This document shows, one piece after another, positions 1-64,000 of a stretch of DNA of 64,000 nucleotides. The stretch lies in IMG/VR virus record IMGVR_UViG_3300045988_163359. One strand, given 5' to 3'. Every line of letters starts with the position of its first letter. Within the stretch, counting starts at the first letter, position 1. The stretch is from a virus. The notes beneath the pieces are model-generated. The model saw only the letters and a program-made list of their open reading frames with translations, was not told the origin of the DNA and ran no database searches. Both the position numbers and the translations under genes were made by a program.

Positions 1-2
1 AG

Positions 3-320
3 TCGGAAAAAATATACCAAAATAAAGAATTTATTATACTGAAAGTTAAAAGTAATAAAAAAATTGGATTTATTGTATATAATACGAAAAAAGAATGGGA
101 AAATGGTCATTCTCATTTAAATTCTAGAACTATTGCAGAAATAGTAATAAAAAATGTAATTTACAAAAGAAAACCTAAAACGAATAATTTATATATACTT
201 AAAAGTCATGCAAGAGTTTCAAATGATGAAAAATACATAAAATTTATTGAAGATTTAATAAAAGTTAAAAAAAGTAAAACTAAAAATAATTATATAAATA
301 AAAAAGGAGGCCGAAAATAA
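3..320 (+). CDS. C-terminal part of an upstream ORF, hypothetical (5' end outside window)
   Basis: Frame open from window edge to TAA 318-320. Stop overlaps the portal ATG (TAATG). No motif recognised. Confidence 0.4.
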   Translation, partial: SEKIYQNKEFIILKVKSNKKIGFIVYNTKKEWENGHSHLNSRTIAEIVIKNVIYKRKPKTNNLYILKSHARVSNDEKYIKFIEDLIKVKKSKTKNNYINKKGGRK

Positions 321-1732
321 TGCAGACTGTAGCAGAAATCGTAGATGGTCTAAAAAAAGGAATGGCTTTAGATTTGAATATTCCTGATCATTTAAATTTT
401 GTCAGATATATGTATCAATGTTTTGAGTCTGATTTACATAAATATCAAAAAATGTATGACTATTATAAAGGCAATACAGATGCTATGGCCGATTACAAAA
501 CAATTACACAAAGGTCGAATTTAAAAGTAAATACTAATTTTTTTAAAAAATTTGTAAAGGAAGAGGTCTCTTATACTGTAGGAAATCCTATTACTTATGA
601 AAGTAAAGAACAACCAGGTTTATTGGATGAATTAACATCAACTATGGCTTTATGGAATAAAAATCATGATAGTGACTTAATGAAATACATGGTTATATTT
701 ACAAAAGTATTTGAACTTTATCGATATGATGAAGAAGGTTTTAAAAGTGTTATTTCAACTCCTTTAACAGGATATGCATATCAAGATGAATATGACAATG
801 TTTTGTTTTATATGGATGTAAAAGTAGAACATTTAGATGTAGATGTTTATCATATAGATGTTTATACAAAAAAATGTATTTATCATTTAGATAGAGAGTT
901 TAATCAAGTTGAACCTCCAACAAACCATAGATTTGGTACAATACCTGTTTCAGTAGGAAAATTAACTGAAGAACTAACAGAAGATAGTTTATATAAAGAC
1001 TTAAAAGGTTTACAAGATGCTTATGAAACTAATTTATCTGATTTAGGAAATGAAATTTCAGACTTTAGAAACGCATATATGGTTATGACAGATTGTGAAT
1101 TTGAAGAAGAAAAAATAGTTGTTGATGAAGAAACCGGAAAAGAAATGAAAATAGATCCAATTTTAGAAATGAAGAAAAAAGGCATCTTAATGGTAGGTAA
1201 AGAAGGTAAAATTCAATGGTTAATTAAGCAAATTAACGATACTTTTGTACAAAATACGCTAGACAGATATAAAGATGATATGTATCAAATAAGTTGTCAT
1301 ATAAATCACAACGAAAGATTACAATCAAATTTAAGCGGAATTACACTTAGAAGTAGATTAATAGCACTGGAAAATAAATGTGCACTTCAAATAAATGCTC
1401 ACTCAAATATAGTTACAAATAGATTGAAATTTTGGTGCAATTATATAAATTACTTCAAAGCAAAGAATTTTGATTGGAAAAAAATAAAAATTATTTATAC
1501 TGCAAATATCCCTCAAGATGATTTAGCTACAGCTCAAATGCTTAGTCAAGTTCCTCCTGGAGTTATTTCCAAGAGAACAGCATCAAGTAGATTTGGATTT
1601 ATAGTAGATTTAGATGCTGAACAAAGACAAATTGCAAGAGAATATGAAGAAGAAATGAAGAGGGAAGATGAAAGTTTAGGTGAATTGTATGGCGACAAAC
1701 ACCAACACACAGAAGCAAACATCGAAGAATAG
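320..1732 (+). CDS. phage portal protein, SPP1 Gp6-like
   Basis: 470 aa. GGAGG RBS. N-terminal YYKGN...NLKVNTNF..VKEEVSYTVGNPITY pattern typical of SPP1-type portals. First gene of the head module. Confidence 0.85.
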   Translation: MQTVAEIVDGLKKGMALDLNIPDHLNFVRYMYQCFESDLHKYQKMYDYYKGNTDAMADYKTITQRSNLKVNTNFFKKFVKEEVSYTVGNPITYESKEQPGLLDELTSTMALWNKNHDSDLMKYMVIFTKVFELYRYDEEGFKSVISTPLTGYAYQDEYDNVLFYMDVKVEHLDVDVYHIDVYTKKCIYHLDREFNQVEPPTNHRFGTIPVSVGKLTEELTEDSLYKDLKGLQDAYETNLSDLGNEISDFRNAYMVMTDCEFEEEKIVVDEETGKEMKIDPILEMKKKGILMVGKEGKIQWLIKQINDTFVQNTLDRYKDDMYQISCHINHNERLQSNLSGITLRSRLIALENKCALQINAHSNIVTNRLKFWCNYINYFKAKNFDWKKIKIIYTANIPQDDLATAQMLSQVPPGVISKRTASSRFGFIVDLDAEQRQIAREYEEEMKREDESLGELYGDKHQHTEANIEE

Positions 1733-2435
1733 AAGTGCTGAAGAAACTAAAAGTTTCATGGAAAAAGCATATAATCAGGCCGAACAGGAACTTGAAAAAT
1801 ATCTTAAAAAGATGAATAAAACAGATAAGCAGATTAGAGAGTTGATGGAAACTGCTAATTTTGCTTATCAAATAGAAAAAACATCAAAAGATTACGAAAG
1901 TGCTGAAAGATTTATTGTTATAGCAGTTCTATCAATGCTTAATAACGAAGATGAATGGCTTGAAGATTTAATAGATAACTTCTTTGATGAAATGTTTGAA
2001 GAAATTGTAGAGTATTTTGGATATTTTGTAGACAATGAAGAAAAGCAGAAAATATTAAATAGAAAATACGAAGGTAAAACGTATAAGCAAAGAATACAAA
2101 GCAATATGGCTAAAATAAATAATCGAACTAAAAAAAGATTGAAAATAGCTTATAATAAGAAGAATTTATATAATATTGCATCATGGCTAACACAAAGACA
2201 AAAGATGAGTAGAAAAAGAGCAAGAGGAATATTGATATCTGAGCTTAGTAGAATAGCAAATGATATCTTTATTTATTGTAATAGAGATAAAAAATTTATG
2301 TATTGTTCAGTTTTAGAAGAAAGAACATGTAGTGATTGTGAAAGTATGCATGGTGTTACTTTAAGTGCTGAAGAAGCTTATGATTTAATACCGCAGCATA
2401 ACTTCTGTAAATGTTACTTTATAGTTATAAGATGA
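1689..2435 (+). CDS. head morphogenesis protein (SPP1 gp7 / Mu F-like)
   Basis: Follows the portal. C-terminal CSDCESMHG...IPQHNFCKCY resembles the conserved PxHxNCRC end of gp7-family proteins. ATG 1689 has an AGGTG RBS. Confidence 0.8.
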   Translation: MATNTNTQKQTSKNRSAEETKSFMEKAYNQAEQELEKYLKKMNKTDKQIRELMETANFAYQIEKTSKDYESAERFIVIAVLSMLNNEDEWLEDLIDNFFDEMFEEIVEYFGYFVDNEEKQKILNRKYEGKTYKQRIQSNMAKINNRTKKRLKIAYNKKNLYNIASWLTQRQKMSRKRARGILISELSRIANDIFIYCNRDKKFMYCSVLEERTCSDCESMHGVTLSAEEAYDLIPQHNFCKCYFIVIR

Positions 2436-2448
2436 TAGGAGAATGTTA

Positions 2449-2757
2449 ATGAAAAAAGTATTTATATCTCAACCAATGAGAGGATTAACCGATGAAGAAA
2501 TATTAGAAAAAAGAAGTGAAATAAAAAAAGATATAGAAACCAAAATAAACGAAGAAATAGAATTTATAGATTCGTTTTTACAAGATTATCCTGGAGAAAT
2601 TAATAAACATATACCAGTTTGGTACTTAGGTAAATCAATACAACTATTATCTCAAGCAGATATGATATATCTCGGAGAAGGTTGGGATAAAGCAAGAGGA
2701 TGTAAAATAGAATATGAAATAGCAAAAGCATACGGAATAAATATAATAGGTTGTTAG
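2449..2757 (+). CDS. DUF4406 / nucleoside 2-deoxyribosyltransferase-like protein
   Basis: About 100 aa. VFISQPMRG...DMIYLGEGWDKARGCKIEYEIAKAYG matches the DUF4406 pattern as I recall it. Confidence 0.5.
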   Translation: MKKVFISQPMRGLTDEEILEKRSEIKKDIETKINEEIEFIDSFLQDYPGEINKHIPVWYLGKSIQLLSQADMIYLGEGWDKARGCKIEYEIAKAYGINIIGC

Positions 2758-2766
2758 GAGGATAAT

Positions 2767-3024
2767 ATGGATAGACAAGAAGTTATAAATATATTTGCTC
2801 AAGAAATGGCTAAAACACAAAAGAAAGCAGATAAATTTTATTATAAACAAAATGACAAAGATATGGCTGCTTATTGTACAGACCATGCATTAGTTATAAA
2901 AGATTTAGCTGTTAAACTTGGTATATGTGACGAAGTTTACATAGAAGCTTATAAAATATATGATTTTAGAAATTCAGGTAAAACAGGATATACATTAAAA
3001 GATGGGAAAATAGTTAAGCTATAG
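2767..3024 (+). CDS. hypothetical protein
   Basis: AGGAGG RBS, 85 aa, no motif. Confidence 0.5.
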   Translation: MDRQEVINIFAQEMAKTQKKADKFYYKQNDKDMAAYCTDHALVIKDLAVKLGICDEVYIEAYKIYDFRNSGKTGYTLKDGKIVKL

Positions 3025-3039
3025 AATTGAAGGAGCAAC

Positions 3040-3192
3040 ATGAAAGATTTATTACTTAAAATAGGAGTAAGAATGGGCTGGGTTATAAGTCCAAACATCT
3101 TATTTAATTTAGCAACATATGGTGAAAACTCACCTTATTACAAAAGATATTATAAGAAATACCTAAAAAGAGATAAAAGGAGAAATTTATGA
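3040..3192 (+). CDS. small hypothetical protein (50 aa)
   Basis: Not in the ORF track. AGGAG RBS 5 nt upstream. Stop overlaps the next ATG (ATGA). Confidence 0.35.
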   Translation: MKDLLLKIGVRMGWVISPNILFNLATYGENSPYYKRYYKKYLKRDKRRNL

Positions 3193-3455
3193 ACGAACAA
3201 CAATTTTTAGATTGGTGTAAAGATGAAATTGTAAGTTATGTAAATCTAATGATAGATAAAACAGATAAAAATTACATAACAAAAGATGATGTATTTATGG
3301 TTTGGTGTTGCAAAACACTCCAAAATAATAAAGCATTACTAAGTACAACTTTATTTGACGGAATGTATTATGAATGTACATACAATGGAGATAAAAAAGA
3401 AATGTACATAGATGCTTATAAGAAATGGGAGAATTACAAAGTTGAGCAAAAATAA
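3189..3455 (+). CDS. conserved phage hypothetical protein
   Basis: 88 aa, translationally coupled. VWCCKTLQNNKALLSTT..YYECTYNGDKKEMYIDAYKK looks like a small family seen in Firmicute phages. Confidence 0.5.
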   Translation: MNEQQFLDWCKDEIVSYVNLMIDKTDKNYITKDDVFMVWCCKTLQNNKALLSTTLFDGMYYECTYNGDKKEMYIDAYKKWENYKVEQK

Positions 3456-3678
3456 GTATGGAAAAGAAGATTATGATTTCCTTTTAGGCATATATGCCTT
3501 TGTAGGAGTATACGCTCTAGCATACACAATATTTTCAATAGTATTAGCAATACTTCATATACATCTATCAAATGCTATAGACTGGATAGCAAGTATTGTT
3601 CTATCAATACTTAGTATTGTTTATGTAGTAAGAGTGAATATAAAAAGAACAGAATTGATAGAAAAAAAGAAGGAATAG
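3412..3678 (+). CDS. small membrane protein (start uncertain, possibly TTG 3442)
   Basis: Two hydrophobic helices (LLGIYAFVGVYALAYTIFSIVLAIL; WIASIVLSILSIVYVV). Confidence 0.45.
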   Translation: MLIRNGRITKLSKNKYGKEDYDFLLGIYAFVGVYALAYTIFSIVLAILHIHLSNAIDWIASIVLSILSIVYVVRVNIKRTELIEKKKE

Positions 3679-3679
3679 T

Positions 3680-3832
3680 ATGTTTGATATAAAACAATTA
3701 TTAGGACTATCTAAAGCAGGGGAGGTGAATTATATGTTACCATGCTATTGGAATGTAGAAAGTTTTAGTGAATATGTAAGAAGAATGCAAGGAATAAGTA
3801 AAAAGACTAAATGGAAAAGAAATAGAAGATAG
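3680..3832 (+). CDS. small hypothetical protein (50 aa)
   Basis: Not in the track. GAAGGA RBS. Fills the gap between neighbouring genes. Confidence 0.3.
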   Translation: MFDIKQLLGLSKAGEVNYMLPCYWNVESFSEYVRRMQGISKKTKWKRNRR

Positions 3833-3841
3833 GAGAATAAA

Positions 3842-4027
3842 ATGAGCGATTCTCAAAATAATACAAATCCTTTACATAAAGTTAGTATTAAAGGTACAAA
3901 AGAAGAATTTGAGTTAAAATTAGATGATTTTGAAATAAAAGGTATTACTGGTTATAAAATAACAAGTACTACAAATGATTTTACAAGGCTTGAACTTGAA
4001 TTAATTGTATCTGAAATAAATACATAA
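3842..4027 (+). CDS. hypothetical protein
   Basis: AGGAG RBS, 61 aa. Confidence 0.45.
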   Translation: MSDSQNNTNPLHKVSIKGTKEEFELKLDDFEIKGITGYKITSTTNDFTRLELELIVSEINT

Positions 4028-4146
4028 TTTTAACAAAGAGGTTTACATAATTCGACCTTCTAAAATCGATTTTAAGGTACTTGTAAAAAGTCCTTTGATA
4101 GTTTATACATTTGGAAATAAATAGAAATTACATAAAGGATGATTAA

Positions 4147-4338
4147 ATGGAAAAATTATTTAATTTTGTATCATTACCTTGTGATGCTATAGAAGTTAAA
4201 GTAATAAAAAGACCAAAACAGAAACCTTTAAAGAAACTAAAATTAAATGGTGCTACTTATTATTTATCTGAAGATGATGAAAATTATTATACTTTCATAT
4301 ATAAAAGTTTCGCTAAGGATAAAGCAAAAAGCAAGTAG
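4147..4338 (+). CDS. hypothetical protein (possibly the 5' part of a frameshifted gene, see findings)
   Basis: AAGGA RBS, 63 aa. Followed by a start-less open frame 4323-4498. Confidence 0.45.
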   Translation: MEKLFNFVSLPCDAIEVKVIKRPKQKPLKKLKLNGATYYLSEDDENYYTFIYKSFAKDKAKSK

Positions 4339-4500
4339 CAGCCAGTATATTCAACAAAGCAAAGTGTAAAAATGCAGATTGGTTTGAGTTAGCTCAATTA
4401 TACAACGATAAGATAAATGAGTATAATCAAAAATCTTATGTACATGAACAATATATCACAGATACAATATTTACCGAAATATATAAATTAACAAGATAAT

Positions 4501-4524
4501 AAAAGCCCGAGAGGGCTTATTTTT
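4501..4524 (+). terminator. rho-independent terminator
   Basis: AAGCCC-GAGA-GGGCTT hairpin followed by a T-run. Confidence 0.6.
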
Positions 4525-4558
4525 ATGCTCCGAAACGAGGGTAAACTAAGTACTTTGG

Positions 4559-4615
4559 GGGCTAGTACTTCGAGGGACTAAATTCTTATTTAAATACTAT
4601 GAGGGCTAGTACTTC
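4559..4615 (+). repeat. two perfect 13-nt direct repeats GGGCTAGTACTTC (4559-4571, 4603-4615) plus a partial copy at 4538-4555
   Basis: Read directly. Lies between the terminator and the scaffold gene RBS. Confidence 0.8.
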
Positions 4616-4633
4616 ATGGGGAAAGAGGTAAAA

Positions 4634-5320
4634 ATGATAATCAAAAAAGATTTGTTAGAAAAATTAAACGATATAGATGAAACTGCCGATGTTACTGAAG
4701 TTTTAAAAGGGATTGATGGAATAGCAGAAGTTAAAGAAATACCTTTTGATGTTAACAAATTAACTGTTGAAGATTATAAAAATATCCTTGAAACAAATAA
4801 AGCAATACAAGGATATAACCAATCTCAATTAGACAGTGCAGTATCTAAAGGAGTTGAAAGTTTTAAAACTAAAAAGATGCCAGGAATTATAGAAAGTGAA
4901 ATAAAAAAGGCAACTGCTCCAAAACACGAAACTCCTGAACAAAAGGCTCAAAGAGAACAAATGGAAGCTATGGAAACAAGACTTAAAGAAATGGAAGAAA
5001 AAAATGCTGCAACAGAAAAGAAAAATGCAGAGAATGAAGCTAAGTTAGCTCATGAAGGTAGAATCAAAGAAAGTCGTACTTATCTAGCAGAAATGAAATA
5101 TCCAAAACAAGTCGAAAATTTCTTAGAGTTTGTAGTTGGTGAGGATATGGATATCAGTAAACAGAATATAGATAAATTAGCTAATGCATTTAGCGAATAC
5201 GGACAAGAAGTCCTTAAAACTGATATGACAAATAATCCGTTTAATCCTAGTGGTGGGGGAAATGGAGATTCTGTTGATCCTGTTCAAGCTCAAGTAAATC
5301 AAATTTTAGGCTTGTCATAA
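4634..5320 (+). CDS. capsid scaffolding protein (DUF4355-like)
   Basis: Immediately upstream of the major capsid gene. Charged coiled-coil centre (QREQMEAMETRLKEMEEKNAATEKKNAENEAKL). Confidence 0.7.
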   Translation: MIIKKDLLEKLNDIDETADVTEVLKGIDGIAEVKEIPFDVNKLTVEDYKNILETNKAIQGYNQSQLDSAVSKGVESFKTKKMPGIIESEIKKATAPKHETPEQKAQREQMEAMETRLKEMEEKNAATEKKNAENEAKLAHEGRIKESRTYLAEMKYPKQVENFLEFVVGEDMDISKQNIDKLANAFSEYGQEVLKTDMTNNPFNPSGGGNGDSVDPVQAQVNQILGLS

Positions 5321-5347
5321 AAATAAATTAATTAGGAGGTGTTTAGC

Positions 5348-6298
5348 ATGGCTAACACAATATCATATGCTCAAATTTTACAAAATGCATTAGACAAACA
5401 AATGGTACATGAATCATTGACAGGCTGGATGGATGCCAATGCAGGTCAAGTTAAATATAACGGTGGTAAAGAAGTTAAAATACCTCAATTATCAATGGAC
5501 GGACTTGCTAACTATGACAGACAAGCTGATAGTGGATATACTAAAGGATCTATCAAATACGAATACAAAACTTACACAATGACACAAGATAGAGGACGTA
5601 AATTCCAAATAGATTCTCAAGATGTTGATGAAACTAACTTTGTATTAACAGCAACAACAATCATGGGTGAATTTCAAAGAACTAAAGTTATACCTGAAGT
5701 AGATGCTTATAGATTAAGTAAATTAGCAACAACTGCTATGGGTGTAGCTAATGATGAAAATGTAGAATATGGATATACTGTAGCAAATTCAACTGTTATA
5801 GCTAAAATAAAAAAAGGTATAAAAACATTAAGAGAAAAATGCCATAATGGAACACTAGTTATTATGTGTAACTATGATACACAACTAGCTATAGAAGAAG
5901 CTGCATTAGGTAAATTAGCATCTGTATCTTTTTCTCAAGGTGGAATAAACACTAAAGTTCCAGCTATTGATGGATGCCCAATTATACCAGTTCCACAAAA
6001 TAGATTATACAGTGCAATACAATTATATGATGGTTCGACTAGTGGTCAAACTACTGGCGGATACATTAAAGCAACTTCTGGATTAGATGTTAACTTTTTA
6101 ATCATGCCTTTAGATTTACCTTTAGCAGTAACTAAACAAGATATCATGAGAATATTTGACCCTGAAACTAACCAAAGTGCAAATGCATGGGCTATGGACT
6201 ACAGAAGATACCATGATTTATGGGTATTAGAAAGCAAAAAAGAGGGGGTATATGCTAATATAAAAGATGCAAAACCTACTCAATCTGAAAGTCATTAG
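5348..6298 (+). CDS. major capsid protein
   Basis: 316 aa, AGGAGG RBS. Position after the scaffold gene. N-terminal MANTISYAQ..LTGWMDANAG resembles Firmicute siphovirus coat proteins. Confidence 0.75.
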   Translation: MANTISYAQILQNALDKQMVHESLTGWMDANAGQVKYNGGKEVKIPQLSMDGLANYDRQADSGYTKGSIKYEYKTYTMTQDRGRKFQIDSQDVDETNFVLTATTIMGEFQRTKVIPEVDAYRLSKLATTAMGVANDENVEYGYTVANSTVIAKIKKGIKTLREKCHNGTLVIMCNYDTQLAIEEAALGKLASVSFSQGGINTKVPAIDGCPIIPVPQNRLYSAIQLYDGSTSGQTTGGYIKATSGLDVNFLIMPLDLPLAVTKQDIMRIFDPETNQSANAWAMDYRRYHDLWVLESKKEGVYANIKDAKPTQSESH

Positions 6299-6310
6299 TT
6301 TGATTCTTTC

Positions 6311-6556
6311 ATGTTTGAAATAAAAAAAGAAAATGTTCATAGAACAGTAGAAACCATAGAACAGGCAAAAAAATATATTGCTGAAGGTTATGAATTAGTT
6401 CAAAATATCGACAACTCAGAGGAAAAATCCGAAATAATAGATTTAGATTCTTTAAAATATAATGAGTTAAAGAATTTAGCTAAAGAAAAAAAAGTTAAAG
6501 GCTATACAACACTGACAAAATCAGATTTAGTTAAAATTTTAAAGGAGTTGTTTTAA
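6311..6556 (+). CDS. Rho N-terminal (SAP-like) domain protein
   Basis: LKYNELKNLAKEKKVKGYTTLTKSDLVKILKEL is the Rho_N helix-extended-helix pattern. Such genes are common just after capsid genes. Confidence 0.6.
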   Translation: MFEIKKENVHRTVETIEQAKKYIAEGYELVQNIDNSEEKSEIIDLDSLKYNELKNLAKEKKVKGYTTLTKSDLVKILKELF

Positions 6557-6898
6557 ATGACTAACTTGGATTTTATATTACAAAAAAAGTTTCCTAACGA
6601 AAGCGAATCAAGTTTAGTCATTCATAAACAACTTGCTACTCAAAAGCTATTACTTTATTTTAAGAATAGACTTAATAGAACTATAACAGCTGAACAATTA
6701 GAAACAGAGTATCAACCTGCTCTGTTTCTTTTAATTTCTAATGCAGTTAATTATTCAAGTGTGAGAGGTGTCAAATCAATTTCTCAAGGTAATAAGAAGA
6801 CTACGTTTGATGAAAGTATTAGTTCTAGCGGTGCTTATGATATAACTAACGAGATCAAGGAACTTTTACCTGTAGCAGTAGTTAAATTGAGAGGTTAG
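6557..6898 (+). CDS. head-tail connector protein (gp6-like), by position
   Basis: 113 aa; call rests on synteny. Confidence 0.45.
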   Translation: MTNLDFILQKKFPNESESSLVIHKQLATQKLLLYFKNRLNRTITAEQLETEYQPALFLLISNAVNYSSVRGVKSISQGNKKTTFDESISSSGAYDITNEIKELLPVAVVKLRG

Positions 6899-7330
6899 GT
6901 GGTAAATGTGTTCGGATATAACGAAGACAGTGCAACTTTATTCAATATATCTTTAGATGAAAATCGAAAACCCATTTATCACCGAACTTATTTAACGGGT
7001 ATCGATTGGCAACAAGCTACAGGAGTTAAATTTTTAAAGACAACCGGTTCATCTGCGGATATAGATAATAAAATATTAGTTTTTGTAAATTATGGGACTT
7101 ATGAAGGTAAAACTTACATAGGTCCTAAAGAATTTAGTAAACTTGAAGATAAAAGTAATTATTATACATTCAACGAAGGAGAAGATATTCTCTTAAAAGG
7201 AATACATGACATTGAAATTACAAATTCTCAAGAGTTTAATGATATTCAAAAAAACTATGATGATGTAGTTAAAATCATCAATGTTACTAAGTGTGAATTA
7301 ACAAAACACTTTGAACTAGGATGTGAGTAA
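6899..7330 (+). CDS. head-tail joining / head closure protein, by position
   Basis: 143 aa, GTG start; call rests on synteny only. Confidence 0.35.
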   Translation: MVNVFGYNEDSATLFNISLDENRKPIYHRTYLTGIDWQQATGVKFLKTTGSSADIDNKILVFVNYGTYEGKTYIGPKEFSKLEDKSNYYTFNEGEDILLKGIHDIEITNSQEFNDIQKNYDDVVKIINVTKCELTKHFELGCE

Positions 7331-7331
7331 A

Positions 7332-7706
7332 ATGGCAACTTTAAAAGCAAAAGTTACTGTTAATATAGACTATGACAAAATTGTAAATCAAAGTAAATTA
7401 AATAGAGCGCAAAAACAACTCGTAAACCTAGTAAGAACAAAAGCTGACCCATACGTACCTTATTTATCAGGAGACTTAAAAAACACCGCTCAAGAAAACA
7501 AAAAAAGTATTGTATATGCTAGTTATCATGGGGGTACAAAGTCATATGCTGCTATTAACTACTATACTAACAGAGGTATGGGTAGAGAAGGTTTAAACCG
7601 TGGTGGTAAAAGAGGTAAACAATGGATAAATCGTATGTGGGTTAATGAAGGAGATGCAATAGTAAATGAAATTGCAAATACAATAGGAGGGAAAGCAAGT
7701 AAATGA
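7332..7706 (+). CDS. minor capsid / head-tail adaptor protein
   Basis: ADPYVPYLSGDLKNTA motif as in minor-capsid families of Firmicute phages. Confidence 0.45.
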   Translation: MATLKAKVTVNIDYDKIVNQSKLNRAQKQLVNLVRTKADPYVPYLSGDLKNTAQENKKSIVYASYHGGTKSYAAINYYTNRGMGREGLNRGGKRGKQWINRMWVNEGDAIVNEIANTIGGKASK

Positions 7707-8152
7707 CACTTAATTTAAATGAAATAGAAAATAGAACTATTACAGATAAAATAATAGAATTTTTCTTAAAATGCCCTCTAATAGACGATAAATCTCCTAT
7801 TTCTGCTGATTACATAGGTGATGAAATAGGCACTTACTCAGTAGATGGTTCGCCTTCAGAAACCATTTTAAAAACTTATGTTGATGGTTCTACTGAAAGG
7901 CAATTAATTTTTGATTTTACTAGCAGAGAAAGTGTTGAAGCATATAACAATGAGAAAAATATTACTTTTTATGAAAAATTAGCCGAATGGGTAGAAACTC
8001 AAAATAATGAAGGTGTTTTACCTGAGTTAAGTTATCCTTTAATAGCTGAACAAATAAAAGTATTAACTCATGGCTATGTTGAACAAATGAGCGCAAATAA
8101 AGCAATTTATGTTATTCAAATGAAATTAGTGTACACTAAAATAGCTGAATAG
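7703..8152 (+). CDS. tail completion protein, by position
   Basis: 149 aa, 4-nt overlap with the previous gene. Confidence 0.4.
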   Translation: MTLNLNEIENRTITDKIIEFFLKCPLIDDKSPISADYIGDEIGTYSVDGSPSETILKTYVDGSTERQLIFDFTSRESVEAYNNEKNITFYEKLAEWVETQNNEGVLPELSYPLIAEQIKVLTHGYVEQMSANKAIYVIQMKLVYTKIAE

Positions 8153-8164
8153 GAGGTTGAAATT

Positions 8165-8698
8165 ATGGCATTAAAAAGAAAAGATTTTGCAGATTATCTT
8201 AATACTGCAGCAAAAGATACTGATGCATCATATGCTTTACTTGGTTATGGAGTTGAAAGTTTAGACGAAGAACCAGGTGCACAAACTGATACAACTTGTT
8301 ACATAAATGATGAAACATCATCTACAACAGTAACAAAATACGAAACACAATTTCCTTATACTTCTGAAATTATAATGGAACAAGAAGCAATAAAAAGTTT
8401 ATATTTAACTGGTAGAAATCATGAAACTGGGACAGATGCAGAAAGAGATTATGTTCGTGTAGATATGTTTGATCCTGTATCAGGAAGCGAAGGAACTTAT
8501 CAAGCAAGAAAGTTTAGAGTTGCAAATGAAGTTTCAAAATTCTCTGGTGAAGGTGGAGAAAAGATGAAAGTTGAAGGAGTTTTACATGCTATAGGAGATC
8601 CTATTCAAGGAACTTTCAATGTTACAACAAAAACTTTTACAGCAACTCAAGCAGCAACTCAAAGTGATACCAACAAAAATCAAAGTGTAACTAACTAA
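8165..8698 (+). CDS. major tail protein
   Basis: 177 aa, strong RBS. Position upstream of the chaperones and the tape measure gene. Confidence 0.55.
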   Translation: MALKRKDFADYLNTAAKDTDASYALLGYGVESLDEEPGAQTDTTCYINDETSSTTVTKYETQFPYTSEIIMEQEAIKSLYLTGRNHETGTDAERDYVRVDMFDPVSGSEGTYQARKFRVANEVSKFSGEGGEKMKVEGVLHAIGDPIQGTFNVTTKTFTATQAATQSDTNKNQSVTN

Positions 8699-8719
8699 AA
8701 AAAATAGGGAGGTTAAAAT

Positions 8720-9148
8720 ATGAATGATTATACAAAATTTAATATATTAGGTGTAGAATTAGAATTTGATTTTTTAGATTTAGATGAAAAAGAATTTTTT
8801 GAATCAGTTTTTTCAGAAACAAACAAGAAAATATCAGAAGTAGCTAAAGATGATAAAGATTTCTCTATTGAAAGCTCTAGAAAATATTGTGAAAGCATAA
8901 TTAGCTTGTTTGAAGAATTGTTCGGTGAGGAAAAAACTTATGATATTTTTTCAGGTAAATGCAATTTAATGAAATGTACTACAGCTATAAAGGAATTAAC
9001 AAAAGCTAAATTAGAACAAGATAAAGCATTTGCAACAGAATTAAAATCTGTTACTACTATTTCTGAAGAAGTATTCGGAGAGGAAGAAATTTCTCTTAAT
9101 AGACAACAACGTAGAGCTATTGAAAGAAATAAGAAAAAATATAACTAA
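8720..9148 (+). CDS. tail assembly chaperone
   Basis: 142 aa, acidic. Position between the major tail and tape measure genes. Confidence 0.5.
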   Translation: MNDYTKFNILGVELEFDFLDLDEKEFFESVFSETNKKISEVAKDDKDFSIESSRKYCESIISLFEELFGEEKTYDIFSGKCNLMKCTTAIKELTKAKLEQDKAFATELKSVTTISEEVFGEEEISLNRQQRRAIERNKKKYN

Positions 9149-9792
9149 TGAGTATAAGTATTTTAACCGATTTTTTACCTATTGAAGTTGAAATAGAAGG
9201 AGTGCGATATCCAATTAACTGGGATTTTCGCACTTCTATTTTATTTGAACAGTTAATGTTAAATAATAATATTAGTGAAAAAGAAAAATCAGATGAGGCT
9301 CTACAACTATATTATGGTTATGAAATAGATACAATTAAATATATTAATAATAATAATATTAATCAATTTGTTGAAGAAATGTTATTATTTTATAAGTGTG
9401 GGAAAAAAATTATTAGTACTAACGAAGATTCAGAAAAGAGCGAAAACTCTAGTAAAAATGAAATTATCTATAGCTTTGAACATGATGATTTTTACATTTA
9501 TAGTGCATTTATGCATGATTATCACATTGATTTACAAGATATTGAAGGATTACACTGGTGGAAATTTAAAGCATTATTTAATTCTTTATCAAGTGATTGT
9601 AAATTCATAAAAATATTAGAATATAGAAGTATTGATTTATCTGAGATACAAGATAAACAACAAAAGAATTTCTATAGAAAAATGAAAAAACTTTATACTT
9701 TACCTCAGTCATTAGAGGAAAAGGAAAAACAAGCATTAATAACAGAAATGCTATTGAAAGGTGAAGATCCTGGAGAATTATTAAGACAATAG
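9148..9792 (+). CDS. phage Gp15-family protein (A118 gp15-like)
   Basis: LPIEVEIEGVRYPINWDFRTSILFEQLM start typical of the Gp15 family found just upstream of tape measure genes. Confidence 0.55.
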   Translation: MSISILTDFLPIEVEIEGVRYPINWDFRTSILFEQLMLNNNISEKEKSDEALQLYYGYEIDTIKYINNNNINQFVEEMLLFYKCGKKIISTNEDSEKSENSSKNEIIYSFEHDDFYIYSAFMHDYHIDLQDIEGLHWWKFKALFNSLSSDCKFIKILEYRSIDLSEIQDKQQKNFYRKMKKLYTLPQSLEEKEKQALITEMLLKGEDPGELLRQ

Positions 9793-9834
9793 TTATGTTT
9801 TGTACTATAATATTATTATAGGGGGGAGTATAGT

Positions 9835-10365
9835 ATGAAAAGAACAGGAACTTTATTTTTAAAGGCTTTATTTATTCTCTGCATAGTATTTATTATAGGA
9901 GTGACATTAGGTATAAATAGTAAAAAGAGTAATGATACAGTTTATGAAGATACCTTAAAGGAAGAAAAACAAGAAACTGTTGTCAAAGCAAAACCTACAA
10001 CTGTGGAAGAATTAATAAACAAAGAAACAAAATTTAAACCAAATTATAATAAAAATTCAAAAGTTTTAACTCTAAATGGAAATTACACTAGTAATTTAGG
10101 TAGTGAAAAAGGTTTATTTTTAGCAAGATACTCAGCTTATGAATCTGTTAAATTATGTGAGGAAACCTTTCCTAATAATGTTGAAAGTTATGTAATAAAT
10201 TTTTATCATGATACTGTAGATAAATATGGAAACAAAAAAGATACAAAAGTTTATTCATTAGTTTTATGTGAAGATGAACTTTCTAAAATAAATTGGAATA
10301 ATATAGACAGTAGTATGTTATCAGATTTAGGAGAAGAATATATTAATCCAGTTATATTTAGATAA
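9835..10365 (+). CDS. membrane-anchored/secreted protein (moron)
   Basis: N-terminal signal-anchor MKRTGTLFLKALFILCIVFIIGVTLG. Has its own RBS and terminator. Confidence 0.55.
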   Translation: MKRTGTLFLKALFILCIVFIIGVTLGINSKKSNDTVYEDTLKEEKQETVVKAKPTTVEELINKETKFKPNYNKNSKVLTLNGNYTSNLGSEKGLFLARYSAYESVKLCEETFPNNVESYVINFYHDTVDKYGNKKDTKVYSLVLCEDELSKINWNNIDSSMLSDLGEEYINPVIFR

Positions 10366-10372
10366 ATTTTTA

Positions 10373-10400
10373 AACACTTACATTTTGTAGGTGTTTTTTT
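10373..10400 (+). terminator. rho-independent terminator
   Basis: AACACTTAC-loop-GTAGGTGTT followed by T7. Confidence 0.6.
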
Positions 10401-10423
10401 ATGCCTAAAAAGGAGGTGAGGGT

Positions 10424-11083
10424 ATGGCAGCAGATGGAAAAGTTGTTATAGAAGTTGAATTAAAATCTGATCAAGTTGAAGGTCAGTTAAATGAACTTAA
10501 AAATGCCTTTGCTGATTTAGGTGGTGTTGGTAAAGTATTTGGAGAAATGAGTTCTCTAGTTGGAACTTTTTCAAATACTTTTAAAGCATTAAGTGGAATT
10601 GTTGGACCAGTTGCAGCAGGAGTTGTTGCAGCAGTAACTACAATGGTAACTGCTTTTTCAAAATTATATGATGCTAGTAAACAAAATTTCTTTGAAAACT
10701 TGCAGAATATATCTGAAAAATTACAACCAGTTGTTGATATTGTTCAAAATGCTACAAACACCATTTTGGATTGCTTTAGTCAAGTTACAGATTTTTCATT
10801 TGATTTCAGCACTCTAATGGCAGATGCAATTGAATTTGAGAGTTCTATGGCTCGTGTGTCTGGTATAATGGGTGTTTTAGGTGATGATGCAAAGGTTTTG
10901 ACAGAAACAACAAGACAATACGGAGCTACCACTAGGTACACCAGTGTACAGGTGAGTGAAGCTTTTAGCTATATGGGTATGGCAGGATTTTCATTACAAG
11001 AGTCTCTTGCGTCAATACAAGATGTTTTAAATTTAACTACCATCGGTGCCACTGAACTCGGCATTGCCAGTGATATCGTGACT
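10424..11083 (+). CDS. tail tape measure protein, exon 1 of 3
   Basis: TP901-type TMP core begins here (..YGATTRYTSVQVSEAFSYMGMAGF..ASDIVT). The reading frame loses TMP character after 11083. Confidence 0.8.
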
Positions 11084-11377
11084 AAAAAATTGGTCGGTTT
11101 AGTAGAAATACTATTCAAAAAACATTCGGTGAATTGCTGGAAAGCTAAGTTAATATTGATACTACAAATTAATAATTAATATGCTAATCAGCAACCAAGC
11201 CATGGAAAGCCATAAAAGTACATGGAAGGTTCAGAGACTAGGAGAATGAATAGGCGAATAATAATTTCTCCCACGAGCGCCGAACACCTTAACAAGTAAA
11301 GTTGAAGGTGATGATATAGTCCCATCCTCTTATGAAAATAAGAGTTCTAGGATAAAGAGCCTAGATATAAGATAATG
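11084..11377 (+). ncRNA. group I intron 1 (ORF-less, 294 nt)
   Basis: 5' exon ends in U and can pair with GGTCG 11092-11096 (P1 with U:G). P7-like CAGAGACTAGG and GATATAGTC boxes. Ends in G. Shares the 16-mer TAGGATAAAGAGCCTA with intron 2. Confidence 0.7.
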
Positions 11378-11482
11378 GATGGTTTAACTGCAATGAACAT
11401 GTCTGCATCTCAAGCATCAAATTTCGTAGATTATATGGCAGCAACTATTACTCGTAGTAATACAACTGTTGAATTAATGGGT
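11378..11482 (+). CDS. tail tape measure protein, exon 2 of 3 (35 codons)
   Basis: DGLTAMNMSASQASNFVDYMAATITRSNTTVELMG continues the TMP core in frame with no start codon of its own. Confidence 0.75.
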
Positions 11483-12753
11483 AGACGTTTTGCCCATGTA
11501 AAAACTCTTTAATTCGGTGAAACACTAAGTTGACAAGATTAGTTAAGAACTTTATAATAATATTTAACAGTTTCCCCCATAAATTCAAAGGAGAGTGTTA
11601 AGTTGGTGAGAAGATTAACTGATGAAGAATTTAAAGAAAGATTATTAAATTATAATAATGGAGAATATGAAAATGTAGAACCATACATAAATAAAAGAAC
11701 TAAAATTTTATTTAAACATAAATGCGGAAAGAAATTTTATTCTTATCCAATGGATGTATTGTATGGGAAGAAACATTGCCCTGTATGTATTAAGAAAAAA
11801 ATAAGTGAATTAACTCGAAAACCAAAAGAAAAATTTCTTGAAGAATTTAATGAATTAGCAAAAGGAGAATATACACTTTTAACAGATTACGAAAAATCTA
11901 ATAAAAAAGTAATTATAAAACATAATGTTTGTGGGCATAAATTTGAAGTCACACCAAATAATTTTATAAGCAAGAAAAGTAGATGCCCATTATGTTTTGG
12001 TGGAAATATAAAAAAGACAAAAGAACAATTTAAACAAGAAATTTTAGAGTTAACAGATGGAGAATTAATAGTAATAGGTGATTATACAAACAAAAATACA
12101 TTAATAGAAGTATTACATACAGAATGTAATCAAGTTTTTATGGCATACCCTAAAAGCCTTCTAAGAGGTTGTAGTTGTTCTCATTGTAAAGAAAGTAAAG
12201 GGGAGAGGGAAGTCAAAAGGGTTTTAAAAAAATTAAATTTACAATTTAAAAAACAATATAGATTTAAAGATTGTAGAGGAAAAAAATATCCATTACCTTT
12301 TGATTTTGCTGTTATAAAAGATGATAAAATAGATTTTTTAATTGAATATGACGGAGAACAACACTTTAAACCTATACAATTTAGAGGTATAAATGATAAA
12401 AAAGCCCTTAAATTACATAAAGAAACGCTAGAAAGGGATAATATAAAAACAAAATATTGTCTTAATAAAAATATAAGCCTATTAAGAATACCTTATTATA
12501 ATTTTAATAAAATTGAAGAAATAATATGTCAATATGTCAATACCGAGCCAAGCTAGTTAGGAAACTACTAGAAGGTGTAACGACTAGGTAAAGTAACCTA
12601 AGAAAAAAGAACCTGTGTAGGTTCTTTTTTTATGGAAAAATACCCACGAACAGGAGTGATTTATTCTTAATTGAATAATGAAAGATATAGTCTAAACTAT
12701 ATGGAAACATATAGAGCATAGGATAAAGAGCCTATGGTTAATCACAAAAATTG
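11483..12753 (+). mobile_element. group I intron 2 with homing endonuclease ORF (1271 nt)
   Basis: Exon end ATGGGT pairs perfectly with GCCCAT 11492-11497 (U:G at the splice site). GACTAGG / GATATAGTC core boxes. Terminal G 12753. Confidence 0.75.
11603..12556 (+). CDS. intron-encoded homing endonuclease, Vsr/PD-(D/E)xK-like with three Zn-ribbon modules
   Basis: Three H..CG..F....P......CPxC repeats. C-terminal GEREVKRVL...FDFAV...IEYDGEQHF...RDNIK...LLRIPY resembles Vsr/DUF559/EDxHD-type nucleases. Confidence 0.6.
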   Translation: MVRRLTDEEFKERLLNYNNGEYENVEPYINKRTKILFKHKCGKKFYSYPMDVLYGKKHCPVCIKKKISELTRKPKEKFLEEFNELAKGEYTLLTDYEKSNKKVIIKHNVCGHKFEVTPNNFISKKSRCPLCFGGNIKKTKEQFKQEILELTDGELIVIGDYTNKNTLIEVLHTECNQVFMAYPKSLLRGCSCSHCKESKGEREVKRVLKKLNLQFKKQYRFKDCRGKKYPLPFDFAVIKDDKIDFLIEYDGEQHFKPIQFRGINDKKALKLHKETLERDNIKTKYCLNKNISLLRIPYYNFNKIEEIICQYVNTEPS

Positions 12754-15700
12754 GAAACAATGAAGTATGCCGGTTCAGTAGCTGGGACATTGGGCGTTTC
12801 TATGGATGATTTATCAGTTGCTATCGGTCTAATGGCGAATTCATCAGTAAAAGGAAGTCGTGCAGGGACTGCAATGAGAACATTGTTGGCAAATTTAAGT
12901 GCACCTACTGAAACCGTAGCAAAAGCTATGGATAAATACGGAATAGGACTTGTTACTGCGAAAGATGGTTCAGTTGACTTAGATAAAACATTAAGAAATT
13001 TAAGAAGTAGTTTAAAATCATTACCTTTAGTTGAACAAGCAGCTGCATGTAAAGATTTAGCTGGTAAAACAGGTATGACAGGTTTACTATCAATTGTCAA
13101 TGCTACGGATGATGCATATGATAGTTTAACTAATAGCGTACAAAACTCTACTCAGACAGTTTCTTATTGGAATCAAAATTTAGGAGAAGCAGGAGTTACT
13201 GGAAAAGAATGTAGTAAAAGAATAAACAACTTAAAAGAAGTTTTAAGTCAAACAGAATATTTAGGTGCTGCATTCAATATGACAACTCAAGATATGGCTT
13301 TAGCTTTACAAGTTTTAGGTTCTGATGCAAAAGTAACATCAAAGAATGTTGAAGATTTATTTGGCGTTTTAGATGCAATGAGAGACCCCACTCAATCACA
13401 GAAAAAAATTTTTAAAGAGTTAGGATTAAGTTATAGAGAAATTAAAGATGATGCTTTCGATTATAGTGCTACTTGCGATATGATCAATGAAAATACAAAA
13501 GGAATAGTAGATTCTTCTAAAGGTTTAAAAAACGTTGTATCTAAGAATGACTTAATAAAACAATTATATCCTAATATGTCACTTGAAAAAGCTAATGAAG
13601 TATTAAAAAAATATGGCATGACTGCTAAAACTCAATCTACTGGCCAAATAGATTTAATTGCAAATTTAAAAGAACTTAGAAGTGCTTTTAGTGGTATGGA
13701 TCAAGCTACTAGAGAACAAACGTTAAGTAACCTTGGATTATCAGATTCTTTAAGTGAAATAAATGAAGTATGTGGTTTATCTGACGAACAGTTTGATAAA
13801 TATTGCAAAAACTTAGAATTGGTAACAGGTTTATCTGAAAAAATGTCCCAAACAATGGACGAAACTACAAAATATTATTTATTAGTACTATCATCAGCAC
13901 TTCAAGATGTTGCTATACAAGGATTTGAATTTTTAAAACCATCTATACAATCTACAGCCGATGCATTAGCTAAATTTTTCACTGTATGGAGAAGTGGCAA
14001 TGAAGATGGTACTACAAAAAATAATCAAGCTTTATATACATTTGATAATTTTAAAAAAGCATTAGATAATTTACTCGAACATATAAAAAATGCAGATATA
14101 TCAGGAGCAATTCAACAGGCCTTTAGTGGAATTAATACTTTTATAACTCAAGGTGGATTGAGTAGAGTATTAGCTATCGGCAAAGAAATTATACATCAAA
14201 TTTGTCAAGGAATTATAAATAGTAAAGGCGATATAAGAGAAGGTATTTCAAGTGCTATTAAACAAATTTCAGAATTTGTAAAAGATGTTGCTCCAGAGAT
14301 AGAAGAGGCCGGTAAAGTTATTTTAGATGCATTAAGAGACGGAATAAAAAACAATTCAGACAATATACATGACGCTTTAGAGGCAGTGGCTTCTGTAATG
14401 AATACATGGATAGAAGGTAGCGAAGAAATAAAATCTTTAACGGGTAATTTCGCAGATATTTTCATTGACAGTTTTATTGAAAACTTAACTGACAGATTTA
14501 CTGGTAGAGCATCAGAACTTTGGCAAGCAATAACAAGTTGGCTTACTAATTCTGATTATAATTTTGATTTTCTTAGCCTTTTTAGTACTTCTTTAGGAAT
14601 GCCTAATTTCTTATATAAAAGCAATAAAGGTTTTATAGAAAGAATAAAAAAATGGTTTACTGGTGAATCTTATGCTGATGAAAAGACTGGTAATGAAAAA
14701 CCTCTTAATACTAAAGATTCTAATAGCAATAAAATAAACTCTAAACTTTCTAATATGGATACTAATGAAATAAAAGCATTACAAACACAATTAACAGCTT
14801 TACAGACAACAGTACAAAGTGTTTCAAATTCAATTTCTCAAGCATTTACATCATTACAAAATAATTTAAGAACTAGTTTAGTTGGATGTGCAAATATAGC
14901 AAGAAATCAATTTGTAAGTATATCAAACGTAGCTAGAAATCAATGCTTAAATGTATCTAATATAGTAAGAAACCAATTTCTATCTATTAGTAATATAATA
15001 CGTAATCAAATTACAAATGCTAGAAATGTTGTTACATCACAAATGATAAGCATGAAGAATGTTATATCAACTCAAGTTTCAGAGGCTAGGAATAAACTTA
15101 CATCTCAAATGATATCAATTAGAAATGTATCTAGAACACAGATTACACTTGCTAGAAATGCTGTTACATCTCAAATGATATCAATGAAAAGAGTTATAAC
15201 TACTCAATCAAGAGAAGCAAGAAATAACTTTACAAGACAAATGATAAGCATGAAAAATGTTGCTAGAACTCAATCAAGAGAAATCGGTCAACAAATGGCT
15301 AACGGTGTTACTCAAGGTATTCAAAGTGGTACATCAAGAGCAGTTAGTGCGGCAAGGAGTCTTGTTAATCAAGTTAATGCAGAAATGAAAAAGACTGCTA
15401 AAATAAATTCTCCTTCAAGAGTTACTACAGAATATGGTGAATTCATGGACGAAGGTTTAATTAACGGTTTAAAAAACAAATCAAAACAAGTATATGAAGC
15501 AGCTAAAAATGTAACTGCTGAAATGCAAAATGCAATGAAAATGGCTGTTCAATCTGAAACAACTAAGTTTTCATTAGAAGCTAGTAATAATAGTAATCTT
15601 AGAATTATAAATAGTGTAAGCAATAATACAGTAAAAGAAATCGCTAATTCATTAGGTGAAACCTTGAAAGAAACTATAGGAGATATAAGTGATAGACCTA

Positions 15701-15822
15701 TACAAGTCCAAGCTAACATGGATAAAGTAAAAGTTGTAGATATAATTGCAAAACCTATCGATGAAAAAAATAAACGAGATGAAAAAAGATTAAATAGATT
15801 GGAGGGAATAACAAGTGTTTAA
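12754..15822 (+). CDS. tail tape measure protein, exon 3 of 3
   Basis: ETMKYAGSVAGTLGVSMDDLSVAIGLMANSSVKGSRAGTAMRTLL is the conserved TMP core continuation. Long helical repeats follow. Confidence 0.85.
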   Translation, partial: ETMKYAGSVAGTLGVSMDDLSVAIGLMANSSVKGSRAGTAMRTLLANLSAPTETVAKAMDKYGIGLVTAKDGSVDLDKTLRNLRSSLKSLPLVEQAAACKDLAGKTGMTGLLSIVNATDDAYDSLTNSVQNSTQTVSYWNQNLGEAGVTGKECSKRINNLKEVLSQTEYLGAAFNMTTQDMALALQVLGSDAKVTSKNVEDLFGVLDAMRDPTQSQKKIFKELGLSYREIKDDAFDYSATCDMINENTKGIVDSSKGLKNVVSKNDLIKQLYPNMSLEKANEVLKKYGMTAKTQSTGQIDLIANLKELRSAFSGMDQATREQTLSNLGLSDSLSEINEVCGLSDEQFDKYCKNLELVTGLSEKMSQTMDETTKYYLLVLSSALQDVAIQGFEFLKPSIQSTADALAKFFTVWRSGNEDGTTKNNQALYTFDNFKKALDNLLEHIKNADISGAIQQAFSGINTFITQGGLSRVLAIGKEIIHQICQGIINSKGDIREGISSAIKQISEFVKDVAPEIEEAGKVILDALRDGIKNNSDNIHDALEAVASVMNTWIEGSEEIKSLTGNFADIFIDSFIENLTDRFTGRASELWQAITSWLTNSDYNFDFLSLFSTSLGMPNFLYKSNKGFIERIKKWFTGESYADEKTGNEKPLNTKDSNSNKINSKLSNMDTNEIKALQTQLTALQTTVQSVSNSISQAFTSLQNNLRTSLVGCANIARNQFVSISNVARNQCLNVSNIVRNQFLSISNIIRNQITNARNVVTSQMISMKNVISTQVSEARNKLTSQMISIRNVSRTQITLARNAVTSQMISMKRVITTQSREARNNFTRQMISMKNVARTQSREIGQQMANGVTQGIQSGTSRAVSAARSLVNQVNAEMKKTAKINSPSRVTTEYGEFMDEGLINGLKNKSKQVYEAAKNVTAEMQNAMKMAVQSETTKFSLEASNNSNLRIINSVSNNTVKEIANSLGETLKETIGDISDRPIQVQANMDKVKVVDIIAKPIDEKNKRDEKRLNRLEGITSV

Positions 15823-17809
15823 GTTTAATAACATTGATTTAGAAATGTTTGTCAAAGTTATTTCGATAGATACAACTTTGATGTCAGAAAGAGTAAATAA
15901 CTTTTTAGATCCTCCATCTAAAAACGGACGATATTATCAAAATTCAAAATATGATTATAAAGAAATAACGATTACTTTTGATATAAAATCAGATACAGAA
16001 GAAGATTGTAAAGATATTATTGATACTTTATCATCTATATTTGATGTTTCTGAGGAAAAAGAACTTGTTATAGATGACAATGAAAGAGTTTATCTAGCAA
16101 TTCCTGACGGCAAGTTTTCAAAAGAAAAAATTACTAAAGGTATGCGAAGAATAAAAACATCATTTATATGCCCAATACCTTTTTCGCACAACAGTGATGC
16201 AAAGATTTTCAATGGTGGAAAAAAGATAACTGTTACAAACGAAGGAAATACAAGCACTCCTGCTATAGTAGAAGTTGATTTCAACGGTGAAGCAACATAT
16301 TGCCAAATAGATGGTCAAGACGGAAAAGCAATACTTGTTGGTGAATATCCTAGTTTAGTTAACGAAAAGAAAGAAAAAAATTCTACTATTGTTGATGAAC
16401 CTTGTGAAACTACAGAAAAATTTGTATCAGTAACAGGGGAAGTTGATGCTAAAAGAACTATAACTGGTACTATTCAACCAAATGATGGTGGCTCTAGTTG
16501 GTGTATACAGGCGGCTGATTATGGCAGTGGGGACGATTGGCATGGGCCTGCATTAAGATATAATTTACCTTCTAATGTTACTGATTTCGAATGTAGTATG
16601 TATTTTTATCATGACAGTACAGGTAAACTTGAATATAACGAGTTTGGCTCTACTAATGTAACAGAAAAGACTAAATACAAAGTAACATCTACTACTGTAA
16701 AACTAAAGGAAAAAAGACTTTCTAGCAGTAAAACATTGCTAAGTATAAAAAAAGGTGTTTATTTAACTGCAGATGAAATTGTAAATGGATGGATAAAAAC
16801 TACATATAGTAGTCAAACTGGATGGATAAAAATTTCAACCGGTTTGAAAAAAGTTACAGTAACAACAGCAAATTATTACACAAAGCAATCAGTATCTTTA
16901 AGAGCAACTGGAAGCAAAAAAGCAAAACTTTTAGCTACAATTCCGAAAGGTACTTGTATTGTTGTATACCCAAATAGTAAACAAGGAAAGTATACGAAAG
17001 CAACTTATAAAGGGCAAACCGGATATGTTTACACCGATTACATTATAGAAGGGGATAAAGTTCAGATAGAAACGGATAAAGAAGTTGATACTGCAGAAGA
17101 TAAAATGGGTATTGTAGAATGTTATGGATTAGATCAAAAAGGTAATAAACTTTTCAAAGTTATGATTTGTGACGAAAATGAATACTTCGAAGCTACTTAT
17201 CCACTTGTGCAAATTGGAAATGTAGAGTTTTTAAAGGATTCAGAATTTAATATACCTAAGATTGACCCAATAATTACAACAAGTGGTTCTGATGACAGTT
17301 TAACTGTTACGAAAAAAACCCCTCGAAGTGGTAAAACAGGTAATTGGAACGAGTTTAAAGGCCATTTTACAGTAAGACGAGAAAATAACGAGTGGTATGC
17401 AGAAGTAGTAAAATACAATGAAGCTGGAGAAATAGTAAAAACATTGCCAAGTGAAAGAATGAAGAGTGACAAATTTCCTCTTGGTGATTTAAATCATATT
17501 GTTATCTTCTTTGGGAAATATGCTGATAAAAAAGTTGTTGATACTATGACTTTTAATAGATTAGTTATAGAAAAACTAAATGAAGATGGAGAAGATGAAA
17601 ATATTGATACTACTATATTTAAGCAAGGCGATACATTAAAAGTAGATTTTGCTAACAATGAGGTTTATATAAATAATGTAAAAAACATGGAACATGTTGA
17701 TATAGGCAGTAATTTCTTTGAAATCCTCCCAGGCGAATACAATTTAAAAATTTCAAGTGATGCAGATATTACAAGTTCTATAATTTTTAATGAAAGGTGG
17801 TTGGATTAG
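15815..17809 (+). CDS. distal tail protein (Dit) with C-terminal extension containing two SH3b-like repeats
   Basis: N-terminal Sipho_tail-like start directly after the TMP gene. GWIKTTYSSQTGWIKI and KATYKGQTGYVYTDYI are SH3b-type motifs. Confidence 0.7.
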   Translation: MFKFNNIDLEMFVKVISIDTTLMSERVNNFLDPPSKNGRYYQNSKYDYKEITITFDIKSDTEEDCKDIIDTLSSIFDVSEEKELVIDDNERVYLAIPDGKFSKEKITKGMRRIKTSFICPIPFSHNSDAKIFNGGKKITVTNEGNTSTPAIVEVDFNGEATYCQIDGQDGKAILVGEYPSLVNEKKEKNSTIVDEPCETTEKFVSVTGEVDAKRTITGTIQPNDGGSSWCIQAADYGSGDDWHGPALRYNLPSNVTDFECSMYFYHDSTGKLEYNEFGSTNVTEKTKYKVTSTTVKLKEKRLSSSKTLLSIKKGVYLTADEIVNGWIKTTYSSQTGWIKISTGLKKVTVTTANYYTKQSVSLRATGSKKAKLLATIPKGTCIVVYPNSKQGKYTKATYKGQTGYVYTDYIIEGDKVQIETDKEVDTAEDKMGIVECYGLDQKGNKLFKVMICDENEYFEATYPLVQIGNVEFLKDSEFNIPKIDPIITTSGSDDSLTVTKKTPRSGKTGNWNEFKGHFTVRRENNEWYAEVVKYNEAGEIVKTLPSERMKSDKFPLGDLNHIVIFFGKYADKKVVDTMTFNRLVIEKLNEDGEDENIDTTIFKQGDTLKVDFANNEVYINNVKNMEHVDIGSNFFEILPGEYNLKISSDADITSSIIFNERWLD

Positions 17810-20800
17810 TTGGAATTAGTTACTGAAATATATATTCTAAATAGAAATAAAAAAATAATAGACGTGCTATCTAATAACGGGGCTAATCCAAATAGTCCTT
17901 TTTTTGATGATATTTATAAAATTTATTTAAATACAGGAGCAGAAAGTTTTGAATTTTCTACAGTGACAAATAGCAGAACTTCGAGTTTACAAAAGGGCTG
18001 TTTTATTGCTTTTAAATATAAAAATAAAACAAAATTATTTCAAACAATAAATACATCAAGCGAACATTCTGATGGCCTAATCAAGAAAACCTGTTATTGC
18101 GAAACCATTGGACTTGAACTTTTAAATAAAGTTGTTAGAAAAAGTATTTTACAAGGTGATGTAACTACATTTTTTAATTTGATTTTACAAGATTCAAGTT
18201 TTGAACTTGGATATGTAGATCCTCAAATCAATGAATTTAGAAGTATTAATATTGAAAAGCCAACACCTATTTATACTGTAATACAAGATAATCTTGAAAA
18301 TTACAATATAGAAATAGAGTTTACGGTGGAAATAAAAAACAATAAAGTCTATAAACAATATATAAATGTCTATAGACAAAGAGGAAAAGTTACACATGAA
18401 AGATTTGAGTATTCAGAAAACGTAGATAACGTTAAGAAAAAAGAAGATTTATCTGAATTTTGTAGTGCTTTAATTGGATATGGCCAAAACGGAATTGATT
18501 TTAGAAATGTTGAATGGTTAACAGCTAACGGAAATCCAGCTGATAAACCTCTTAATCAAGATTTTATTTCAGATGAAGAAGCTCATATGTATTTTCACAA
18601 CGATGATGGAAGTTACATAATGGGCGTTTATGAATGTGATGCTAGCAACCAAGCAGACCTTCTAAATGAAACATGGAAAGAGTTACAACGAAGAAAAGAA
18701 CCTCAACTTGACTATGAAACAAATATAATTTATTTTTCTGATGACATTGATATAGGTGATACAGTTTATGTTATAGATAATGATTATGTAAAACCATTAC
18801 ATTTACAAGCTAGGGTAACAGAATTAGAAATATCATTTACCGATTGGGCAAAAAAAAGTAAATGTACATTAGCAAATTATAAAGAAGTAAAAAGTAAAAT
18901 AAAAAATCTTACAAAAAGTGATGATTTAATAAAAGAAATAATTGAATTTCTTGGCGGTATAGGTGTAGGGGACTTAACCGACGAGGATATTGCAAAAATA
19001 AGAGAATATCTTGAAAAAATGGGAGTAGAAAAAGAAGAAATTGATAAAATATTTGATGAAATTAGCAATATTATTAATCCTAAACCAACTCCGCCTGATG
19101 AAGGTGATGATGGCGACCCTATTTATATAACTGATTATAAAAATGGTGTATGGCTTGGTGATGATAGATTTTATCAAATAAAAAAATCTAATACAGTTTC
19201 AACTACAGACCCAGCTAATGACGAATATGCAGAAGCATTAGCACTATATGAAAAATATGACATAAGCAAATACCAAAATAAAGCAAATCTTAATAATTTA
19301 TCATCTACAGGAAATAAATATAAGTTATATCTTATAGTTGAATATTATGCTAGAAAATTTGGATTAGACCCCAACTTAGTATATGCAGTTATAATGGGAG
19401 AATCTAGGGGTGACCCTTACAGTACTACTGGTAGTAATGGTGGCTACGGCCTTATGCAATGTGAAAGAAGTACGTACTTCAAAGAGTGGGGGAATAAAGC
19501 TCAAACCATAAAATATATAGATGGCACAACTAAAACATTCCTTCCATCTTATTCCAACATGACTCCATACAAAGGAGGGAATGCTACTTTAAGTGGAATT
19601 ACAGTCGATAGAAATATCTTAAATCAAATAAGATTCGGCTGTTGGGAATTGAGACAATGCATAGATTATGCACACGGAAACATATTTGCTGGATTAGTAG
19701 CTAATAACATGGGACAAGGTTCACTTAACTGGATAGTATCAAAATATGTGTGCGATAAATACGGATATACATTTGTTGATTCTTACTATTTAAGTTCTCA
19801 ATCGAATCAAACAAAATTGAAAGTTTATGAGGAATTAGATAGCCTAAAATTTGATTTTGCAGCTTACAGACAAACACTTAAAGACCAAAAAGGATTAGGA
19901 ACACCGAACAACGTAGAGCTATATCTATGTTGGTACAAAGTAGTAGATGGTCAATTACCTTACTACAAAGATGCACAAGGAAATAAGCTAGGATATGGAG
20001 TAGGTGTATCTACTCCAAAAGGAACAGGCAAAGCAAGTTCAAGTGATACAAGACAAATAATAGTTGACACTGCAAAAGCTATAGTACAACAACACACCGA
20101 CAAATTGGCTACGTATGACCAATCATACAGAACATGGAACTTCAAGAAACCAAATAAACGTAGTGGGACATTCTATGGCATTAAGAATCCGATTTGCTAT
20201 GACTGCAGTTCTATGGTTACTTGTTGCTATGGTGAAGCTGGACTAAAAAGTATATTTCATAGTGATTCATATTGTGCATATGGTACATTGGTTAAATATG
20301 CAACGGCTAAAGATGGGTATAAAATGTTTAAAATCACTAAAACATCTATAGAAAATATGAAAGCTGGAGATATTATAATGATGTGCAATAATGAATGTCC
20401 TACAACATTAACTAGAGCGAAAGCTATGGCAAAGAACTTTACACATCATACGTTAATTTACTGCGGTAAAGAAAACGGAACACATATGGTAGCTCATGCT
20501 AGAAAGTGGGATTATTGGCCAAAGGCTATAAGGTATATGCCAGTATACAATGATATCTATAAATATGGATTCTGTTTACGACCTTATGACCTTGTCGAAG
20601 CTGATAACAATAATGTGGAGGACACTCCTATTATCGACAAGACAGATATGAATGAAGTGTATATAAAAGCTGTTAGAAAAGCAAATGCATATGATTTTTA
20701 TGATGACAACAATAATTTGTCAAATAAAGTAGAGGGGCTATTTGAAGATGATGATAAAGTTTATCCAAGTTCATCACCTTATGCACTTGTTCATTTTGGA

Positions 20801-22144
20801 TTGAATGATCTAACAGAAAAAGGTATAACAGGAATTAAAACTCTTACAAATATCTTAAAAACAAAATATAGAAATACACCGATTTTCATATTAAAGGAAT
20901 TACATGTTGGAACTGCTTATGCAGATTATACAACTGTAAATACTTCTATAGATGCATTTAACACTGAAATTAAAACATTCTGTGACAATGAAGAAAATGT
21001 ATTTTTATTAGATATTTCTAGTAAATTAGAAACTTATACAAGTGTATTAAACTCAAATTACACCAATGACGGTTATTCTTTTAAGGATGATACTAGCATC
21101 GGTGTTTTTTATGATGCAATAAAAGAAAAATTACTAGCTACCCCTATCGGCTATAAAAAGAAAGATGATAGTGGTAGCACTGGCGGTGGGAACGATGACG
21201 ATAGCAATGCATCGAAACGTGAAGGTAAAGTTATAGATATCGTATTAGAAAGCACAAAAACTTACACTTGGCCTAAAATGACAATAAAATCACTTACATT
21301 TAAACTGCAAAGTGATGTAGATAAAAGTTTTTACGCTAGAATGATATTTACTACTGCAGATGAAATAAGTTACTCACAAAGTAAAATTTGCTATCTTGAG
21401 GGCGTAGATTGTATTGCTGGGCAACTAGTACCAAAACCTAACACTGGATATAAAATCACAATAATGGCCAATGTAAATAGTTCAATAGATTATAAATATT
21501 ACGGCTCTGTGTCAGTAGACAAGGGCGAAGGATATGCAGACCCTTATACTTTTAAAGGTGGAGAAAAGGTAGCAGAAATAGCAAAAACATACCTTAATCA
21601 AACGGGACTTGAATACAGGGGACAATATTCTACAACAGCAGTAAAAACACCCGCATCATATTCGAATCCAGCTAAATATCTAGATAAATGGTACGATTCG
21701 AGCAGAAAAAAGGCACAAATAGACTGTAGTACACTAACAAAATTTGCATATATGGGATTAGATTATGACCATTCCCCTTATGCTAACCACAAGATGACAA
21801 GTCTAAAACGTAATACTGCTTATAGTTGGGCGTTTACATTCCCTCGTACTGCAGCAGAGCAAGCTGAATATTGTGTTAAGAACGGTTGGGTTTTACATGA
21901 TGTAGATATAATAAATTTCAGCAATTTAGAGCCTGGAGACATTGTATTTTGGGATAGAGATAACAAAGAAAACGGTCGTTATATGAATTGCTCACATGCA
22001 GCTATTGTTATTAAAAAAACAGAAGATGGTGGTTCGGTATATACAATAGAATCTACTCAATGTGAAAACGGTGTGAAGACAAGATTGATAACAGAAAACA
22101 AAACAGATAAGATACTATTCTGTGCTAGACCTAAGAAATTATAG
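17810..22144 (+). CDS. tail-associated lysin (Tal): SLT, NlpC/P60 x2 and SGNH-like domains
   Basis: N-terminal prophage-tail endopeptidase-like region. SLT motif VIMGESRGDP..GYGLMQ. Cys/His peptidase motifs CYDCSSMV..HHTLIY and IDCSTLTK..CSHAAIV. HFGLNDL (SGNH block). Confidence 0.75.
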   Translation: MELVTEIYILNRNKKIIDVLSNNGANPNSPFFDDIYKIYLNTGAESFEFSTVTNSRTSSLQKGCFIAFKYKNKTKLFQTINTSSEHSDGLIKKTCYCETIGLELLNKVVRKSILQGDVTTFFNLILQDSSFELGYVDPQINEFRSINIEKPTPIYTVIQDNLENYNIEIEFTVEIKNNKVYKQYINVYRQRGKVTHERFEYSENVDNVKKKEDLSEFCSALIGYGQNGIDFRNVEWLTANGNPADKPLNQDFISDEEAHMYFHNDDGSYIMGVYECDASNQADLLNETWKELQRRKEPQLDYETNIIYFSDDIDIGDTVYVIDNDYVKPLHLQARVTELEISFTDWAKKSKCTLANYKEVKSKIKNLTKSDDLIKEIIEFLGGIGVGDLTDEDIAKIREYLEKMGVEKEEIDKIFDEISNIINPKPTPPDEGDDGDPIYITDYKNGVWLGDDRFYQIKKSNTVSTTDPANDEYAEALALYEKYDISKYQNKANLNNLSSTGNKYKLYLIVEYYARKFGLDPNLVYAVIMGESRGDPYSTTGSNGGYGLMQCERSTYFKEWGNKAQTIKYIDGTTKTFLPSYSNMTPYKGGNATLSGITVDRNILNQIRFGCWELRQCIDYAHGNIFAGLVANNMGQGSLNWIVSKYVCDKYGYTFVDSYYLSSQSNQTKLKVYEELDSLKFDFAAYRQTLKDQKGLGTPNNVELYLCWYKVVDGQLPYYKDAQGNKLGYGVGVSTPKGTGKASSSDTRQIIVDTAKAIVQQHTDKLATYDQSYRTWNFKKPNKRSGTFYGIKNPICYDCSSMVTCCYGEAGLKSIFHSDSYCAYGTLVKYATAKDGYKMFKITKTSIENMKAGDIIMMCNNECPTTLTRAKAMAKNFTHHTLIYCGKENGTHMVAHARKWDYWPKAIRYMPVYNDIYKYGFCLRPYDLVEADNNNVEDTPIIDKTDMNEVYIKAVRKANAYDFYDDNNNLSNKVEGLFEDDDKVYPSSSPYALVHFGLNDLTEKGITGIKTLTNILKTKYRNTPIFILKELHVGTAYADYTTVNTSIDAFNTEIKTFCDNEENVFLLDISSKLETYTSVLNSNYTNDGYSFKDDTSIGVFYDAIKEKLLATPIGYKKKDDSGSTGGGNDDDSNASKREGKVIDIVLESTKTYTWPKMTIKSLTFKLQSDVDKSFYARMIFTTADEISYSQSKICYLEGVDCIAGQLVPKPNTGYKITIMANVNSSIDYKYYGSVSVDKGEGYADPYTFKGGEKVAEIAKTYLNQTGLEYRGQYSTTAVKTPASYSNPAKYLDKWYDSSRKKAQIDCSTLTKFAYMGLDYDHSPYANHKMTSLKRNTAYSWAFTFPRTAAEQAEYCVKNGWVLHDVDIINFSNLEPGDIVFWDRDNKENGRYMNCSHAAIVIKKTEDGGSVYTIESTQCENGVKTRLITENKTDKILFCARPKKL

Positions 22145-22155
22145 GAGGGATTATT

Positions 22156-25110
22156 ATGAGCAATATAGAGACTATAACTAGAGAGCATGATAATTTCTCC
22201 TCTAGTTATGATGAACTTGTTTCTTTACTTGAAAGAGTAATAACAAATAGAAAAATAACACAAGATGACAAATATGATTTAGAAAAGGCGCATGCCACTT
22301 ATTCAGAAAATTATAATGAAGTCAAAAGAATACTAGAAAATGAAAGACAGACTAATCTGAAAGAACAAATTAAAGCTGTAAGTGACAGTAAATTAGATGC
22401 AGATATAAAAAGCATAGTAAATATTCTTACGAATAATGGAGAAAAAACGACTTTATATTTAGATGAAGATGGAGTTTTATATATAGATGGGGAAAAAATT
22501 CCAGAAATACGTCAGACAAAACTTATAGTAGATGAACAAAATGGGAAAATTGAATCTTTAGTTGCTGATGGATTTGTAGAAGATGCCGAAGGGAATAAAG
22601 TTAAATTAAAAGTTCTATATTCAACATTATCTCAAACTGTAAATGGAATTGAGACAAATGTTGGTACTATAGAAGGGGTAGCCAATGACGCTAATTCAAA
22701 AGCAGAGGCTGCTATTACAAAAGCATCCCAATTAAAACAAACAGTGGATGGTATTAAGTCCACTGTAACAAGCACTAGTACTGTAGTAGATGGCTCTATA
22801 AAAGAAACTTATAACGAATTCTATTTATCTGACAGTAATACTTCTGCAACTGGAGGTGCTTGGTCTACAACTGCCCCTGCCCCACAATCGGGTAAGTACA
22901 TATGGTTAAGAGATGTGTATGTAACAAATAAAGGAGATAAAACTTATGGCAACCCTGTATGTATTACTGGGGCTAAAGGGGATAAAGGTGAACGAGGACT
23001 TCAAGGTTTACAAGGTGAAAAGGGAGAACAGGGAGTTCCTGGTAAAGACGGAGATGGGAGAACATCTTATTTCCATATAAAATATTCTAGTGTATCTAAC
23101 CCTACTTCATCTGACCAAATGTCAGAAACACCTAATATTTATATAGGAACTTACGTGGACTTTGACCCTTCAGATAGCACCGATCCTAATAAATATACTT
23201 GGTATAGATTCCAAGGTTTACAAGGTGAAAAGGGAGAACGAGGAATACCTGGAGTTGGGACAGATGGAAAAACAAGCTATCTACACATTAAATATTCTAA
23301 TGACGGTGGCCAAACTTTTACATCCTATAACGGTGAAACTGTAGGTACTTATATCGGAACTTATACAGATTTTAATCCAAGTGATTCACATGATGTAGGT
23401 AGTTATACTTGGGCTAAAATTAAGGGTGACCAAGGTAGTGAAGGTATTGGTGTAAAACAAGTGCAGATATTATACTATGTACACTATAGTAAAACATCAG
23501 CTCCAAGTACTTCATCTACAGGATGGACAACATATATTCCAGCTTATCAGACAGATAAATATTTATGGCAAGTTAATAAAATTACTTATACAGATAATTC
23601 GATAGCTTTTACTACTCCTGTATATCTAAGTAGTTGGGAGGCTAATAATAAAGCAGAAACTGCAATATCTATAGCTAACCAAACAAGTGAAAAATTTGAA
23701 TGGATAGTGCAAAAAGGCTCTACAAGTTCAAGCATAACTTTGACTGATAGCTTAATACAAGCAATAGCATCTTCTAACATTCAATTGTCAGCTAAGAAAA
23801 TATTAATCAACGGATTAATGGAAGGTTCTGGTTGGAAAATTACTGATGAAGGTGAATTAGATATTTTGGATCTAAATGTAAGAGGTAATTTTACATGTGA
23901 TTCTTTAAATGTAGATACTTTGATATCAGCAGATATTCCACCTGCGCTTTCTGAAAATAAAACTATCTATGTATCAAGTGGAGAAACAATTTCACAATAT
24001 TTAGATGATTTACCGTTGAATCTTAATGGTTTTACAGTAGAAATCTATCTAACTTCAAATACAACAGAAAATCTTGAGTTGAGAAGACATGCAAATGGAC
24101 TAGTCAATATATTTCTATGTGGTAACACAATAAAAGGAACTATACGAAGTATATATAATAATGCCAAATACAGTATTTATGGGGGTAATAGTACCACAGA
24201 CACTACGATGGGTTCTATAATGCCTTATACTAGTTATAATGTGGGAAGTTATTATTATACTACTATATTTTCTGATTGCCCTAACGTAAATCTATATAAC
24301 TTAAAAGTTTATGGCGACAGTGTAAATTCCAATTCTGTAGGAGTTGGAGCAACTCAAAAATCAAAAGTGTATATGGAAAATATATCATTTGTAGGTTGTA
24401 AATATAATTGTAGAACTTATTCGATGACTGAATTGTATTGTCAATCATCTTCTGGTCTTTCGACTGGAAATTCGTGGAATGCTGGTACAGGAGCAAAAAT
24501 TGTGTTATATCCAGGACAACAAGCAGGTGGAGGAAATAATACATTTACAAGTGGTAATGGACAAATAATTTCTACTGGAGTTACTTTTGCATCTTCAAAA
24601 GATAGCGGTTCAAATACAACTACTGTCAACCCAACAACAACTAGATTTGAAACATTTAAACCAAAATATGCAGACACTTATAGAAGTTCAAAATACAATA
24701 ACTGGGAAGGTAGAGGAAAATGTAGACAAGGTGATTGGGGTTATGGCGATTGTAATGGTTATTGGTTCTATGGTTCACAATTTGCTGAAGTGAAAGGCAA
24801 GAATATAACAAAAGTTGAAATAGATGTGACTAGAAGTAGCGATATAGGTTATTCTGCATCAACTTCTCATGTGTTTCAAGCACATACATATTCTGGAAGA
24901 CCTAGTTCAACACCTAGTTTTTATGCTAGTTGTAATAAAACACTATCACTAGCATGGGGCAAAAAAGGAACAGTTACAATTACAGATTCGACTGTTTTAA
25001 ATGGAATTAAAAGCGGAACGATAAAAGGCTTTGGTATTCAATCAACATACGATAAAAGTCATTACTCAGCACTAAGTAACGGAACAGTAAGAATTTACTA
25101 TACAGAATAG
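22156..25110 (+). CDS. tail fibre protein with collagen-like Gly-X-Y repeats
   Basis: GAKGDKGERGLQGLQGEKGEQGVPGKDGDG and GLQGEKGERGIPG. Repeated TSY(F/L)HIKYS...YIGTY(V/T)DF(D/N)PSDS modules. Confidence 0.75.
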   Translation: MSNIETITREHDNFSSSYDELVSLLERVITNRKITQDDKYDLEKAHATYSENYNEVKRILENERQTNLKEQIKAVSDSKLDADIKSIVNILTNNGEKTTLYLDEDGVLYIDGEKIPEIRQTKLIVDEQNGKIESLVADGFVEDAEGNKVKLKVLYSTLSQTVNGIETNVGTIEGVANDANSKAEAAITKASQLKQTVDGIKSTVTSTSTVVDGSIKETYNEFYLSDSNTSATGGAWSTTAPAPQSGKYIWLRDVYVTNKGDKTYGNPVCITGAKGDKGERGLQGLQGEKGEQGVPGKDGDGRTSYFHIKYSSVSNPTSSDQMSETPNIYIGTYVDFDPSDSTDPNKYTWYRFQGLQGEKGERGIPGVGTDGKTSYLHIKYSNDGGQTFTSYNGETVGTYIGTYTDFNPSDSHDVGSYTWAKIKGDQGSEGIGVKQVQILYYVHYSKTSAPSTSSTGWTTYIPAYQTDKYLWQVNKITYTDNSIAFTTPVYLSSWEANNKAETAISIANQTSEKFEWIVQKGSTSSSITLTDSLIQAIASSNIQLSAKKILINGLMEGSGWKITDEGELDILDLNVRGNFTCDSLNVDTLISADIPPALSENKTIYVSSGETISQYLDDLPLNLNGFTVEIYLTSNTTENLELRRHANGLVNIFLCGNTIKGTIRSIYNNAKYSIYGGNSTTDTTMGSIMPYTSYNVGSYYYTTIFSDCPNVNLYNLKVYGDSVNSNSVGVGATQKSKVYMENISFVGCKYNCRTYSMTELYCQSSSGLSTGNSWNAGTGAKIVLYPGQQAGGGNNTFTSGNGQIISTGVTFASSKDSGSNTTTVNPTTTRFETFKPKYADTYRSSKYNNWEGRGKCRQGDWGYGDCNGYWFYGSQFAEVKGKNITKVEIDVTRSSDIGYSASTSHVFQAHTYSGRPSSTPSFYASCNKTLSLAWGKKGTVTITDSTVLNGIKSGTIKGFGIQSTYDKSHYSALSNGTVRIYYTE

Positions 25111-25127
25111 GAAGGGGATGTGTTAAT

Positions 25128-26798
25128 TTGATTAAATACAACTACGAAGTATCTGTAAATGAAAATAGAGCAAAATTAAATAAAGACATTTTTTTATTTA
25201 GAGGTAATAGAAATATACATTATTATTTTTCAATAAAAGGTGCACGTTTTGCCTTTGAAAAAGAAGGAGATTTAATAGAAAATGCAAATGCGATTTATGC
25301 AGCAGTTACAGTAATAAAACCAAATGGGGTTGAAGTTGCAAATGCTATAGCTCCAGTTGAAAATGGTTTAATTCATTTAAAAGTTACAGAAGATCTAATA
25401 GATGAAGAAGTTGAGATAGGGGATTTTGATTTAGTATTTGACTTGTTTGATGACAGTGATGGTGCTGTGACAATTCCTAAGATAAAAGGTCAATTTCATG
25501 TTCAAGAAAGACCTTGTACAACTTCAATTGGAACATTATCAGGAAATGTAAATGTTGTTAATCAGGCGGTGGTAGATTTGGCAATAGCAACACAAGAAAA
25601 CGAACAATTAATCGTAGTAGATGATGATGGGAAATATGTTAAAACTACATGGGCAAAAGGAAATAAAATCAGTGTCGAAAGATTAAACAAAATGGAAGAA
25701 GGTATATACAACAATAGTTCTCAACTTAAAGATATTGAAGGTAAACAAATAATATTAGAAAAAGATGACACTTCTATGAATGGTATAGATGATACTACTC
25801 ATGATACCTTAACTACTACAGATAAAACTATTATAGGTGGGATTAATGAAGTTAATTCGCAATGTAAAGATATTGCGAAGAAAATAGAGCAAGGTGGGAC
25901 AGGTGGAGGAACTGCTACTATTCCAGATAATATTGTTTTATTTCAAGATGATAATTCTACTGAAACGACAGAAGACTATATACCATTATTATCGAGTAAT
26001 GGAACTGAATATAGGCTAACTATAAATGATAGTGGAATACCTGTTGTAAAAGATTCAAGCAATAAGGTGATATTTACTTGTGGCACTGGGGGTTCATCAA
26101 GTGGTGGAGGAACTGATATTCCAGGAACTCCTGAAGGAGAAATAGGAAAAATCACAAGTGGAGTTGCTTGTGATTTTGAATGGACTGTGGGTAAAGCTAT
26201 ATCTGACATAGATGGTTCTGAAACAAACTCTCCAGAATGGGTGGTGTCAAAATATTTACCTCTTACTAATATAAATTATTTAAAATGTAAAAATAGTACT
26301 GGTGGTCAACAAAAATTTAATGCTTTTTATGATTCTGATAAGACTTTTATATCTTCTTCTAGTATTGAAGCAAATACATCTTACAAGGATATTCCTGAAA
26401 ATGCTTATTATGTAAGAATTTCTTTATCCACAGTTAATAAAGATAAACTTACAATAATACCTTATACAAATCCGAGTCAATCATGGGTAGCTAATTCAAA
26501 CTATAATTTAAATTTAATATCAAATAAATATGTTAATGGTGATAATTTTACAGATTATGCAAATTGGAGTATGACTGATTATTTGGAATGTTTTGGAGTT
26601 ACTAAATTATCAATAACAGGAAATACAGCGCAAACCATTTACTGTGCATTTTACGACCAAGGAAAAGCAAGATTGAGCAGTTTTACTGTTACAGCCGATG
26701 ACCCTTGTGAAATAGAAGTCCCTAAATACGCTTGTTATTTTGTAATAAGTAATACGACAGATGCAATGAATTCAATTAATGTAACTCCGATAGTTTAG
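25128..26798 (+). CDS. baseplate/receptor-binding protein with BppU-like N-terminal domain
   Basis: TTG start. N-terminus KDIFLFRGNRNIHYYFSIKG resembles BppU_N. Gly-rich linkers. Confidence 0.55.
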   Translation: MIKYNYEVSVNENRAKLNKDIFLFRGNRNIHYYFSIKGARFAFEKEGDLIENANAIYAAVTVIKPNGVEVANAIAPVENGLIHLKVTEDLIDEEVEIGDFDLVFDLFDDSDGAVTIPKIKGQFHVQERPCTTSIGTLSGNVNVVNQAVVDLAIATQENEQLIVVDDDGKYVKTTWAKGNKISVERLNKMEEGIYNNSSQLKDIEGKQIILEKDDTSMNGIDDTTHDTLTTTDKTIIGGINEVNSQCKDIAKKIEQGGTGGGTATIPDNIVLFQDDNSTETTEDYIPLLSSNGTEYRLTINDSGIPVVKDSSNKVIFTCGTGGSSSGGGTDIPGTPEGEIGKITSGVACDFEWTVGKAISDIDGSETNSPEWVVSKYLPLTNINYLKCKNSTGGQQKFNAFYDSDKTFISSSSIEANTSYKDIPENAYYVRISLSTVNKDKLTIIPYTNPSQSWVANSNYNLNLISNKYVNGDNFTDYANWSMTDYLECFGVTKLSITGNTAQTIYCAFYDQGKARLSSFTVTADDPCEIEVPKYACYFVISNTTDAMNSINVTPIV

Positions 26799-26821
26799 AA
26801 GCTTAGAAAGGTGATGATGAT

Positions 26822-28171
26822 ATGACAAATAAAATTTTAATAGATAAAGATGGTAATCCAATAAAAATTAGAGGCATGTATAGTAATCCTACTAAAAAAC
26901 AACTACAAGATGCTGTTTTGAGTTTAGCATCAGATGGCAAAATAAATATAGAAAACGGTGTAATTACAGATGGAATATGGGGAGGATTATCTCCAGTTCA
27001 TAAACAAAATATAGACAATGGGTGCAAACTGCTAGATGAAGAAACTGTAAATAATGATTTTTCAAATATTCCTTTATTTTGTGTTGCTGATACCCATGGC
27101 GCATATGGAATAAATGAAATAGATAAAATACCTTATAGACTTGATAAAGTTGTAAATAATAGATGTCCTAAAGGGACTATGGCTATATTTTTAGGTGATT
27201 TGTGTGATACTGTGTATGCGGAGTATTATTTGAAGGGACAATCTCAAATGATAAATAATATGAAAAAAAGTATAAGTGTAGTTGGAAATCATGACAGAGC
27301 TACTCCAAAAGATACTACAATAAATCATAAAATGATAAATAATTGGTTTATAACAAAGGGATTTAAGAGAGTAGACGATGCATTATATGGATATTGGGAC
27401 GATTATGATTATAATGTAAGATATTTAATTTTAGACCCATATGAAATAATTCCTACGGAGAATGCTTCAGTTGGGCAAGGTGTTAGAATTGGTACAAAGC
27501 AAATGAAATTTTTATTACATAACCTCGAAACGTGTGATATGGATTTAATCATTTTAATGCATCAACCTTGGAATGACCTAAATATACACCGTGATGGAAC
27601 TATTCAAAATTGGGCAGATGCACCTGTAATATTTGAAAATACTTGGAATGTATTAAAAGACAGAAAAAATAAACGCTCCGGAACAATAACAGATAGCGAT
27701 AATATAGTCCATAAGTATGATTTTACTAAATGCGAAAGTGATTTAATATGTTCTTTACATGGGCATACCCATGAAGAATTATACTTACAAGATGAGGGAA
27801 TGCTAGAATATTGCTTCGATTATGGAAATACATATAAATGTTGTTCAGTTGTTAGTATTAATAGAAATGAAAATAAATTAAAGGTAAAATATTTTAATAC
27901 GGAAACGGTAAAAGATACGATAGAATTATCATTAAGTGGTAAAAATTCTATCGTAAATAAATTAACCAATGTAACAAGTAGTAATATGGCAACTAATGGA
28001 GTAGATACAAATTCAAGTTATACTACAACACTGACTGCTACAACTGGTACATTAGAAACGATAACAGTAAAAATGAATGGAACAGATATATCAAGTACAG
28101 CAGTAAGTGGAAATACTATAACAATAAATAATGTAGTGGGTAGAGTAGAAATCACAGCAAGTGCAAGTTAA
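26822..28171 (+). CDS. calcineurin-like metallophosphoesterase fused to a C-terminal Ig-like region
   Basis: Motifs CVADTHG, GDLCD, VVGNHD, MHQP, HGHTHEE in canonical order. Confidence 0.7.
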   Translation: MTNKILIDKDGNPIKIRGMYSNPTKKQLQDAVLSLASDGKINIENGVITDGIWGGLSPVHKQNIDNGCKLLDEETVNNDFSNIPLFCVADTHGAYGINEIDKIPYRLDKVVNNRCPKGTMAIFLGDLCDTVYAEYYLKGQSQMINNMKKSISVVGNHDRATPKDTTINHKMINNWFITKGFKRVDDALYGYWDDYDYNVRYLILDPYEIIPTENASVGQGVRIGTKQMKFLLHNLETCDMDLIILMHQPWNDLNIHRDGTIQNWADAPVIFENTWNVLKDRKNKRSGTITDSDNIVHKYDFTKCESDLICSLHGHTHEELYLQDEGMLEYCFDYGNTYKCCSVVSINRNENKLKVKYFNTETVKDTIELSLSGKNSIVNKLTNVTSSNMATNGVDTNSSYTTTLTATTGTLETITVKMNGTDISSTAVSGNTITINNVVGRVEITASAS

Positions 28172-28209
28172 TTCGTAATTTAAAAAAAAATAATAAAGGA
28201 GATGATTTA

Positions 28210-29292
28210 ATGAGTGATGAAATGAAAGTAAGTCTAGCAAAAGATTCTACGGTAGATAAAATGAGAGTGAGACAAGGGGAAGATGGTTATTCTTACCCTT
28301 ACACTTCTCCAGATTTAGTTGTTGATAAAACTGGAAAATCCACTACTACTAAATTTACTGAATTAGAAAATAAAATAGAAAAAGTTGGTAGTACTTCAAT
28401 AGATGATACAAATACTGCTACTGATAAGACTTGGTCATCAAGTAAAATTGATACACAATTTAAAGATATTGCGAACTTAAAAAATACAGGTTTAACTTTG
28501 ACACAAATAGATTTATTAAAAGATGTATTATATAAAATGGAATTCAGTACTGAAGAATTAGCAACTCAAGGAAAACAAGCTATAGATAAATTAATATCTT
28601 CATTAAAGAACACACAAAGTGAGGACAAAGTATTGATTTCAATTTATGCAGTTTATAATGGTGGAGATGTTTTAGTAGGAACTGATATTAATAGTCTTGA
28701 TATAAGTGTTACAGCTAATTATTCCGATAATACAACAGCTAATATAACAGATTTTGAAGTTAGTGGAGAAATTACAGAAGGTGAAAATATAATAACTATA
28801 ACATATAATGAAAAAATAACTACTGTGACGGTTAAAGGTTATGTTGAAGGATTAGTTGATATTAAAGGAGATGCTTTGCTTGAGGGTTATTATATCGCTA
28901 AAAATAAAGATTATTCATTTTATCAACTTACTTCAGAAGGTGGAAGAAGAAATTATTCAATTCCTATTAAGGCTAATACAAAATATACTATTGCTTGGGA
29001 TTTAGATAATCAATATAGAAATCCAAATATAGGTGCATCTAATTTTACTACAACAGTTGCAGATATTAGCTCTAACGTTTGGTTATTATGTACAACTTCT
29101 GATATGAAAGATGCTACAACCGAAAGAACCACTGCAACTTTTGAAAATCCAATAACTTTAAATAAATTATATGAACTACAAAAAGGTGACGATGACATAT
29201 ACCATAGTGCTTTAGAATTAACATGGGCAAATGCTGGATATTTTTCAATAGATGACACTGAAAATATACCTGTGCATATTTACGAAGGGTAG
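28210..29292 (+). CDS. tail fibre/adhesin-like protein with Ig-like (Big_2-type) domain
   Basis: DDTNTATDKTWSSSKID fibre-type motif. Ig-like segment ISIYAVYNGG...ITITYNEKITTVTVKG. Confidence 0.5.
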   Translation: MSDEMKVSLAKDSTVDKMRVRQGEDGYSYPYTSPDLVVDKTGKSTTTKFTELENKIEKVGSTSIDDTNTATDKTWSSSKIDTQFKDIANLKNTGLTLTQIDLLKDVLYKMEFSTEELATQGKQAIDKLISSLKNTQSEDKVLISIYAVYNGGDVLVGTDINSLDISVTANYSDNTTANITDFEVSGEITEGENIITITYNEKITTVTVKGYVEGLVDIKGDALLEGYYIAKNKDYSFYQLTSEGGRRNYSIPIKANTKYTIAWDLDNQYRNPNIGASNFTTTVADISSNVWLLCTTSDMKDATTERTTATFENPITLNKLYELQKGDDDIYHSALELTWANAGYFSIDDTENIPVHIYEG

Positions 29293-29301
29293 TGTGTTAT
29301 T

Positions 29302-30435
29302 ATGTATGATATAAATTCAAAAATAATAGAGGGTTTACCTTACAGATATAATGTATATAGTATGCCAATAAATTTTCCTTGTAATGAATACAATAATAGC
29401 ATAAGTAGTTCTGTTAATGCTCAAGGTTTAAATTCTATATCAGATGATTTTGGTACTTTGCAATATGTTGGCGGTATTTGCGTTAATAATAAAATTTATT
29501 GTACCCCTAACTGTGCTGATGATATATTAGTTTATGATATAACAGATAATTTAACTTATAAAATAGGTAGTGGTTTAGGCACTAATAAATTTAAATATAC
29601 AGGACAAATATATTACAAAGGTAAGATTTATATGTTACATAGGGGAGTTAACAATATGATAGAAGTTAATCCAAATGATGACACTTATAGATTAATTGAT
29701 TTAAAACTAGGATATACTGTTAATCCTTATGATGATTATAGAGATAGTTACCATTACAATGGGGCGTTGTCAGACCAAGGATATTTATATCAACCACCTG
29801 CTTATAATAATACCGATTTACTCAAAATAAATATGGAGGATTTTTCAATTGAAAAGATACCTTTTGCATCTGATAAAGTTGATACTTGGATAGGTTGTAT
29901 AAGACATCCAAGTGAAAATAAAATTATATTCTTATCAACAAAAGTTTTTAGGATATGGAACTGCGACAATGATACTTTTGTTGATATAATAAGTGAAAAC
30001 AATCAGTCTTGTTATGACATGGTTTACGATAGCAGATATAATTGTTTTATAGGTGTGTCAGCAAGAGAGGGTGTATTTCAAAAATGGATTGCAATAAATA
30101 TTGATGATTATACTATTACAGAATCTTCATGGGTAAACTATATGACAACTGGATATGGGGTTTGTATAGGACTTGACGGAAATTATTATCATTTGGAAGG
30201 TAATACTGCATTTGTTGCAAGTTATGACGGGAATAGTTTTAGTATAAAAAATTCTGTAACAACAAGTGATGATATGGGGAATGAATCTCCATATATCGCA
30301 GGACAATCAATAGATACGGAAGGTAACATATATGGTATACCTGCTAGTGGGAAAATGTGTGAAATTACATTTACTGGAGTTAGTATATCTTTACCCGAAT
30401 GGATTGTAAAAAGTCAATTTTATGGTAAATATTAG
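29302..30435 (+). CDS. hypothetical protein, possibly beta-propeller-like
   Basis: 377 aa with recurring G..Y/IY..P strand-like motifs. Last gene of the fibre block. Confidence 0.4.
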   Translation: MYDINSKIIEGLPYRYNVYSMPINFPCNEYNNSISSSVNAQGLNSISDDFGTLQYVGGICVNNKIYCTPNCADDILVYDITDNLTYKIGSGLGTNKFKYTGQIYYKGKIYMLHRGVNNMIEVNPNDDTYRLIDLKLGYTVNPYDDYRDSYHYNGALSDQGYLYQPPAYNNTDLLKINMEDFSIEKIPFASDKVDTWIGCIRHPSENKIIFLSTKVFRIWNCDNDTFVDIISENNQSCYDMVYDSRYNCFIGVSAREGVFQKWIAINIDDYTITESSWVNYMTTGYGVCIGLDGNYYHLEGNTAFVASYDGNSFSIKNSVTTSDDMGNESPYIAGQSIDTEGNIYGIPASGKMCEITFTGVSISLPEWIVKSQFYGKY

Positions 30436-30466
30436 TACGCAATTTAAAAATATTGCGTACTTATTT
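30435..30466 (+). terminator. rho-independent terminator
   Basis: GTACGCAAT-loop-ATTGCGTAC followed by a T-rich run. Confidence 0.65.
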
Positions 30467-30489
30467 ATATAAAAAATAGAGGTGTAAAA

Positions 30490-30675
30490 ATGTTTTATAA
30501 AGTAATGCATTATATTTCTAAATATAGTTTAATGTTGCTTATTTATAGTTTAGTAGTAGCTTTAGCTTTTAAAGTGTTTGGAATTAGTTACTCTGTACTA
30601 ATTTTAACAACTCTGATTTATATTTTTTTAATTATTAAAAAGATAATAAATTTTGATTCTAGCTGGTTACAATAA
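30490..30675 (+). CDS. small two-helix membrane protein
   Basis: 61 aa, GAGGTG RBS, two hydrophobic segments. Confidence 0.45.
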   Translation: MFYKVMHYISKYSLMLLIYSLVVALAFKVFGISYSVLILTTLIYIFLIIKKIINFDSSWLQ

Positions 30676-30685
30676 GTAAGATCAT

Positions 30686-30717
30686 AGAGCAGTTATTAAT
30701 TTAGCTGCTCTTTTTAT
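30686..30717 (+). terminator. rho-independent terminator
   Basis: AGAGCAG-loop-CTGCTCT followed by T5. Confidence 0.6.
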
Positions 30718-30816
30718 TTGAAAAAATAAAGGGTATGAAACTATAACTGTGGATTAATAAGAAAACGTACTTTGACAAGTGAATATAAAATTTATTACTT
30801 AAAATAACTTTAACTG

Positions 30817-30846
30817 TGGACTATATAACTTTAACTATGGTATAAT
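30817..30846 (+). promoter_or_regulatory. putative promoter with extended -10 (TGGTATAAT)
   Basis: TGGACT, 18-nt spacer, TGgTATAAT. Overlaps two internal IR-like boxes AACTTTAACT(G/A)TGG (30806-19, 30827-40). Confidence 0.4.
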
Positions 30847-30874
30847 GAGGTATATTTATAAGAAGGAGGTTATT

Positions 30875-31381
30875 ATGAATTTTAAACAAGCATTAGAAGA
30901 AATGAAAAAAGGGAACAAAGTTAAACTACCTTCATGGGGTGGTTATTGGTGTTGGGATGACACTAAGCAAACTATTATGATGCACTGTAGACCAAAAGAT
31001 GCAGATAAAGGACAAGGTCCTATATTAGATATAAGAGAAACACAAAGAGTTGAATATACTCTAAGTAATGTTTTATCTGATGAATGGGTAATTGCTAATA
31101 ATGAAAACTGTACTTTATTAGGTGGAACTCCTACTTTTAACTTTGGTGAAGCCATAAAATATTTAAAACGAGGATTAAAAGTATGTAGACAAGGTTGGAA
31201 TGGTAAAAGAATGTATTTAGCTTACGTAAATCCTTATCAATACAAAGTAGATGGAGAAGTACATAAAGATAGTTTATTTTTATCACCTTGGATAGGCATG
31301 AAAACAGCAGATAATAAATTTGTCCCTTGGCTAGCAAGTCAAACCGATATGTTAGCAGAAGATTGGATGTTTGCTGAATAG
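30875..31381 (+). CDS. tandem DUF2829 protein (Tad2-like, candidate anti-Thoeris sponge)
   Basis: Second half FNFGEAIKYLKRGLKVCRQGWNGK..GMKTADNKFVPWLASQTDMLAEDW is a canonical DUF2829 signature. First half FKQALEEMKKGNKVKLPSWGGYW...LSDEW is a shorter copy. Confidence 0.7.
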   Translation: MNFKQALEEMKKGNKVKLPSWGGYWCWDDTKQTIMMHCRPKDADKGQGPILDIRETQRVEYTLSNVLSDEWVIANNENCTLLGGTPTFNFGEAIKYLKRGLKVCRQGWNGKRMYLAYVNPYQYKVDGEVHKDSLFLSPWIGMKTADNKFVPWLASQTDMLAEDWMFAE

Positions 31382-31390
31382 GAGGTAAAA

Positions 31391-31612
31391 ATGGAGCAAT
31401 TGGTCAAAAGTAGTTTTGAAGAAAATATAGATTGGATTTTTGAAAATAATCGTAAAAGAAGAATAGAGGCATATAAAAAAGAGCATGAAAAGAAAGAAAT
31501 AGAATCTAAGAAAGTAATAGGCGAACAAATTGAAGAATTTATGGAAGCATATTATAATGACTTAGAAATAGATTATGAAGCTCTTTTTAAAGCATTAACC
31601 AAAAATAGTTAA
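31391..31612 (+). CDS. hypothetical protein
   Basis: 73 aa, AGGAGG RBS, helical and charged. Confidence 0.45.
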   Translation: MEQLVKSSFEENIDWIFENNRKRRIEAYKKEHEKKEIESKKVIGEQIEEFMEAYYNDLEIDYEALFKALTKNS

Positions 31613-31638
31613 AATTATCAGAAAGAGAAAAAGACAAC

Positions 31639-32952
31639 ATGAATATACTAAATTTACCAGAATTTGAAGTTTTAGACACAATACAAGATGACCACGATAT
31701 GACGGTAATAGTAAGACCAGTTAAAGAGCCTGTGGCTTGCCCAGAGTGTGGTGGAGTTGAATATTATAAGCATGGCAAATCCAAACGATTTGTAAGGGAT
31801 TTAAATAGCTTTGGGAAACGTGTAGGGATTGAAATACATACACATAGATATAAATGCAGATACTGCGGTACTACATTTAGTCAGCATTATAAGAGCATTG
31901 ACGATAGAGATAAAATCACTATACGTTTAAGAGAGCAAATAGAAAAAGAATCCCTTAAAAAGCCATTTGCCAATATAGCAGAAGAATATAGTGTTTCTCC
32001 TACCACAGTAAAGCGAATATTTAATGCTTACATAGAAAGGCTAGAAAAGGATATAACTTTCCTTACTCCAGTTATATTAGGTATAGACGAAGCACATCTT
32101 AACAAGAATATGAGAGCCGTTTACACCGATATAATTGGACGTAAGGTATTGGATATCCAGCCAAGCCGTAAGAAGGGCGATGTAAAGGATTTTCTAAATA
32201 AATTGCCTAACAAGGAGAACATAGAAGTAGTAACCATAGATATGTGGAGATACTACAAAGAGGCAGTATATGAGGAGTTGCCAAATGCTCAGGTAATCGT
32301 TGATAGATTCCATGTAATACAATTAGTCAACAATGCATTAGAAGGCGAGAGAAAGTCGTTTAAAGGCTCATTAGATAAGAAACAAAGGTCTAAACTGTTA
32401 AAAGATAGATTCTTGCTACTGAGGAACAAAGAGGATTTAAATGCTAGACAGATTTGGGATATGCAACTAATGTTTCTAGATTTTCCACAGTTAAAGTTAG
32501 CCTATGAGTTAAAGGAACAATTCCGAGATATCTATAAACACGATAACCGAGAAGATGCTTTAAAGGCTTATGAGGACTGGAAGAAGGCTGTTCCAAAAGA
32601 TATGAAATACTATCAAGATGTAATCAAAACAGTTGATAACTGGCAGTATGAGATATTTAACTATTTTACATGTAGAATTACAAATGCTTATACAGAGAGT
32701 TTAAATAACTTGATTAAGAACATAGAGAAAGCTGGCAGAGGTTACTCTTTTGAGGTACTTAGGGCAAAGGTCTTATTCGGTACAAGTGCTACTAGAAAAC
32801 CTAAATATGCAAGAGCAAATACAAGTAACAAAACATATACATTTACTACGGCATTTAGTTGGAATGATTTCGTAGGAAGTACAAAATTAATAGAAGGGTT
32901 TGGAGTAGATATTCCACAATTACTAGAGGTATTAGAGAGTGATAAATTTTAA
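31639..32952 (+). CDS. ISL3 family transposase
   Basis: N-terminal Zn-finger CPECGG...YKCRYCG. DDE region GIDEAHL.., IDMWRYYKEAV..VIVDRFHVIQL, TNAYTESLNNLIK..GRGY. Confidence 0.85.
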   Translation: MNILNLPEFEVLDTIQDDHDMTVIVRPVKEPVACPECGGVEYYKHGKSKRFVRDLNSFGKRVGIEIHTHRYKCRYCGTTFSQHYKSIDDRDKITIRLREQIEKESLKKPFANIAEEYSVSPTTVKRIFNAYIERLEKDITFLTPVILGIDEAHLNKNMRAVYTDIIGRKVLDIQPSRKKGDVKDFLNKLPNKENIEVVTIDMWRYYKEAVYEELPNAQVIVDRFHVIQLVNNALEGERKSFKGSLDKKQRSKLLKDRFLLLRNKEDLNARQIWDMQLMFLDFPQLKLAYELKEQFRDIYKHDNREDALKAYEDWKKAVPKDMKYYQDVIKTVDNWQYEIFNYFTCRITNAYTESLNNLIKNIEKAGRGYSFEVLRAKVLFGTSATRKPKYARANTSNKTYTFTTAFSWNDFVGSTKLIEGFGVDIPQLLEVLESDKF

Positions 32953-33234
32953 TTCACTCTCTTTTCTTTTCCACAATTAAAGTTGTATACCCAAAATAAA
33001 TAAAAACTAATTTAGATTGGTCCGGTGTATTATATAAAAATATATTATCTTGTATTTTTTCTTTATTTAAACCTTGCAGTTGGACAACCCCAAAACTAGT
33101 GAAATACTTATTTTAAGGTGTGAACTAGAAAAAACCTACTTTACATTAGTTATCACACGATAAATCATATATTTTTTAAAAGGTTATCACATATTTAATA
33201 CCTTATACATATCATATATGTAAGAGGTGATATT

Positions 33235-33810
33235 ATGACAAATAGAGATATGGAGATTTTAGAATTTTTAACATTAAGTAGAATATGTACTAGAAAACAA
33301 GTGCAAGAATTATTGTTTGAAAATAAGCATCAAAATGTACCTTTGAGAAGATTGAAAAGATTAGCTGATGATGGTTATGTAAATAGAAAAATGTTTAAAG
33401 TAGAAAATACTAGAAGTGTTTATGTTTATTATTTAGACAAAAAGCCAAGTAAGAAATTAGTGGAACACGATCTTTATATAACTGATTTTCTTGTAAAATT
33501 AATTAAAAACAATTATGAAATTATAGAGTTTAAGAGAAATTTTTCTTTAGGGAATATAATTTCTGATGGTTATATAAAGGTAAAAAAGAATAATAGAATA
33601 AAAAGAATACTGCTAGAAGTACAATTAAGCCCACATGATTGTATTAGTAAGTACTACAATTTTAAAGAGAATGTAATAAATAATACAAATTGGGAGGTCA
33701 TGCCTTTGCTTTACGTTATTAATAATCAAGGTTTAGATAAAAAATTAATAGACATGAAAGTTATTTATGATAATGTAAAGATTGAAAAGGTGGGTGAGAT
33801 AATTGGTTAA
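33235..33810 (+). CDS. replication-relaxation family protein
   Basis: RDMEILEFLTLSRICTRKQVQELLF...PLRRLKRLADDGYVNR matches the wHTH N-terminus of Replic_Relax proteins, which are usually paired with an FtsK-like ATPase. Confidence 0.5.
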   Translation: MTNRDMEILEFLTLSRICTRKQVQELLFENKHQNVPLRRLKRLADDGYVNRKMFKVENTRSVYVYYLDKKPSKKLVEHDLYITDFLVKLIKNNYEIIEFKRNFSLGNIISDGYIKVKKNNRIKRILLEVQLSPHDCISKYYNFKENVINNTNWEVMPLLYVINNQGLDKKLIDMKVIYDNVKIEKVGEIIG

Positions 33811-34813
33811 ATTATTTGTAAATAGCATTTTTAATGCTGTTAATTCTTTATATAATATGATTTTTAAAATAGATCAATGGGATAGATTGTTTTATGAAAT
33901 GAAATTATGTAATAGAAGTGAAGAATATCCTTTGTTAATTTATCAGTCTGAAGATAAAGAAAAATATTATTTTACCATTCCAATAGGTTTAAATATAGAT
34001 GATTTTAGAAAACACAAGTTAGATATAAGTACTTTTCTTAAAGTTCCAAAGACTAATTTAAAAATTGAATATAAAAATAACTTAGCTTTAATTAGCGTTA
34101 CAGATAGCAAAATTAATAATAATTATAATGATTACTTGTTTAATGATAAAAAAGGTGTTCCAATAGGGATAGATTTAAATAATGGAGATATAGTTTATTG
34201 GAAATATTATTCGTCTAATGAATGTCATTTATTAATTGCAGGTGCAACAGGTAGTGGCAAATCAGTCTGTCTAAATGTTGTTATAAATAATCTCATTAAA
34301 AGAAAAGATGTTGAATTGTATCTTCAAGATACTAAGTATGTTGACTTATATAAATATAAAGATAAAGTTAAATACTATGGTGAAGGTATTAATGGAATAG
34401 AAGAAATACTAAACAGGTTAATTAATGAAATGAATAAACGATATATTGAAATAAGAAAAAACAATAAAAATTTTAACTCAATATTTTTAGTTATTGAAGA
34501 ATTAGCTACTTTTGACCCTAAAGAAGATAAAACTATTTATAAGTTGCTAGGTGAATTATTATCTAAGGGCAGAGCAGCAAGTATTTATGTAATATTAACA
34601 ACACAAACACCATATGCGGAAATATTACCTGGACTATTAAAATCTAATATAAACACTAAAATCGGATTAAAAGTTAATACCAAAGAAGCATCAAAAGTGA
34701 TAAGCGGTGATTATGATGCTTTAACCGATCTTAGAGGTAAAGGACATGGTAAAATATTTACAGCTACAGATGTAAAAGAAATACAATGTTTTTATATACC
34801 TAATAGCAATTAG
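33803..34813 (+). CDS. FtsK/SpoIIIE-family DNA translocase-like ATPase
   Basis: Walker A LLIAGATGSGKSV, Walker B FLVIEELA. YVILTTQTP and GKGH motifs. Confidence 0.7.
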   Translation: MVKLFVNSIFNAVNSLYNMIFKIDQWDRLFYEMKLCNRSEEYPLLIYQSEDKEKYYFTIPIGLNIDDFRKHKLDISTFLKVPKTNLKIEYKNNLALISVTDSKINNNYNDYLFNDKKGVPIGIDLNNGDIVYWKYYSSNECHLLIAGATGSGKSVCLNVVINNLIKRKDVELYLQDTKYVDLYKYKDKVKYYGEGINGIEEILNRLINEMNKRYIEIRKNNKNFNSIFLVIEELATFDPKEDKTIYKLLGELLSKGRAASIYVILTTQTPYAEILPGLLKSNINTKIGLKVNTKEASKVISGDYDALTDLRGKGHGKIFTATDVKEIQCFYIPNSN

Positions 34814-34828
34814 GAATATGTTCCGATT
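34811..34828 (+). repeat. 18-bp repeat TAGGAATATGTTCCGATT, copy 1
   Basis: Perfect copy. Its TAG is the stop codon of the FtsK-like gene. Confidence 0.9.
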
Positions 34829-35142
34829 GCAAATTACAAATTGGGAAATTAAAATTAAATTGTAGATAAAATAATTTCTCATTTTTGAACCCCAACAAGC
34901 AGGAATCGGTTTAATAACCTTTCCCACGAAAAGGACTTACTTTTAAAGTGGGTCCTTTTATTGTTTTAGGGCGAATTTGAAAGAGGGTGATTCCAATGTG
35001 GACTTAAGAAAAACATTTATATTTTAATTGAATTTTAATTATTAAACATTATGTGTGTATATAGTATTTAAGGCAATTTTCCATTTTTAAAGGGGTTACT
35101 AATTTGTAGTCCCTTTTATTTTGCAAAGGAGTTTGAAAAAAT

Positions 35143-35412
35143 ATGAAATTAAATGTAAAAACTCCAGAAGGAGTTCATGTAGAACAAAGAGAAATCGAAG
35201 CTTACATAAAACATATTCATAAAAAATATCCAAATCGAGAAATTGATTATTTAAATATAACAATAGACGATAAAGGGTATGTAGATTTAGAATATAAACT
35301 TGTTCCTGTTTCATTTGAAAGAATCAGAAGAATTACAGGTTATTTAAGTGAAGTTCGACAATTTAACGATGGTAAAAAAGGAGAACTTAGAGATAGAGTA
35401 AAACATACTTAA
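35143..35412 (+). CDS. stand-alone NrdD-like glycyl-radical domain protein
   Basis: C-terminus RIRRITGYLSEVRQFNDGKKGELRDRVKH matches the class III RNR glycyl-radical loop (RxxGY...N.GK..E...R.KH). Only 89 aa. Confidence 0.55.
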   Translation: MKLNVKTPEGVHVEQREIEAYIKHIHKKYPNREIDYLNITIDDKGYVDLEYKLVPVSFERIRRITGYLSEVRQFNDGKKGELRDRVKHT

Positions 35413-35432
35413 GAAAATTGAGAGGTATTAAT

Positions 35433-35666
35433 ATGCAAACAGAAATAATTGTTGCTATTATAGCATTTATAGGGACTTTAGCTGGTTCTTATTTTGCAAA
35501 TAGTAAAACTACTGCAGTAATGCAAGAACAAATAAAAAGTTTAAAAGAAGATATAAATATTTTGTCAACTAGAGTTGATAAACATAATAATTTAGTAGAA
35601 AGAATGTCTGCAGTTGAACAATCAACAAAGTCAGCACATCATAGAATAGATCATTTAGAAGGATAG
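35433..35666 (+). CDS. XhlA-like lysis-associated membrane protein
   Basis: One N-terminal TM helix plus a coiled coil ending HHRIDHLE. Position just before the holin gene. Confidence 0.45.
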   Translation: MQTEIIVAIIAFIGTLAGSYFANSKTTAVMQEQIKSLKEDINILSTRVDKHNNLVERMSAVEQSTKSAHHRIDHLEG

Positions 35667-35676
35667 GAGGTTCATC

Positions 35677-35937
35677 ATGATAGATTTAAATGTTATTAAC
35701 AGTTATTTAGTCATTGGAGTTGTATTAGGTTGTTGTGGAATAGGATATGTTATAAAAACTAGCTTTGACTTTATTCCAAACAAGTATATTCCTTTCATAA
35801 TGGCTGTATTAGGTGTTGTATTAAACATAGCAATATCTAAGTCATTTGATATGAATATTTTCTTAGGAGGGCTTTTAAGTGGGCTTTCTAGTGTAGGATT
35901 GCACCAAAGTTTCAAGGCTTTAATTGAAAATAAATAG
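35677..35937 (+). CDS. holin
   Basis: 86 aa with 2-3 TM helices, directly upstream of the endolysin gene. Confidence 0.6.
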   Translation: MIDLNVINSYLVIGVVLGCCGIGYVIKTSFDFIPNKYIPFIMAVLGVVLNIAISKSFDMNIFLGGLLSGLSSVGLHQSFKALIENK

Positions 35938-35948
35938 GAGATGATATA

Positions 35949-36764
35949 ATGTCAATAGTAAAACCAACAATCGTTGAAAAATGGCAAAAGAAAAACAAAT
36001 ATGGTAGACCTGGAACTCCATTAAATTATACAAAAGTAGCAATTCACTATACTGGTGAAGCAGATGTTAAAGGTTCTGCTACAGTTAACTATTTTAACAA
36101 TGTAGTTGCAAATGGAACAAAAGTTAATGGTAAATATGTATATGCATCAGCACATTTTGTTATTGATCTAAACGGAACAATATATCAATTAATACCTCTA
36201 AATGAAATGTGTTATTGTACAAATTCAGCTAATAGTTACGCTATTGGAGTTGAAGTTGCAACAACAGGAAAAGATAATCATTACACAGATGCTACATATA
36301 AAAGTATGGTTCATTTATGTGCATGGTTATGCGACAGAAAAGGATTAGACTGTAAAAAAGATATAATAAGACATACAGATGTGGTGGGTAGAGCATATAA
36401 ATTATGCCCAATATATATGGTTCTTAATCCTTCAAAATACACTCAATTCAAATTAGATTGTGCTAATTTAAAAGCTGGTAAGATAAAAACATCAAATATA
36501 ATTAATTGTACTAATGGAAAAGGAAAAGTCACAGTTATACCTACTACTGCTACTACTAAAACTAAATACATTAGAATATTAAAAGATGTAAATATACATA
36601 GCAAAGCTGATTTTAATTCAAGCAGTGTGGTAGGTAAAGTTACCGCTGGTGGAGCTTATACTGTAGTAGAAACTATAAAAAGAACTGGAACAGATATGTA
36701 TAAATTAAAATCAGGAGTATATATCACTGCCAGCCCAAAATATGTAGAAGTATTTGAAAAATAA
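35949..36764 (+). CDS. endolysin: N-acetylmuramoyl-L-alanine amidase (Amidase_2) with SH3b-like C-terminus
   Basis: HYTGE..SAHFVID..AIGVEV..RHTDV..KLCP amidase_2 motifs. C-terminal YIRILKDVNIHSKADF..GAYTVVE..MYKLKSGVYI. Confidence 0.8.
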   Translation: MSIVKPTIVEKWQKKNKYGRPGTPLNYTKVAIHYTGEADVKGSATVNYFNNVVANGTKVNGKYVYASAHFVIDLNGTIYQLIPLNEMCYCTNSANSYAIGVEVATTGKDNHYTDATYKSMVHLCAWLCDRKGLDCKKDIIRHTDVVGRAYKLCPIYMVLNPSKYTQFKLDCANLKAGKIKTSNIINCTNGKGKVTVIPTTATTKTKYIRILKDVNIHSKADFNSSSVVGKVTAGGAYTVVETIKRTGTDMYKLKSGVYITASPKYVEVFEK

Positions 36765-36775
36765 TTCTATCGGAC

Positions 36776-36829
36776 GCGACCGATAAGCGACCGATAAGCG
36801 ACCGATAAGCGACCGATAGCGACCGATAA
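36776..36829 (+). repeat. tandem repeat, 5 copies of GCGACCGATAA (11 bp; copy 4 is 10 bp)
   Basis: Read directly. GC-rich island in AT-rich DNA. Inverted half-site TATCGG at 36768-73. Confidence 0.9.
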
Positions 36830-36836
36830 TATTAAA

Positions 36837-36866
36837 AGCTAGGGGATACTCTCCTCTAGCTTTTTT
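36837..36866 (+). terminator. rho-independent terminator of the lysis operon
   Basis: AGCTAGGGGA-loop-TCCTCTAGCT followed by T6. Confidence 0.65.
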
Positions 36867-36878
36867 GTTTTAGACAGC

Positions 36879-36910
36879 AAAAAACCACTCAAACGCCAAT
36901 AAGAGTGGTT
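36879..36910 (-). terminator. minus-strand rho-independent terminator downstream of the CRISPR array
   Basis: On the minus strand: AACCACTC-TTATTGGCGTTT-GAGTGGTT followed by a T-run. Confidence 0.6.
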
Positions 36911-37042
36911 CTGATGATAAATAAAACTATTAAAGAACTTCCACTCTAGCGCAAATAGAATGTAGTTCTTTGATTACTCAAATGGCGATAAGGGTGGTTT
37001 TTAACATAAGTTTATAATCATTTTTCAAATTGTGATATTATA

Positions 37043-37299
37043 GTTTTAATCCTTGTTCAACTGGAATATATTCTGTTACTGTTACAAACTTTGGCCGAGT
37101 GTTCTCCAGTAAATAGTTTTAATCCTTGTTCAACTGGAATATATTCTGTTACTTAAATTGGATTGTTATAATTTAAAAGCAGGAAAGAGTTTTAATCCTT
37201 GTTCAACTGGAATATATTCTGTTACATTTCTATTGTTTTTTCTGTTACAATGAACATAACAAGTTTTAATCCTTGTTTAATTAGAATATATTCTGTTAC
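37043..37299 (-). CRISPR. mini CRISPR array: 4 repeats of 37 nt, 3 spacers of 36-37 nt
   Basis: Plus-strand repeat GTTTTAATCCTTGTTCAACTGGAATATATTCTGTTAC at 37043, 37116 and 37189 (all identical), and at 37263 (3 transitions). Spacers are unique. Strand inferred from the anti-repeat wobble pattern and the terminator. Confidence 0.85.
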
Positions 37300-37439
37300 T
37301 CGTATTGACTGGAATTGAGTAATTCCAATACTTGTAACAATTGATTCAATTTCAAATATGTTTGAAAAACAATTATTATTTTGAAAATAACATATTCAAC
37401 AAGGTATTAACATATACTCCTAATTTAGTAATATCAATC

Positions 37440-37618
37440 AATACAAGGATTGAACTAATATATATCAATAATCTTGTAATAACAGAACATATTCCAATTA
37501 ACAAGGTTCCTTCTTCAAGGGATTCCCTTTTGCCTAAGCTACTTGGGTTTGTGTAATCCTCCAAAGGCATCAATTCGGGGTTAAACCTCCCTACATACCG
37601 AATTAATCTTGCTAGTGA
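37440..37618 (-). ncRNA. putative tracrRNA / omega-RNA-derived scaffold with anti-repeat (37476-37508); boundaries uncertain
   Basis: Segment complementary to the CRISPR repeat (23/26 core identities, 2 G:U-compatible changes, 1 bulge). 7-bp hairpin AATTCGG/CCGAATT at 37572-37604. Immediately 3' of tnpB. Confidence 0.55.
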
Positions 37619-38761
37619 TTATTGTTCGGTTTGATAATTTGCTAAATTTATAGCAGCATTTAAATCCCTATCAATTACAGTACCACATTCAGGACAAGTA
37701 TATGTTCTATCACTTAATTTCAAGTCCTTCTTAATATGTCCACAATTAGAACAAGTTTTACTACTTGGATACCATCTATCTGCTTTTACTAGCTCAATAC
37801 CTTTATATTTACATTTATATTCAAGCTGTTTTGTTATTTCATATAAACCTTGTTTCCCTATTGATTCTGATAGATGTTTGTTTTTCATCATACCTTTTAT
37901 ATTTAAATCTTCTATTACGATTTTAGAAGGATTCATATTAACTATATCAGCAGTTATATTGTGATTATAGTTATTTCTAATATTAGCAAGTCTTTTGTGT
38001 AGTTTATTAATTTCCTTTTCAAGTTTCACTATATTATTTGTTTTATTATAGATTTTTCCTTGTCTATTTTGTTCATATTTTCTGCTCACCTGTCTTTGTA
38101 GTTTTTTTAGTCTTTTTTCTATTCTCTTTATATGAGCAGTTTTATTAATATTTTTATATTTTTTGCCTGTACTAAGTATTGCAGTATCTTTCAACCCTAA
38201 ATCAATTCCTATTGTTCCATTAAGTTCTGAACTAGTGTAATCTTCTTCATCTACTCCAACTGATATATACCAATTAAGTCCGTCAAAAGTAACTCTAGGA
38301 TTACTATATTTTTTCACAATAGGTACATAGTTTTTCCTACTTAGTTTCACTATCCCAATTTTCGGCAATTTAACTTGATTTTCGTTAAATCTAATTGCTT
38401 GATAATTAGGCATGAATGAAGGTGTTGAGTGTTTTTTGCTTTTAAATTTTGGATAACCTATTTTCTGACCTTTTTTACAACCTCGAAAAAAGTTTTTGAA
38501 TGATGTACAGGCATCTGTATATGCTCCAACAAGTGCTATACTATCAACTTCCTTTAGCCAACTATACTCATCTTGTTTTTTTAGTGCAGTTAAATGTTTA
38601 CTCATACCCATAGCACTTACAAATTTTTCCCCTTGTTCTCGTCTTTCCTTTTGGAAAGCTAAGCACCAGTTGTATACGAATCTAGTACACCCAGCAGTCC
38701 TGAACATCAATTCCATTTGTTCTTTTGTAGGTTCTAGTCTTACTTTATAACTTTTTATCAT
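37619..38761 (-). CDS. tnpB: TnpB-type RNA-guided RuvC nuclease (IS605 OrfB family), 380 aa
   Basis: MIKSYKVRLEPTKEQ N-terminus. RuvC-I GIDLGLKD, RuvC-II VIEDLNIKG. Zn ribbon CSNCGH..CPECG. RuvC-III DRDLNAAINL. Confidence 0.85.
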   Translation of the reverse strand: MIKSYKVRLEPTKEQMELMFRTAGCTRFVYNWCLAFQKERREQGEKFVSAMGMSKHLTALKKQDEYSWLKEVDSIALVGAYTDACTSFKNFFRGCKKGQKIGYPKFKSKKHSTPSFMPNYQAIRFNENQVKLPKIGIVKLSRKNYVPIVKKYSNPRVTFDGLNWYISVGVDEEDYTSSELNGTIGIDLGLKDTAILSTGKKYKNINKTAHIKRIEKRLKKLQRQVSRKYEQNRQGKIYNKTNNIVKLEKEINKLHKRLANIRNNYNHNITADIVNMNPSKIVIEDLNIKGMMKNKHLSESIGKQGLYEITKQLEYKCKYKGIELVKADRWYPSSKTCSNCGHIKKDLKLSDRTYTCPECGTVIDRDLNAAINLANYQTEQ

Positions 38762-38883
38762 TTTTCGTCACCTCCTTATATATCTATTATATAACTTTTA
38801 TATATAAAAAACAAGTAAAAAGTTATATAACTTGACTATAATTTTTATATATAGTAAGATTTTATAAAAAAGGAAGTGATACT

Positions 38884-39030
38884 ATGGCAGTTAAACAAAG
38901 TAAAGTCGGAGTGCTTATAAATATGGATAGGGAATTAAAATCCAAATTAGAAGAATTAGCAAAAAACGATTGTAGGTCTTTAACAAATTTAATTAATAAA
39001 ATTTTAAATGATTATATTAATAGTAAATAA
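38884..39030 (+). CDS. ribbon-helix-helix (CopG/Arc-like) protein, 48 aa
   Basis: Not in the track. VGVLINMDRELKSKLEELAKNDCRSLTNLINKIL is a beta-strand plus two helices, the RHH pattern. Confidence 0.55.
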   Translation: MAVKQSKVGVLINMDRELKSKLEELAKNDCRSLTNLINKILNDYINSK

Positions 39031-39036
39031 ACAAAA

Positions 39037-39064
39037 AAGCTAAGGCTATCTGAAACCTTAGCTT
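39037..39064. terminator. bidirectional terminator hairpin
   Basis: AAGCTAAGG-loop-CCTTAGCTT flanked by an A-run and a T-run, between convergent genes. Confidence 0.6.
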
Positions 39065-39070
39065 ATCTTT

Positions 39071-39361
39071 TTAATCAGGCATTTCTTCTTCCATTTTAAG
39101 AAGACTTTCTCTTACAATTCTTTGATCTTCATCTTCTTCTATTTGTTCTGTATTTTTTATTTGTTTAGCAACTTGTGAAACATCACCAAGAGTTACATTA
39201 ACTTGTATATTGTTGAAGTCAATTTGTTTTAGGATATTCCACTCACTTAATATTACTTGTATTGCATCATTTCTGCTTGATAAATCTCTTTCTGCTTGAA
39301 ACTTGCTTATCATATCCCAAAAATTTTCTTCTATATATACTGTACTTGATTTTTTTGCCAT
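39071..39361 (-). CDS. parR: ParR-like centromere-binding adaptor
   Basis: 96 aa, directly downstream of the parM-like gene. RHH-like N-terminus, acidic C-terminus. Confidence 0.5.
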   Translation of the reverse strand: MAKKSSTVYIEENFWDMISKFQAERDLSSRNDAIQVILSEWNILKQIDFNNIQVNVTLGDVSQVAKQIKNTEQIEEDEDQRIVRESLLKMEEEMPD

Positions 39362-39373
39362 AATTAATCACCT

Positions 39374-40297
39374 TTAAAATTTTAATTTTGCAAACTTAAA
39401 TAATCCAATTGCAGTAGCCATTTGAGAATTATCAACTCTATCAAAGTCATCAGAAGGTTCAAGATTTAAAGAAGTTCCACCTGCTAAATATAACTTCATT
39501 TCATCTTTGTTTATCCAATTTTCTTCTACTATTTGATTTACTTTTTCAGAACCTAATTTATATGCTTTCTTTTTAAGTAGATCATAATCATCAGAACTAT
39601 CTATTTCGTTTACACTTTTTGCAATTCCACTTGCCATTAAATTATCTTGTATTATTTTTAGCATTGTACTGTTTCCGTATTCAACAGTATTAGATAATCT
39701 GTCATTAAATTGGAAACCTTTATCAAAATATGATAGTTCCATAGTTCTGAAACCAACGTTAACAAGTCCTACTGGCTTATCTTTATTTACCTTTCCATTA
39801 ATAGCATAGTATAAAGCCGCATCGCCCTCTCTAGCGATTGTTACATCTTCTATAAATATTTTCTTAGTTGCATTTGTTATATTGTCTTTTATAGTGATTG
39901 TTTCGCCTTTATATGTATTTACTATGTCAGCTAATACTGATTTCTTATAGTTTTTATATGGTACTCCAAATACTACTTTTACAGTATCTTTTACTGCTAT
40001 ATCGTTTAGTGCTGATGCAAATAATATCTTCATAGTATCACTTGTTTTTGAATCTTGTGAATTTCTTATAGAAGAATAAGATTCTCTTTCTGCTAATAAA
40101 CCAACGAAATAGTCTTCACCTTCTATATTTAAGTATTTAGGTTTTTCGTAATTTTCAAAGTCAACTTTACCTGAACGTCCATCACCATATACTGACTTAA
40201 ATATTGTTTGTTTTGCCTCTCCATCTACTTCTGTATAAGCCTTAATGTAACCTCTACCGCCATCAAAACCTATAAATTGAACATCTTTTTTAGCCAT
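39374..40297 (-). CDS. parM: ParM/Alp-type actin-like plasmid segregation ATPase
   Basis: FIGFDGGRGYIKAY phosphate-1 motif, VNVGFRTMEL, YLAGGTS adenosine motif. 307 aa. Confidence 0.7.
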   Translation of the reverse strand: MAKKDVQFIGFDGGRGYIKAYTEVDGEAKQTIFKSVYGDGRSGKVDFENYEKPKYLNIEGEDYFVGLLAERESYSSIRNSQDSKTSDTMKILFASALNDIAVKDTVKVVFGVPYKNYKKSVLADIVNTYKGETITIKDNITNATKKIFIEDVTIAREGDAALYYAINGKVNKDKPVGLVNVGFRTMELSYFDKGFQFNDRLSNTVEYGNSTMLKIIQDNLMASGIAKSVNEIDSSDDYDLLKKKAYKLGSEKVNQIVEENWINKDEMKLYLAGGTSLNLEPSDDFDRVDNSQMATAIGLFKFAKLKF

Positions 40298-40330
40298 ATA
40301 TAAATCCCTCCTAATGTTAGTTGATATTTT

Positions 40331-40502
40331 AATAATATCTTAATTAAAGTATATGATAAAAAAATACAAAAGTCAATAAAATAGTTTAAATATTAATAAC
40401 ATCTTAATTATTGTTTAAATTTTGTTAATATGTTAATATATATTTTAGTTAATATTTTATTAAAATGTTGTTTATAGTTAAAATAATGTTAATATCTTAA
40501 CC
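40331..40502. promoter_or_regulatory. parC-like repeat region upstream of parM
   Basis: AATAATATCTTAATTA (40331-46), AATAACATCTTAATTA (40395-410), GTTAATATCTTAACC (40488-502) and the related GTTAATATGTTAATAT. Confidence 0.5.
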
Positions 40503-40544
40503 AATATTATTATTTTAGAATTATATATTGATTTTTGTTTTTTA

Positions 40545-40582
40545 AAGTGATACACTTTTTAAAAAGAGAAGTGACACACTTT
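40545..40582 (+). promoter_or_regulatory. direct repeats AAGTGA(T)ACACTTT x2, putative operator
   Basis: 40545-58 and 40569-82, just upstream of the RHH gene RBS. Confidence 0.4.
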
Positions 40583-40602
40583 ACAGATAGGAGGTTTTTT
40601 AT

Positions 40603-40758
40603 TTGGCTGTTTCAAAAGACAATACAAGAATAAATGTGAAACTCTCAAAAGCAGACAAGGCTCTTTTAAAAGAGTTAATGGAAAAGGAAGGATATAAATC
40701 AATGTCAAAATTTGCAGAGAATATCCTTATTAATTACATGAAAAATAAAGAAAAATAA
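40603..40758 (+). CDS. CopG-like ribbon-helix-helix protein, 51 aa
   Basis: Not in the track. TTG start with AGGAGG RBS. TRINVKLSKADKALLKELMEKEGYKSMSKFAENIL fits the RHH pattern. Sits upstream of rep. Confidence 0.55.
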   Translation: MAVSKDNTRINVKLSKADKALLKELMEKEGYKSMSKFAENILINYMKNKEK

Positions 40759-40950
40759 ACATAAAAAAACCTACTTTTTTGATCGCGCCAACAATCAAAT
40801 TGTACAGAAACTGTAGCAAAGTAGGTCTATCTTGTATCACATATATCAATATTGTATTTATATTATATCATGCATTTATTATATTTTCAATTCTTTAAGA
40901 TAGATAAAACTTGCTACAAATCGATAAAATTCAACAGGAGGAAAAGAAAT

Positions 40951-42045
40951 ATGTCTAAATTTAAAAGCAGTAATGAATCTATATTTATAGCAAGTTCAAA
41001 ATTAGCACAAGGTTTTACTGTTATACCTAATGAAATTATGAATGACATGAAGTTGATGGGTCCAGATGCTTATTTTGTATTCGGTAAAATTTTACAATAC
41101 ATAACCAATCCTGATCATAAAATTACAATACAGGGTTTATCTACTCAATTAGGAGTAAGTAAAACAAGAGTATCTAACGGTCTAAATAAACTTATAGAAA
41201 TCGGTTACATAAAAAGAACACCTCTAAAAAACGGTAACCTTACAAATGGTTATTTATACGAAGTTTTTAGCGAAAAACAAAACGTAGATATTACGAACGT
41301 AAACGATAACGTAAATACGAACGTAAGCGAAAAAACTAATAACGATGAAAGCGTTGAAAACACTACATCTCACCGTAATCCTAAAAACTGGGATACCGAA
41401 AATAGGGATACCAATTTCTGCGATACCGATTTTCGATACGCTAATAAAGAAAATAATAATAACAACTATATTAATAAAGAAAATGAAGTTGTTGTTGGTG
41501 TTGAAAAAGAAACAAAACTTATAGAATTATATAAGTCTTTTAAAATTGAAAAAAGATTTATGCCACATACTAAAAAACTACTTTTAGAATATGCAAATAA
41601 ATTTGATTTAGATGTATTTGAACAAGTTTTTATAGCAGCAAGTGAAGAAAGTGTTAGTAAAAAATATGCTTATATGAAACAAGTTTTTGAAAATCTAGAT
41701 AAAAAAAATATAGTAACTTTAGATGATTATCAAAAGGATCAAGCAGAATTTAAAAATAAAAAACAAAATAAAAAAGACAAAGGAAAAACTGTTACAAAAG
41801 ATACTGGAAAAGAAAATAAAAAACCTTTAACAAAGTATCACGATACATTTAATGAACACTATAAAAATTATACATCTGATGAATTAGACGATAAGCTTAG
41901 ACAGTCTAAATCTAATAACAATAATAATTTAGAAGAACAATTATATTTAGCAGCAGTTGAAAATGGTTTTAATTCTTTAAGCGATTTGTCACAAAGTAGA
42001 GTATTACATTATGCTACAGAAAATAATTTAGATATTCCAAAATAA
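40951..42045 (+). CDS. replication initiator (N-terminal wHTH, C-terminal DnaD-like domain)
   Basis: FTVIPNEIMNDM..GPDAYFVFGKILQYI..LSTQLGVSKTRVSNGLNKLIEIGYIKR. C-terminal ..LLLEYANKFDLDVFEQVFIAA..KKYAYMKQVFENL. Confidence 0.65.
   Translation: MSKFKSSNESIFIASSKLAQGFTVIPNEIMNDMKLMGPDAYFVFGKILQYITNPDHKITIQGLSTQLGVSKTRVSNGLNKLIEIGYIKRTPLKNGNLTNGYLYEVFSEKQNVDITNVNDNVNTNVSEKTNNDESVENTTSHRNPKNWDTENRDTNFCDTDFRYANKENNNNNYINKENEVVVGVEKETKLIELYKSFKIEKRFMPHTKKLLLEYANKFDLDVFEQVFIAASEESVSKKYAYMKQVFENLDKKNIVTLDDYQKDQAEFKNKKQNKKDKGKTVTKDTGKENKKPLTKYHDTFNEHYKNYTSDELDDKLRQSKSNNNNNLEEQLYLAAVENGFNSLSDLSQSRVLHYATENNLDIPK
41281..41441 (+). repeat. iteron-like repeats inside rep
   Basis: ACGAACGTAA x2, GATAACGTAA, then GGGATACCGAAAAT / GGGATACCAATTT / GCGATACCGATTTT / CGATACGC. 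Confidence 0.6.
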
Positions 42046-42058
42046 GGGTGGTGATAAT

Positions 42059-42178
42059 ATGCTAAAGATAAGAATTACATATAACTATGAAAGACCAGAA
42101 GAATTGGAAGAGGCTTATAAAAGCAGAGGTAAAAGTAAGTATTCTAGCATCTATTTAGATGTTGAAATAAAAAAATAA
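42059..42178 (+). CDS. small hypothetical protein (39 aa)
   Basis: Not in the track. GGTGGTG RBS. Confidence 0.3.
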   Translation: MLKIRITYNYERPEELEEAYKSRGKSKYSSIYLDVEIKK

Positions 42179-42293
42179 AATAAAAAAGTCGCCCACACAA
42201 AGATGAGCGACCCTGGAAGTTACAACTATGTTATAACTAACCGTAGCAAGTAAATTATAACATAGTTTTTCTCCAGGAGGAAGGGGAAGAATA

Positions 42294-42488
42294 ATGAGAA
42301 GACATAAAGTCAAAATGTTCGACGATAATATGAATTTAGAAAAAATATTTTTTGTCGATGTATTGTCAGATGAAGAAAAGGCAATAAAAAGAAAAGAGGA
42401 AGAAATAAAAGATTTTTTGTATTCTAATCCAATTTTAAGAATACTTGTAATTAAGATATTAGATTGGAGGGGTTGGAATGCAAAATGA
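42294..42488 (+). CDS. hypothetical protein
   Basis: GGAGGAAGGGGA RBS region, 64 aa. Confidence 0.45.
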   Translation: MRRHKVKMFDDNMNLEKIFFVDVLSDEEKAIKRKEEEIKDFLYSNPILRILVIKILDWRGWNAK

Positions 42489-43128
42489 TAGTATAGAAAT
42501 ATTAGATAGAGATAGAAAAACAAAAGCAACTTATATTTTAAGTAAAGAAGAACATTTAGAAGGATATAAAGAAAAAACTGAATATAATTCATGGATTGAG
42601 GTTGTATTTGCCCTTGTAATAAAATTTTGTAGATTTAGCTTGTATTTAGTCATTAATCTTTTGAAAATGTTTATAAAAGCCATAGAGGGGATATTTTTAA
42701 GAGATTATGAACCTTTTAAACCTATTAGTGATGCATATAAAAAAAATCAAGATAAAAAAGCAGAAGATTATATTAAAAGAAATACAAAACCACATGCAGT
42801 AACTTCACATAACTATGAGTTCATCAGAAGCAAAGTATTTGCAAGAAACTATTTAAAAATAGATAAATTACTTTCTAATTGTGCAAAACACGATGCAGAA
42901 ATGAACGAAGATCTATATAAAGATATTATGAAAAGACTAGATATTATTATCACAGAAGCAGAAAGACAGGCTCATGCAGAGGGATATAAATTTGCAAAGA
43001 AAACTAGATATAAATTTGAAAGCACAGAGGAATTTGACAAATATATTGAAGATAGAGTTTTAAGAGGGGAGGATTATCGTGAGTATAACAGAGAACAACT
43101 GGAAGAACTTGATGAAAGATACAATTAA
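42478..43128 (+). CDS. hypothetical membrane-associated protein
   Basis: 216 aa. One hydrophobic segment (WIEVVFALVIKFCRFSLYLVINLL). Confidence 0.45.
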   Translation: MQNDSIEILDRDRKTKATYILSKEEHLEGYKEKTEYNSWIEVVFALVIKFCRFSLYLVINLLKMFIKAIEGIFLRDYEPFKPISDAYKKNQDKKAEDYIKRNTKPHAVTSHNYEFIRSKVFARNYLKIDKLLSNCAKHDAEMNEDLYKDIMKRLDIIITEAERQAHAEGYKFAKKTRYKFESTEEFDKYIEDRVLRGEDYREYNREQLEELDERYN

Positions 43129-43423
43129 AGATTATTTATTTATAGGTGAAGATGCTGTTCCAGTTACAAACTTTGATGATTATTACATAACAAGTTTTGG
43201 AAGAGTATTTAGCAGCAAGAAAAGATTTGAACATCAAACACTAGATAAAATTGATTATGGAAGTGTTGTTTGGAAAGAGTTGAAAGTTTTTTATACTCAT
43301 AGATATAAAACTGTAACATTGGTCCAAAATGGTAAGAGAAAAAATATTCCAGTTCATAAATTGGTTTACGAAGGATTCTTTGGAGCATATAATACAAGAT
43401 TTTTAAATAATGATAGTGGGTAA
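43079..43423 (+). pseudogene. truncated NUMOD4/HNH_3-type homing endonuclease remnant
   Basis: YYITSFGRVFS (NUMOD4-like) and VHKLVYEGFFG are present, but the ORF stops before the H-N-H catalytic box. Confidence 0.4.
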
Positions 43424-43517
43424 GAGTGACAGGGACAATCGACATGACAGGGACTATTTTTGCCGACTATTTAGGTTTTAAAGTTGAATGATATTAATTA
43501 GAGAAGGGGTAAGAAAA

Positions 43518-43820
43518 ATGAAAAATAATAACATTAAAAAATTAGTTGAACAATGGGAAATTAAAAAATTTCTAGAGCCATTTGAAGGAGAAAAAGTTAG
43601 TGTATATGTATTAACTATTTCTGGAGTGGATTTTAGCATGTCAAATGCAACTGTAAAATATACAGATGATATTATTGAATTTAAAACTAAAAACTGTAAA
43701 ACAAATATGGTTATTCAAGCAATTAAAAGTTTAGAAATAGATGAAACAACAGAAGTTGCCAGAGTTAAGGCTAAAACTGAAAACGGAACTTTTGTAAAAT
43801 TTACTTATAAAAATATATAG
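43518..43820 (+). CDS. hypothetical protein
   Basis: GAAGGGG RBS. The stop codon TAG is the first triplet of 18-bp repeat copy 2. Confidence 0.5.
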   Translation: MKNNNIKKLVEQWEIKKFLEPFEGEKVSVYVLTISGVDFSMSNATVKYTDDIIEFKTKNCKTNMVIQAIKSLEIDETTEVARVKAKTENGTFVKFTYKNI

Positions 43821-43835
43821 GAATATGTTCCGATT
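43818..43835 (+). repeat. 18-bp repeat TAGGAATATGTTCCGATT, copy 2
   Basis: Perfect copy. Confidence 0.9.
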
Positions 43836-43923
43836 GTAATTGGAAATGAAAGGTGTTAATCTTATATTGTATAAGACTTAAAGTTTTAGCTATATTACTA
43901 ATATAAGTACTCCTTTCTTAAAG

Positions 43924-43959
43924 AATAACTACCTTTCCATCTGTGAGGTAGTTATTTTT
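43924..43959 (+). terminator. rho-independent terminator
   Basis: AATAACTACCT-loop-AGGTAGTTATT followed by a T-run. Confidence 0.6.
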
Positions 43960-44018
43960 AGTTAAACTTTAAGTGTAGTACGATAAAGTTATATACCTAA
44001 AATTTGTAGGAGAAAATC

Positions 44019-44906
44019 ATGAAAGAAACTTGTATTATTCAATTAAATTCTTTTCCAGTGCAAACCACTTTAAAAACTTTGCTAAAAGATAGAACAACTC
44101 AAAAAAATATAATTTGGGCAACTAATAGTTATAATGAATTAGGACAACAATACGAATGTGATAAACAAATCACAATAGATTCATTAAGTAAACTTGATTC
44201 TTTAATCATACAACCAAGAATTACAAAAAAATCAAGTGAAAAACAAAAAAGAACTAGAAAGTATGCTGAGGTATTTACACCATCATGGGTTTGTAATCAA
44301 ATGATTAACTTGATAGACGATTCATGGTTTGGATATAAAGGAACATTTAATACTGAAACTTATAAAAATTGGAAAACATCAGAAAATAAGATTAAATTTC
44401 CAATATATAATAAGACTTGGAAAGATTATGTTGAGTTAAATAGACTTGAAGTAACGTGTGGAGAAGCACCTTATTTAGTTAGCAGATATGACAGTTCTAC
44501 AGGGACTCCTATTGATATAAAGAACAGAATAGGAATGCTTGATAGAAAACTTAGAATTATCAATGAAAATACTGATAATGAAAACGAATGGCATAAATGG
44601 GTTATAAAAGCATTCCAAAGCATTTATGGTTATGAATATCAAGGAGACAACTTATTAATTGCTAGAATCAACATTCTAATGACTTTTGTAGATTATTTTG
44701 AAAATAAATGGCATTTAAATCCAACTATACAAGAATTAGAACAAATAGCAAATATAATTTCTTGGAATATATGGCAAATGGATGGATTAACAGATAGAGT
44801 ACCTTTAAGTAATGAAGGTGAAAATACTGTAAATACAAAATGTAAAATATATAATTGGAAAGATAAAAAAATTGTTTTATATGAAAGTTTAAAAACAAAA
44901 GAATAG
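44019..44906 (+). CDS. hypothetical protein with methyltransferase-like boxes only
   Basis: KYAEVFTPSWVCNQM and LEVTCGEAPYL recall boxes of N6-adenine MTase / type IIG enzymes. No GxGxF or (N/D)PPY motif is visible. Confidence 0.3.
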   Translation: MKETCIIQLNSFPVQTTLKTLLKDRTTQKNIIWATNSYNELGQQYECDKQITIDSLSKLDSLIIQPRITKKSSEKQKRTRKYAEVFTPSWVCNQMINLIDDSWFGYKGTFNTETYKNWKTSENKIKFPIYNKTWKDYVELNRLEVTCGEAPYLVSRYDSSTGTPIDIKNRIGMLDRKLRIINENTDNENEWHKWVIKAFQSIYGYEYQGDNLLIARINILMTFVDYFENKWHLNPTIQELEQIANIISWNIWQMDGLTDRVPLSNEGENTVNTKCKIYNWKDKKIVLYESLKTKE

Positions 44907-44933
44907 ATATTCAACTTAATGCTGCAAAACTAT

Positions 44934-44951
44934 TAGGAATATGTTCCGATT
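44934..44951 (+). repeat. 18-bp repeat TAGGAATATGTTCCGATT, copy 3
   Basis: Perfect copy. Confidence 0.9.
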
Positions 44952-45075
44952 GAAGTTTTGAAAAAACAGTAGTATCATTAATAATATAGTTATCTAAGAT
45001 TATATTTTTTTATTCCTAAAATATTTCTAGTATATTGTTTATCATTAGAATTTATGGTATGAAACAATACTCCCT

Positions 45076-45114
45076 AACCGCTCTTAACCCTCATCAAGAG
45101 CGGTTGTTTTTTTT
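45076..45114 (+). terminator. rho-independent terminator
   Basis: AACCGCTCTT-loop-AAGAGCGGTT followed by T8. Confidence 0.7.
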
Positions 45115-45122
45115 GTAAAAGT

Positions 45123-45140
45123 TAGGAATATGTTCCGATT
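45123..45140 (+). repeat. 18-bp repeat TAGGAATATGTTCCGATT, copy 4
   Basis: Perfect copy, about 25-35 nt upstream of the IscB element left end. Confidence 0.9.
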
Positions 45141-45515
45141 TTCAAATAAGTATTGGAATGTTATAAGTCAATAACCCCTCCTAAATCACCTACGGAGATT
45201 ATAGAAGGGGCTTGTATTTCAATATAAGCCCCAGTATGACTCTAGATTTGGGGGTAAGGCTTTTGCCTTAATATTGTCTAGCCTTAGCTTGTCGGGATGT
45301 GCAATTTAGCACAGCGAATAAGCTACGTTAAGTATATCAATACAGCTTGGTGTGATTCCCTAGCACCTTTTGTTGTTCGGGCTCTGTAAACAGTTCTGTG
45401 AGGTAGGAACAGTCAACCTGGTGCAAGAAGTATACTTAACATTGGCGAAGGGAAAACTTCGTGTCGCCAACCACTTTTGGTCGGTGACTCAAATAACTCG
45501 AAGGAGGTATACTTT
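45141..45515 (+). ncRNA. putative IscB omega-RNA (guide plus scaffold; 5' end not mapped)
   Basis: ORF-free, visibly GC-richer than the flanks, many local hairpins (e.g. GGGGCTT/AAGCCCC, TAAGGC/GCCTTA). Directly 5' of iscB. Confidence 0.6.
45175..45210 (+). repeat. left-end imperfect hairpin
   Basis: CCCCTCCTAAATCACCTACGGAGATTATAGAAGGGG. Confidence 0.75.
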
Positions 45516-46898
45516 ATGGTAGTATACGTACTTAATAAAAATAATAAGCCGTTGATGCCTTGTAAGCCTCAACGTGCTAGAAAATTAATAAAAGAAAAGA
45601 AAGCAAAGATAGTAAATTATAAACCATTTACAATAAAACTTATTTACGGTTCTTATGGATATACACAAAACACAAATTTAGGTGTCGATTTAGGTTCTAA
45701 AAACATTGGTATAGCTGTAACTACCCAAAATAAAGTATTAGCAAAAGGTGAAATAGAACTTAGACAAGATGTAAGTAGTTTAATAGAAACTAAAAAAATT
45801 CTAAGAAGAGGTAGACGTTCTAGAAAAACTAGATATAGAAGATGTAAATTTAACTTTAGAAATAAAAGAGTTTTTAATGCTCCAAAAGGAGCAAAACTAA
45901 AAACTCTTAAAAAAGGTAGTGATTCCAAAAAGAACTGGAGAACACTATCTACAAACATAGATTCAAATAGACCTGTTGGTTGGCTGCCGCCAAGCATACA
46001 GTCTAAAATAGATAATACATTTTTCTGGATTGATAAATATTATAATTTACTTCCAAAATGCAATTTAAGTATTGAAGTAGGTAAATTTGATATGGCTAAA
46101 ATGATAAATCCAGAAATAGAAGGTGCTGATTATCAACAAGGCGAAGCCTTCGGCTTTTATAATACGAGATACTTTGTCTTTGCAAGAGATAATTACACTT
46201 GCCAGGTTTGTAAAAAAAATAAAGATAAAGTACTTCATACACATCATGTAATTTATAAAAGTAAAGGTGGAAGCGATAGAGCTGACAACTTAGCTACAAT
46301 TTGTACTGATTGTCACACATCTGAGAATCATAAACCAGGCGGCATACTTTATGAATGGATGATAAAAAAGAAAAAGATGAAAACTTATAAAGAACCACCG
46401 TTTATGAACTCAATGAGGGTAAAAGTATTTAAAAAATATCCTCAAGCTAACATAACTTATGGTTCTATAACAACACCAAGAAGAAAAGAACTTGGACTTG
46501 AGAAAACTCATTATAACGATGCTATTGCAATAAGTAAAGTTGAATGTATAAATCAAAACTGTGATGAAGTTTTTAAAATAAAGCAGTTTAGAAAGAAAAA
46601 ACGTTCACTGCATGAAGCGACAGCTAGAAAAGGTAGAAAAACTAAAAACACTGAAAGCAAAAGAAATGAGAAAAATACAAGTTTTGCAAATGGTTTTTAC
46701 CTTAATGATAAAGTAGAAATCTTTGGTCAAATTGGTTATATTACAGGTTTTTCTGGCAAATCATCTGCTTATGTAAAAAATATAAATGATGAGTATATAA
46801 CTATACCAGGCAAAAAATATAAACAAGTTTCAATTTCTGCCTTGAAATTCATAAATCATAATAATAATTGGCAATACGAAAGTAATTTTGCGATATAA
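45516..46898 (+). CDS. iscB: IscB RNA-guided nuclease (PLMP, RuvC, bridge helix, HNH)
   Basis: NKPLMPCKPQRARKL; GVDLGSKNIG; RRGRRSRKTRYRR; SIEVGKFD; CQVC..HTHHVIYKSKGGSDRADNLATICTDCH; HYNDAIAI. 460 aa. Confidence 0.85.
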   Translation: MVVYVLNKNNKPLMPCKPQRARKLIKEKKAKIVNYKPFTIKLIYGSYGYTQNTNLGVDLGSKNIGIAVTTQNKVLAKGEIELRQDVSSLIETKKILRRGRRSRKTRYRRCKFNFRNKRVFNAPKGAKLKTLKKGSDSKKNWRTLSTNIDSNRPVGWLPPSIQSKIDNTFFWIDKYYNLLPKCNLSIEVGKFDMAKMINPEIEGADYQQGEAFGFYNTRYFVFARDNYTCQVCKKNKDKVLHTHHVIYKSKGGSDRADNLATICTDCHTSENHKPGGILYEWMIKKKKMKTYKEPPFMNSMRVKVFKKYPQANITYGSITTPRRKELGLEKTHYNDAIAISKVECINQNCDEVFKIKQFRKKKRSLHEATARKGRKTKNTESKRNEKNTSFANGFYLNDKVEIFGQIGYITGFSGKSSAYVKNINDEYITIPGKKYKQVSISALKFINHNNNWQYESNFAI

Positions 46899-46932
46899 AA
46901 TTCTATATTACTTCAACATCAGAGAAATTCAT

Positions 46933-46971
46933 CCCCTCCTAAATTTGCCTACGGCTAAATTATAGAAGGGG
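46933..46971 (+). repeat. right-end imperfect hairpin
   Basis: CCCCTCCTAAATTTGCCTACGGCTAAATTATAGAAGGGG, a direct copy of the left-end hairpin. Confidence 0.75.
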
Positions 46972-47044
46972 ACTTCTTTCTCGAAAAGGTTAAATTGTTA
47001 AAAGTATTTCTATATTTTATATATGACCTATGATTATTTAGAAG

Positions 47045-47076
47045 AAAATCCATCTTGCGGAAGGTGGATTTTTTTT
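47045..47076 (+). terminator. rho-independent terminator
   Basis: ATCCATCTT-GCGG-AAGGTGGAT followed by T8. Confidence 0.65.
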
Positions 47077-47154
47077 CTTTTCTAGTGTTTTTGTGGAATA
47101 TTAACCAAATATTTTACATTTACGAGAAAAAGAAGTTATTTTAGAATAAATTTT

Positions 47155-47355
47155 ATGATAATCAACAATATTTCAAAGGTAAGAAACGAGAAAAATCATA
47201 GTCTTAGAAAGTTAGCATACAAAACTAAACTAAGCAAAAGTACTCTTTTCAGGCTGGAGAACAACGATACAGTACTTGATCTAGTAAAGCTAGAAAAAAT
47301 TGCTATAGCTTTAGATTGTAGAATAACTGACTTATTTGATTCTGAATACAAATAG
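47155..47355 (+). CDS. XRE-family HTH protein
   Basis: SLRKLAYKTKLSKSTLFRLENN...LEKIAIALDCRITDLF. Confidence 0.65.
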   Translation: MIINNISKVRNEKNHSLRKLAYKTKLSKSTLFRLENNDTVLDLVKLEKIAIALDCRITDLFDSEYK

Positions 47356-47502
47356 TGTCCCGCAATGTGGGACAAATAGACAAAATGGCAATAAATGGAA
47401 GTATAATATAAATAAGGTATAGAATTTTATGAAAATTAGTATTATAATATATCTACATAGAACGTAAGTTCGATATTATTAAGCTGTTTTGGGGGAGATG
47501 CT

Positions 47503-47634
47503 ATGGACTATATAACAAAATTAAAAGAAGAAATAATAATTTTGTTAAAACAAAATAAAGATATTGATACACTGGGGTTAGTTTATCAATATTTAACAAA
47601 GAAAAATAAAAAAAACGAGGAAAATAAAAAGTAG
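47503..47634 (+). CDS. small hypothetical protein (43 aa)
   Basis: Not in the track. GGGGGAG RBS 6 nt upstream. Confidence 0.35.
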   Translation: MDYITKLKEEIIILLKQNKDIDTLGLVYQYLTKKNKKNEENKK

Positions 47635-47656
47635 GTGCATAGCACCTATTTTTTTT
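47621..47656. terminator. bidirectional terminator
   Basis: TAGGTGC-ATA-GCACCTA flanked by an A-run and T8, between convergent genes. Confidence 0.6.
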
Positions 47657-48032
47657 CTGATTCTTTAAACACATCTATTAAATCTTTAATTACCTCAATT
47701 TGTCTATCATTTAGATCTAGAAGCATTTCTGTTAATTCAAATAGATTTTCTTCTTTTTCTAAATTTCCAACTATATTTGCAAGTCTAATATGTTTGGAAT
47801 TAGTTTCATACATACCATCCTCTCCATTAATCAGCCAATCTTTATTAATGTGGAAAATATTACATATGCTATAAATAATATCATCACTTATTTTAGCTCT
47901 AGCTTTCTCAATATTATATACAGCATCTTCACTTTTATTTACTATTTTTCCAAACTCTCGTCTTGAAAGCTTTTCTTTCTTTCTTATGAATTCAATTCTT
48001 TTACCAATATCTTTTTCATTTACATCATTCAT
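47646..48032 (-). CDS. CI-like repressor (XRE HTH)
   Basis: IGKRIEFIRKKEKLSRREFGKIVNKSEDAVYNIEKARAKIS. GGAGG RBS before ATG 48032. Divergent from the cro-like gene. Confidence 0.7.
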   Translation of the reverse strand: MNDVNEKDIGKRIEFIRKKEKLSRREFGKIVNKSEDAVYNIEKARAKISDDIIYSICNIFHINKDWLINGEDGMYETNSKHIRLANIVGNLEKEENLFELTEMLLDLNDRQIEVIKDLIDVFKESEKK

Positions 48033-48197
48033 ATCTTGCCTCCAATTATATTTAAAAGTTTTTATTTTATTAATATACAATAATTGTAACATATTAATAG
48101 AAAAAAATAAACGAGAAAATTGTAAGAAGTCGTTAATGAGATAAAAATATCAACGACACAAAACGAGAAATAATAATTAAAAATGTTTAAAAATCCG

Positions 48198-48226
48198 TTG
48201 ACTAACGTAAAAAAATGGAATATAAT
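48198..48226 (+). promoter_or_regulatory. sigma-A type promoter for the early rightward operon
   Basis: TTGACT, 17-nt spacer, TATAAT. Confidence 0.6.
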
Positions 48227-48263
48227 GTATATATAAACGAAAAACAACGAAGGAGGTAATTAG

Positions 48264-48446
48264 ATGACTAGATATGAAGAAAGACTAAAAATAGCATCAG
48301 ATTTACAAGGACTTAATAAAGAAAATTACAATACGGTTCTTAAAATTATAAAAGCTTTTCAAGTTTCTGAATCAGCAAAAATTTTAGGGATAGACCCATC
48401 TAAACTTTCTGAATTAGTAAAAGAAAAAGAAAGCCAGCAAGTTTAA
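48264..48446 (+). CDS. Cro/excisionase-like small HTH protein
   Basis: 60 aa. SESAKILGIDPSKLSELVK. First gene of the rightward operon. Confidence 0.5.
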   Translation: MTRYEERLKIASDLQGLNKENYNTVLKIIKAFQVSESAKILGIDPSKLSELVKEKESQQV

Positions 48447-48461
48447 GGTTAGGTGATTATC

Positions 48462-49379
48462 ATGACAGAATCAATGGAAGTAAAATACAACAAAAATAGT
48501 ATTTTACGTGCTGGGTATGGAATAATACCCAAAGTTGTTATGAGAGATAAAAATCTTTCAATAGAAGCAAAAGCAATTTATGCATATTTAACAGCTTTTG
48601 CTGGAGATAAAAAAACATGCTATCCAAGTCGAGATTTAATGTGTGAAGAGTTAGGAATATCTATTAATAGATTTACTAAACATCTAAAAACATTAAAAGA
48701 ATCGGGATACATAAAAGTAGAAAGAATAAAATCAGGCAATTTAAAGGCAAAAAACATATATGAAATAATAATGGATGAAAGAGACCGATGTATTAATTTT
48801 AGAGATATCGAAAATAAATATCACGAAAATAAAGATATCGAAAATGAATATCTCGAAAACGAATACACTAATAATAACAGTCTTAATAATAACAGTCTTA
48901 ATAATAACAGTGTTAATAATAACAGTATCAATAAAAAAGAAAAAAAGAAAAAAAAGACTGATTTAGATATTCTTATAAATGAATATACTTCTAACTCTTT
49001 CTTACAGGAAACAATAATAGATTTTATGAAAATGCGAAAGAGCATTAAAAAGCCTGTTACAGAAAGAGGCCTTAAAGGAATACTAAATAAATTAGATAAG
49101 TTAGCAACAACAGATGATATCAAAATTAAAATACTGGAAAACTCAATAGAAAACTGTTGGCGAGGAGTTTTTCCACTAAAAGACAACTTCGGCAATTACA
49201 ACTCAAATAAATATCAAGATAACAACAATTCAAACTCAGTAGAGGACTTACAAAAACACCAAGGTTATATAGATCCCGAAAAAATGAAACCAGTAAGTCA
49301 AGATGACTTAGATGAAATAGACGAATTACAAAGAGAATTAGATGAAATGGGAGGCGGCAAAATAGAAGAATGGCTATAG
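48462..49379 (+). CDS. phage replication initiator / replisome organiser (HTH_36-type N-terminus)
   Basis: GYGIIPKVVMRDKNLSIEAKAIYAYLTAFAG..CYPSRDLMCEELGIS..LKESGYIKVER. Confidence 0.65.
   Translation: MTESMEVKYNKNSILRAGYGIIPKVVMRDKNLSIEAKAIYAYLTAFAGDKKTCYPSRDLMCEELGISINRFTKHLKTLKESGYIKVERIKSGNLKAKNIYEIIMDERDRCINFRDIENKYHENKDIENEYLENEYTNNNSLNNNSLNNNSVNNNSINKKEKKKKKTDLDILINEYTSNSFLQETIIDFMKMRKSIKKPVTERGLKGILNKLDKLATTDDIKIKILENSIENCWRGVFPLKDNFGNYNSNKYQDNNNSNSVEDLQKHQGYIDPEKMKPVSQDDLDEIDELQRELDEMGGGKIEEWL
48804..48930 (+). repeat. origin-like iterons inside the initiator gene
   Basis: Four ATATC(n)CGAAAA boxes, then 4 tandem 15-bp units ATAATAACAGT(C/G/A)T(T/C)A at 48871-48930. Confidence 0.7.
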
Positions 49380-50053
49380 AATATCAATGCAAGAAGTGTA
49401 GAGATTTAGGATACATTTTTCAGGAAGATGAAAAAGGCTATACTGTAGCTACTCCTTGTGAGTGCATTGAAAAAAGACAAATAAAAGAGAAGCTAGAAGG
49501 ATGTGGCCTAACAGATTCTTTTAAAAAGAAAACTTTTTCTACTTTTAAAACAGATACAGAGCATCAGAAACAGGCAAAATTACGAGCTATGAGCTACTGT
49601 AAGAAGTTTAAAGAAGAAAAAGGTAGTTTCTTATTAACTGGAAATCCTGGAACAGGGAAAACACATTTAGGAATTGCAATAATTATGCAACTTGTAAATC
49701 AAAATGTAGGATGTAGATATGCTGAATATATCAGTTTAATTATGCGTTTAAAACAATGTTGTATGGATCCAATTAATTACAATAAAGAGATAAACGAATA
49801 TAAAAATTGCACTGTACTATTTTTAGATGATTTACTTAAAGGTCAGACAAGTGAAGCTGATAGAAAGTATATCTATGAAATAATAAATTATCGTTACATG
49901 ACAGAAAAATCAATTATAGTAAGCACAGAAAAATCATTAAATGAATTAATGGATTATGATGCTGCTATAACTAGTAGAATTATAGAAATGTGTGGAAAAA
50001 ATATAATTGACTTTAAAAATGTACCGAATATGAGATTACAAAAGGGGGTTTAA
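49370..50053 (+). CDS. DnaC/DnaI-like AAA+ helicase loader
   Basis: Walker A LTGNPGTGKTHL, Walker B LFLDDL. N-terminal Cys cluster. Confidence 0.75.
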   Translation: MAIEYQCKKCRDLGYIFQEDEKGYTVATPCECIEKRQIKEKLEGCGLTDSFKKKTFSTFKTDTEHQKQAKLRAMSYCKKFKEEKGSFLLTGNPGTGKTHLGIAIIMQLVNQNVGCRYAEYISLIMRLKQCCMDPINYNKEINEYKNCTVLFLDDLLKGQTSEADRKYIYEIINYRYMTEKSIIVSTEKSLNELMDYDAAITSRIIEMCGKNIIDFKNVPNMRLQKGV

Positions 50054-50056
50054 GAA

Positions 50057-50299
50057 GTGCCACGCAACACATTGGGTGACCTAAACAATCATTTATTCGC
50101 TCAATTAGAACGTTTAAATGATGAAGAGATAACTGGAGAAAAATTAGAAGATGAAATTATAAGAAGTAAAGCAGTTATAGGAGTTTCAAAACAAATTATT
50201 GCCAATGCAAATGTTGTATTAAAAGCAAAATCCATAGAATTAGAATATGGTAAAAACAATGAAAAAGAAATGCCTAAAATGCTAGAAGGTGGTGAATAA
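50057..50299 (+). CDS. hypothetical protein
   Basis: 80 aa, GTG start, coupled to its neighbours. Confidence 0.45.
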   Translation: MPRNTLGDLNNHLFAQLERLNDEEITGEKLEDEIIRSKAVIGVSKQIIANANVVLKAKSIELEYGKNNEKEMPKMLEGGE

Positions 50300-50907
50300 T
50301 GAGCGAAAAACCACATAAATGGAGTGAAGAAGAAAAAAAGTATCTTGGAGAAATTACTCCAGGGAAACATCGTAAGGAAATATTAGACTTAATGAACGAA
50401 AAGTTTGAGTATAATTTTAATTTAGCTCAAATAGAAAGTGCAATTAAAAGATTTGGCTATAATACAGGATTTAACGGCCAATTTAAAAAAGGACATAAAA
50501 CCTGGAATAAAGGCACAAAAGGGCTTACAGGAATAAATAAAACTTCTTTTAAAAAAGGGCATAAACCTTGGAATAAAAAAGAAGTGGGCAGTGAAAGAAC
50601 TGACGTTGAAGGATATATCTTAGTTAAAGTAGATGAACCTAGTGTATGGAAATTAAAACATAGAATTATGTATGAAAAATATCATAATGTTAAGTTAACA
50701 CAGGATGATGTAATAATATTTGCAGATCAAAATAAATCAAATTTAGAAAAGGATAATTTAATTTTGATTACTAAAAATCAATTATTAAAAATGAATCAAG
50801 ATAAATTGATTTTCAATGATAAAGAATTAACTAAGACAGGTGTAAATATAGCAAAGTTAATAATAAAGACAAAAGAAAAGATGGAAGGGAAAAAAGAAAA
50901 TGAATAA
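50299..50907 (+). CDS. free-standing HNH (HNH_3-type) endonuclease
   Basis: FKKGHKTWNKG / FKKGHKPWNK repeats. GYILVKV...KHRIMYEKYH...IIFADQNKSNLEKDNLILI. Confidence 0.65.
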   Translation: MSEKPHKWSEEEKKYLGEITPGKHRKEILDLMNEKFEYNFNLAQIESAIKRFGYNTGFNGQFKKGHKTWNKGTKGLTGINKTSFKKGHKPWNKKEVGSERTDVEGYILVKVDEPSVWKLKHRIMYEKYHNVKLTQDDVIIFADQNKSNLEKDNLILITKNQLLKMNQDKLIFNDKELTKTGVNIAKLIIKTKEKMEGKKENE

Positions 50908-51310
50908 TGTGGTTTTAGTAGGTCGATTAACAAAGGACCCAGAGTTAAGATACATACCAAATTCTGGAACACCTGTTGCTACTTTTACGATGGCAATAGA
51001 CAGAGACTATAAGAAAAAAGATGGGACAAAAGAAACAGACTTTATACCAATAGAAGTTATAGGGAAAGCAGCTGAATTTTGTGCTAACTATTTATCAAAA
51101 GGAAGATTAATAGCAGCACAAGGAAGTATCAAAGTAGACAGATATCAAACTCAAGAAGGGGAAAATAGAACATTTACAAAAGTCAGTGCAAGAAATGTAC
51201 AAGCATTGGATTATGTAAAAGACAATAGTAGTAAACCAAATTTTGAACCAACTGCAGGTCTAGATCCTAATGGTTTCCAAGCAATAGATGACGAGGATAT
51301 ACCATTTTAG
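50900..51310 (+). CDS. ssb: single-stranded DNA-binding protein
   Basis: MNNVVLVGRLTKDPELRY OB-fold start and acidic tail DDEDIPF. Confidence 0.9.
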   Translation: MNNVVLVGRLTKDPELRYIPNSGTPVATFTMAIDRDYKKKDGTKETDFIPIEVIGKAAEFCANYLSKGRLIAAQGSIKVDRYQTQEGENRTFTKVSARNVQALDYVKDNSSKPNFEPTAGLDPNGFQAIDDEDIPF

Positions 51311-51325
51311 AAGGGAGTAAGTAAA

Positions 51326-51508
51326 ATGATGAAAGATAAAGCATGTTGTTATGACTGCTTATACATGAAAAATGAAAGAGGAATAAAAAGTTGTAAAAAA
51401 ACAAACAAGGAAATAGTAAATCCATTTGATAATGTTTGCAAGAAGTTCAAATGCTTTCAATGTACTAAACATGAAAGAGAGGAATGTCAATGTTATACGA
51501 ACTTTTAA
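51326..51508 (+). CDS. Cys-rich small protein
   Basis: 60 aa with 9 Cys. Confidence 0.45.
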   Translation: MMKDKACCYDCLYMKNERGIKSCKKTNKEIVNPFDNVCKKFKCFQCTKHEREECQCYTNF

Positions 51509-51588
51509 AAATATTGACAGCTTTTTATGCTGGATTTTTCTTAGGAGTTTGTTGGTTTGCAATGAATGATGATTAAGGGGGAAGGTAA

Positions 51589-51784
51589 ATGAGTATAGGG
51601 GGATTTCGTTAGAGAAAAAAGACTTTATATGAAGAAAAGCAGAAGTAATTTAGCAAAAGATGTAGGGGTTACAGAAAGCTATATAGCAAAACTAGAGAAT
51701 GGAGTTATAACAAATCCTACCCTAATGGTGTTAAAAGGACTTTCAAAAGCTTTAAATGTATCACCATTAGAGTTTTTTAAATAA
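51589..51784 (+). pseudogene. XRE-family HTH gene interrupted by a frameshift in a G5 run
   Basis: ATG 51589 runs into TAG 51610. The distal frame (ATG 51629..51784) encodes LAKDVGVTESYIAKLENG..NPTLMVLKGLSKALNV. Removing one G of 51598-51602 fuses them. Confidence 0.55.
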
Positions 51785-51797
51785 GAGAAAGGATGTA

Positions 51798-52238
51798 ATG
51801 TATATCATGGTAAAACAAACAATTGATTTTTTATCAAATACATTTCCTGAAATTTACTCTAATTTTTATTTGAACTATTTAAAACAATATTCTGAAATTC
51901 ATAATATTAAAAAGACTGAATTAAAAGCATTAGTTTTTTTAAAAGGTAATGAAAAAATAAATATGACAGAATTATGTTCAAAGTTAAATATAGAAAAAGG
52001 CAGTTTAACTAGTTTAATAGATAATTTAAGTAAAAAAGGATATGTTTGTAGAAAGAAAACTATTAAAGATAGAAGGAAATATATAATAGTGCTAACTGAA
52101 CAAGGAAATGAAATCGCTATTGATTTTATAGAAAAGCTGAGTACTAACTTAGAGAAAAAATTTAAAAAATTAAATAAAAAAGATAGAAACAATTATTTAG
52201 TTGCTATAAAAGTTCTAGAAAAATTAGCAGATATTTAG
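51798..52238 (+). CDS. MarR-family transcriptional regulator
   Basis: ELCSKLNIEKGSLTSLIDNLSKKGYVCRKKTIKDRRKYIIVLTEQG. Confidence 0.75.
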   Translation: MYIMVKQTIDFLSNTFPEIYSNFYLNYLKQYSEIHNIKKTELKALVFLKGNEKINMTELCSKLNIEKGSLTSLIDNLSKKGYVCRKKTIKDRRKYIIVLTEQGNEIAIDFIEKLSTNLEKKFKKLNKKDRNNYLVAIKVLEKLADI

Positions 52239-52258
52239 ATTAAATAGGGGGATAAAAT

Positions 52259-54496
52259 TTGAAAGAGATAAAATTAAAACAACTAACAATAAGTAATTTT
52301 AAAGGCATATCAAAATTAGACATAAATTTCAAAGACATCACAACAATATCAGGCCAAAATGCAACTGGAAAATCAAGTATATTTGATGCTTTTACATGGT
52401 TATTATTCGATAAAAACAGTAAAGGAGATAGCAAATTTGAGTTAAAACCTTTAGATGAAAATAACGAATATATAAGAGGTTTAAATCCTCATGTAACAGG
52501 CATCTTAGAAGTAGATGGATTAGAAGTAAAACTATCAAAAGAATATAAAGAAAAATGGACCTCTAGAAGAGGAGAAAGCGAAAAAGTATTTGATGGGAAT
52601 ACAACAAAATATGAAATTGATGATATTCCAGTTAAAAAATCAGATTATAACAAGCAAATAAATGAAATAGCAGACGAAGAAACATTTAAATTATTAACTA
52701 ACCCTTTTCATTTTCCTTCTCTTAGTTGGAAAGAACAAAGAAAAGTCATCTTAGAAGTTGCTGGAGGGAATATATCAGTATATGATGTTGTAAAAACTGA
52801 TAAAGATTTAAATTTAGTAAAACAAGATCTAGAAAAAGAAGATGTATCAAAGCTAATAGACAGTAAAAAAGGTAGCATTAAAAAACTAAGAGAAAATAAA
52901 AAGTCAATTCCTTACAAAATCGAGGAATTAATGGAAACAGTAGTTGATTTAGATGTAAAAGAAGTTGAAAAAGAAATAGCATTTAAAGAAAGTAAGTTAA
53001 AAGATATAGACAATAAAATAAGCGATATAGCTAATAGTAGTAAAGAATTATTAGCTAAAAGAAATGAAGTAATGAAAAAAATAAGTGAAAATGAAAACTT
53101 AATCGAAGAAGAAAGACAAGCTGACAGAAAAGGTTATGACAATAAAGTAAGAATATTAGAAGAAGAAAGAAGAAAAGAAGAAAAAGATTTATATTCACAA
53201 CAACAAAAGAAAAATGAATGTGAATATAAAATAGATGGACTAACTAGAAAGTTTGAAATGTTAAAAAATGAAGCTGCTAAATTAAGAGAAGAATTTAGTG
53301 GAATTCAAGCTGAGAAAGTTGATTTTAGTAGTATAAAAACAGAGTGCCCTACTTGTAAACGACCTTTTGATGAATCAGACATAGAAGAAAAACAAGCAGA
53401 ATTAGAGAAAAACTTCAATCTTGATAAAGCTAGAAGAAAAGAAGAAGTAATAGAAAAAGGCAAAATAAAAGTTAAAGAACAAGAAGATATACAAGAAGAT
53501 ATCGAAAATTATACTTTAAAGCTTTCTGAGATAGAAAATAATATAAACATCAAGAAAGAAAAAATAAATCAGCTAGAAAGCCAAATAGGAGGTATTTCTT
53601 ATACGCCTAGTGATGCAACGAAAGAAAAAATATTAAAACTTAAAAGAGAAAACAACAAGCTTTTAGAAAGTTTACAAGAAGATGATACATATCCAGATAA
53701 ATCAGGACTTTTAATTGAAAAAGGAGAAATTAATACACAACTAAAAGGGTTATATAGTCAATTAGGAGCAGTTAAAAATAACAAGAAAGTAAATCAAAGA
53801 ATAGAAGATCTAAAAGCAGAGGAAAAACAAATCGGAGTAGAAATAGCAAGACAAGAAGGTCTTATAATGCTATATGAAAAGTTTATTACTAAGAGAGTAG
53901 AACTTTTAGAAAAAAATATAAATAAGCATTTTAAGAACGTAAGCTTTAAATTATTCTCTACTCAAGTTAACGGAGCTATTGCAGAAACCTGTGAGGCAAC
54001 TATAAATGGAGTACCATTTTCTAATGCAAATACTGCAGGTCAAATAAATGCTGGTATAGATATAATAAACACTTTATCCGAGTATTTCGAATTAGTCGCA
54101 CCTATATTCATTGATAATAGTGAATGTGTAAATAAAATAGCAGATACTAAAGGTCAGTTAATTAAATTGGTAGTTACAGAGGATAAAAAAATAAAAATAG
54201 ATGCCATAGAAATTGCTACAGAAGAAGAAAGAAAATTCTTTGAAGAGAAAATTCAAGAAGCTAAAAATAGAATAGACGAGTTTAGTAATAGTTGTGATAT
54301 TGAAGATATTTTATATGAATTAATTCCAGATATATACCAAATGGAAGAAGAATTTATAGAAAGTAATAGATGGTCAAATACCATGTCACAAGAATATCGA
54401 TGGAAAAACTTAAAAGCTTGTGTAGTTTGGAATGAACCTGCTACAGAAGTACAATCAGGTCAACCTACAGACCCGACAATATCTATAATTGAATAG
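52259..54496 (+). CDS. SMC/Rad50-like AAA ATPase with coiled coil and CxxC hook
   Basis: LTISNFKGI...ISGQNATGKSSIFDA Walker A. Long coiled coil with CPTCKRPF in the centre. C-terminal IFIDNSE Walker B-like. Confidence 0.65.
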   Translation: MKEIKLKQLTISNFKGISKLDINFKDITTISGQNATGKSSIFDAFTWLLFDKNSKGDSKFELKPLDENNEYIRGLNPHVTGILEVDGLEVKLSKEYKEKWTSRRGESEKVFDGNTTKYEIDDIPVKKSDYNKQINEIADEETFKLLTNPFHFPSLSWKEQRKVILEVAGGNISVYDVVKTDKDLNLVKQDLEKEDVSKLIDSKKGSIKKLRENKKSIPYKIEELMETVVDLDVKEVEKEIAFKESKLKDIDNKISDIANSSKELLAKRNEVMKKISENENLIEEERQADRKGYDNKVRILEEERRKEEKDLYSQQQKKNECEYKIDGLTRKFEMLKNEAAKLREEFSGIQAEKVDFSSIKTECPTCKRPFDESDIEEKQAELEKNFNLDKARRKEEVIEKGKIKVKEQEDIQEDIENYTLKLSEIENNINIKKEKINQLESQIGGISYTPSDATKEKILKLKRENNKLLESLQEDDTYPDKSGLLIEKGEINTQLKGLYSQLGAVKNNKKVNQRIEDLKAEEKQIGVEIARQEGLIMLYEKFITKRVELLEKNINKHFKNVSFKLFSTQVNGAIAETCEATINGVPFSNANTAGQINAGIDIINTLSEYFELVAPIFIDNSECVNKIADTKGQLIKLVVTEDKKIKIDAIEIATEEERKFFEEKIQEAKNRIDEFSNSCDIEDILYELIPDIYQMEEEFIESNRWSNTMSQEYRWKNLKACVVWNEPATEVQSGQPTDPTISIIE

Positions 54497-54505
54497 GTGA
54501 AAATA

Positions 54506-54748
54506 ATGAAATGGAGCATAGAAGAAGAAAAGTTTTTAGAAGAAAATTATAAATTAATATCAGATGAAGAAATAGCAAAATATTTAGGGCGAACATTATC
54601 TTCAGTTAGAGGAAAGGTTAATTTTGAAAAAGCTAAGAGACATAAACAAGATAGATTGACTAAGAAAAATAACTATCTGACAGAAGAACAAAGGAAAGAA
54701 AAAGTTAAACGCATATTGTTACTAGCAACAGGAATTTTATTAGATTAG
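54506..54748 (+). CDS. SANT/Myb-like small protein
   Basis: WSIEEEKFLEENY...DEEIAKYLGRTLSSVRGK. Confidence 0.4.
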   Translation: MKWSIEEEKFLEENYKLISDEEIAKYLGRTLSSVRGKVNFEKAKRHKQDRLTKKNNYLTEEQRKEKVKRILLLATGILLD

Positions 54749-54762
54749 GAGAGTGACGAGTA

Positions 54763-55674
54763 TTGAAAAATCAAATAATTAAACAATCTCAAAATATTGC
54801 AGAAAAACCTAAAACTGTTACAGACGAAGTTTTAGAAAGGGTAAGAGAGTTACAAGCAAGTAAAGAATTAGTAATACCAGAGAATTATGCAGCACAAAAC
54901 GCTTTAAAATCAGCTTATCTAATCTTACAAGAAACAAAAGATAAAAATAAAAGATGTGTATTAGAAACTTGTACAAAAGTAAGTATAGCAAATTCTCTTT
55001 TAGATATGATTATTCAAGGATTAAGTCCTTCGAAAAAGCAATGTTACTTTATTCCACATGGAAATAAACTCCAACTAACTAAAAGCTATATGGGAACTAT
55101 AGCTGCAGCGAAAAGAAGTAAATATATAAAAGATGTGAAAGCTTATTGTATCTATGAAGGTGATGAAGTTGAGTTTGAGTATAAAAATGGAAATATAAAT
55201 GTAATAGATTATAAACCTGATTTAAAAAATATAGATAACTCAAAGATAATAGGAGCATTTGCTGTTGTTATAGGAGAAGAAGGGGTTTTACATACGGAAT
55301 ATATGAGTATGGCACAAATAAAAACATCATGGGCGCAAGGACCAACAAAAGGTAAAAGTCCTTCACATATAAATTTCCCAGATCAAATGGCTAAAAGAAC
55401 TGTTATAAATAGAGCTTGTAAATTATATATAAATACATCAGATGATAGTGAGTTATTTGCAAGTGCATTTAATAGAAGCCCTTATTCAGATGATGAAGAT
55501 GTTGTGACATTCCAAAATGAAGCTTTTGAAAGTGAAATAACAGAAAAAGCTAATAAAAAAACAATAGATATAGATGAAGTAGAGCAAATGGAAGCAGAAA
55601 TAATTGATGAAGATACGAAAATAGATGCTGAAGTTGTAGAAGAAACTCAAGAGGAAGAAGATTGTCCGTTTTAA
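54763..55674 (+). CDS. recT: RecT-family single-strand annealing recombinase
   Basis: CTKVSIANSLLDMIIQGLSPSKKQCYFIPHGNKLQLTKSYMG pattern. Acidic C-terminus. Confidence 0.7.
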   Translation: MKNQIIKQSQNIAEKPKTVTDEVLERVRELQASKELVIPENYAAQNALKSAYLILQETKDKNKRCVLETCTKVSIANSLLDMIIQGLSPSKKQCYFIPHGNKLQLTKSYMGTIAAAKRSKYIKDVKAYCIYEGDEVEFEYKNGNINVIDYKPDLKNIDNSKIIGAFAVVIGEEGVLHTEYMSMAQIKTSWAQGPTKGKSPSHINFPDQMAKRTVINRACKLYINTSDDSELFASAFNRSPYSDDEDVVTFQNEAFESEITEKANKKTIDIDEVEQMEAEIIDEDTKIDAEVVEETQEEEDCPF

Positions 55675-56375
55675 AAGTTTTAGCAAGTGGGAGCAGGGGT
55701 AATTGCTATTTACTTATTACTCCTGATGAAACTCTAATAATTGAAGCAGGTATCAAATATAAAGAAATTTTAAAAGGTCTTAATTACAAAATTGACAAAG
55801 TTGTTGGATGTTTAGTTACTCATGAACATAAAGATCACTCTAAATCAATTAAAGACTTAACAGAAAATGGAATAGATGTATATTCAGCTAAGGGGACTTT
55901 TGAAAAGTTAAACATAAAAAACTATAGGACTAAAATAGTAAAAGCTAACAAAAGGCAACAAATAGGAAATTTTACTATTTTACCGTTTGATGTTCTTCAC
56001 GATGCAGAAGAACCTTTAGGATTTCTTATAAAACATCAGGACATAGGAACTTTGTTATTTATAACTGATACTTGCTACTGTGAATACAACTTCAAGAATG
56101 TAAATAGTATCTTGGTTGAATGTAACTATATCAAAGAAAATTTAGAAGAATACTGCATAGAAACAAGTTTAAGTGCTCGTATAAAAGAATCACATTTTGA
56201 ACTTGAAAATGTAATTGACTTTCTAAAAGCTAGTGATTTAAGTAAGACAAGAAATTTGATGTTATTACATTTAAGTGACAAACACGGAGATAGTCAAATA
56301 ATGAAAGAAAAGGTAGAAGAAGCTACTGGAATACCTGTTTTAATAGCAGAAAAAAGCACAGAAATTATATTTTAG
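55662..56375 (+). CDS. metallo-beta-lactamase fold hydrolase
   Basis: HEHKDH motif. LASGSRGNCYL start. Confidence 0.7.
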   Translation: MSVLKVLASGSRGNCYLLITPDETLIIEAGIKYKEILKGLNYKIDKVVGCLVTHEHKDHSKSIKDLTENGIDVYSAKGTFEKLNIKNYRTKIVKANKRQQIGNFTILPFDVLHDAEEPLGFLIKHQDIGTLLFITDTCYCEYNFKNVNSILVECNYIKENLEEYCIETSLSARIKESHFELENVIDFLKASDLSKTRNLMLLHLSDKHGDSQIMKEKVEEATGIPVLIAEKSTEIIF

Positions 56376-56385
56376 GGGGTAAAAG

Positions 56386-56688
56386 ATGATAAAAGCAATC
56401 GTAAATAATGGAAAAGTAGAGGTAAACATAAAAGGTGAAGACAGAGCAAAAATGTTGACTGAACTAGCATATTTAAACTATGGAGTTCTAAAAGGAATGG
56501 CAGATGAATGTGATATAAGTGAAACAAAATTATTAAAAATCTTAACTACATCAATAGAAAAAATAATACAACTAAGAAGTAAAGATATAAAAATCAAATC
56601 ACATACTGAAACAGAAGAAACAAACATAGAAGAAGCTTTAAAAGGTGCAATAGAAAAGCTTGCAGAGTTATTAAAAGACAAGGAGTAA
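56386..56688 (+). CDS. hypothetical protein
   Basis: 100 aa, GGGGG RBS. Confidence 0.45.
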   Translation: MIKAIVNNGKVEVNIKGEDRAKMLTELAYLNYGVLKGMADECDISETKLLKILTTSIEKIIQLRSKDIKIKSHTETEETNIEEALKGAIEKLAELLKDKE

Positions 56689-56690
56689 CT

Positions 56691-56858
56691 ATGAAAGAAA
56701 GAGTAGGAAATATAAGAAAGATAGATAAATTAGGAAGAGTATCTATACCTGCAGAATTAAGAAGATTGTTACACATAAATAGAGAAACTCTTCTGACAGT
56801 AGAGTATGATTCAATTTTAAAAGAAATAAGAATTATACCTTTAAAAGAAGAAAATTAA
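56691..56858 (+). CDS. AbrB/SpoVT-domain protein (55 aa)
   Basis: Not in the track. IDKLGRVSIPAELRRLL is the SpoVT-AbrB signature. Confidence 0.6.
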   Translation: MKERVGNIRKIDKLGRVSIPAELRRLLHINRETLLTVEYDSILKEIRIIPLKEEN

Positions 56859-56914
56859 CTAATAAATATCCTAGGAGGCGTAAAACCTCCTGGGGCTATG
56901 AAAAGGTGATGAAT

Positions 56915-57064
56915 ATGGGAGGCAAAATAGCAACTGATTTAGAAATAAGAAAGTTAAAAAGATTGTATAAAAAAGGTTATAGTGCATTAGAAATAGCTTA
57001 CAACATAAACAGACCTGTTTCCTTTGTAAAAAAATATATAAAGAAAATAGAAAATAAAAAATAG
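56915..57064 (+). CDS. small HTH protein (49 aa)
   Basis: Not in the track. LKRLYKKGYSALEIAYNINRPVSFVKKYI. Confidence 0.4.
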   Translation: MGGKIATDLEIRKLKRLYKKGYSALEIAYNINRPVSFVKKYIKKIENKK

Positions 57065-57089
57065 TAAAATCTTGAAGGGGGTTAATATA

Positions 57090-57461
57090 ATGGGAAGACC
57101 TTTTGAAAAAGTTGACAAACAAGATTTAGTAGGAAAGAAAATAGGAAAGCTTACAGTTGTAGAGTATGCTGGAAAAAGAAATAGAGGAAAAATAAAATAC
57201 GATTATTACTTATGTAAATGTGAGTGTGGAAATGAAAAATTAGTAGTTAGATCCAGTTTACTAAAAAAGAAAGTAAAAAGTTGTGGATGCTTAAGAACAA
57301 GTAAAAATATTAAAAATGCATTTGTACCAAAAGTACAAAAATTAGAAAAAACTAATGGAAATACAATTAAAGTTTATAAACTTAATCCAAATGAGCTAGA
57401 TGCATATTTAAAAGAGTTAAAGACGAAAGAAGTTCAATATGCTGGAGTTAGAGGATGGTGA
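57090..57461 (+). CDS. hypothetical Cys-cluster protein
   Basis: GKKIGKLTVVEY...YLCKCECGNE...SCGC. Confidence 0.45.
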   Translation: MGRPFEKVDKQDLVGKKIGKLTVVEYAGKRNRGKIKYDYYLCKCECGNEKLVVRSSLLKKKVKSCGCLRTSKNIKNAFVPKVQKLEKTNGNTIKVYKLNPNELDAYLKELKTKEVQYAGVRGW

Positions 57462-57714
57462 TAAAGTGAAAGTTTTTCAATACGTAGCTCTTATGAGTAA
57501 AGGCAGAATAGAGAGTGATAAAGACCAGGTATTTAAATATTTAGTTGAAAACTTAAAAAGCTCTTGTGATGTTATAACTGATTTAATACAAATAGACTTA
57601 TGTAAAAGTGATTTTTATATAAAAAATTGTACAAAATTTAAAAGTTGCAAAGATTGTTTAAATTACTTTTTAGACTGGGAGGTTGATTATGAAGAAGTGC
57701 AAAGAATGCAATAG
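57439..57714 (+). CDS. hypothetical protein (start uncertain)
   Basis: 91 aa. Confidence 0.4.
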   Translation: MLELEDGDKVKVFQYVALMSKGRIESDKDQVFKYLVENLKSSCDVITDLIQIDLCKSDFYIKNCTKFKSCKDCLNYFLDWEVDYEEVQRMQ

Positions 57715-58087
57715 AGAATATGAAGATCCTCAAACTGTTGGAGACTTCTTTGGAATATGCGATGAGTGTTATAAAGAAGAGTACAAAAAAATAGAATACA
57801 ACAAATATATAATGCCTCTTCTAGCTGAAAATCATCTTTCTACTATAGAACAAATGATGAAAGTAACAGAAGAACAAGCTGAATTTATTGGAGCGGTAGC
57901 AAAATTCGAAGCAGAAAGTGGAACAAATGAAGAAAAAGAACATATAATCGAAGAATTCTTTGATATGATTCAAGCATCTTTAGGGCTTTTAGACAAAATG
58001 GGGTTAATTAATCTCTTAGAAGAAGGTCGAATAAAACATATAGCAAAGTTAATCGAAAGAGGTTGGGAGTTCAAGAAAATGCTATAA
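57689..58087 (+). CDS. MazG-like pyrophosphohydrolase-domain protein with N-terminal Zn ribbon
   Basis: CKECN..CDEC, then EEQAEFIGAV...EHIIEEFFDMIQASLGLL. Confidence 0.4.
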   Translation: MKKCKECNREYEDPQTVGDFFGICDECYKEEYKKIEYNKYIMPLLAENHLSTIEQMMKVTEEQAEFIGAVAKFEAESGTNEEKEHIIEEFFDMIQASLGLLDKMGLINLLEEGRIKHIAKLIERGWEFKKML

Positions 58088-58130
58088 ACATTCAATAAAA
58101 TTATTTTATCTACAATATAAAAATAATGAG

Positions 58131-58604
58131 GTGGAATGTTTGAATAAAGATGTTATGGAAGAAACAGAAATGATTTTAAAAAACATGAAATTTATAACTA
58201 TCTATATACAGCAAAAGGAAGAACATATAAAAAAGATAAAGGACGGAGATAGGGGGGCGATAAAGGCAGTTTGTAATGATATGGTTAAATCTTCTCCAAC
58301 TCATGCAATTAATAGACCTATAGAAAATGAAGTTATAAGAATAGATGATTTAATTGCAAAAGTTGAGGGAGATATATTTGAACATAAAAAAAACAGAAAG
58401 GTGATATCAGAAGTGTTTAAAAGCATGAGTGAAAAACAAAGAAAGATATTTAAATATATTTACTTTGAAGAAAAAACTCTTAAAGATATTGCCGAGGAGT
58501 TTGATTGTACAATAGCAAATGTACATTACATTAAAAAGAAAATAATCGAAAAAATGGCGGTGGCTTTATTTGGCCAAGATGCATTGAAAGGGGAAGAAAA
58601 ATGA
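58131..58604 (+). CDS. ArpU-like late transcriptional regulator (sigma region-4-like)
   Basis: MSEKQRKIFKYIYFEEKTLKDIAEEFDCTIANVHYIKKKIIEKM. About 150 aa. Confidence 0.55.
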   Translation: MECLNKDVMEETEMILKNMKFITIYIQQKEEHIKKIKDGDRGAIKAVCNDMVKSSPTHAINRPIENEVIRIDDLIAKVEGDIFEHKKNRKVISEVFKSMSEKQRKIFKYIYFEEKTLKDIAEEFDCTIANVHYIKKKIIEKMAVALFGQDALKGEEK

Positions 58605-59605
58605 TAATACATAAAACAATAATACATGTACTAGATACAAATAGTGATGCTCCAATATTAAATGACTATGAATGTAAAAATAGTTTAGAAGTAGATAAGT
58701 TTTTTCAAAAGATAATAACTAGAGTTTTAAAAGATGATGATCTAAGAAAAGCAAAATTCAAAGATTACAACGATAATATTGTAAAAAATTGTTGTGAACA
58801 AATAATCTACGATGAAAAGACATTCCTACCAAATTCAAAAGAGATAGCAGCATATTTATTTGAAGTAATGCAACGAAATGGTGAAATAGATTCTTGTGAT
58901 TTAGCAATATGTTTATACAGTGTTAAAGATGAAAAAAATGTAGCAATTATAAAACTTGATTATAAAAAACTTTACACTCATTCAATAGAATATGTAGAAG
59001 ATAAATTCAACATACAAATAGCATCAAATGAGATAGGCATACCTGAAACAGGTCGACAAAAACAATGTGTAATAGTTGGACCTAATGGAGTGAACGATTA
59101 TTATCACTTTAGATTATTAGACAAAGATGCAGAAAAGGACCAACTAGAAACTAAATTTTTAACAGAGTTTCTAAATGCTGAAAAGATAGAAGATGATAAA
59201 TATAAAACAAAAGTATTTAAGAAAACTGCAGACAACTGGATAACAAATGCAATATCAGAAGATATGAAAATGGCCGAAGATATAAGAAGTATGCTTAATT
59301 ATACTTTAAAAGAAAAAGAAACTGTAGATGTTAAAAAATTTGCTGAAAATAGTATTCAAGATAAAGAATTACAAGAAAGCTTTAATGAACATATGGAGGA
59401 TAGAGGTTTAACTGAAAACTTTGAAATAGACAAGAAATGGATTGAAAAGAAACTTAAAAACAGAAATATAAAAACTGATACTGGCTTTAGTATAAAAGGA
59501 AAGTTAACAGATTTTGAAGATCCAATGAAATACAGCTTTAGAAAAAATGAAAATGGAACATTCGATATAGTATTAAAAAATATAACTTTTTATGAGGAAA
59601 AATAA
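58601..59605 (+). CDS. nucleoid-associated protein (NdpA/YejK-like)
   Basis: MIIHKTIIHVLDTNSD start and size typical of the 37-kDa NAP family. Confidence 0.45.
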   Translation: MIIHKTIIHVLDTNSDAPILNDYECKNSLEVDKFFQKIITRVLKDDDLRKAKFKDYNDNIVKNCCEQIIYDEKTFLPNSKEIAAYLFEVMQRNGEIDSCDLAICLYSVKDEKNVAIIKLDYKKLYTHSIEYVEDKFNIQIASNEIGIPETGRQKQCVIVGPNGVNDYYHFRLLDKDAEKDQLETKFLTEFLNAEKIEDDKYKTKVFKKTADNWITNAISEDMKMAEDIRSMLNYTLKEKETVDVKKFAENSIQDKELQESFNEHMEDRGLTENFEIDKKWIEKKLKNRNIKTDTGFSIKGKLTDFEDPMKYSFRKNENGTFDIVLKNITFYEEK

Positions 59606-59606
59606 A

Positions 59607-60146
59607 ATGACAAGTGAAGAAAAAAACAAATTAGCAGAAGAAAATTTAGGATTAGTTTATTTAGTTGTAAACAAAGAATTTACTTATGAAAAAACTACAG
59701 AAAGCGATAGAGAAAACTACATAGAAGAAGGTATGATTGGATTAGCAAAAGCTATTAATACATTTAATCCAAGTAAAGGTGCTAAATTTAGTACATATGC
59801 TTATACATGCATAAAATTTGAAATAAATAGCTATGTAAGAAAGAAAAACAATCATAAAAGAAAAATAAACTATGTTTGTAAAAATTCAATAGATGAATAT
59901 ATAAAAACTCACAAAGATATTTTAATGGATACGAAAGATGCTTATTCTTCTTTAGTAAATAGAGATGAAATATTAAATATACTTGGAAAGATGAAGATAA
60001 AAAATATAAAGTATATCACTTTAAAACGTGCAGAAGGTTATACGTATGAAAAAATAGGTAATAAAATTGGAGTTAGTAAAGAAACAATACGAGCAAGATT
60101 GAATAAAGCTAAAAAAGAATTAATCGAATTAGGAATAACTGCATAA
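59607..60146 (+). CDS. sigma-70 family RNA polymerase sigma factor
   Basis: Region 2 NLGLVYLVVNKEF...EEGMIGLAKAINTFNPSKGAKFSTYAYTCIKFEI. Region 4 YITLKRAEGYTYEKIGNKIGVSKETIRARLNKAKK. Confidence 0.75.
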   Translation: MTSEEKNKLAEENLGLVYLVVNKEFTYEKTTESDRENYIEEGMIGLAKAINTFNPSKGAKFSTYAYTCIKFEINSYVRKKNNHKRKINYVCKNSIDEYIKTHKDILMDTKDAYSSLVNRDEILNILGKMKIKNIKYITLKRAEGYTYEKIGNKIGVSKETIRARLNKAKKELIELGITA

Positions 60147-60157
60147 GGGAGGATAGT

Positions 60158-60379
60158 ATGGACGATTATACATATAAATGTGAATATTGCGGGAAAGTTT
60201 ACGACTGCAGAAAGCAAAAACATTATACGATTGACATTCCTGGAGAAAAGTTTTTAAAACAAACTTGCAGTTTGAAATGTGCAGAAAAGTATAAAGACAG
60301 ATTAATAGAAGATGCTGAAAAAAGATGCTTAAATCTAAGACAAAATACTAAAATTGTTGAATACAAGGAGGAAATATGA
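60158..60379 (+). CDS. Cys-rich small protein
   Basis: 73 aa. CEYCG...CSLKC. Confidence 0.45.
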   Translation: MDDYTYKCEYCGKVYDCRKQKHYTIDIPGEKFLKQTCSLKCAEKYKDRLIEDAEKRCLNLRQNTKIVEYKEEI

Positions 60380-60551
60380 ACAAAGAAGAATTACAAGGAC
60401 TAAAAAGGGGGTGATAAGCTTTGCTATTAAGCAGAGTGAATGAAATTGTAGAACTGGCTAGAATCTACATGATAGCTTACAAGTTAGAACCTATGGAGGC
60501 TATCGAATGTGCAATAAAAGATATAGAAGAACATGATAAGGGGGACTATTG

Positions 60552-60932
60552 ATGGAAGAAAGAAAATTGGTATATCCAGCGATATACCAACATTTTAAAG
60601 GAAAAGAGTATATTGTATTAGCTATTTCAACTCCAAAGAGTTCTGGAGAATTACGAGATTATAAAAAAATAACTTGGTATCCAGTTATGGCAAGATATAC
60701 AGAATGTGCAGACCCTAAGCTGGAAAACATTCCAACTTATAGACTTCCAGATGGCACTAGAGTACATCCTAAAATGTATGCAGATACAAAATTAGTTATA
60801 TACATGGCTTTATATGATGATTATCAAATATATGCAAGACCATATGATATGTTTATGAGTGAAGTGGATAAAGAAAAATATCCAAATGCAAAACAAAAGT
60901 ATAGATTTGAATTAGAAACCGAGTATTATTAA
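60552..60932 (+). CDS. DUF1653-like protein
   Basis: [15 protein letters not shown]...[17 protein letters not shown]. Confidence 0.5.
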
Positions 60933-60943
60933 AGGGGAAAACA

Positions 60944-61327
60944 ATGAGAGAAATGAAAGTAAGAGGCTATTCTTTAGATGAAGGACAATGGATAAAAGGA
61001 TTCGGAGCAGAATATAACGATGATCTAGAAAAATATTTAGTACATAACTCACGCGGATTCTTTGAAGTAGATGAAAAAAGCATCGGAGAATATACAGGTG
61101 AAGAAGATGTTAACGGGAAAGAAATATATGAAGGTGACATAGTAGAAACAACTAGAGAATTAAATCATACAATCGGAGTAGTTACTTATTATAAGGCATC
61201 TTGGTATATTAAGACAAATAAAGGTAATCACACAAGACTTATACCTAGATTTTCTACTGTTGAAAATAAAGTAATTGGGAATGTATTTGAAGAAAATAAA
61301 AAAATATTGGAGGAACGATATGAATAG
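60944..61327 (+). CDS. YopX-family protein
   Basis: GKEIYEGDIVE...GVVTYYKASWYI...VIGNVFEN. Confidence 0.65.
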   Translation: MREMKVRGYSLDEGQWIKGFGAEYNDDLEKYLVHNSRGFFEVDEKSIGEYTGEEDVNGKEIYEGDIVETTRELNHTIGVVTYYKASWYIKTNKGNHTRLIPRFSTVENKVIGNVFEENKKILEERYE

Positions 61328-61739
61328 AAAAATTAAGTTTAGAGCATGGGATAAAGAAGAAAATAAAATGTATTATGATGTACAGAATACATATGACTTT
61401 ATGATTAATAATGGTGGTTGTTTTGAAGAAAGTTTTAAAGATGTTTTAGAATATGATAATTATGTAGTAATGCAATATACCAATAATAAAGATATAACTG
61501 GAAAAGAAATTTATGAAGGGGATATAGTTGAAAGTCAGAGAGGTCAAAATGTTTATATAGGTGAAGTAGTTTGGTTTGATGTTGGTTGGTATATTCATAC
61601 TGAATTAACTAATATTAAAAAAGATGGATCAAAATATAAATATCCTGATTATATAAGATTAAAACCTAGATATAGCACTTGTGTTAATAAAGTAATAGGA
61701 AATAAATTTGAAAATTCAGAGTTATTGGAGGGGAAATAA
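61320..61739 (+). CDS. YopX-family protein (paralogue)
   Basis: IKFRAWDKEENKMYY...GKEIYEGDIVES...VIGNKFENSELLE. Confidence 0.7.
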   Translation: MNRKIKFRAWDKEENKMYYDVQNTYDFMINNGGCFEESFKDVLEYDNYVVMQYTNNKDITGKEIYEGDIVESQRGQNVYIGEVVWFDVGWYIHTELTNIKKDGSKYKYPDYIRLKPRYSTCVNKVIGNKFENSELLEGK

Positions 61740-61909
61740 TGAAAGAAGAATTAATAAAAAAAGCATTACTAACAATAAAAAAAGAATGTATTAGCAATGA
61801 AGATTGTGAAGGATGCAAAATATTGGATATTTTAGGATTGATAGCTTGCCCATGTGATTCAGCTACTTTTCCAGAAGATTGGGAAATAGAAAGGGAAAAA
61901 GATGAATAG
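61739..61909 (+). CDS. small Cys-rich protein (56 aa)
   Basis: Not in the track. ATGA overlap with the previous gene. Confidence 0.35.
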   Translation: MKEELIKKALLTIKKECISNEDCEGCKILDILGLIACPCDSATFPEDWEIEREKDE

Positions 61910-61985
61910 AGCAATAGCAGATGCAATAATTATAATTGTTATTGGGGCATGGATAGTAAGTAAGTTATATATGTAAGGTGAAAAT

Positions 61986-62183
61986 ATGAAGAAAATCTTA
62001 GGAGGAAAAGAGAATGCCTGCCCTCTTTGTGGGGGTATGGTGTTCTTCTTAGAAATAGATTATGGAGTAGTCAGTCAATGCAAAGATTGTGGCTGTTTAA
62101 CCAAAGGCAAAATGAGGGAGGAAGTTAAAATTTATGAAATGCAAACATGCAACAAAAATGGGGAAGGAAATAAAATGTTCTAA
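61986..62183 (+). CDS. Zn-ribbon small protein
   Basis: CPLCGG...CKDCGC. Confidence 0.4.
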   Translation: MKKILGGKENACPLCGGMVFFLEIDYGVVSQCKDCGCLTKGKMREEVKIYEMQTCNKNGEGNKMF

Positions 62184-62457
62184 AATTAATGACTTATGTA
62201 TGTTTTTAGATCCTGATGAAAAGAAATGTAGACAACTTAATGGCCAAGGACCTATAAAACAAACTAAACCTGTAGATACAAAGGAAAAGAAAATTGTAAA
62301 AAGTACATATTTAGCATTAGCTTTATCATGGTTAAAAATTAAATTCACAAGAGATTATCAAGGAAATTATGTATTTGAAAGAACAGAAAAATTTAACTAT
62401 GCATGGGCAAAATTAAATCATTTGAGAAAAGAATTAGAAGAATGGGAGGAAAAATAA
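62134..62457 (+). CDS. hypothetical protein
   Basis: 107 aa. Confidence 0.4.
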   Translation: MKCKHATKMGKEIKCSKINDLCMFLDPDEKKCRQLNGQGPIKQTKPVDTKEKKIVKSTYLALALSWLKIKFTRDYQGNYVFERTEKFNYAWAKLNHLRKELEEWEEK

Positions 62458-62458
62458 T

Positions 62459-63154
62459 ATGTTCACACTAAAAGATTTTGATATAAAATTAGTCAATGGA
62501 GAAGAAGTAAAAAACTTTGTAAAAAGACATGGAGAATTTAGTAAAGTGTGTTATGATACTCCAAAAGAAAAAGCAGAAAAAGTAGGAGAACATTGCTTAG
62601 AAAGTGGACATCTAAGTGGAAGTAGACACTTATATATGGTATTTGAATTAAAAAATATACCACGTTCGACTGCAGACCAACTTGTAAGACATACACAAGG
62701 ATTTGTTACAAATGTGCAAAGCCTTAGATATTGCAATAAAGACGGAAAGGTAAGTTTATATGCATCAACTGAAATAGTGCAAAATTCTCATACAATAAAA
62801 GCAATAAAAGATATGGAAAATATAGCAAATGCAACTTATAACTATATTCAAACTTATCTTGAGGATGGAGGAATAAAGGGTGAAAAAGCAAATGAAATAG
62901 CAAGAACAGTTTTACCTATAGGAATAGCAACTAGTTGTAATATAGCAGTAAACTTAGAATGTCTTATACATCTAGCAAACGTAAGATTATGCACAAGGGC
63001 AGAGTTACCTATTAGAAATATAGTACAAAGAATGGTAAATCAAGTAGTAGAGGTAGAACCTAGATATAAACCTTATCTAGTACCTCAATGTACAAAATTA
63101 GGATATTGTCCAGAAGGTAATAAAGAATGTATAAGATATAAAGGAGTAAAATAA
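62459..63154 (+). CDS. thyX: FAD-dependent thymidylate synthase ThyX
   Basis: ThyX signature [17 protein letters not shown] (RHRxxSxxxxSxRY-type). Confidence 0.8.
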
Positions 63155-63156
63155 TT

Positions 63157-63603
63157 ATGAGACCGACATGGGATGAGTATTTTATGGAAATTGCTGAAAT
63201 AGTAAAGAAACGTTCAACATGTATTAGAAGACAAGTAGGAGCAGTTATTGTAAAAGATAAACAAATTCTAGCGACTGGTTATAATGGAGCACCTAAAAAA
63301 TTAAAACATTGTGAAGAAATAGGATGCAAAAGAGAACAACTAAAAGTTCCTTCAGGACAAAGACATGAACTTTGTAGAGCTTTGCATGCTGAACAAAATG
63401 CTATAATTCAAGCAGCATATAATGGAGTTAACATAAATCATTCAACATTGTATGTAACTACAAAACCTTGTGTATTATGTGCAAAGATGTGTATAAATGC
63501 AGGAATAGAAAAAATAGTTTATTTAGGAGATTATCCTGATGAATTATCAAGTGAAATACTAGAAGAAGCAGAAATTGAATTAGTTAATTTTAAAGTTGAA
63601 TAA
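63157..63603 (+). CDS. dCMP deaminase (ComEB-like)
   Basis: HAEQNAI and PCVLCAKM zinc-binding motifs. [18 protein letters not shown] start. Confidence 0.85.
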
Positions 63604-63611
63604 ATTTACAT

Positions 63612-63648
63612 AAACAGGCTGGTTACTAACATCTAGCCTGTTTTTTTA
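63612..63648 (+). terminator. rho-independent terminator
   Basis: AAACAGGCT-loop-AGCCTGTTT followed by T7. Confidence 0.7.
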
Positions 63649-63751
63649 TTTGTTAAAAAATAAAATAAAAAAGTTTTCAAATTCACTTGACTATTGGTAA
63701 CCAATAGTATATTATATAAGTATAATAAATAATAAGAAAGGGGTAAGAAAG

Positions 63752-64000
63752 ATGAAAAGAAATTTAATGAAAGAAGCTCATAAAATGACAAAGGAAATAA
63801 AAGAACAATATCCAGAAGTAGATTATCAAGCTCAATTAGGTTTATGCTTATCTTTCTTAGCTCAAGAAGGGGAACAAGAAATGAAAATAGAAGGAAAAAG
63901 TGAAAAACAAATAAGATACGCGTTAAATTGTAGAGAAAGCAGAATAGCACAATTTGAAAGAAAAATAGAAAGATTAGGCGCAAGTGAAGTGAAAACAACT
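63752..64000 (+). CDS. hypothetical protein, 5' part (runs off the window)
   Basis: GGGGTAAG RBS. TTGACT promoter-like box at 63687. Open to the window end. Confidence 0.45.
   Translation, partial: MKRNLMKEAHKMTKEIKEQYPEVDYQAQLGLCLSFLAQEGEQEMKIEGKSEKQIRYALNCRESRIAQFERKIERLGASEVKTT

Follow-up and report, generated by a model that had tools for sequence, protein, structure and literature searches.

The window, by which we mean the whole 64,000-nucleotide stretch of virus DNA analysed here (IMG/VR record IMGVR_UViG_3300045988_163359), carries a compact mobile element at 45167..46989 on the plus strand. Its 1823 bp hold a single gene, iscB, the scaffold of an omega-RNA (HEARO RNA) 5' of that gene and one subterminal hairpin per end, with neither a target-site duplication nor terminal inverted repeats. 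We consider that this is very probably a non-autonomous IS200/IS605-family element of the IscB (ISC) type, lodged in a human-gut Clostridium-type phage and operating by the mechanism set out below.

The IscB protein and its omega-RNA

The iscB gene (45516..46898, plus strand) opens with ATG behind a ribosome-binding site, AGGAGG, at 45502-45507 and encodes 460 residues. A preliminary description of this DNA had recognised an IscB with the full motif order, and protein family and structure searches agree: the product matches the NCBIfam equivalog NF040563 'RNA-guided endonuclease IscB' at 324.5 bits (cut-off 175), Pfam finds RRXRR at residues 3-118 (E 8e-53) and HNH at 229-272, and the structures of OgeuIscB and other IscB proteins match residues 2-371 at E 1e-36. 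The domains follow in the order PLMP (12-15), RuvC-I (GVDLG, 56-60), Arg-rich bridge helix (RRGRRSRKTRYRR, 97-109), RuvC-II (SIEVGKFD, 185-192), inserted HNH (CQVC, 229-232; HTHHV, 241-245; CTDCH, 263-267) and RuvC-III (HYNDA, 332-336). All catalytic residues are in place (D58 in RuvC-I, E187 in RuvC-II, H243/H244, N258 and H267 in HNH, H332/D335 in RuvC-III) and align with the OgeuIscB motifs LGIDPG, LELNRF, HYHHV and KDHYLDA. The protein shares domain order, catalytic residues and a HEARO-type RNA with OgeuIscB, which comes from a human-gut metagenome (PDB 7XHT, 7UTN, 8CSZ), but the sequence kinship is distant and the alignment leaves the C-terminal domain outside.

Compared with five relatives, iscB has a dN/dS of 0.10-0.15, which points to strong purifying selection. 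The exact protein is present in 139 sample blocks, and the six places listed for it are all phage contigs (51-74 kb). Its nearest relatives from Bacillales and Paenibacillus share about 60% identity with it.

Directly 5' of this HNH-containing ORF, positions 45167..45460 (plus strand) match the Rfam HEARO family RF02033 over its full length (model positions 1-211, pseudoknot-marked regions included) with 82.7 bits and an E value of 1.3e-16, and conservation runs on to about 45500. The score falls 0.3 bits under the gathering score of 83 because this clade carries two large insertions relative to the HEARO consensus, at about 45211-45265 and 45300-45340. In fact, the close clade (L001, L007, L008, L026-L028) also scores under the gathering score, whereas the relatives L010, L011 and L012 score above it (90.4-114 bits). 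Compensatory changes among relatives affect 22 of the 54 consensus pairs. The region upstream of iscB has a GC content of 0.43, against 0.21-0.30 in the flanks, and is free of long ORFs, the sole other ORF of at least 40 aa being a 50-aa one with a TTG start. An omega-RNA had been proposed here from GC content, hairpins and lack of ORFs; the covariance match and the compensatory pairs support it.

Boundaries, hairpin ends and movement of the element

The ends of the element are known to the base because one sister phage, the IMG/VR contig L009, has the window's site empty and, 1.6 kb away, a second site filled by an 1823-bp copy with 98.9% identity. The filled site in the window reads ...GTTATAA/GTCAAT...AAAAGG/TTAAATTG (slashes mark junctions), versus ...GTTATAA/TTAAATTG in the empty site of L009, L030 and others. 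At both sites, filled compared with empty, the two junctions are precise and without duplication, and the fixed target, TTAAA, lies on one side only. The limits first proposed, 45141-46992, were therefore slightly too wide: on the left, 45141-45166 is flank with the guide in it, and on the right TTAAA already starts at 46990, so that 46990-46992 belong to it.

Insertion is always immediately 5' of TTAAA. In six independent contexts (the window, L009, L001, L008, L026 and L028) the junction G/TTAAA lies 11-12 nt past ACTTCTT; the relative L027 was excluded from this count because its divergent tail does not allow the right boundary to be set. At the other end, homologous elements cease to resemble each other exactly at 45166/45167. 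No two contexts share the same flank, and ten distinct left flanks are seen among public contigs.

The two subterminal imperfect hairpins, both on the plus strand, lie at 45175..45210, at the omega-RNA end, and at 46933..46971, at the iscB-distal end. The first is also a hairpin of the HEARO structure, and the second is followed by an 18-nt tail, ACTTCTTTCTCGAAAAGG, up to the boundary. They have feet in common (CCCCTCCTAAAT ... ATTATAGAAGGGG, also given as CCCCTTCTA...TAGGAGGGG) and point in the same direction. Folding energies as DNA are -6.6 (top) and -9.4 kcal/mol (bottom) for the first and -10.7 and -12.3 kcal/mol for the second, so that the bottom strand folds more strongly in both cases; folding also exceeds that of shuffled sequences (z -2.1 to -3.7). 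The spacing is unequal, with 18 nt from the TTAAA-side boundary to its hairpin and 8 nt from the other hairpin to its boundary. Both hairpins are retained in relatives, and the pattern of directly oriented hairpins typical of IS200/IS605 elements, noted at the outset, stands. The end labels attached to it do not, since Meers et al. (bioRxiv 10.1101/2023.03.14.532601) name the ends with reference to TnpA: by that convention the right end is the one with the omega-RNA, and the left end is the one that lies distal to iscB and abuts TTAAA.

The element has moved recently: sister phages carry it at another TTAAA site or keep the window's site empty. The alternative site, A/TTAAA at 43533..43538 (plus strand), falls after codon 5 of a small gene (43518-43820); it is empty in the window and holds the element in L009, L015 and L019. 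The search for further copies and empty sites thus yielded both, the second site in L009 and nine contigs in which the window's site is empty. No near-identical DNA turned up when the element was compared by Megablast with GenBank phages and PLSDB plasmids, and a search of IMG/VR for other elements with the same hairpin feet (PATEs or tnpA-bearing partners) returned one sister contig as its sole match.

As initially reported, the element contains no Y1 transposase gene: a six-frame motif scan of the window gave no hits, and Pfam scans of 20 window ORFs found none. This absence is the norm for iscB and not a peculiarity of the phage copy; tnpA is found close to only some 1.5% of iscB genes (Meers et al.).

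The guide, the predicted cleavage and its targets

The predicted guide of the omega-RNA is TATTGGAATGTTATAA at 45151..45166 (plus strand), that is, flanking DNA outside the element. Its length of 16 nt is assumed by analogy with characterised IscB systems. These 16 nt upstream of the scaffold differ in every context in which a homologous element is found. In the window they are followed by GTCAA (45167..45171, plus strand; TTGAC on the TnpA-active strand), which we read from the sequence as the transposon-encoded motif of the omega-RNA end, while TTAAA at 46990..46994 (plus strand; TTTAA on the TnpA-active strand) would serve both as target and as the 3' transposon-adjacent motif (TAM) of this IscB. 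The two motifs differ at 2 of 5 positions. As GTCAA takes the place of the TAM beside the guide in the filled site, self-cleavage should be prevented, following the self/non-self logic described by Meers et al.

We propose that a Y1 TnpA encoded elsewhere, in the host or on another element, would act in trans and excise the iscB-complementary strand as single-stranded DNA, which, by the IS200/IS605 mechanism, would then be inserted 3' of 5'-TTTAA-3'. Transcription that comes in across the left flank would yield an omega-RNA with about 16 nt of flank (TATTGGAATGTTATAA) as its 5' part. Loaded with this RNA, IscB is predicted to make RNA-guided, TAM-dependent double-strand breaks in DNA that carries TATTGGAATGTTATAA followed by TTAAA. 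Such DNA would be the empty site, be it one vacated by excision or one in a related phage that shares the cell, and the occupied site would be spared because its guide match precedes GTCAA instead of TTAAA. Recombinational repair from the element-bearing copy could then restore the element or spread it by homing. This scheme draws on the mechanism in Meers et al. and in a review (PMC13565253).

The closest parallels are ISGst5-type IscB elements of Geobacillus stearothermophilus (Meers et al.). Like these, the phage element is a non-autonomous IS200/IS605 member with its omega-RNA upstream of iscB, a flank-derived guide, an AT-rich pentanucleotide TAM at the other end, a motif at the omega-RNA end two positions off the TAM and, as we infer here, a TnpA acting in trans. 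Unlike these, it has TTTAA, not TTCAT, as its predicted TAM in the TnpA sense, and it resides in a phage rather than a chromosome. There is also a likeness to the free-standing and intron-borne homing endonucleases of phages (T4 Seg/Mob; marker exclusion), in which a co-infecting element-less allele is expected to be cut and then converted (PMC13565253); here, however, recognition would rest on RNA plus TAM instead of protein, and the element can transpose to new sites.

In fact, potential targets are at hand. Guide and TTAAAT are intact, as an exact 26-mer, in nine related IMG/VR phage contigs, eight of which lack the element while one, a sister contig, has it at the other site; homology arms of 91-235 bp and 450-600 bp flank the target in these contigs. 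Given a perfect guide match with TTAAAT inside a conserved promoter of related phages, co-residence could lead to their being cut there and converted, or killed. We therefore weighed whether the element is kept mainly because it benefits the phage, as an RNA-guided weapon or gene drive against empty-site phages and prophages, by non-restorative homing and marker exclusion. Expression would come from the phage transcription unit in which the element landed. This account overlaps the reading we prefer and differs from it in the level of selection. The perfect targets, the arms on both sides, the occurrence of the exact protein on phage contigs and the strong purifying selection are all consistent with it, as is the company the element keeps: a group I intron and a TnpB associated with an array of spacers mark the phage as rich in such devices. 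Yet we found no sign that the phage benefits, plain selfish transposition accounts just as well for the intact ends and the two insertion sites, and the category is already present in the literature (PMC13565253). It is a tentative proposal, to which we give less than even credence, that the phage lineage has in effect recruited an IscB element for RNA-guided gene drive or for competition. If recruitment did occur, landing in a phage promoter unit would couple expression of the element to the phage programme.

IscB elements and homing logic being established, the non-autonomous IscB element described here adds no new principle. Its value is that of a natural, base-precise case, in which two sites are occupied by one IscB element within a single phage lineage and the exact empty target is present in many sister genomes. 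The letters of the DNA by themselves yield a guide, a predicted 3' TAM of TTAAA and a rule for telling self (GTCAA) from non-self (TTAAA). We envision it as a concrete system for asking if OMEGA nucleases drive conversion between co-infecting phages, and a compact IscB of 460 aa with an AT-rich predicted TAM could interest tool developers.

The probable phage promoter unit and the second nuclease

The element adjoins copy 4 (45122..45140, plus strand, outside the element) of a repeat, TTAGGAATATGTTCCGATT, that occurs four times in the window against 0.02 expected and was found in 65 stretches of IMG/VR phage contigs. Adjacency to a repeat had been noted correctly, but with a length of 18 bp; the repeat is 19 nt long. 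By its sequence, it appears to belong to a conserved family of phage promoters, as their upstream portion: T41, A42 and T46 are conserved past it over 21 distinct units. In repeat unit 4 a promoter-like site matching the consensus (45139..45167, plus strand) reads TTTTCA, 17 nt, TGnTATAA/G, and the insertion separates the fifth from the sixth position of the -10 box (TATAAT when the site is empty). The empty site of L030 (TTTTCA-17-TATAAT with an upstream TG) is the top promoter match of its region at 10/12. The interrupted promoter is listed in the empty-site scan only; the scan of the filled site omits it because the tool needs T at -10 position 6. The element sits inside the -10 box (TATAA/T), and its proximity to the repeat thus follows from the TTAAA target. 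An insertion into one copy of a repeated unit had been suspected, and the empty site in sister phages, TTAGGAATATGTTCCGATT-TTCAAATAAGTATTGGAATGTTATAA/TTAAATTGTTAAAAGTATTTCT, indeed has the layout of copy 1 at 34810. Other copies are not expected to be targets, as the guide matches the copy-1 unit at only 11 of 16 positions (hand alignment), with a TAM-proximal mismatch among the differences.

The predicted intrinsic terminator of repeat unit 4 (47041..47076, plus strand), also found past the empty site in L030, is now the first terminator 3' of iscB. Just upstream of the repeat, a terminator-like hairpin at 45076-45105 with a T-run to 45114 was read by eye; its loop of 10 nt is above the limit of the terminator scan.

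This arrangement tells against the mechanism proposed above and bears on another reading, in which the nuclease made at this site in effect lacks a guide, or the copy is not expressed, and the element persists passively. The insertion turns TATAAT into TATAAG within a conserved promoter register, and a transcript from the interrupted promoter would start about 7 nt inside the scaffold, so that the guide would be missing; the hairpin and T-run at 45076-45114 would let the 16-nt flank be co-transcribed with the scaffold only rarely. We nevertheless regard this as unlikely. Both the promoter and the terminator are known only as consensus matches, and transcription could plausibly run through from co-oriented units further upstream; IscB elements also tend to be oriented like the gene that precedes them (Meers et al.), and the ORF is intact and identical over many samples. 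Less probable still is a decaying IS relic whose function is gone, for which the missing transposase, in the element and, by the scans run, in the window, might speak; an intact ORF with full catalytic residues and low dN/dS, two conserved ends and near-identical copies at two sites in sister phages all argue against decay. A free-standing, protein-guided HNH homing endonuclease, as the label 'HNH endonuclease' on homologues in GenBank phage records would have it, can practically be dismissed in view of the full IscB architecture with RuvC motifs, the conserved structured RNA upstream of the gene and the transposon-type hairpin ends with precise TTAAA junctions.

The non-autonomous IscB element shares its replicon with a different OMEGA nuclease, as the preliminary description had said: a TnpB with RAGATH-18 lies at 37619-38761 on the minus strand. 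This TnpB is accompanied by an array of spacers, and the phage has a group I intron as well. We considered whether spacer 2 of the TnpB array, which resembles the IscB site by eye, is aimed at it and rejected the idea, its 14/15 match to 45152-45166 being at chance level (E 0.31); the best non-self match of this spacer lies in a lysin gene.

The element, its two sites and its ends

A sister phage contig in IMG/VR (L009/L015, UViG_3300045988_157167, 75.5 kb), whose backbone is 94-97% identical to the window, carries the same element at 98.9% identity in another place, past codon 5 of a small gene and equivalent to the window junction 43533/43534 (site B). Site A, which the element occupies in the window, is empty in this contig. 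Filled and empty junctions can thus be read at both places: at site A, GTTATAA/GTCAAT...AAAAGG/TTAAATTG (window) and GTTATAA/TTAAATTG (L009); at site B, AATAACA/GTCAAT...AAAAGG/TTAAAAAA (L009) and AATAACA/TTAAAAAA (window). Therefore, the element spans 45167-46989 (1823 bp), without duplication or ambiguity. In four further unrelated contexts (public contigs L001, L008, L026 and L028) the right tail of homologous elements also ends G/TTAAA, 11-12 nt past a conserved ACTTCTT, and ten different left flanks are seen overall. Taken together, the junctions and the second site are, as read from sequence, proof that the element is mobile.

Natural targets are at hand as well. Nine IMG/VR phage contigs contain the exact empty-site 26-mer, and only one of them has the element, there at site B. 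The flanks of these contigs match the window over 91-235 bp on the left (at least 98.9%) and 450-600 bp on the right (92-99.8%), long enough to allow homologous repair. That OMEGA systems might home between co-infecting phages has already been proposed (PMC13565253).

How such an element could move is suggested by Geobacillus IS200/IS605 transposons (Meers et al., bioRxiv 10.1101/2023.03.14.532601). There, TnpA cuts out one of the strands and seals the flanks scarlessly, the transposon right end produces the omega-RNA, a single AT-rich motif abutting the left end is recognised by both TnpA and IscB, and cutting of the donor joint by IscB forces recombinational re-installation. By analogy, the TnpA-active strand in the window would be the complement of the iscB strand. 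On it, the left end would present the target 5'-TTTAA-3', 18 nt and then a hairpin, and the right end, at the omega-RNA side, a hairpin followed by 8 nt ending TTGAC. Both hairpins fold better on this bottom strand than on the top strand (-9.4 vs -6.6 and -12.3 vs -10.7 kcal/mol). The preliminary description had correctly placed hairpins at the two ends, but under the TnpA convention its LE and RE labels must be exchanged because the mapping puts the right end at the omega-RNA; nothing else changes. The donor joint on the iscB strand would then read TATTGGAATGTTATAA followed by TTAAAT, that is, guide plus 3' TAM. At the filled site GTCAA stands directly after the guide match. Two of its five bases differ from TTAAA, which parallels the two-position difference between TAM and transposon-encoded motif reported for Geobacillus TnpB/IscB elements.

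Among the called genes neighbouring homologous elements, no Pfam match to a Y1 transposase was found; given that tnpA lies near only about 1.5% of iscB genes (Meers et al.), its absence is the rule. In another phage-like context (L001 5679-6287, also L002-L006), a serine recombinase (Resolvase) gene starts ~230 bp past the right end of a homologous IscB element. It is probably a mere neighbour, and Meers et al. saw no linkage of iscB to serine recombinases.

The IscB protein and its omega-RNA

The iscB gene (45516-46898, + strand, 460 aa) is preceded by AGGAGG at 45502-45507. Its product matches Pfam RRXRR (E 8e-53) and HNH, scores 324.5 bits against the NCBIfam equivalog 'RNA-guided endonuclease IscB' (cut-off 175), and solved IscB structures (OgeuIscB 7XHT, 7UTN and others) align to residues 2-371 with E about 1e-36. 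All IscB motifs listed from the sequence were recovered, in the order stated, and D58, E187, H243/H244, N258, H332 and D335 are conserved at positions aligned to the OgeuIscB catalytic motifs. The protein is under purifying selection, since dN/dS against five relatives is 0.10-0.15. An identical protein is recorded in 139 sample blocks; the six occurrences displayed lie on contigs of 51-74 kb, whose record names are reminiscent of human-gut cohort studies. In GenBank, only 30 of 50,697 phage records have IscB homologues, labelled HNH endonuclease or hypothetical protein in the annotated records among the matches listed.

The 350 nt upstream of iscB have a GC content of 0.43, against 0.21-0.30 in the surroundings, and 45167-45460 matches the full length of the HEARO model in Rfam (RF02033), today recognised as the IscB omega-RNA, with 82.7 bits (E 1.3e-16). 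Two insertions in this RNA hold the score just under the curated gathering score, which is 0.3 bits higher; more distant relatives exceed it with 90-114 bits. When eight sequences are aligned, pairing is kept through two-sided changes at 22 of 54 consensus pairs. Similarity among homologous elements begins exactly at G45167, and the preceding 16 nt differ in every context, as would be the case for a guide drawn from the flanking DNA.

The overall reading of the preliminary description is supported and sharpened: every testable sequence-level feature that defines an IscB or a non-autonomous IS200/IS605 element is present, while nuclease activity and a trans-acting TnpA are predictions. The interest is modest and lies in unusually clean natural evidence: the element is seen at two sites, empty targets are numerous, and both TAM and guide could be deduced with single-base precision.

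Insertion into a putative family of promoter units

The repeated unit described beside the element is real and lies next to it, but it measures 19 nt (TTAGGAATATGTTCCGATT) rather than 18. Four copies lie on the + strand (34810-34828, 43817-43835, 44933-44951 and 45122-45140), and related IMG/VR contigs show the repeat in 65 stretches. When 21 distinct units are compared, strong downstream conservation is confined to T41, A42 and T46 (TAnnnT), 17 nt past TTG/TTT at positions 18-20, which makes a sigma-70-like -35/-10 pair in fixed register; a promoter scan places such a site, beginning at repeat +17, in three of the four units. Directly upstream of the -35, the repeat contains the near-palindrome GGAATATGTTCC, and we infer that the repeat serves as the operator or activator portion of the promoters of one phage family of such sites. 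Terminator-like hairpins (34929-34959 and 47041-47076 from a scan, 45076-45114 by eye) end three of the four units within about 140 nt, unit 4 being measured on the empty site. Together they resemble a family of short promoter-to-terminator units, perhaps specifying small RNAs, that is widespread among related phages of IMG/VR.

The element sits between -10 box positions 5 and 6 of unit 4 (TATAA/T). Its TTAAA target overlaps TATAATTAAA, and this overlap, not a connection of IscB with the repeat, explains why the two lie side by side. The insertion probably weakens the unit 4 promoter (TATAAG), or else transcription would start inside the scaffold; the guide-bearing RNA would then have to come from upstream read-through, the main point bearing on function at site A.

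Between two repeat copies, a 972-bp segment (43960-44931) with an ORF lacking a Pfam match (44019-44906, 295 aa) is absent from L009; accessory genes around it look like exchangeable cassettes bounded by promoter units.

Other devices of the phage

The window belongs to the genome of a siphovirus-like phage (portal protein 46% identical to Clostridium perfringens phage portals) that also encodes HTH regulators and SSB. Three loci (30845-31381, 58131-58604 and 59592-60146) encode a protein with a Tad2-like anti-Thoeris domain and two proteins resembling sigma factors, one with region 4 only and one ECF-like with regions 2 and 4; these sigma factors could read the 19-nt promoter family. A ParM-like actin gene (39374-40297, - strand, ALP_N E 4e-18) and nearby AT-rich tandem repeats (period about 29, 40384-40500) may form a partition locus, which would suggest a phage-plasmid lifestyle. 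A group I intron (11073-11344, Rfam 106 bits, E 1.6e-26) lies within the structural-gene region, and five tandem copies of GCGACCGATAA, GC-rich for this genome, directly follow the lysin gene (36776-36829).

A CRISPR-like array (37042-37299, + strand; four 38-nt repeats AGTTTTAATCCTTGTTCAACTGGAATATATTCTGTTAC, spacers of 35-36 nt) adjoins an IS607-type TnpB (37619-38761, - strand; Pfam OrfB_IS605 and Cas12f1-like TNB) with a RAGATH-18 RNA as its 3' region (37507-37567, - strand). The array repeat matches, inverted, the minus-strand sequence directly 3' of RAGATH-18 (25 of 27 aligned bases, one gap), and the whole could be a TnpB-to-CRISPR intermediate. Spacer 2 imperfectly matches the phage's own lysin gene (36450-36475, 23/26), and an exact 11-mer, GGAATATGTTC, is common to the 19-nt motif and the sequence 3' of RAGATH-18.
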